Positions 1 through 24,858 of a stretch of 24,858 nt of DNA are shown here, piece after piece. Under the pieces are notes generated by a model, which did no database searches, had not been told where the DNA came from, and saw nothing but the letters and a program-made list of their open reading frames with translations. Origin of the DNA: a virus. The stretch spans positions 1,016-25,873 of the IMG/VR virus record IMGVR_UViG_3300029467_000015, one strand, 5' to 3'. The first letter of the stretch is position 1; every line of letters begins with the position of its first letter. Position numbers and translations under genes: made by a program.

Positions 1-33
1 ATTTAAAAGAAACTCTGATGAAGGTGAAATTTT

Positions 34-939
34 ATGAAAGTACTATCATTTATGTATATATCTATCATTAGTCTACTCATTTCGTTGTGTCCTATTGTTA
101 TGGCTGATTCTTCTCTGAAAAGTCCTGCCTGCTTAGATCAATTTAAACAACCATCTGCCACTATCCAGAAACTTTCGGATTTGCTAGAATATCAGCATTT
201 TAAATCCTTTTATAAAAATGCCGAAAAACATACATTTACCTTCGGTTTAACGACGCAAAATAATATTAATACTGAATTGAGCGACAAAATATGGCATTGT
301 TATCTTGTCGCCTCAGCTCCGTTATTTTCCTTTAAAACATATCAGAAAACCGAACCGGAAGTTGAGATTGATGAAATGGCCGATATCAATCAAAAATCCG
401 AGATTTGTCTATTCCTCGATAAATATATAAGACTTATTAAGAATTCGAATGATATGAAAGAATCTTCTAAAAAACAGATTATCCATCATATATTTTTGCC
501 TTATTATGCAAAAATATTAAAACAATTCAAAGAATCAAAAGAACATAATCCCTACAGAATCACGGAATATAAAGAAACAAACGGAGAATCTAAAAACTTA
601 AAAGAAAATAAAACTATTTATATTGAATCTCAAGAACAAATTTCAGAGCTTTGGAATTTTCTCAACGAAGTTGCTGATGGTGAATCATTTATTAACTCTA
701 GAAATCAAGTAATCGAAGACGAAACTAAAGACCTGGAAAAATCTTTTATGGAAATTCTTGTTTCCATCTTTCCTGGTAAATATTCCAAAGTCGAAGAGTT
801 CCTTCTTCAAGCCGGCTATACCAAAGAGGAAATTCCTAATTTGATTGATCGCACCGTCGGCAGGAACAATAAAACTGACTTTCTCTACAAAGGAAAGCAT
901 CGCCTTGCACATGACCGGCTTCTTAAGAAAAAGAAATAA
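34..939 (+). CDS. Hypothetical exported protein in an AT-rich, foreign-looking gene
   Basis: 301-aa ATG ORF. The N-terminus MKVLSFMYISIISLLISLCPIVMA looks like a signal peptide. GC is roughly 30% by eye versus about 58% in the phage block. The protein is K/E/N-rich and I recognise no family. Confidence 0.6.
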   Translation: MKVLSFMYISIISLLISLCPIVMADSSLKSPACLDQFKQPSATIQKLSDLLEYQHFKSFYKNAEKHTFTFGLTTQNNINTELSDKIWHCYLVASAPLFSFKTYQKTEPEVEIDEMADINQKSEICLFLDKYIRLIKNSNDMKESSKKQIIHHIFLPYYAKILKQFKESKEHNPYRITEYKETNGESKNLKENKTIYIESQEQISELWNFLNEVADGESFINSRNQVIEDETKDLEKSFMEILVSIFPGKYSKVEEFLLQAGYTKEEIPNLIDRTVGRNNKTDFLYKGKHRLAHDRLLKKKK

Positions 940-999
940 CTTCTCTCTTTCCGAAACAATGCATTGCCGCAAGCACACAAAGAACATTCACAAACGGAC

Positions 1000-1500
1000 A
1001 TGAAATATCCGTCATCTTAGGACATTCCTACAAGCACAGTTTTAATGCAGCAATTGCCGCCACGGCAGTACATGTACTCAAGGAACAGGGCCACACCATC
1101 CGCTTTCATGACCTCTGCCGGGAGCACTCCAACCCCGTTCGGCCGGACATGGAACTGGTCAGCGACATCCCGGGAAAACGCCTGGACAGCTCTCCATCAG
1201 CCGGAAACCAGGGAAGTTGACGGCATTGTCATCATCCATCCTAACTGGTGGGGACAGCCCCGGCTTTTAAAGACTGCATCTTCGCTTTCTGCAGCGTGCA
1301 TGTTTTTGAAAGAAAAATGTTCTGCATCCTTGTAGCCAGCACTCCGGACATCCGTGCCAAATGACTTGACGAAGTGCGGGAAACGGTATGCACCCTCTTT
1401 CCCCCTGAGAGAGAACCCCGGTAAGAGCCCGCTTCGTGCCAAGATGAGCGAGCATGGGAATTCATGAAAGCCACGGACTACTCCCCTACCGTAAACCCGG
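1000..1500 (+). pseudogene. Frameshifted remnant of a flavodoxin-like-fold NAD(P)H dehydrogenase (quinone) family gene
   Basis: ATG at 1000 reads MKYPSS-stop. Shifting one base after the A-run gives SVILGHSYKHSFNAAIAATAVHVLKEQGHTIRFHDLCREHSNPV, a typical N-terminus of this family. The family motif DGIVIIHPNWWGQP appears in a different frame near 1220-1260, and later segments are in further frames. At least three frame changes are needed. The end coordinate is approximate. Confidence 0.55.
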
Positions 1501-1506
1501 CGGGAA

Positions 1507-1520
1507 GGAAACTAGTTTCC
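1507..1520. repeat. Perfect 14-bp palindrome GGAAACTAGTTTCC
   Basis: Read directly and self-complementary. It lies in non-coding DNA after the pseudogene. It shares the words GAAGGA and TTTCCCTT with the dyad at 1566-1594. Confidence 0.8.
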
Positions 1521-1565
1521 CTTTAAAGCAATTACGGCCAAATTGATTTTCATACTCCCCCGTTA

Positions 1566-1594
1566 GGAAGGATTTCCCTTAAGGAAGTCCTTCC
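1566..1594. repeat. Nested dyad: GGAAGGA ... TCCTTCC around an inner palindrome CCTTAAGG
   Basis: 7-bp arms at 1566-1572 and 1588-1594 are exact reverse complements. The inner 8-bp palindrome is at 1577-1584. Function is unknown. Confidence 0.7.
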
Positions 1595-1670
1595 GGATAT
1601 CGATCCTTGATAAGCTTTGGCAAAGGGAAAGATACAACGTAAATGCCGCCAAGGAGCAAATCCACATACC

Positions 1671-2009
1671 TCAGTGGATGGCACAACTCAATCTTGAGAC
1701 GTGGCATGTAATACAGCACTTTTTCTCCTCGTCATTGCAAATGATCCCTCTCAGAGAAAAAAGCTTTTCTTTCCCTACGTCAAAAAAGTCAAGAAGATAA
1801 ATAGGAATCTTTCCTTGATTTTTAAACATAAAACTGGCCAAAGCATCCGGAGACAGGGTCCTCCCACCGTTCTCCCTGCATGGAAAGTGCAATGGGACTA
1901 TCCGGAACAACCCTGTTTTTTCCGCTTGTCCCATACCACAGGAACGGTGTTCCGCTCCCGTAAGAGAGGACAAGGTAAAATGCCCACAATAAAAAAGAAT
2001 GGTTTTCAT
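1671..2009 (-). CDS. Questionable hypothetical ORF or gene remnant
   Basis: 112-aa ORF in about 40% GC DNA. It is overlapped by similar-length ORFs in two other frames (1701-2066 plus, 1822-2022 minus). No motif recognised. It may be a decayed gene. Confidence 0.2.
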   Translation of the reverse strand: MKTILFYCGHFTLSSLTGAEHRSCGMGQAEKTGLFRIVPLHFPCRENGGRTLSPDALASFMFKNQGKIPIYLLDFFDVGKEKLFSLRGIICNDEEKKCCITCHVSRLSCAIH

Positions 2010-2332
2010 AAAGAGGATACATTATCCATTTTTAATAAAAGCTTCACAGAGAAAATCAATCAATAAAAAACCATATTCGCTGCAGCAAATAATGGAAAGG
2101 GACAGCATCGCCATTTTTTAATCCTCCCCCATTAATAATTTCAGAACAATCAGGCTTCTTTCATGCTCACCTCATTCCCCGGCCTTGCCATTCATACGCT
2201 GGAAGAACTCCGGCAGAGATAGCTTGCTGAACTGTATCTCCATGCAACTCTCCCTTGCCAGTTTCTAAACCAGTGCAGCCAGGCATTTGACTAAAAGGCA
2301 AATGATCCTTTCTCTCTTCTTGCAACACCTGC

Positions 2333-2375
2333 CAAAAAAGCAAAAAAGAGCCTGTATCGTTAAAATACAGACTCT
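2333..2375 (-). terminator. Candidate intrinsic terminator ending the minus-strand late operon
   Basis: On the minus strand the stem AGAGTCTGTAT / ATACAGGCTCT (2375-2347) has 11 bp with one mismatch and a 7-nt loop. It is followed directly by TTTTTTGCTTTTTT (2346-2333). Confidence 0.5.
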
Positions 2376-2410
2376 TAAGAAGAAAAATGTTTTGGCGGAG
2401 CGGGAGGGAT

Positions 2411-2433
2411 TATATTTATTGATTATAAATATA
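2411..2433. repeat. AT-rich inverted repeat TATATTTAT-tgatt-ATAAATATA
   Basis: 9-bp arms are exact reverse complements with a 5-nt spacer. It sits between the 26-bp palindrome and the terminator. Confidence 0.7.
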
Positions 2434-2485
2434 CTTATGAATATAATGTTCAGCTTTTTGTACAGTTCCTTTCCTACCCTCAGGG

Positions 2486-2511
2486 TCATCTTGTTGATAT
2501 CAACAAGATGA
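2486..2511. repeat. Perfect 26-bp palindrome TCATCTTGTTGAT|ATCAACAAGATGA abutting the stop codon of the last late gene
   Basis: Read directly, with 13+13 nt exactly self-complementary. The next base (2512) starts the TGA of the 2512-3237 gene. No U-tract follows on the minus strand. A T-rich run (TCAATTTTCTTTCT) follows on the plus strand. Confidence 0.85.
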
Positions 2512-3237
2512 TCAATTTTCTTTCTGGTGAAAACGGCAGCGGAATAAGGCATCCATGACGCGGGCCCGGTTTGCTTTTGGAATATGGGGAGGACGGGGGC
2601 TTCCCACGGTTACAACGTCAAACCCAACATATTTTTCCGGGGCGACCGAAATGCTGAACCAGTTCCATGCCGACCAGCGGCCAGCCCTGTTTTGGGGCGT
2701 CCAGGGGGGGATAATTCTCCCCTTGCCGACCCCAAAAAGTTCAATGACTGTGTGCCCGATGGTAAGATCCTCCGGAGCGTTGTCCGGCAGATCTGCTTGC
2801 ATCAGCACTTCCGCGGCTCGTTTGGCGGCCAGTCCGGTCATGGCATAACACAGACCGTAGAATTGCCGGCTATCTGCTCCCGAGGCGCACCAATGCGCCC
2901 CCGTTTCAGACATGTCCCTGATCCATGCTCCGTTGAGCAGCGCCGTATCCGAATCGATTTTGACGACGATGTCATCGTCCGCCGCTTCGCTGGACAGCAT
3001 GGAGATAATGCCCTGGACGCATTCCGGGCCGCGCAGGTTGCCGTGGCGCGGGAAGCTGGTTTGACGATACCGCGCTCCGGCTTCCAGAAGCGCCTTTCTG
3101 GTGCGTTCCGGTACTGGGTCGGCCTCATCGTCCGCCACGGTAATGACGGCATCAGGGAGGGCTGCCAAGGCGCACCGGACGCAGGCTTGCGCCTCATCAG
3201 CGTCTCCGGCATAGGTGAATAGATAGATTCTGATCAT
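2512..3237 (-). CDS. GT-A fold (family-2-like) glycosyltransferase candidate, last gene of the late operon
   Basis: 241-aa ATG ORF. N-terminal beta-strand IRIYLFTYAG, acidic VADDEADP, and a DxD-type motif in VVKIDSDTALL. The assignment rests on motifs only. Confidence 0.5.
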   Translation of the reverse strand: MIRIYLFTYAGDADEAQACVRCALAALPDAVITVADDEADPVPERTRKALLEAGARYRQTSFPRHGNLRGPECVQGIISMLSSEAADDDIVVKIDSDTALLNGAWIRDMSETGAHWCASGADSRQFYGLCYAMTGLAAKRAAEVLMQADLPDNAPEDLTIGHTVIELFGVGKGRIIPPWTPQNRAGRWSAWNWFSISVAPEKYVGFDVVTVGSPRPPHIPKANRARVMDALFRCRFHQKEN

Positions 3238-3249
3238 CGTATTGTCTGG

Positions 3250-5400
3250 TTAAGCTGGTCCGTAGGGGTAGAAGGTTCCTCCGAAGACCGGAATCTGGAT
3301 CATGCCCAGGGCGTATTGCGTAACCTGGTCTTCGTTGATGTCGGCAACCTGGAAAGCATAGTCAAAGTTGACGCCGGGCTTTTCCTGGGCGAGCATGATC
3401 GGGTACACCGTTCCCGGTATGCCTGACATTTCCGCGCTGGTTAACTTGGCGTCCTGGTCGAAGTGGACATTTATCCAGACCTCACCGCTGATCATCGGGA
3501 GTTTCACCCAGGAGGATCCGGAGCCGCCGTCTCCGGTCGGGTAGAATCCCAAGAGAGAGCCGTTGAGGTAGAGAGCGCCCGGTTTGATGCGAGCATCGGT
3601 GATGTTGCCCTCTGTGTCTTTGGTCAAGCGAACTTGGAAGCCGTATTCCGGCGCAGGAGCTTCAGACCCGGTGGCAGTCGTAATCTGCTGTCCAATGGTC
3701 GGAGATTCCGGCTTGGGGTCGTAGGTCAGGTCAATTGGTTCCGGCGCTCCCTGCATGTTTTCCAACGCGGAAGAGGATTCGGAATCACGGTTGACGCGTT
3801 TCAATTCGATAAACTCATCGATTCCCAACTGAAGAGGCGCACCGTAAGACAACTCAATCACATTAGTCTGCAAGTCACGGCTTACAGTCTGCACCATGGT
3901 ATTGATGGTTTCCCATTCCGGATTGCCGCCAAGCAAGGAAACACGGCGCCCCATGTATTGCCAGTATTGAGCCCCCCCGCGAGCCGCAAAGGAGATAGAG
4001 CCGTCATAGGGAAGTTCCTGCATGGATTCCCAGACCGTCCTTGCTATGTCGGCATAAGGTATTCCGTCATTGGGCGCCTCAGAGGGGCCGTCTTCATCGT
4101 TTGACGGCTGCTCACCGTTATAAATGCCGTCAATCGGATAGGTAGCATTGGGGCGGTCGAGTGTCACCAGGTCCACGGAAAATTCCTGCCAGAAACAAGG
4201 CGTGTCTCCTCCTCCAATTACTCCGATGTTCTTAAATTTTTCTCTCCACTTGGCCGGGGCATTTTCCGGAATGGCTAGACGCTGCTTGATGGTGGTATTG
4301 CACCATTTAGGGCGCAGGGATTTTGTGTGAATCTGCCCGTCTGTAAGTTCGTATGCGGTTGCCGTGGTATCGTACCCCTTGGGTTTTTCCTCTTCTGTGC
4401 CTTCCCATGCCTTGGGAGTGACGACCCGGTCGGAATAGGTCACAAGCTGCCCTGCCGGAATGTCTTTCATCCACGGGAAATGGTGTGCCCAAAAGCTGTT
4501 GATCATGTCCGCAGCGTCAATGCGGCGCCCTTTGACAATCATCTTCTGATAAGCCAAGCTGCCGGATCTGGAAGTCTTTACGGGCTGGGGTTCGGAAGCG
4601 GAACCGCCTGACTCATTGTAATTGGAGAAATAAAAGTCAGAGGAGACGCGATAGACGATCGAATGCGGCAGCGTAGGGTCGCCGTCCGACGGGTACTTGG
4701 AAAGGTAGGAGACGCGATAGCCTGAACTGCCGGTAGATTCTGCCACAATCGCAACACAGGGGGGAACAAGGTCGCCTCGCGGTGACAGTGATACGTCTAT
4801 GCTTTTGACTGTGGCGGAGGGTTGCAGCGGCAGGGAAATAGGTTCAAGGGCGTCGTAGTCCGTGATGATGAGCTTGGGCCGTTCTCCCGTGTAGTCATAA
4901 TAACTGACCATACGCGGAGACCAGCGCCGGATGGACTGCAGCAGACTTTGAAGAGTGTCGCAGGACGCATTCCACGGTATCAACTGCTTGTCGTCTCTGA
5001 TGCGCAGCTCATAGCTGGCTGGGTGGTGCTTTGCCATGTCAAGCACGCTGGACAAAGCGCCGCTCAGGTTGACCTTGGGAATAATACCCTCTACGCCTTT
5101 ACGGGGGAAAAGCCCGAACGTCGGCTGCCATCCATTTTCCAAGGCATAGCAATTAGCGAGGTAATACCAGGGGTCGGAAAAAACAATCCTCCAGGACCGC
5201 TGGCTGCCGCTGTATACTTTTTCAATATTGGACACCAGCCCCACTAGGATGACTTGTCCGTTTTGGGAGATGGTGACGGTATCGAATTGCTTGTACGGCA
5301 AAGTTTCCCCAAGCGTCCTGACGGGGTAAACTGCCGTAATGGTGGACGTGGAGAAGCTCTGTTGATCGTGCGTGAGGCTTGATGGCTTGAGAGCCAGCAA
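3250..5400 (-). CDS. Large tail/baseplate structural protein (716 aa from TTG; possibly 725 aa from an in-frame AGG at 5427)
   Basis: Long ORF with phage-like composition, positioned after the tape-measure-like gene. The first canonical start is TTG at 5400. The in-frame upstream stretch AGG AAC CAT AAC ATC ACC ATA GAT GAC would read MNHNITIDD. Confidence 0.65.
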   Translation of the reverse strand: MLALKPSSLTHDQQSFSTSTITAVYPVRTLGETLPYKQFDTVTISQNGQVILVGLVSNIEKVYSGSQRSWRIVFSDPWYYLANCYALENGWQPTFGLFPRKGVEGIIPKVNLSGALSSVLDMAKHHPASYELRIRDDKQLIPWNASCDTLQSLLQSIRRWSPRMVSYYDYTGERPKLIITDYDALEPISLPLQPSATVKSIDVSLSPRGDLVPPCVAIVAESTGSSGYRVSYLSKYPSDGDPTLPHSIVYRVSSDFYFSNYNESGGSASEPQPVKTSRSGSLAYQKMIVKGRRIDAADMINSFWAHHFPWMKDIPAGQLVTYSDRVVTPKAWEGTEEEKPKGYDTTATAYELTDGQIHTKSLRPKWCNTTIKQRLAIPENAPAKWREKFKNIGVIGGGDTPCFWQEFSVDLVTLDRPNATYPIDGIYNGEQPSNDEDGPSEAPNDGIPYADIARTVWESMQELPYDGSISFAARGGAQYWQYMGRRVSLLGGNPEWETINTMVQTVSRDLQTNVIELSYGAPLQLGIDEFIELKRVNRDSESSSALENMQGAPEPIDLTYDPKPESPTIGQQITTATGSEAPAPEYGFQVRLTKDTEGNITDARIKPGALYLNGSLLGFYPTGDGGSGSSWVKLPMISGEVWINVHFDQDAKLTSAEMSGIPGTVYPIMLAQEKPGVNFDYAFQVADINEDQVTQYALGMIQIPVFGGTFYPYGPA

Positions 5401-5454
5401 GTCATCTATGGTGATGTTATGGTTCCTGCTGCTTGAATATGGTTAGGTTGATAT

Positions 5455-6036
5455 TTATTTTTTGTCGGCGATCTGCTGAAGCAACGTCAGCACTTTCGCA
5501 AACCAAAAACACAGGAGGCAAGAGAAAGCCCCAGAAATCAGGTAAATGAAACATAAGGCCTGTTGCCCATCATCTGCGGTAGAGTAAAACAGCACAATCC
5601 CAGCAAGTAAAGCTATTACGCCAACAACACGGAATATCCCCTCTATTGTGATTTTTAGAGGCTCTTGATCGTTCAGTTCTTGGATTTCTTTCCAAGAAGG
5701 ATTTTTTCTGGAATCTCTAAGAGAGCATTCAATAAAGCTCTTCTTTGGTTTGCACTCCGTTTCTTTTTTTTCTGCTTTTCTTTTTTCTGACTCATCTAAG
5801 AGAACTTCAATAAAGCTCTTCTTTGGTTTGCGCTCCGTTTCTTTTTCTTCTGCTTTTCTGTTGGTGTTTTTGGTCAGATGATAAACCCTTCCAAATGGCA
5901 TCCACTCTTGACCGCCTTCAGGGAAAACAAGTGTTTCTGATAAGATTTCCCCTTCCTTGTATAAGGCCTCAAGTTCTTCAAAAGAGTAGGGGCCCTCGGC
6001 GTTGTTTGAGTTGGAAGCAACGTAATAATTAGCCAT
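5455..6036 (-). CDS. GYF_2-domain membrane protein with an internal 26-aa tandem repeat
   Basis: ATG ORF of 193 aa. The N-terminus YYVASNSNNAEGPYSFEELEALYKEGEILSETLVFPEGGQEWMPFGRV matches the GYF_2 (DUF4339) pattern. Two C-terminal hydrophobic helices are present (VVGVIALLAGIVLFY and ALCFIYLISGAFSCLLCFWFA). GC is lower than in neighbouring genes. Confidence 0.65.
   Translation of the reverse strand: MANYYVASNSNNAEGPYSFEELEALYKEGEILSETLVFPEGGQEWMPFGRVYHLTKNTNRKAEEKETERKPKKSFIEVLLDESEKRKAEKKETECKPKKSFIECSLRDSRKNPSWKEIQELNDQEPLKITIEGIFRVVGVIALLAGIVLFYSTADDGQQALCFIYLISGAFSCLLCFWFAKVLTLLQQIADKK
5716..5870. repeat. Two tandem copies of a roughly 78-bp unit inside the GYF gene
   Basis: TTCAATAAAGCTCTTCTTTGGTTTGC(A/G)CTCCGTTTC occurs at 5728 and 5806, 78 bp apart, with similar flanks. 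It encodes KAEEKETERKPKKSFIEVLLDESEKR and KAEKKETECKPKKSFIECSLRDSRKN. Confidence 0.85.
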
Positions 6037-6082
6037 AGTGGTATGGTGCTATAAACTGGCGTGGGTGCAAGTCTAAAAGCTG

Positions 6083-7969
6083 TTAATGGCCTCCGGCAAG
6101 CCTGTTTATCCCTGTTTGCAATCTTCCGTTGCCCTTCTGCACTATCTTCAAGATTTCCTCGAATTTAGCATCTACATATTTTTTTGTATCCACTTGCACG
6201 GCATTGACATTCGCGGCCTGTGCTGTTGCTATGGTTTTCAAATAATCCATTAATTTTTTTGTGTATTGTCCACTTTCTCTCAATGCGTTTTCCATAACGT
6301 CAAACGCGCCTTGAAGCTCGCTGGGGTCGATTTCCGTATCTGTTGCCGAAATGCTTTCTGCAATGCGTTTCTTCCCTGCATTCAAAGCTTCGCGGGCAGC
6401 TGCGATCCGGGGACGTTGCTGGGCGGTAGGATGCTCGGGAACGCCTTCAAGAGTAATGCTGCGGATCATTGCCTGCTGCCTCTCGGCAGTCTGCTTTTTA
6501 GCCTCCTTTTCGGCCTGCTCACGAGCCTTCTTTATTTTTTCTTCATTTCTTCGGGCTTCCTCTGCTTCTTCTCTGTCTCTTTGCAAGTTAAATGATTTAA
6601 CCTTGCCGGCGTCTATTTGATTTTGAAGAGCATCGGTTTGCTCCATATTTTTGATGGACGCCTCAGCGGAAGCCATCGCATCACCCAATGAACCAGCTTT
6701 CTCCCTTAAAACATCAAATTGTTTTTTCGCAGCATCCGTATTTTTTTTAAACTCTTCTACCGCAGTTGAGGCTTGCTTGAAACGACTATTCACATCTGAT
6801 CCTTGTCCATAGTCTAGTTCAATATTTACGCCGCCTTCTCTCAGCACAGCCTGAAGGGATCCCAATTGATCGTTTGCCTGATTAGCCTCTTCCCTCGCTG
6901 TTTTGATTAATTCAACAAGCTTCTCCTGCTTCGCAATTAAATCATCAATTTCTTTTTTCGCCTGTATGGAGTTTGAATTTTCATAACCACCAGTTTGTCT
7001 CAAAGCCGCGTTATACTCTTTATTTTTCTCCCATATTTCCCCGCGTAAATCTGGAAGTTGACTTTCTGCAGTGTCGATCCTCCGTTGAGCACGTTCTTGC
7101 TGCTGTAAAAGTCCAAGAATATTTTGAGGAGAAGGAAGGTTCCCTTGTTTAAACTGCATATCAAAAGCATGAGCTTCGGCGGCATCTCGGGCCTTGACTG
7201 CCTCCGCAAGCTGTTTTCCAATATCCATATAATTAGCCTGCTCCACGCCTAAATCACTCTGGCGGATTTTCTGGTCCAGATTCTGATCAACCATCATCAG
7301 GCCGTAATCGCGTTGCCTCTTGGAGATTCTTCCTTCCTGGTAGTCCACTTCCAAATTGACGCGGTCAAGCTCTGCCTGACGTGTATCAATTCCCTTCTGA
7401 CGGGCCGCTTCCTCTCGTCTCAGGCGAATTTGCTTTTCAAGCTCTTCCGTCTGATATTCAAATTCCCGGGTAATGCCCTTTACATAGTTTTGATACTCTT
7501 CATTGACGGTCTTGGTGCGTTCTTCCTTGTTGAATTCCTGCAAGGCCTGATAGCTTTCCCGGATTGACTGACGATAGGCTTCGGCAACCTCTTTGCTCTG
7601 CTCCTTCATTTTTTTGGCAAGATCGTCTGTCTTGTCCGCACTATCGGAAAGCCACTCGTAGAGCTTCGCGCCTGCAAGCGTGGCAAGGGAGAGAGCGCCG
7701 GCCAGGCCCGCCCCGCCACCGAAGCCTATCACCAGTCCCGGGATGTTGTTCAGGATGCCCTTGATGCCATATTGGACGTCATCCATGAAGTAGGCAACCT
7801 GCAGCATCCCCTGCCCCATGTTCTTGATGCTCTTGGTCGCCTTTTGACTGCCTTTGTCGAGCTGGTCTGTGGATTTATTCAGGGAGTCAATCTTCTGCTT
7901 TGCTTCTTCTACGCCTTTTCCGTCCAGCGTGGACTTGAGTTTGATTTCGATTTCTTTCTTGGTGGCCAT
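6083..7969 (-). CDS. Tape-measure-like coiled-coil protein
   Basis: 628-aa ATG ORF. It has a G/A-rich hydrophobic segment GLVIGFGGGAGLAGALSLATLAGA followed by about 500 aa of K/E/Q/A-rich coiled-coil-type sequence. A small chaperone-sized gene precedes it. GC is visibly lower than in flanking phage genes. Confidence 0.5.
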   Translation of the reverse strand: MATKKEIEIKLKSTLDGKGVEEAKQKIDSLNKSTDQLDKGSQKATKSIKNMGQGMLQVAYFMDDVQYGIKGILNNIPGLVIGFGGGAGLAGALSLATLAGAKLYEWLSDSADKTDDLAKKMKEQSKEVAEAYRQSIRESYQALQEFNKEERTKTVNEEYQNYVKGITREFEYQTEELEKQIRLRREEAARQKGIDTRQAELDRVNLEVDYQEGRISKRQRDYGLMMVDQNLDQKIRQSDLGVEQANYMDIGKQLAEAVKARDAAEAHAFDMQFKQGNLPSPQNILGLLQQQERAQRRIDTAESQLPDLRGEIWEKNKEYNAALRQTGGYENSNSIQAKKEIDDLIAKQEKLVELIKTAREEANQANDQLGSLQAVLREGGVNIELDYGQGSDVNSRFKQASTAVEEFKKNTDAAKKQFDVLREKAGSLGDAMASAEASIKNMEQTDALQNQIDAGKVKSFNLQRDREEAEEARRNEEKIKKAREQAEKEAKKQTAERQQAMIRSITLEGVPEHPTAQQRPRIAAAREALNAGKKRIAESISATDTEIDPSELQGAFDVMENALRESGQYTKKLMDYLKTIATAQAANVNAVQVDTKKYVDAKFEEILKIVQKGNGRLQTGINRLAGGH

Positions 7970-7987
7970 GGTGGTAGATGTGGAGGG

Positions 7988-8278
7988 TTATTGTTGAGGG
8001 CGGGCTTCTTCGATGACGAAAGCAGGCAGCTTCCCGTCCGCGAGGCTGGCGCGGGCGTCGTCCACGCGTTTTTGGAAGTATTCAAGCATCATCATATCCC
8101 GGAAGATGATGCCGAAGGCTTCGGAGGGGTTGACGCCGGCTTGTCCGGCAGCGGCAAAGACGCTTTCCCGCAAGGCTCGCGTCGCCTGGTCCAGGGAGGG
8201 GTTCTTGAGGCAGGCTTCGGCAAATTCTCCGAAAAGCCGTTCCATGCCGTTTTCAGGTTGAGTGGATTGGTCAGTCAT
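7988..8278 (-). CDS. Small acidic protein, possible tail assembly chaperone
   Basis: 96-aa ATG ORF lying 18 nt upstream of the tape-measure-like gene. The call is positional only. Confidence 0.45.
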   Translation of the reverse strand: MTDQSTQPENGMERLFGEFAEACLKNPSLDQATRALRESVFAAAGQAGVNPSEAFGIIFRDMMMLEYFQKRVDDARASLADGKLPAFVIEEARPQQ

Positions 8279-8305
8279 GATTGGTGGTATGTTGAAAAGG
8301 TGTTG

Positions 8306-9529
8306 TTATCCGATGTATTCGACGTCCAGCGACATGGCCGGCATCACGGCAGGCGTGGTGATTGCGGCCGGATAAGGCCGATAGGCAATGCCGCCCCAAT
8401 CGTAGGCCGTGATATTCTCAATTTTGGTGTATACGACGGCGCCGGGCTGGAAGATGAGCTGCATCCCGGCTTCCACCTTGGGCGGCGCCGGGAAGGTGAA
8501 TGTCGCCTGCTGGCTGGCGGCGTCATTAACCGCGGCGTTGCTGGTAGCCAGCAGCGTTGTGGTGGACCCATCCTCATTGAGGACGTACAGCGAAAGGGCA
8601 GCGCTGATGTTGTTGGCGCTCCCGCGGGCCACGGTGACGGATTTGATGGAGGCTGCCGGCGGCGGATCACCGTCTACCTGTTCTCCCCACTTCATCCGGT
8701 ATTGCCGCCAGTTAAATGTTCCCAAGGCGGCAATCTTGGCAGGATCCCCTTCCAGGAAGACGGGAGAGCCCACCGTTTTCTCCTGGGGCGTGGCTGCCGC
8801 CTGGGTGATCTCAATGAGAGGAGCGATTCCGGTTCCGTCCTGGGAAACTGTCAGATAAATGCTTTTTTCTTCCGTAGTTTCGTTGGGAGGCACTGTAACC
8901 CGGAAGGAGCCATTGTTGCCGTTGATGATGTTGGAGATGGAGATGCCGTCGTTCTCAAAGGCTTTCCAGCCCTGCCCGATTTCGCCCGGGTTGAAGTAGG
9001 AGACGACGGAGAACGCATATTGTCCGCCGGCAGCCGGGACGGAAACCGAGGAAGGAGTCACGGAGAACACCCAGGCTGAATTGTCGGGAACCCGGTCCGT
9101 GAGCGTCATGTTGATGGATACCAGCAGGCACAAATAACCGTCTTCCGGCGACGGAGGAGGAATGAAGTTCTCCGTTTCAAATTGGTAGCCGGCAAGGACG
9201 GACGTGAATCTCCATTGAGGCTGGTCGGCAAACTGCATGTACAGAGTGCCGTTCTGGTTGGTTGCCATCCAGACAGCCAGGTTTTCCTGATACCTGGCCA
9301 TTTCTTCGTAGTCCTTAAACCAGCGGTAAAAGGCAAAGGTGCGGTGTTCTACGGCAGACCCCAATCCTTCCGCAAAAGCCCTCGTGCCGTCCACCAGGGA
9401 CGTTTCAAAGACTTCCATGTCTCCGCCGAACCGGGGAGGCTCCGGCGTGGCATCCCAGAGGTTGAGGAGTTGGAGCGTGTTTCCGGCTCCGGAAACGTAC
9501 CATGCGGAGTATGGGGCCTCATAGATCAT
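8306..9529 (-). CDS. Tail structural protein with a central BACON-like (Ig-fold) domain
   Basis: 407-aa ATG ORF. Residues about 153-244 (nt 8798-9073) read FSVTPSSVSVPAAGGQYAFSVVSY...GSFRVTVPPNETTEEKSIYLTVSQ...LIEITQAA, the BACON-type pattern. The N-terminal part resembles distal-tail-protein-like sequences, but only loosely. Confidence 0.6.
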   Translation of the reverse strand: MIYEAPYSAWYVSGAGNTLQLLNLWDATPEPPRFGGDMEVFETSLVDGTRAFAEGLGSAVEHRTFAFYRWFKDYEEMARYQENLAVWMATNQNGTLYMQFADQPQWRFTSVLAGYQFETENFIPPPSPEDGYLCLLVSINMTLTDRVPDNSAWVFSVTPSSVSVPAAGGQYAFSVVSYFNPGEIGQGWKAFENDGISISNIINGNNGSFRVTVPPNETTEEKSIYLTVSQDGTGIAPLIEITQAAATPQEKTVGSPVFLEGDPAKIAALGTFNWRQYRMKWGEQVDGDPPPAASIKSVTVARGSANNISAALSLYVLNEDGSTTTLLATSNAAVNDAASQQATFTFPAPPKVEAGMQLIFQPGAVVYTKIENITAYDWGGIAYRPYPAAITTPAVMPAMSLDVEYIG

Positions 9530-9535
9530 GATCGT

Positions 9536-10066
9536 CTACAGCTTGGAATAGGCCTTCACTCCTTCCGCAATGGCTTCCGCAATGGCTTCGGGATGGTCCT
9601 TCATAAGGGCGGCATTTTCAGGATTGGTGATAAAGCCGCATTCGCACAGCACCCACGGGCAGCGCGTCCTTTTCAGGACGGCCAGCCCCGGACGGGACTG
9701 CACGGTGTTGGCCCGTCCTGGGAGCAGCCGGGCAAGAGGTTCCGCGACGCACATGGCAAGCCGGCTTCCCTTAACGCTCCCGGGATAGAAGCACACATGG
9801 GCGCCGTGAGCTTGCACATTATCCGATGAGTCACAATGCAGGGAAATCCCGAAGTCGTAGCCGCCTTCGTTGGCGGCCTTGATGGTGGCGTTCAGGTCGT
9901 CCGTGTTGTTCCGGGTCGGAAAGTCAATTACATCCACCTGGGCGCCCAGCTTTCTGAGCATAGGCGCGAGGCGTTCCGCAATCGTCGCTGCTACGGCGTG
10001 TTCTTCAAGCCTGTTTCCACGGGCTCCGGTGTTGTTGGCATGGCCTATATCAATGGCTATTTTCCT
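9536..10066 (-). CDS. N-acetylmuramoyl-L-alanine amidase (Amidase_3) endolysin, start placed at in-frame AGG 10066-10064
   Basis: The C-terminal part ISLHCDSS...CECGFITNPENAALM...AIAEGVKAY is typical Amidase_3. The family N-terminal motif KIAIDIGHANNTGARG is encoded in-frame upstream of the first ATG (9961). Between that motif and the in-frame TAA (10081-10079) there is no ATG, GTG or TTG. AAGGAG lies 7 nt upstream of the AGG. Confidence 0.8.
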   Translation of the reverse strand, partial: RKIAIDIGHANNTGARGNRLEEHAVAATIAERLAPMLRKLGAQVDVIDFPTRNNTDDLNATIKAANEGGYDFGISLHCDSSDNVQAHGAHVCFYPGSVKGSRLAMCVAEPLARLLPGRANTVQSRPGLAVLKRTRCPWVLCECGFITNPENAALMKDHPEAIAEAIAEGVKAYSKL

Positions 10067-10073
10067 GGGTATT

Positions 10074-10079
10074 CTCCTT
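10074..10079 (-). promoter_or_regulatory. Shine-Dalgarno AAGGAG of the endolysin gene
   Basis: The minus strand reads TAAAGGAGAATACCCAGGAAAATAGCC. AAGGAG is followed by 7 nt (AATACCC) and then AGG AAA ATA GCC ATT GAT. Confidence 0.6.
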
Positions 10080-10132
10080 TAATTGATTGGTTATTAATAT
10101 GTATGAACTTGTAAGAAAAACTTTACAGTTGA

Positions 10133-10384
10133 CTATTTTTCAAGCTTCCGCTCGATATTCTCTATTCTGATGGCAAGAAGCTGAATAGCCTTTGCCGTCT
10201 CTACCTGGGCCTGCGTCTGCATCGTCATCAGATCGCAAAGTCGGTCGTTGTGATGTCCCATGACATCTCCGATGTACCAGCAGGCCGCGCCACAAATGCC
10301 CAGCGAGAGCATGACGCAGGCCCAGGCGGGGAAAGCCTTGGCGAAATCGAAGAAACGTGCCGGTACTTCGGAGAGTTTGCACAT
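10133..10384 (-). CDS. Holin- or i-spanin-like small membrane protein
   Basis: 83-aa ATG ORF with one hydrophobic helix (FPAWACVMLSLGICGAACWYIG) and a C-terminal amphipathic, coiled-coil-like tail. It lies directly upstream of the endolysin. Confidence 0.45.
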   Translation of the reverse strand: MCKLSEVPARFFDFAKAFPAWACVMLSLGICGAACWYIGDVMGHHNDRLCDLMTMQTQAQVETAKAIQLLAIRIENIERKLEK

Positions 10385-10388
10385 GGTC

Positions 10389-10841
10389 TTATTTCTTGGT
10401 GGCTTGAACTACGGGCGGCGTATCCGTGGCGGGCTGGGCCTGGCTGTAGGACAGGTGGCCCGGCTCGATGATCAGGCAGGAACCGTCCTTGCAGACCTCC
10501 GTGCGGTCCGGGGTAATGTCCACGTTATGCCCGCAGCCGGAGAGGGACATTCCCAAGCCGCCAAGGATGGCCCCGGCAATAACTGCTCCGGCGGTATACA
10601 GGGCCTTTTCCCACCAGCTAGACTTGCCGGCAGCCTTAATACCGAGGTAGTCCCGGACATCCCCCAGCGCATGCCTGCCAATAATAGGCAGGGCTTGCTG
10701 CGCCAATCGCACAAACGCTGCCCGCTGCGGATCGGTTAATTCTTTCCAGGACTTCCAGCCGCCGCCGTTATCCTCGGAAACCACCTCATAAAAATCCTTG
10801 GCGATAGCCTCGGAATGATTGCATTGATCATTAGTAGTCAT
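10389..10841 (-). CDS. Membrane protein of the lysis neighbourhood
   Basis: 150-aa ATG ORF with an ATGA overlap with the upstream gene. It has a soluble N-terminal part of about 80 aa, one helix AGAVIAGAILGGLGMSLSGC containing a lipobox-like LSGC, and a Cys-containing C-terminal tail. Function is unknown. Confidence 0.5.
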   Translation of the reverse strand: MTTNDQCNHSEAIAKDFYEVVSEDNGGGWKSWKELTDPQRAAFVRLAQQALPIIGRHALGDVRDYLGIKAAGKSSWWEKALYTAGAVIAGAILGGLGMSLSGCGHNVDITPDRTEVCKDGSCLIIEPGHLSYSQAQPATDTPPVVQATKK

Positions 10842-11248
10842 ATGATTATGTTGTTATTGGTGAAGTATTTGAAAAACGACACAGCCGCGGAATCCGTGAT
10901 GATGAATTCCGGGTAGTCCGAAGCCGTGAATGTCCGGCGGCCCCCATCCGCATTAACGGCCTCAACCGTAAGGATCACCGCCTCTGTGGACTGGTAATTG
11001 TCTGCATCTCCAGTCGGCGCCTGGAATACCCAGTTGCACCGCACCCAAACCTGCGCCGCTTGCCAGTCCTCGTCCATGCCGGCGATCGCGGCCACCGCTG
11101 CTTTCAAGGCCGGGGCTTGGTCGGCGGGTATATCCGCTTGTGTATAGCAGAGGGAGAGTACAAAGCCGTTATTGTCGGGAAATCTGGCGGTCATAACAAA
11201 TTCGTTCCACCGTCCAGGCTCAGGGAACTGTAAATGTATCTCTTTCAT
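10838..11248 (-). CDS. Hypothetical protein downstream of the fibre gene
   Basis: 136-aa ATG ORF lying 4 nt after the fibre stop. No motif recognised. It may be a fibre assembly or accessory protein by position. Confidence 0.5.
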   Translation of the reverse strand: MKEIHLQFPEPGRWNEFVMTARFPDNNGFVLSLCYTQADIPADQAPALKAAVAAIAGMDEDWQAAQVWVRCNWVFQAPTGDADNYQSTEAVILTVEAVNADGGRRTFTASDYPEFIITDSAAVSFFKYFTNNNIII

Positions 11249-11252
11249 GGTG

Positions 11253-13310
11253 TTATTGTGCTAATTGGTTGATTTCTACAACAGCGGCCTCGGCGTAATG
11301 GTGGCCGACAAACGCCCACACTTGCCGGGGTTGCCCGGTCGTGTTGGCCGCCAGCGTCAGGACAACCTGGCCGCCGGACCCTATTTCTTCAGAGGATTGC
11401 GTGCACCACACAGCGGCGGGGTCATGTCCGCACATGGTATCGTTCAGCACATAGATAGCTTCGGAGAGGGTGGAAGACGCCGTCAATGTCACCTCGCCGC
11501 CAGAGGCCGGAACTTCCTGCGCAGAAGCCGTTACTTCTGGAACTGGTTTAGGCGTCACACCCTCCATTACCGTGTCCTTCATGAGGCCCCAGGAATTGGT
11601 TATGCCCAGTGAGGGTACATTGTCTATCCTTATCCCTCCCATACGGAGGCCCGCCTGATAAGTCCCGCTGACTTCGTGTGCTTTGAATTTGGTTGTAAGG
11701 CATGCTGTGTTGCCGGCGCCCCAAAAGGAGGAAGCCATATCCATTACATATTGCTTGTCCACAAACAAAGCCCAGCGATTGTAAATCTCCTGGTCATCGG
11801 GGTTGGGTGGCGTCATGGCCGCGGAGACGTAGGTAAAAGCCGGAGCCAATGCCCAAACATAATGGGAATCTACCTTGAGGGGTCCATAAAACGTTCCTCT
11901 TATCAAGGCCGACTTATTGCTCCCCAGATACCCCATAGGGTAGGTAGTGATCTGATACGCCGGCACATTGTCGCCCCCTCTCGCTCCATTGACTGTATTG
12001 TTTTGAGGGTATCTGTAATTTGCATTATCCCAGGCATAATCCACCCAGTGCACAGGATGTGCATAGCAGGACGCCAGCGGATCGGCAGTCGTAGCGTACC
12101 CTTGGGCAGTGCTGCCCAAGAGGACCGACACCTTGTCAGAGCCAAGTATCCGCCAGACGCAAGCGGCAGCATATTCGTTATTTCTATTGTTGCCCATGTA
12201 ATTGGCAAATTTCCATGATCCCGTGGATTTGCCGATAACAGAAACACCCCCTGCCGCCGTCATGGTTAACACCATATCGCACAAGTCGTTATTAAATACT
12301 CCCTTCTTCAGGGAGGCGTTAGCGGTAGCAATTGCGTAGCTTGTGCTCAACGACTGGGCTTCCGCCAAGGCAGTCACCCATGACGGAATGACGGATTCCA
12401 GAAAATAATTGGTGCGGCTCCATTGGCCGGCAGCCGTCATGGTTATCATTCCCTCATAGGAAATGGCATTCTGCCCTGTGGCGGGCAGCGGCACACGGAC
12501 TCCTTCGATTGCGGTGATCGTGGCGTCGTAGGTCTGCGGCTGCGTCCAGTTATAAGAACCGTCCGGATTAACATCCCCCGTATCTCCTTTCTCGCCACGG
12601 GGCCCTTGGGGCCCCTCCGGCCCCTCGGGTCCTTGCGGGCCGGCAGGACCCTGCGGTCCGGTTTCTCCAATGTCGCCTCTTGGTCCCTGTTCTCCGGTCG
12701 CTCCCTGAGGACCTTGAGGTCCTGCGTCGCCCCTGGGACCCTGGGGGCCTTCGGGGCCGGTTTCGCCCGGTTCCCCCTGCGGGCCTGGTGGGCCTTCGGG
12801 GCCGGCGTCTCCTTTGGGGATGGTAAACGACAACAGATAAGAGCCCGCTTCCGAGCCTTTCACGGCTTCCGCTGCGGCAGGAGTGCCAGGTTCGCCGGTA
12901 GTGACCCGGTCCACCGAAAGATTGAAATTCTCGGCGTACTTCTTGGCCTGCTCCGCGTACCAGGCGGCGCTTGACGCATTATCAAGCACCACCTGCACGC
13001 ATCCGCTTCCTTCCGGCAGCTGCACGACGACCGCACCCGCTACCGCCTGCTGCTCGTCCGGCAAGTCCGGCGTCACCCGGCCTGAGGAAACAAAGCATCC
13101 ATAGAGAAGCGGGCTTTCCTCATTGCCGTCATCCATGAAGACATCGTAGGACCACATGCCCGCGGGCACCGAGGCCCACGAAATCACGCCGTTGCCCTCG
13201 TCGTCACGGGAAAAGCCGAACTCGGCGATACCCGTCTTGAGGCGAACGGCTCCGCGCAGGGTGACGCCGCCCATATCGACGGGATCCCCCTGGAAATCCA
13301 CCACGCGCAC
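11253..13310 (-). CDS. Tail fibre with a collagen-like GXY region and a BACON-like C-terminal domain
   Basis: 685 aa from GTG 13310. An in-frame AGG at 13370 would add [20 protein letters not shown]. About 26 consecutive G-X-Y triplets are present. The C-terminus [21 protein letters not shown]...[21 protein letters not shown]...VVEINQ is BACON-like. Confidence 0.75.
12573..12812 (-). repeat. Collagen-like Gly-X-Y triplet repeat coding region
   Basis: Fibre residues 167-246: [80 protein letters not shown]. Confidence 0.9.
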
Positions 13311-13417
13311 TACCAGTGACTGGTTGAGCCCCGTGACTGTCCGTATATCGTATTTGCCTGCCTGCTGCCTGGGAAAAAAAGGGGATGCGGGGGCGCGCGG
13401 CCCCCTGGTGAAACACG

Positions 13418-14068
13418 TCAGGAGCCCGGGACCGGCGTCACGTCCTGCACATTGGAGGGCGTGAACTGGTACTGGCCGCGGTAATCCATTTCGAACTCGA
13501 ACTGGGGCGAAGCAATCGCCGTGGTGTGCTCGGGGTCCTGCAGCAGGCGCAAAGCGCCATGCGCGGTTCCGACCAAATAGATCGTACCCACGTCATTCTG
13601 ATACCAGAAATGAAGATACCCTTCGATCTTGTTGTCGCCTCCGTGTCCGACGGTGGTCGATTCCTCGCCGTTGGCGGGGGCGGCTCCCAGAGCGAACGCC
13701 AGTTGGAAATATTCCGGGGACATGTCCGGCGTGGTGAACGTCAACCGCTTGCCGGTCGTGGTGTTCTTTCGCTGCTGCCGGTAGCCGAGATTGCCGCCGT
13801 AAAAGCGCGTTACTTCCCCTTCGACCTGTGTGGCGACGGATTGGAAAGCCCCCAAAAGCCCGAAACTCACCCAGGGCTGTTCAGGCCCGGCTGTCGGATC
13901 GGCGGGCGGAGCCGTGGGAGGCGTCGGAAACTGGTCCGGCCCGGTGACGTAGGAAGCTCCCCCGTCTTCGGTCACCTTGATGCCGTCGGGGAGGAAAATC
14001 GCCAGAACGCCAGTAATCTGCGGCGTGACGTTGCGGTTAGAAAAGGTGGGATCGTATGTAGTAGCCCT
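13418..14068 (-). CDS. Major-tail/tube-like protein, start placed at in-frame AGG 14068-14066
   Basis: The first canonical start is GTG 13975. The frame is open upstream and reads (AGG)[30 protein letters not shown], beginning 14 nt after the upstream stop (14085-14083). Function is inferred from position and size only. Confidence 0.5.
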
Positions 14069-14082
14069 GATGCTGGAAATGA

Positions 14083-14280
14083 TTAGTAAATGATGGATGC
14101 CTTGCCGTCGGCTTCCAGTTTATCGGCGAGTTCTTTTGTAGCACGGATGCGCGCCCCTTTCAAGAAGGTTGAGCGCCCTATCCTCACTTCTTTGGCGAGG
14201 ATGAGGATATTCGTGTCGATGACGGCGGCCTGCTCCGTCTTCTTCTCCGGTTCGGTGTTGGATGTAGTTGCTTTGCTCAT
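14083..14280 (-). CDS. Small hypothetical virion-module protein
   Basis: 65-aa ATG ORF with an ATGA overlap with the upstream gene. Confidence 0.5.
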   Translation of the reverse strand: MSKATTSNTEPEKKTEQAAVIDTNILILAKEVRIGRSTFLKGARIRATKELADKLEADGKASIIY

Positions 14281-14474
14281 TTGATGTCAACAAGGTTGAG
14301 GGTTGCCAGAGCTTCCGCGACGGGCGCGGGAAGTTCCAGGGTATCGGTTTTCATGAAGAGGCTGATGACCAGCCCTCCATCCAGTTCTGTTTTCGTGCTG
14401 ACGACGCGGACGGTCACCTTGTCCTGGTGATCCCCCTGGTCTTTTTGCTGTTTATTTTTTGGCGTTCTGCTCAT
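14277..14474 (-). CDS. Small hypothetical virion-module protein
   Basis: 65-aa ATG ORF overlapping the upstream gene end by 23 nt. Confidence 0.5.
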   Translation of the reverse strand: MSRTPKNKQQKDQGDHQDKVTVRVVSTKTELDGGLVISLFMKTDTLELPAPVAEALATLNLVDIK

Positions 14475-14982
14475 GGAATTCCGTTTTGGTTCGTATGTTG
14501 ATATTGATCGGGACGCGGTAGTCCACGGTCAAGACGTTCATTTGCCTCTTCTCTCCGTCGATAATCCCGGAAGAGGCAAAGCGCCCCTTGATCTTGGGCT
14601 TCATCATGGCGGGCGCGGGAAACGGAAGTGGATTCCAGTTCCACAGGGCATGCTCAATCACGTCGCCCACGGCGCGCAAATAGTAGGCCGGCGTCAGGCA
14701 TTCCTCCGGGAACAGGGCAGCGTTGTGATAGATGGCTACAATAATGAAATACTGCCTCCACATGGTAGGTTCCGCCGTCTGCCCGTGTCCGTCCTGGTAT
14801 TCATCCGCATCCCCGGGACACACCAGCACCACGCCGTTATTCCCCATTGCAGACATGATGATGTCATTGGCGGCATACTCCGGATCAAAGGGCGCGTCAA
14901 AGATGTGGCAGCTCAATTCCTTGCTGCTTTTGAGCCGCTCAATGATGCGGCAGCTCATGGTCTGGTCAATGGAGGGGATCAT
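14452..14982 (-). CDS. Neck/tail-completion candidate (176 aa)
   Basis: ATG at 14982 forms an ATGA overlap with the stop of the upstream gene. The longer track ORF (to 15087) would overlap that gene by about 100 nt. Confidence 0.55.
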   Translation of the reverse strand: MIPSIDQTMSCRIIERLKSSKELSCHIFDAPFDPEYAANDIIMSAMGNNGVVLVCPGDADEYQDGHGQTAEPTMWRQYFIIVAIYHNAALFPEECLTPAYYLRAVGDVIEHALWNWNPLPFPAPAMMKPKIKGRFASSGIIDGEKRQMNVLTVDYRVPININIRTKTEFHEQNAKK

Positions 14983-15644
14983 GATTCGTTTCCGATTTGG
15001 GTGAGGTATGTTTCCGCGGCGCGCTGCGCCATTTGGTCCATCGTCGGCAGGATGCCAGGAGTAGGAGCAATCGTTACTTCCCGGCACAGGATATAGAGGA
15101 CGTCTCCTGTTTTCGTTCCTTTGCTGAAAAGCTTGCGGGCCGCTTTCTTCCCGGTGGAGGACTGGGCTGTCTTGAGAATCAGGACACCGGTTACATTTCC
15201 ATTCCGTCCTCCATTTTTGGAGGGGATGAATTGCAAGTCCTCTTTGCGGAAGCCTGCGCTGTAAATGCTTCGGGTCCCTCCATGCCCTCGTGGCGCGTTG
15301 ATGGTGGGGATGGCGAGGTTCTGAATCGGCTTGCCGGTGACTTCCGAAGTGCGTCCGGTGGGCCGCAGCGGGCCGCCCAGGTAGCCCTGCGTGCCTATCC
15401 AGTGCAGGCCGATGCCGCGCCAGGCAATGGAGACGCTGACGCCTTCGGCGGTTTCTTCCATGCTGGTGGCGTCCGCCGCGGCGTCGTAGTAGTCCTTGCC
15501 CTGCTGGCGCAAGGTTTGCTGAATCATCAGACTGAGGGCAACGCCCGCCTTGCGGATGGCGGTCTTGTGCAGGGCGGCGGACGGCGCCATGTCGGCAAAC
15601 GCGCGGTTAATCGCGGATTGGTCGATGTGGACGGTTACAGCCAT
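14979..15644 (-). CDS. Neck/virion-morphogenesis candidate (221 aa)
   Basis: ATG at 15644 (MAVTVHIDQSAINRAF) overlaps the upstream stop by 10 nt. The track ORF extension to 15821 lies inside the upstream gene. Confidence 0.55.
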   Translation of the reverse strand: MAVTVHIDQSAINRAFADMAPSAALHKTAIRKAGVALSLMIQQTLRQQGKDYYDAAADATSMEETAEGVSVSIAWRGIGLHWIGTQGYLGGPLRPTGRTSEVTGKPIQNLAIPTINAPRGHGGTRSIYSAGFRKEDLQFIPSKNGGRNGNVTGVLILKTAQSSTGKKAARKLFSKGTKTGDVLYILCREVTIAPTPGILPTMDQMAQRAAETYLTQIGNES

Positions 15645-16771
15645 TTGACGGGTAAAACGTAAGGGGTTGACAGTTCCACATTGAGGGCTCCGGCGACGTC
15701 TTCCACTTTCCTGACGTGCCCGGAGGTAATGGGATAGGTGAATTCCCCCTCTTCCTTTGGGGAAACGGGGATATACTGGCGGGAGGACGCGGCGGCCACG
15801 TCTGCGGGCCGGGCGTACCAATCACCTTCCGGCTCGGAAGCCAGACGGTCCAGCAGACGGTCCAGGTAGAGGGCCGCCAGCGTTCCGGCCACGGCTCCCC
15901 CGGCTGCCGCCAGGCTGAAGGCCTGGGCCTGGCGCAAGGGGATCTCTTCCGGGAAATCCCCGGACAGGACGTCCGCCAGTTCCGCGTCCGTGTAAGGGCG
16001 CGTGCCGTTCGGGTCCGTGTAGGCAAAGGTGGTATTGCCGTCGTTCCCGGTCTTGACGCGCACGGCGTCTTTCAGGATGCGGCGGATCTTGTTCCTGTTG
16101 GATTCCGTCACGCCTTTGGCGTTGCTTTCCAAGGTTGCGTTGAAGCTGGGGGGAGCGGGACGGACGCGCGACACGGCCAGCCCGGCCGCGCGGGCTTCTT
16201 CGGCGCCCACGGGGGCAATGTTCATGCCGGACAGGTAGTCAAAGGGCGGGTAAGGCGTGCCAAAGCGCGAAAGGCGGATCCAGATATCGGAGGCCGCCAG
16301 CGCATAGCCGACGATTTCCCCGCGGATGAAGCCGGATGATACCGCTTCCGTGGCTTCTTCTTCCAGCCCGGCCCGGGCACGGTTCCAGCGTTCGGCCCAA
16401 TAGCGCGGGTCTTCCCGCCCCTGGGAGCGGTAAAATTTGAAGGCGGCCGTGTCTTCGTCCTGCATCCAGTTATACCAGTTCCGGTAACCGTGCGCCATGG
16501 CCGCATTGGTTTCCATGACGACCTGGATGCGGAGCCAGGATGACAAATCCTGAATGCCGCCCTGCCCCGTTGCCGGCGGTCGGTAGCCCTGCTGGCGCAG
16601 GGTTTCGCGGATGGACTGCTGCGCCTCTTCATAGCTCAGGGCGCCGGAGGCGACCTTCCCCGCCTTTTCCTCAAAGTCGGACAGGATAACGCCGGGCTCC
16701 ACGCCGGACACGAAAAAGGCGCGTTCGGCGTAGTCGTTGGCGATCATCTCCATCTGGGCGGCGGTCATCAT
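15635..16771 (-). CDS. 378-aa virion-module protein with weak resemblance to Mu F / SPP1 gp7 head-morphogenesis proteins
   Basis: ATG at 16771 (MMTAAQMEMIANDY) forms an ATGA overlap with the upstream stop. The segment LRIQVVMETNAAMAHGYRNWYNW loosely resembles the conserved RTE...A.N.G region of that family. Confidence in the family assignment is low. Confidence 0.55.
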   Translation of the reverse strand: MMTAAQMEMIANDYAERAFFVSGVEPGVILSDFEEKAGKVASGALSYEEAQQSIRETLRQQGYRPPATGQGGIQDLSSWLRIQVVMETNAAMAHGYRNWYNWMQDEDTAAFKFYRSQGREDPRYWAERWNRARAGLEEEATEAVSSGFIRGEIVGYALAASDIWIRLSRFGTPYPPFDYLSGMNIAPVGAEEARAAGLAVSRVRPAPPSFNATLESNAKGVTESNRNKIRRILKDAVRVKTGNDGNTTFAYTDPNGTRPYTDAELADVLSGDFPEEIPLRQAQAFSLAAAGGAVAGTLAALYLDRLLDRLASEPEGDWYARPADVAAASSRQYIPVSPKEEGEFTYPITSGHVRKVEDVAGALNVELSTPYVLPVKWL

Positions 16772-17244
16772 CGGTAGGTGCTTCGCATGGGGTTGAACCA
16801 GGGGCGGCGCGTGTAGCGCGGCATCATGTAGGCGGGATCCGCGGGCGCGGAGCCGTCCACGCTTTCCGGCAGCATGTCCCCTTTGGCGTAGAGCGCCAGC
16901 ATCGCGTCCGCCGATTCGGCGGCCTTCTGGCGCGTCTCGGTCAGGTTGAGCTGGTAGCGCAGGTAGAGCTGCCGGATGATCAGCGGCCATGCCAGGGACC
17001 GCATGCTTTGCGGAATGTCGTACATGCCGCTGTTCTGGAGCGATTGCCGCAGGGCGAGGTTGTTGGCCAGCGCCCCGCGGATGGTCATGCAGACATCGTT
17101 GACCGCCTCCATCATGACATCCCGGTAGTCCAGGCTGCGCTGTTCCCCGGCTGTTACCAGGGCATCGCGTTCGGCGGTGTTGAGACCGAGCAGCCGATCG
17201 GCTTCGTCGGTGGAAATCGTGGACCAGGCAGGAAAGGCGGACAT
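16768..17244 (-). CDS. Head-tail connector/adaptor candidate (158 aa)
   Basis: ATG ORF starting 19 nt after the capsid stop. The position and size are typical of head-completion proteins. Confidence 0.55.
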   Translation of the reverse strand: MSAFPAWSTISTDEADRLLGLNTAERDALVTAGEQRSLDYRDVMMEAVNDVCMTIRGALANNLALRQSLQNSGMYDIPQSMRSLAWPLIIRQLYLRYQLNLTETRQKAAESADAMLALYAKGDMLPESVDGSAPADPAYMMPRYTRRPWFNPMRSTYR

Positions 17245-17263
17245 GATGGAGGCGGGGTTGGGG

Positions 17264-18190
17264 TTAATCGCCGGTGGCCGTCGCGTCGATGCGGACGATG
17301 GCGCTGGGGTTCGTCAACTTGGTCAGCGAGTAGACGCGGTTTGTGACGAGCGTCAAGGCCGGCGTCGGCTTGTATTCAGTGATGACTTCTCGGCGAAGCT
17401 TGCCGGAAAGACCGAAGGTCTTGACGGCGGAGGCGTCGAACTGCGTCGGGGAGTCTTCCTTGTACAGGACATAGACTTCGTTTTCCATGATGGTTTTCGC
17501 GTCGCCGGAAGCGTCGCGGTACGGCATGGAGGCGATGTAAATATCCCGGATGGGCCGGATCAGAGCCATGCGAAGAAGGTCTTCGTTGAACAGGCCGACG
17601 CTGTTGAAGGAAACCACCTGACGCGCGAGCGTGTTGGAGCGAAGCAGCTGCCATGCGTTGATGCCGAAGACAATCGTGTTCGGCATGTGTCCGGTTGCGG
17701 CGTTGATGGACAGGATCGCCTGGTCCAGATCCGCCAACGGGTTTTTCTGCTGGTTGGCCCAGTCACCCATCCCGGAAGCGGCCGGAAGCTGGCTCATCAG
17801 AAGCTTGGCGCGTTCGTATTCGTACGACGTCACAAACTGGGATTCGATGAGTTTGTATTCCGCCAGGGTGATGGCCTGCGCCTTTTCCCGGTTGACGCCC
17901 AGCAAGGCGTCAGGGATGGGCAGCGTCAAGCCGTAGCCCTGAAGGGTGTCGGTTTCGTTTCTTCCGCGCAGGACGGTCTGGCGGGGAGGTTCGCCCGGTC
18001 CCACCTGGATGGGCTGGACGGTGAAGGCCGATTCCGTGTCCCAGACCTTGTACTGGAAATTCAGGTCATAGACCGGGACGATCGGAGCGATGCGGCTGAT
18101 GATGGAGTTCTCTTCGGTGTTCCCGGACCCCGCGGAATAGGAGGTCAGGACATCGGTGAACTGAACGGCGGAGCAAAATGGAGTAGCCCT
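17264..18190 (-). CDS. Major capsid protein (lambda gpE-like family), start placed at in-frame AGG 18190-18188
   Basis: Family-like segments are present: RIAPIVPVYDLNFQYKVWD, DTLQGYGLTLPIPDALLGVN and WANQQKNPLADLDQAILSINAATGHMPNTIVFGINAWQLLRSN. The frame is open from 18217, but the first ATG/GTG/TTG is GTG 18004, which would give only 246 aa and remove the first of these segments. Confidence 0.75.
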   Translation of the reverse strand, partial: RATPFCSAVQFTDVLTSYSAGSGNTEENSIISRIAPIVPVYDLNFQYKVWDTESAFTVQPIQVGPGEPPRQTVLRGRNETDTLQGYGLTLPIPDALLGVNREKAQAITLAEYKLIESQFVTSYEYERAKLLMSQLPAASGMGDWANQQKNPLADLDQAILSINAATGHMPNTIVFGINAWQLLRSNTLARQVVSFNSVGLFNEDLLRMALIRPIRDIYIASMPYRDASGDAKTIMENEVYVLYKEDSPTQFDASAVKTFGLSGKLRREVITEYKPTPALTLVTNRVYSLTKLTNPSAIVRIDATATGD

Positions 18191-18224
18191 TGTTCTTGGT
18201 CTTTCTGTTGGTTGGGGTTAATAG

Positions 18225-18656
18225 TTAGGCTGCGGCGACCTGGTAGGACGGAACGAAGCCGATTTCCACAAGGCCCTGTTCCCACTGGGCATGAATAACG
18301 CGGGCATAGACGGTGTCGCCGCTGGCGGCGGCCTTCCATGTCCCGTTGGCCGTGATGGTGACGGGCGTTCCGGCGTTGATGGTTCCGGGCGTGTCGGATA
18401 GAGCCGCCTTGATCAGGCCGGCATACATTCCGACGAGCGCGGCGACGCAGGTTCCCTTGTTGGGCTGTCCCTGCAGGACGACGCCGAGCAGCTGCGTCTG
18501 CGTGGGGATGGCGGACAACGGAGTTCCGACAAATTCGGGGATGTCAGGATTGGCGGTCAGCGCCACGACGGTTCCTTCCTGTCCGCACAGGTCAACGCCT
18601 TCAGGGGCGTTGAAATAGACGATGGCGTTTTTCTGGGTTACGTTGAGTGATGGCAT
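18225..18656 (-). CDS. Head decoration-like protein
   Basis: 143-aa ATG ORF between the protease/scaffold and capsid genes. It is G/A/V/T-rich and beta-type, of a size typical of decoration or DUF2190-like proteins. Confidence 0.5.
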   Translation of the reverse strand: MPSLNVTQKNAIVYFNAPEGVDLCGQEGTVVALTANPDIPEFVGTPLSAIPTQTQLLGVVLQGQPNKGTCVAALVGMYAGLIKAALSDTPGTINAGTPVTITANGTWKAAASGDTVYARVIHAQWEQGLVEIGFVPSYQVAAA

Positions 18657-18674
18657 TGGTTGATATGGGTTAAG

Positions 18675-19787
18675 TTATCGGTTGGCGGAGACGATGAAGC
18701 CTTCTTCGGTCGCTTTCTGGTAGGCGTCATAGCGCTTCATGCCGTCCTTGATCAGTTCGTTGACGCGGTTGTTGAATCCGTCAATGGATTCCTTCTTGCG
18801 GAATGGGTCAGGGGGATTCAGCGTCGCGCGGCGGTTCAGAGGCGTCCTTTTCGGCAGTTCCTTCTTTTCCTCCTGATCCGGTTTTTTGGGCGGAGTCTGG
18901 CGGTTGAGCGCACGGATAAAAGCGTTCAGCGCGGCGGGGCTTTCCCGGAGAGAGTTTTTCAGCTCTTCCCGGCGTTCTTCCGTGAATTCCTCGCGTTCTT
19001 CCTCGTCCAGCGCGTTTTCGTACGTGCTGACGGCGTCGTCCACTTCGGCGTTCACGTGGTCTTTCTCACGCTTTTCCAGCGAGAGCAGTTCATCAAGGCG
19101 TCCGAGGATCGCCCTGCTCATGTCGTCGGTGCCGTCAAATTCGACATCCAGCTTGTCAAGCAGGGAGTCGAACAGGGCCCGCTGGGCCTTGTCCATCTCC
19201 TTGGACGGATATTCTCTATCGTCGTTTTCCATATTGGTTTTCTGGGTTGTTTCCCCCTCTTCGGGGCTTTTGGGGTCGCCCCCGGCCTCGTCGGAGGCGG
19301 GGGAAGTCTGTCGGTTGACCAGAGGCCGCTTTCCCTTGATGCGCGGCCGGTTGGTCAGAGCGAAGCCGGTCAGACGCGACGGGCGGTAGACGCCGTCCGT
19401 CAAAGTCATGCCTTCGCCATATTCGGTGGATGATTGCGTGTATTCCTTGTCCTGCAGCATCTTCAGGCCGCGCGGCGTCCATTCGATGAACCCGTAGAGT
19501 TCCAGCGTGCCGGAAGGGTCGCGGTAGGTGTCCAGCCTCTTGAGCCATCCGAGGGCCCGAGTATCGCGGGAAAGGTCGTGGCTCAGGTGGTCGCCGTCGA
19601 TGAGCATGCCCGGGCCGTCAAAGGTGCGGGCGTTGAAGTCGTCCACCATGTCCCGGATCGCCTGCTCGTCGATGCGCAACACGGCGGGACCCTCGCCGTA
19701 GTCAACGTCATGGTCTCCGCTTTTCTCAACGTGGAACCAGCCGTTGGCGGGTCGGGACAGGTCATTGATTTGTTTCGTGCTGATCAT
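18675..19787 (-). CDS. Mu gpI-like prohead protease with a C-terminal scaffold-like region
   Basis: 370-aa ATG ORF. NGWFHVEKSGDH...LRIDEQAIRDMVDDFN...MLIDGDHLSH...ALGWLKRL...LYGFIEWTPRGLKMLQDKEYTQSSTEY matches the Mu-like prophage I protein pattern. The C-terminal half is E/K/R/D-rich, as in scaffolds. Confidence 0.75.
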   Translation of the reverse strand: MISTKQINDLSRPANGWFHVEKSGDHDVDYGEGPAVLRIDEQAIRDMVDDFNARTFDGPGMLIDGDHLSHDLSRDTRALGWLKRLDTYRDPSGTLELYGFIEWTPRGLKMLQDKEYTQSSTEYGEGMTLTDGVYRPSRLTGFALTNRPRIKGKRPLVNRQTSPASDEAGGDPKSPEEGETTQKTNMENDDREYPSKEMDKAQRALFDSLLDKLDVEFDGTDDMSRAILGRLDELLSLEKREKDHVNAEVDDAVSTYENALDEEEREEFTEERREELKNSLRESPAALNAFIRALNRQTPPKKPDQEEKKELPKRTPLNRRATLNPPDPFRKKESIDGFNNRVNELIKDGMKRYDAYQKATEEGFIVSANR

Positions 19788-21126
19788 CGGTAAATCCTTT
19801 CATGAGTCCGGCGTAAATCATTTGCTGAAGCTGTTCATAAGCATCGGGCGGAATGAGTGCTTTTTCCGGTTCCCTGTTGGCCGCCGCCGTCACCGGAACG
19901 GGGTCCTGCGTGTCCTCGATCGACATGCCGATCTTTTCTTCAATCTCGGTCTTCTCGGGGCGGACGCCTCCGTCGGCAAGCGCGGCGATTTCCTCGGCTT
20001 TCTGCAGCGGGGTCTGGACGGTGTCAAAAGTGATGTGGAGGCGGGCCAGCGGTTCGCCGTCTCCCAGGACAAGCGGGCTGATGGCGGCGTTAAAAGCTTC
20101 GGCGACCTTGGAACAGACCGCGGAGACGACCGAATTCCAGCTGTCCGTGTGCGCTCCCCCGGCCAGCGTGCCGGATCCTGATTCATTCAGGACGGTCAGA
20201 GTGCCGGCCATTACAAACCGCACCTGGTCCTTGTCGGACATGTTGATTCGGGATAGGAAATAGTTTTCGTTGATGTTGGAGGCTTTCAACGGTTCGGCGG
20301 TGCAGCCGGGAGGAAGCACAATGGAGGCTCCCGATTTGAGTTCCTCACAGGCCCGTTCCAGCGCGTCCATGACGGCGGCGCTCGCGTCCTTGGGCGCCGT
20401 GATGATGACCGGGGCGCTCCCGTAGCGGTCCATATGGTTGTCCCACGTAACTTTGGCGTGATTCCGCTCAAAAGAGGCGCGGGTTGCCGGAAAAAGAATG
20501 GGGTTCCGGTGCTCCATGACCACGAGCGTTTCTTCCTCTACGCTCTCGCCCGTGTCGACCCCGATGTAGCACTGGGGATTAAACTGCCATTCGTTCAGCT
20601 CTCCGGGCCGCACCCAGTATCGCTGCGGGATGAATTCAAAGCGGCGGCCCCAGGAATCTTCGATGTATTGGAGGTGGGCGTACCCGTAAAACATAGCGGA
20701 GGCCAACTGCCCAAAGGCCTGTTGAAGTCCGGTGACGGAGTGATAGAATTCTTCCAGCGCGTTCTGCTGACGCTGGGCTTCCGGGCTGTCGTCCGCGGCG
20801 TCAATCTTCCATCCCTGCATGGAGACGCTTTCAATGAGCCGGGAATAGAGCATGCCCATCAAGCCGTCCGAGTAGATGACCTCGTCCCAAATGAGCATTT
20901 GGCGGGCAAAGGCTCCACGCCGCGCTTCGTTCCGGGCGTCAATCAGGGTTTGCAGGTCGGCGCCCTGTAACGGGTCCCAATATTCGTACCATTGAGGCTG
21001 GTTAGGCTTCCGGCTCTGTTCCGTCAACGCTCGCCGGGCCAGGTCCGTTTCAAGCTCCTTGATTCTGGTCTCCTGTTGGGCTACCAGCTTCGGGGCGTTG
21101 AGGATATTTCGGACGGCGTTAAACCT
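19762..21126 (-). CDS. Portal protein (Mu gp29 / DUF935-like), start tentatively at in-frame AGG 21126-21124
   Basis: It sits between terL and the protease and is 421 aa from TTG 21027. The frame is open upstream to TGA 21213 and reads (AGG)-FNAVRNILNAPKLVAQQETRIKELETDLARRAL before the TTG. The start is uncertain. Confidence 0.65.
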   Translation of the reverse strand, partial: RFNAVRNILNAPKLVAQQETRIKELETDLARRALTEQSRKPNQPQWYEYWDPLQGADLQTLIDARNEARRGAFARQMLIWDEVIYSDGLMGMLYSRLIESVSMQGWKIDAADDSPEAQRQQNALEEFYHSVTGLQQAFGQLASAMFYGYAHLQYIEDSWGRRFEFIPQRYWVRPGELNEWQFNPQCYIGVDTGESVEEETLVVMEHRNPILFPATRASFERNHAKVTWDNHMDRYGSAPVIITAPKDASAAVMDALERACEELKSGASIVLPPGCTAEPLKASNINENYFLSRINMSDKDQVRFVMAGTLTVLNESGSGTLAGGAHTDSWNSVVSAVCSKVAEAFNAAISPLVLGDGEPLARLHITFDTVQTPLQKAEEIAALADGGVRPEKTEIEEKIGMSIEDTQDPVPVTAAANREPEKALIPPDAYEQLQQMIYAGLMKGFTDDQHETNQ

Positions 21127-21235
21127 GCGGCTTAATGATGGAAAGGGATTGGTTGCAGGGGGAGGAGTTGGACCTCCGACACGGGGACAGGAACCCCGTA
21201 TGATACCGTTTCACTACCCTGCGATTGAATACAAA

Positions 21236-21268
21236 TCAACACATATAGATATGTTGATATATTGTCAA
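21236..21268 (-). promoter_or_regulatory. AT-rich island with a consensus TTGACA and an overlapping imperfect inverted repeat
   Basis: The minus strand reads GGTTGACAATATATCAACATATCTATATGTGTTGATTTG. TTGACA is at 21268-21263. A weak -10 candidate TATGTG follows a 17-nt spacer. The dyad is TCAACATAT-ctat-ATGTGTTGA with 8 of 9 positions matching. Confidence 0.35.
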
Positions 21269-21270
21269 CC

Positions 21271-22644
21271 CTAATATCTACCGATGGCGCGTTTTTGTGC
21301 CGGATGTCTGGCATACCAAGCCCCCAGATTCCGGACAAGTCCGCTGTGCCGGCGCGCGTGCCAGGCCATGACAAGGGCGTCGGCCCGGTCGGGAGAACGA
21401 ACTCCACGCTTTGCCATGTCCTCCTTGCTCTCGATTTTGACACGCCCGATCGCGTCTGTCTGGACGCGCGGTGCGACCAGCTGTTCGATCGTGTCTTCGT
21501 CGATGTCGAGAATGAGCTCTTTTTCTTCGATGGCTCGGGCCAGGGCCCTCCATGCCTGGGCGCGCAAGTTGACAAAGGCCTGCGTGTCGTCGGACGGGAA
21601 GCCGCCCCGGTAGGAGTGCACCGGGAATCCCTCGGCCCGGAAGTCGTCAATGATGGGAAGCCCTAACCCGTCGCCATCCGCGAAGATGCGGTCGGCTGGA
21701 ATACCGAGCTCGACGGCCTTTCGGCGGAACCGTCCCCGCGCTCCGACGGTGTCCGGGTCTGCCCAGTGATCAGCGATGAAGAACCGGTTGCCGTGCCCGG
21801 CAGCAAAGACGTTTTCATCGCCTCCGGCGGCGAAGTCAAAGCCGCCGCAGGTCTCCCCAGTGTCCAAAAAGGGAGGCGGGTTGTTGAGCAGCTCCATGAG
21901 GGCGCGTCGGGAAATGACGGATTGTCCGTCAAGGTCCGTGAATTCTCCGAGGATGGCCGAACGGTAAAAGGAAGAATCTTCGCCGTATTCTTTTTTGATG
22001 CGGGCGGCCTTGCCCGGGTCGTTGATCTCAATATGAGGACAGTCCTCGTATTTGACCCGGATTTTATAGTAAAGGGAGGAATTTTTGTGGAAGCAGTCGT
22101 AGAAGGTGCCGGAATCAGCTCCAGGTGACGATGTGATGAACGCATGAAAGAGCGTGCAGCGGGAAACCGCGGTAAAGATGGGGTCCGGGATGGTCTTGGC
22201 TTCGTCGAGGACGTAAAAGACCGGGTCCACGTCGGGCGATATTTTCGGGTGCCATCCTTCCGCGCGTCCGGCGTTGTCGGTGGAGAATCCCACGGCAAAA
22301 CCTCCTTCAGGGGTACGGATTTCCGTCTTGTTGAACGTCCAGCCCGCAAAGAACGGATTGTCCATGTAGCGGCGCAGCGACGGGAAGAGCTGCTTTTCCA
22401 CTTGCATCCACGAAGAGGACGTGACGGGAACCTGTCCCCGCGGAAAACAGGTGAGAAAGTACAGGATGGCCGGCGCAATGCAGTTGCTTGTCTTGCCTGA
22501 TCCGTTGGGGGCTACCAGAGCCACGCTTTTTCCGCCCAGGGCAATCTTGCCAAGGGATAGCGCCTTGATGGCCTCCACCTGCCAGGGATAGGGATCCAGG
22601 CGGAGGATGTGGCGAAGGAAGAAGCTAACGGGGAGGTATGGCCT
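21271..22644 (-). CDS. terL: Terminase large subunit, start placed at in-frame AGG 22644-22642
   Basis: Walker A is VALVAPNGSGKT, and the C-terminus has the nuclease-type end RSPDRADALVMAW. The conserved LDPYPWQ motif that precedes Walker A is encoded upstream of the first canonical start (GTG 22578). No ATG, GTG or TTG occurs in-frame between TGA 22839 and 22578. Confidence 0.85.
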   Translation of the reverse strand, partial: RPYLPVSFFLRHILRLDPYPWQVEAIKALSLGKIALGGKSVALVAPNGSGKTSNCIAPAILYFLTCFPRGQVPVTSSSWMQVEKQLFPSLRRYMDNPFFAGWTFNKTEIRTPEGGFAVGFSTDNAGRAEGWHPKISPDVDPVFYVLDEAKTIPDPIFTAVSRCTLFHAFITSSPGADSGTFYDCFHKNSSLYYKIRVKYEDCPHIEINDPGKAARIKKEYGEDSSFYRSAILGEFTDLDGQSVISRRALMELLNNPPPFLDTGETCGGFDFAAGGDENVFAAGHGNRFFIADHWADPDTVGARGRFRRKAVELGIPADRIFADGDGLGLPIIDDFRAEGFPVHSYRGGFPSDDTQAFVNLRAQAWRALARAIEEKELILDIDEDTIEQLVAPRVQTDAIGRVKIESKEDMAKRGVRSPDRADALVMAWHARRHSGLVRNLGAWYARHPAQKRAIGRY

Positions 22645-22649
22645 GATGT

Positions 22650-23207
22650 CTAGGGATTGAGCTTGCCAGCGATGGTTTCCAGCGCGGTTTTCTCGTCTTC
22701 CTGGAGCCGGGCAAGCTGCTCGGGGTCCAGAGTGATCTTGCGTTCCAATGGAGCGCCTGGAACGCCCGCTACATCCTGCCGGACTCGGTCGCCGAATTTC
22801 TCGGGGGCGAAGCGGGCGGCCACTTTCAGCCGCGTTTCAATGGCGAGCTTCTTCGCGGCGACGGAGGCAGAGCCACATTCAGGGTCGAGCGCAACCTGAG
22901 CAGCGGCATCTGACAAAGACTGGCACTCGTCAAGCAGTGCTTCCGACTGCGCTTCCCGTGCGCGTTGAATGAGTTTGGAAAACTCCGGCTTGGTTTCACG
23001 CCAATTCCAAACCGTCCAAACCTCCGGCATGTGATCGTCCGAGCAGATGGACTTCATCGTTTCCCCAGCAGCCAGCCTGGAGGCTATCTCGGCGGCTAGT
23101 GCCTCCGTATAGAGGCTGGGCCGTCCTATTTTCTTGTTGGTGGTAGGTGATTGTTTCTTTTTCCTGCGGGTGCACCATAAGAGATTTTGCTCCCGTAAAT
23201 CAAGCAT
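22650..23207 (-). CDS. terS: Terminase small subunit (HTH type)
   Basis: 185-aa ATG ORF. IGRPSLYTEALAAEIASRLAAGETMKSICSDDHMPEVWTVWNWRETKPEFSKLIQRAREAQSEALLDE ... KLAIETRLKVAARFAPEKFGDR matches the common GRP-x-YT / ARE-Q small-terminase pattern. It lies directly upstream of terL. Confidence 0.8.
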   Translation of the reverse strand: MLDLREQNLLWCTRRKKKQSPTTNKKIGRPSLYTEALAAEIASRLAAGETMKSICSDDHMPEVWTVWNWRETKPEFSKLIQRAREAQSEALLDECQSLSDAAAQVALDPECGSASVAAKKLAIETRLKVAARFAPEKFGDRVRQDVAGVPGAPLERKITLDPEQLARLQEDEKTALETIAGKLNP

Positions 23208-23230
23208 GTTGTTTGTTCTTGTCTCTCCAT

Positions 23231-23263
23231 AAGCAAAAGGGCGGCCGCCGAAGCAGCCGCCCT
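23231..23263 (-). terminator. Strong intrinsic terminator 24 nt upstream of the terS start (late-operon leader)
   Basis: The minus-strand RNA reads AGGGCGGC-U-GC-UUCG-GC-G-GCCGCCCU followed by UUUGCUU. This is an 8-bp stem plus a 2-bp extension with a UUCG loop. No gene ends here on either strand. Confidence 0.55.
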
Positions 23264-23329
23264 CTTGTAAGGAATTGGACGATACACGGCCAAAGGGAGA
23301 ATTCCCTAAACAGGCAGTTTTTCAATCCA

Positions 23330-23345
23330 CGCCCCGAAGGGCGGC
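23330..23345 (-). promoter_or_regulatory. Upstream leader hairpin carrying a second copy of the terminator 3' arm
   Basis: The minus-strand RNA reads GCCGCCCUUCGGGGCG. The stem is CGCCC/GGGCG with a UUCG loop. The 8-mer GCCGCCCU (23345-23338) is identical to the terminator 3' arm (23245-23238), exactly 100 nt downstream. Confidence 0.45.
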
Positions 23346-23361
23346 ATCTGAAAGAACATTC

Positions 23362-23391
23362 AGAATACCTTCTTTTCCCACATTTTTTGAA
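23362..23391 (-). promoter_or_regulatory. Weak candidate late promoter
   Basis: The minus strand shows TTCAAA (23391-23386), an 18-nt spacer, then TATTCT (23367-23362), just upstream of the leader hairpins. The match to consensus is modest. Confidence 0.2.
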
Positions 23392-23421
23392 GCCGAGCAA
23401 AGTTTTTTTTGCACATGCTGC

Positions 23422-23519
23422 ATTTTCCTCTTGCACTACTAAACATTGTTTAGTAAATTAACCTTGTTGACGGGAGGTAAGGAACCCAGAGACTGAACAA
23501 CTGAAAGAACAAAATCATG
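23422..23519 (+). repeat. Promoter-operator-leader cassette, copy 1
   Basis: It is roughly 85% identical over about 100 nt to 24622-24721. The shared parts are ATTTTC-TCTTGC, the operator, CTTGTTGACGG-AGGTAAGGA, and CTGAAAGAACAAAA just before the ATG. Confidence 0.8.
23431..23459 (+). promoter_or_regulatory. Early promoter copy 1 with a palindromic operator in the spacer
   Basis: TTGCAC (23431-23436), a 17-nt spacer, then TAAATT (23454-23459). The spacer contains the perfect dyad CTAAACA-T-TGTTTAG (23439-23453). Confidence 0.6.
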
Positions 23520-24392
23520 GAAATCACCAACACCAAAAACTTGACGGCGGAACAGATTGTCCGGGCACTCAATTCTAAAGGCTATCTCTACTATGGCGAA
23601 TCTGCCCGCGTCTGGAACGGCAACACGCAATCCCGAATCTACTTTGGCCGTGATTTTGTTACTATCCTCCCGGACGGAACCATCACCAACGACAAAAGCG
23701 GCAAGCGGACACTCACCATTGGAGACGAAGCCGTCGAAGCCATCCGAGACATTGTAACCCCTTCCGCCTCTGCGGAAGAGCCGCAGGAAAAACCTGCCGG
23801 AGAATCAGCCACCATCAACACCACAACAACCCGCGGAACGGAAGTAGCAATCACTCTCACGGCAGATACAATCACCGCTGAACTCACAATTCCTCCTTTT
23901 GGCAAATTCACCACGGAAGCGGACATTGCACCCCTGAAGGGGCAATTTGCCCTGCGCGGCAAGGTTCCGACCGGGGAAAACTTGTTTATCACCGTTGCAG
24001 AAGACGTCATCACGGACATCATTGCCAAACGTCAGCAGCTTTTCCAAAAACAAGAAGAAAGGCTTTTCCCCGGAATTTCTGAACTCCGGGAAATAACCGC
24101 GCGTTGGAACAAGGCATGGGATAAAAACCGCCGGGCATGGGACAACATCGAAAACAACCCTGCGTATAGCCCCATCAACACCGCAGCCATTGAATCCGAG
24201 TTAAACGCCGCCCGCGCCAAATACCCCCGCGCCGCACTGGCCCTAAACGCAACAAGCTATACCCTGGCGAGCCATCACAGCAAAATAGCCGCAGGAAAAA
24301 AAGCCCTGGAACTCTTGAAAAATGGCGGAAGCTTGGAAGAAGCTCAATCAATTCTTGACAACTGGCTCCCTCAAGAGGCCATGTGGGACTAA
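23517..24392 (+). CDS. Hypothetical early protein (291 aa)
   Basis: ATG ORF directly downstream of cassette copy 1. No family recognised. The C-terminal part is helical (WNKAWDKNRRAWDNIENN...). Confidence 0.65.
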   Translation: MEITNTKNLTAEQIVRALNSKGYLYYGESARVWNGNTQSRIYFGRDFVTILPDGTITNDKSGKRTLTIGDEAVEAIRDIVTPSASAEEPQEKPAGESATINTTTTRGTEVAITLTADTITAELTIPPFGKFTTEADIAPLKGQFALRGKVPTGENLFITVAEDVITDIIAKRQQLFQKQEERLFPGISELREITARWNKAWDKNRRAWDNIENNPAYSPINTAAIESELNAARAKYPRAALALNATSYTLASHHSKIAAGKKALELLKNGGSLEEAQSILDNWLPQEAMWD

Positions 24393-24407
24393 ACAGAAAA
24401 CAAAATC

Positions 24408-24641
24408 ATGACTATCCAAGAATTCCTCGACTGGATTTACAAGACCTATGAATTAAAAAATCCTTATGATGCGGTAAAAAAGGCTATGGAGCTTTTAAAG
24501 GTTACGGAAATGAGTATCTATCATTGGAAAAATGGAAAAAGGAAGCTACAGCCTTATATGCAGCAGTTAATCGCTGTGACGATTGAAAACCATGATTTGA
24601 AAAAAAGTTGTCGGGAAAGTAATTTTCTCTTGCGTCACTAA
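24408..24641 (+). CDS. Small Cro/CI-type HTH regulator candidate (77 aa)
   Basis: KVTEMSIYHWKNGKRKLQPYMQQLIAV resembles the recognition part of XRE/Cro HTH proteins. Its TAA stop (24639-24641) lies inside the operator of cassette copy 2. Confidence 0.55.
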   Translation: MTIQEFLDWIYKTYELKNPYDAVKKAMELLKVTEMSIYHWKNGKRKLQPYMQQLIAVTIENHDLKKSCRESNFLLRH

Positions 24642-24721
24642 ACATTGTTTAGTATATTGGTCTTGTTGACGGAAGGTAAGGATCCGGAAACAGAACAACA
24701 AACTGAAAGAACAAAACAATG
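24622..24721 (+). repeat. Promoter-operator-leader cassette, copy 2
   Basis: See copy 1. It ends at the ATG of a short ORF. Confidence 0.8.
24630..24658 (+). promoter_or_regulatory. Early promoter copy 2 with the same operator
   Basis: TTGCGT (24630-24635), a 17-nt spacer, then TATATT (24653-24658). The identical dyad CTAAACATTGTTTAG is at 24638-24652. Confidence 0.6.
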
Positions 24722-24817
24722 AATCAATACACCTACATCACCACCGCTTACGGACCAGCTAAAAATCACGCCCCTGCTTGCTCAAATAATGCACACAGGG
24801 ACGTGACCCGGTTTTGA
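24719..24817 (+). CDS. Possible 32-aa ORF behind cassette copy 2
   Basis: An ATG sits at the same position relative to the leader as the 23517 ATG. It reads MNQYTYITTAYGPAKNHAPACSNNAHRDVTRF-stop. It is short and otherwise unsupported. Confidence 0.2.
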   Translation: MNQYTYITTAYGPAKNHAPACSNNAHRDVTRF

Positions 24818-24858
24818 CCACGTCGCCAGTCCTTGCCAGGTAATCCAGCCTGTGGGAC

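Follow-up and report, generated by a model that had tools for sequence, protein, structure and literature searches.

Probable use of AGG as a translation start codon, and a candidate phage-encoded initiator tRNA(CCU) to read it, in the late genes of an Akkermansia phage family

The stretch of DNA analysed here, termed 'the window', is 24,858 nt long and corresponds to positions 1,016–25,873 of IMG/VR record IMGVR_UViG_3300029467_000015. It represents the late region of a temperate phage of Akkermansia muciniphila, and all of the genes described lie on the minus strand. When AGG is accepted as a start codon, the 26 minus-strand genes tile compactly, eight starting with AGG and 18 with ATG; none needs GTG or TTG. 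Shine–Dalgarno (SD) sequences are absent from most genes of the window, and the one that precedes the endolysin gene is unusual here. The long ORFs in the mechanical ORF list are partly misleading as to starts: the genes at 16771, 15644, 14982, 14474 and 14280 were considered as further non-canonical cases and rejected, each having an ordinary ATG start that overlaps the preceding stop. The principal features are as follows.

22650–23165, minus strand: terminase small subunit, AGG at 23165–23163 (Pfam Sf6_terminase, PHROG 1482)
21271–22644, minus strand: terminase large subunit, AGG at 22644–22642 (PHROG 2)
21224–21270, minus strand: region upstream of the tRNA gene, a putative regulated promoter of its own (TTGACA at 21268–21263, a spacer of ~17 nt, TATATG and an overlapping imperfect palindrome)
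21150–21223, minus strand: phage tRNA, anticodon CCU, with encoded CCA (ARAGORN; Rfam tRNA, 51.2 bits, position 1:72 flagged as non-standard)
19762–21126, minus strand: portal protein, AGG at 21126–21124, 23 nt past the CCA end of the tRNA (Pfam Portal_Mu)
17264–18190, minus strand: major head protein, AGG at 18190–18188 (PHROG 1005, residue 13 aligned to profile position 14)
13418–14068, minus strand: 216-aa late protein, AGG at 14068–14066 (comparison across relatives)
11253–13370, minus strand: collagen-like tail fibre, AGG at 13370–13368 (PHROG tail fibre, Pfam Collagen)
10074–10079, minus strand: SD sequence AAGGAG, 7 nt 5' of the endolysin AGG and overlapping the in-frame TAA (direct reading)
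9536–10066, minus strand: endolysin gene, Amidase_3, 176 codons (Pfam, alignment to PDB 3qay, the ATG or AGG codon of relatives, dN/dS)
10064–10066, minus strand: AGG start codon of the endolysin, aligned to the ATG of MKIAIDIGH in relatives
10001–10042, minus strand: codons of the predicted zinc ligands His9 (10042–10040) and Glu22 (10003–10001), both 5' of the ATG at 9961 (3qay alignment)
3250–5427, minus strand: 725-aa late protein, probable AGG at 5427–5425 (AGG in 21/21 relatives checked; in-frame stop 8–9 codons upstream)

Read on the minus strand, the endolysin frame runs TAA (10081–10079), AGG (10078–10076), AGA, ATA, CCC, AGG (10066–10064), AAA, ATA, GCC, ATT, GAT, ATA, GGC, CAT (10042–10040). 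The initial annotation had described this arrangement, with AAGGAG at 10079–10074 placed 7 nt from the second AGG, and re-reading of the letters bears it out. It had stated, too, that no canonical start precedes the ATG at 9961, and a codon scan agrees: ATG, GTG and TTG are all missing from the frame between the TAA and 9961, which is the first canonical ATG and corresponds to codon 36.

The assignment of the product to Amidase_3, likewise made at the outset, is confirmed by a match to the whole Pfam profile (PF01520; E = 8e-29, 101.3 bits, gathering score 27). Endolysin residues 3–171 align to profile positions 1–173 of 174, which places the start of the domain at the I of KIAIDIGH. Among solved structures, the best relative is the catalytic domain of the CD27L endolysin (3qay), whose N-terminus reads MKICITVGH. 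In the phmmer alignment, His9, the residue for which a zinc role had been suggested, pairs with His9 of 3qay, Glu22 pairs with Glu26 (the Glu of N-E-Y), and H77 is also aligned with its 3qay counterpart. His9 and Glu22 are invariant in all of the endolysin relatives. In CD27L, His9 and Glu26 are reported to be two of the three zinc ligands (Mayer et al. 2011). An endolysin that began at Met36 would thus be left without two of its three predicted ligands, His9 and Glu22. Like the CD27L domain and PlyPSA (1xov), the phage enzyme is a full-length Amidase_3 with an M-K-I-x-I-x-x-G-H start and an aligned His/Glu/His set; it differs from both in being a single domain of 176 aa, without a cell-wall-binding domain, and in its AGG start codon.

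Of ~30 related contigs from Akkermansia phages, 12 (L005, L007–L012, L017–L019, L024 and L227) carry ATG at the homologous codon and ~20 carry AGG, and the AAGGAG is kept in both types. In a gene tree built only from intact ORFs, the two states are interspersed, and AGG recurs in several clades. Across codons 2–36, dN/dS is 0.09 in the AGG-type genes vs 0.11 in the ATG-type, and variable sites number 6/2/16 at codon positions 1/2/3. Because relatives carry ATG at the same codon, ATG and AGG interchange and codons 2–36 are under purifying selection, we assign the start to AGG 10066–10064; on this comparative evidence, that is where translation of the endolysin begins. The second AGG was the start favoured in the initial annotation, which finds support here, while the alternatives it had listed (ATA, ATT and the ATG at 9961) are rejected on the same three grounds. 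Its predicted product, M-KIAIDIGH, stands as regards the KIAIDIGH frame read from AGG, but the protein does not necessarily begin with Met.

AGG appears to start seven further late genes, namely those for both terminase subunits, the portal, major head, 216-aa, tail fibre and 725-aa proteins. Most of the seven, the major head protein included, have no SD, and comparison across relatives places each AGG at a boundary between noncoding and coding sequence. For the small terminase subunit, the start is AGG in 37/37 relatives; the sequence 5' of it is non-homologous between groups and contains in-frame stops in nearly all, and an upstream ATG at 23207 is specific to the window's lineage. The large subunit has AGG in 34–35 relatives, 5–8 nt past the upstream stop codon; in the divergent relative L214, an ATG is found one codon away from the AGG position and outside the 35/35 alignment. 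All of 36–38 relatives have AGG at the portal start, preceded by a spacer that is variable and bears indels, and conserved coding sequence runs from AGG on. The major head protein starts with AGG in 38 relatives and with ATG in L214, three distant homologues (P0121, P0126 and P0168) have Met exactly at the AGG position, and the first canonical codon lies 62 codons further 3'. AGG starts the 216-aa protein in all of 32–34 relatives, ~15 nt past an upstream TAA; an in-frame ATC just 5' of it is not conserved. At the tail fibre, AGG is present in all of 31–33 relatives, immediately past a hairpin and T-run that bear indels; changes 3' of AGG 13370 are nearly all synonymous, and the GTG at 13310 in the window is GTC, ATC or ATT in relatives. 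An earlier AGG, at 13406, was rejected as the fibre start: it lies inside the conserved hairpin, the frame downstream of it is not conserved, and the boundary coincides with AGG 13370. The hairpin (13406–13375) was not flagged by a consensus promoter/terminator scan. For the 725-aa protein, AGG 5427–5425 is the probable start; confidence is lower here, since the relatives also conserve a TTG nine codons downstream (5400) that may be the start instead. Across the relatives, genes that start with ATG keep it, and only the endolysin toggles between ATG and AGG. The control Akkermansia phage Moulinsart encodes no tRNA; ATG starts 21/23 of its plus-strand genes, among them all eight of the late genes inspected.

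In bacteria, tRNAs are directed to the ribosomal P site, rather than to EF-Tu, by a set of initiator hallmarks: a mismatch at 1:72, G2:C71, C3:G70, A73 and G:C pairs in the anticodon stem. The C1xA72 mismatch of bacterial tRNAfMet bars elongator function. All relatives of sufficient length carry the phage tRNA, as do the complete phage deposited as CP084202.1 and a prophage within the complete genome CP048438.1. A scan of IMG/VR with the pattern CGGGGTTNNNGTCCCCG was too unspecific and was set aside for a specific tRNA pattern, which returned 39 contigs, all from this phage family; in all 39 copies the anticodon is CCU, which reads AGG. Among 15 distinct variants, 20 pairs are 100% paired and eight show compensatory changes. 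C1xA72 is present in 15/15, with acceptor pairs 2–7 maintained by compensatory changes; among the formylation determinants, G2:C71 occurs in 14/15 (G:U in one) and C3:G70 and A73 in 15/15. The anticodon-stem run G29–31:C39–41 is complete in the window's tRNA and in 10/15 variants. Where incomplete, it has A29:U41 in two variants and U31:G39 in two, the neighbouring G:C pairs being kept; one variant has a G28:U42 wobble, outside the run. A survey of position 1:72 over the 458 tRNAs of the fetched loci proved too noisy to serve as a control, 3' ends being ambiguous.

The acceptor stem, CGCAGGG/CCCUGCA-A-CCA, is like that of the E. coli initiator metZ and unlike that of the tRNA-Arg argW, which has G1:C72 where the phage tRNA lacks the Watson–Crick pair that elongators need to bind EF-Tu. 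A20 is the major identity element for ArgRS in E. coli. By the E. coli rules, which may differ in Akkermansia, the phage tRNA has two ArgRS elements, C35 and U36, but at position 20 it has U, as in metZ, and not the A of argW. With the E. coli metZ/W/V tRNA-fMet it shares C1xA72, G2:C71, C3:G70, A73, CCA, the anticodon-stem G:C run and U20. It differs in having CCU rather than CAU, U11:A24 (in 15/15 variants) in place of the initiator feature A11:U24, a 7-nt D loop, a 4-nt variable loop, G37 and often C55, its T loop frequently being UCCAA and not UUCAA; and it is encoded by a phage, within a late operon. Since the anticodon is CCU and not CAU, the molecule is initiator-like but is no tRNA-fMet. 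The TTGACA/TATATG region 5' of the tRNA gene is conserved in relatives, and the tRNA possibly has its own regulated promoter; a consensus promoter scan of the window did not flag the TTGACA. C usually precedes the AGG start codons. Four-base codon–anticodon pairing, between this C at –1 and G37, was considered and is not supported: the L199 group, whose tRNA has A37, still has the C. The tRNA accompanies ATG-type and AGG-type endolysins alike, so its co-occurrence within the family is uninformative about the endolysin start.

We consider it very probable, from the comparisons above, that AGG is a genuine translation start in this phage family, served by the phage tRNA(CCU) on eight late genes. 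In the proposed mechanism, the CCU of the tRNA (21223–21150, minus strand) would pair with AGG, and its initiator-type body would send it to the ribosomal P site rather than to EF-Tu. It would then initiate at AGG on the mRNAs of both terminase subunits and of the portal, major head, 216-aa, tail fibre and 725-aa proteins and, in this phage, on that of the endolysin. The endolysin accordingly begins at AGG 10066 as X-KIAIDIGH, its zinc site complete; the predicted N-termini of two other products are X-ATPFCSAVQFTD or X-ANLFYSAVQFTD for the major head protein and X-FNAV(K/R)NILNAPK for the portal. We infer that the AGG starts are decoded by the phage tRNA, which would be both aminoacylated and formylated, and that translation of the late and lysis genes would be coupled to its expression. 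It is plausible that the timing of lysis depends on the endolysin start codon, as had been suggested when the gene was first annotated. We regard as likely, with somewhat less assurance, the fuller picture of a natural orthogonal initiator tRNA(CCU) with AGG as a phage-private start codon, in which virion assembly and lysis could occur only once the tRNA is made, and in which the first residue may not be (formyl)methionine.

The chief competing explanation is that the host's initiator tRNA(CAU) reads AGG inefficiently with help from an SD, and that the phage tRNA(CCU) is an elongator for rare AGG Arg codons. Phage tRNAs are usually explained as codon supplements, and AGG is present inside phage genes, although it makes up just 9.6% of their internal Arg codons. 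The endolysin SD, moreover, is a perfect AAGGAG at ideal spacing. In E. coli, initiation is detectable from many non-canonical codons, but for codons beyond the seven canonical and near-cognate starts, the native initiator works at ~0.01–1% of the AUG rate (bioRxiv 10.1101/063800), too low to supply a major capsid protein, and at most other AGG genes, that of the head protein included, the SD is missing. The invariant C1xA72 and the want of A20 speak against an elongator role. We judge this explanation improbable as a whole. For the endolysin by itself, weak initiation at a near-cognate codon, with a strong SD to make up for it, is probably not the mechanism; an initiator-type tRNA(CCU) is encoded by the same phage, 11 kb away.

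Much less probable is that the AGG-type endolysin is a pseudogene created by loss of the start codon in decaying prophages. A single T-to-G change converts ATG to AGG, gene callers shorten the protein to 141 aa, and a single nucleotide is deleted from the endolysin gene of the relative L006. Truncated entries of 141 or 158 aa form a whole series in the databases, and they stem from those gene callers. The AGG-type gene is intact in ~20 contigs, recurs in several clades and shows neither relaxed selection nor disruption 5' of its first usable start; the dN/dS of 0.09 spans codons that would supposedly be untranslated. Decay fails, too, to account for an invariant AGG on the indispensable genes for the major head protein, portal and large terminase subunit.

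We give as little credence to initiation elsewhere in the endolysin frame, at ATA 10060, ATT 10054, ATA 10072 or ATG 9961. ATA and ATT, here separated from the SD by 13 and 19 nt, are both known to start translation weakly. The ATG of relatives, however, sits exactly on the AGG codon and not on either of these, and both are equally present in ATG-type endolysins, so they do not represent compensation for AGG. A start at ATG 9961 would forfeit His9 and Glu22, and conflicts with the purifying selection upstream of it. An error of sequencing or assembly, finally, is scarcely credible even though AGG is one base from ATG, for the codon recurs in ~20 independent metagenomic contigs and a MAG, with differing flanking polymorphisms, and at the start of seven other genes.

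To our knowledge, the natural bacterial start codons are all read by one initiator, tRNA-fMet(CAU). The AUU of infC is a regulatory non-canonical start. The GTC of sigR is another (PMC5472188). Like AGG in this phage, they are non-AUG starts that set or control expression; unlike it, they are near-cognate codons of single genes, weakly read by tRNAfMet under IF3, and have no dedicated tRNA. CrAss-like, Lak and other gut phages use suppressor tRNAs to recode stop codons in late and lysis genes. This phage resembles them in that its own tRNA would alter the meaning of a codon in late structural and lysis genes, which suggests translational gating; they reassign stop codons, during elongation, whereas here the codon is a start and the tRNA is of initiator type. 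There is a likeness, too, to the engineered initiators of E. coli (amber, i-tRNA(AAC) and i-tRNA(CCU)), which also join an initiator body to a changed anticodon and begin at a non-AUG codon (bioRxiv 10.64898/2026.04.16.719103; 10.1101/2021.05.25.445580). Of the non-canonical pairs tested there, i-tRNA(CCU)/AGG proved the most robust and performed best across strains (bioRxiv 10.64898/2026.04.16.719103). These initiators were built in the laboratory from tRNAfMet; the phage pair is apparently natural, is conserved family-wide and would serve essential virion genes. No precedent for a natural non-CAU initiator tRNA was found in the literature searched, which excluded most subscription journals. 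The AGG/tRNA(CCU) pair looks like a natural, virus-encoded one whose only counterpart so far is in engineered E. coli.

One consequence concerns annotation. Gene callers mis-annotate these phages, giving the endolysin 141 aa instead of 176 and the major capsid protein 246–278 aa instead of 307–308; the portal, large terminase subunit and tail fibre are likewise called short, and hundreds of public Akkermansia assemblies are affected. If the proposal is correct, this would be the first natural expansion of the start codons by a virus-encoded initiator with a non-CAU anticodon, the initiation counterpart to the recoding of stop codons by phages, and a naturally evolved orthogonal initiation pair usable in synthetic biology. 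For the phages themselves, which occur as prophages in a gut bacterium of medical importance, it would add a new layer of regulation, a lock on translation by which the late and lysis genes would stay silent without the phage tRNA.

On the minus strand, the endolysin frame reads TAA (10081-79) AGG AGA ATA CCC AGG (10066-64) AAA ATA GCC ATT GAT ATA GGC CAT (10042-40), and from this TAA to the ATG at 9961 (codon 36) it contains no ATG, GTG or TTG. The Shine-Dalgarno sequence AAGGAG (10079-74) ends 7 nt upstream of AGG 10066. The initial annotation, that the N-terminal motif of this enzyme is encoded before any canonical start, describes the sequence correctly. An Amidase_3 domain is present in full (Pfam E = 8e-29): residues 3-171 cover profile positions 1-173 of 174. 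Among solved structures the nearest is that of the CD27L endolysin domain (3qay; N-terminus MKICITVGH), and alignment, the check originally proposed, places the motif histidine on its His9. In the window protein, His9 and Glu22 fall on His9 and Glu26 of CD27L, two of its three zinc ligands. Because both codons lie 5' of the first canonical start, a protein begun at Met36 is predicted to be inactive. Two small genes lie immediately upstream (10133-10841, minus strand), neither with a match in Pfam or PHROG. In the 150-aa product of one, a transmembrane stretch is accompanied by LSGC, which resembles a lipobox; the 83-aa product of the other has a single transmembrane segment and, after it, a coiled coil. 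The pair resembles a lysis cassette of the spanin or holin type.

Protein searches return many endolysin relatives of 176 or 193 aa with the N-terminus MKIAIDIGH, and a series of shorter entries (141 and 158 aa) with the internal Met as first residue; the latter are gene-caller fall-backs. At the DNA level, 53 loci from IMG/VR and 14 from genomes were compared. Immediately before AAA ATA GC(N) ATT GAT, 11 close relatives have ATG and about 20 have AGG, and the AGG-type loci vary in flanking polymorphisms and at downstream synonymous sites. On a neighbour-joining tree of 30 ORFs, built with the start codon masked, the ATG and AGG states are interspersed, which implies at least four start-codon switches; all 30 ORFs are intact. 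For codons 2-36 of the AGG-type genes, dN/dS is 0.09 (dN 0.033, dS 0.365), a constraint as strong as that on ATG-type endolysins (0.11) and on the rest of the gene (0.15), and the variable sites, 6/2/16 at codon positions 1/2/3, are mostly third positions. Since these codons are constrained while AGG and ATG alternate before them, the region is translated and starts at the AGG codon, so that the second AGG (10066-64) is the start, as had been proposed. Sequencing error is ruled out by the occurrence of AGG in about 20 loci with differing flanks, and a pseudogene by the intact ORFs and the ratio of 0.09. That same constraint upstream of it eliminates ATG 9961, and, together with the homologous ATG/AGG codon, the nearby ATA and ATT.

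Endolysins of several related loci (L017-L021, L025-L027 and L054; proteins P0003, P0006, P0013 and P0046) carry a 17-residue insertion after HCDS. The insertion (193-aa and 158-aa forms) is seen in ATG-type and AGG-type genes alike, which points to module shuffling within the endolysin. In one AGG-type locus (L006/L224, IMGVR_UViG_3300045988_154619) a 1-nt deletion in GATATAGGCCAT shifts the frame; either the gene is a true pseudogene or the deletion is a sequencing error.

With AGG allowed as a start, the 26 genes on the minus strand pack closely along the window, 8 starting at AGG and 18 at ATG, and GTG or TTG starts become unnecessary. The AGG starts other than that of the endolysin are listed here, with counts across relatives taken from a start-codon matrix (the 725-aa protein was counted apart).

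AGG starts of other late genes in the window
23165, minus strand: small terminase subunit (TerS); AGG in 37/37 relatives; upstream sequence unrelated between groups
22644, minus strand: large terminase subunit (TerL); AGG in 35/35; 5-8 nt past the preceding stop
21126, minus strand: portal; AGG in 38/38; conserved coding from AGG onward
18190, minus strand: major head protein (MHP); AGG in 38, ATG in the divergent relative L214
14068, minus strand: 216-aa protein; AGG in 34/34; about 15 nt past the upstream TAA
13370, minus strand: tail fibre; AGG in 33/33; after a hairpin and T-run with indels
5427, minus strand: 725-aa protein; AGG in 21/21

Across the family, AGG sites remain AGG and ATG sites remain ATG, with the endolysin (10 AGG versus 12 ATG in the matrix set) as the sole polymorphic gene. 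It is also the exception in having a Shine-Dalgarno sequence, which most AGG-start genes lack. The 725-aa protein may start instead at a conserved TTG, 9 codons downstream of its invariant AGG. An in-frame ATG (23207) lies 14 codons 5' of the TerS AGG only in this phage and one relative, L219; all other relatives have stop codons upstream, in frame in nearly all, and automatic annotation of the window will therefore pick the wrong TerS start. For the tail fibre, GTG 13310 is not conserved in relatives, and changes downstream of the AGG are nearly all synonymous. In L214, TerL has an ATG one codon off the AGG position. Distant MHP homologues (P0121, P0126 and P0168) begin with Met exactly at the AGG position, and MHP residue 13 aligns to profile position 14 of PHROG 1005. 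The spacer between the portal gene and a tRNA gene upstream of it is variable, with indels.

A hairpin rich in G+C (GGGGGC-loop-GCCCCC) is conserved between the 216-aa and tail-fibre genes (13375-13406, minus strand); relatives show compensatory changes in it, and about 9 nt later comes a T-run whose length varies. The structure looks like a terminator or attenuator just 5' of the AGG start; a simple terminator scan did not report it. The genes at 5427 and 14068 share a conserved leader, TTT(A)CAAGCA(G/T)C, directly before AGG that is absent from the remaining AGG genes. In five relatives (L192, L201, L195, L203 and L207) a TTGAC(N) and TATAGA/TATCTT-like pair lies very close to the TerS AGG; the late transcript there might have little or no leader, in which case codon-anticodon pairing would be the main start signal.

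A tRNA scan of the window finds a single gene (21223-21150, minus strand), whose anticodon, CCU, is the complement of AGG: CGCAGGG-UA-GUGA-AACGGUA-UCAU-A-CGGGG-UUCCUGU-CCCCG-UGUC-GGAGG-UCCAACU-CCUCC-CCCUGCA-A-CCA. It scores 51.2 bits against Rfam, with pair 1:72 marked non-standard. Its features are of the initiator type: a C1xA72 mismatch, G2:C71, C3:G70, discriminator A73, an encoded CCA, and three G:C pairs adjoining the anticodon loop. In E. coli tRNA-fMet, such features keep the tRNA off EF-Tu, direct its formylation, and promote binding to the P site under the control of IF3. Compared with E. coli genes from NC_000913.3, the acceptor stem and D-loop U20 A21 are as in metZ (initiator tRNA), whereas argW (tRNA-Arg CCU) has G1:C72 and A20. 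Unlike the textbook initiator, the phage tRNA has U11:A24 rather than A11:U24, some variants replace one of the three G:C pairs, and many copies have C55. The gene is present in 36/39 related loci, absent only from loci that are too short, and its specific pattern occurs in IMG/VR in 39 contigs, all of this Akkermansia phage family. Among 15 distinct variants, position 1:72 is C.A in 15/15; the other 20 cloverleaf pairs are 100% paired, 8 with compensatory double changes, so selection maintains the mismatch. As to charging, C35 and U36 would favour ArgRS; by E. coli rules, U20 for A20 and CCU for CAU would argue against efficient recognition by ArgRS or MetRS. Upstream is a conserved TTGACA and palindrome, a region that a promoter scan did not flag. 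The palindrome is imperfect (21224-21270, minus strand), reading ATCAACATAT..ATATGTGTTGAT in the window and CATATC..GATATG in relatives; it overlaps the TTGACA/TATATG region and could be an operator for tRNA expression.

Other genomes carry the same arrangement. Akkermansia phage DTMo-2021a (CP084202.1, complete) has the same tRNA and AGG sites and an ATG-start endolysin. A prophage in the complete A. muciniphila genome CP048438.1 likewise has the tRNA and AGG sites; its automatic gene calls are shortened, with gaps (TerL 435 aa, portal 397, MHP 278, tail fibre 573). In this prophage the recombination and early genes, which lie upstream, start tightly at canonical codons, and AGG first appears as a start at TerS. 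The unrelated Akkermansia phage Moulinsart has no tRNA, and ATG opens 21/23 of its plus-strand genes, among them each of the eight late genes that were inspected; AGG initiation thus belongs to the tRNA-bearing family and not to the host. Hundreds of public Akkermansia assemblies contain a shortened endolysin (141 aa) and major capsid protein (246/278 aa), with entries including P0009, P0011, P0122, P0135, P0136 and P0153, likely because gene callers disallow AGG starts.

Internal AGG makes up 9.6% of Arg codons (36/374), a weak reason for a supplementary elongator tRNA. The phage tRNA(CCU) is most likely a dedicated AGG initiator, with the endolysin of this phage, starting at 10066, as one client. 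The native E. coli initiator uses codons outside AUG, GUG, UUG, AUA, AUC, AUU and CUG at about 0.01-1% of AUG (bioRxiv 10.1101/063800), and AGG starts are specifically suppressed by IF3 (PMC6868393). An engineered E. coli i-tRNA(CCU)/AGG pair is reported to be the most robust of the non-canonical pairs tested, and it exceeded AUG in one strain (bioRxiv 10.64898/2026.04.16.719103). In full-text literature searches, no natural initiator tRNA with an anticodon other than CAU came to light, whether in phages or in other sources, nor did searches on the phages and prophages of Akkermansia turn up any account of AGG starts there. A. muciniphila YL44 carries two mitomycin-inducible prophages that produce virions (PMC8008629); should either be a member of the AGG-start family, YL44 could serve directly for experiments.

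The AGG start of the endolysin proves to be one visible part of a system that extends across the phage family and has no natural precedent in the literature searched. The interchange of ATG and AGG in the endolysin, with the other sites fixed, fits with AGG working fully as a start codon in infected cells. To judge from the fixed, gene-by-gene pattern, codon choice seems to be under selection; more tentatively, it may serve as a translational lock or timer, by which terminase, capsid, tail and sometimes lysis proteins would be tied to expression of the tRNA.
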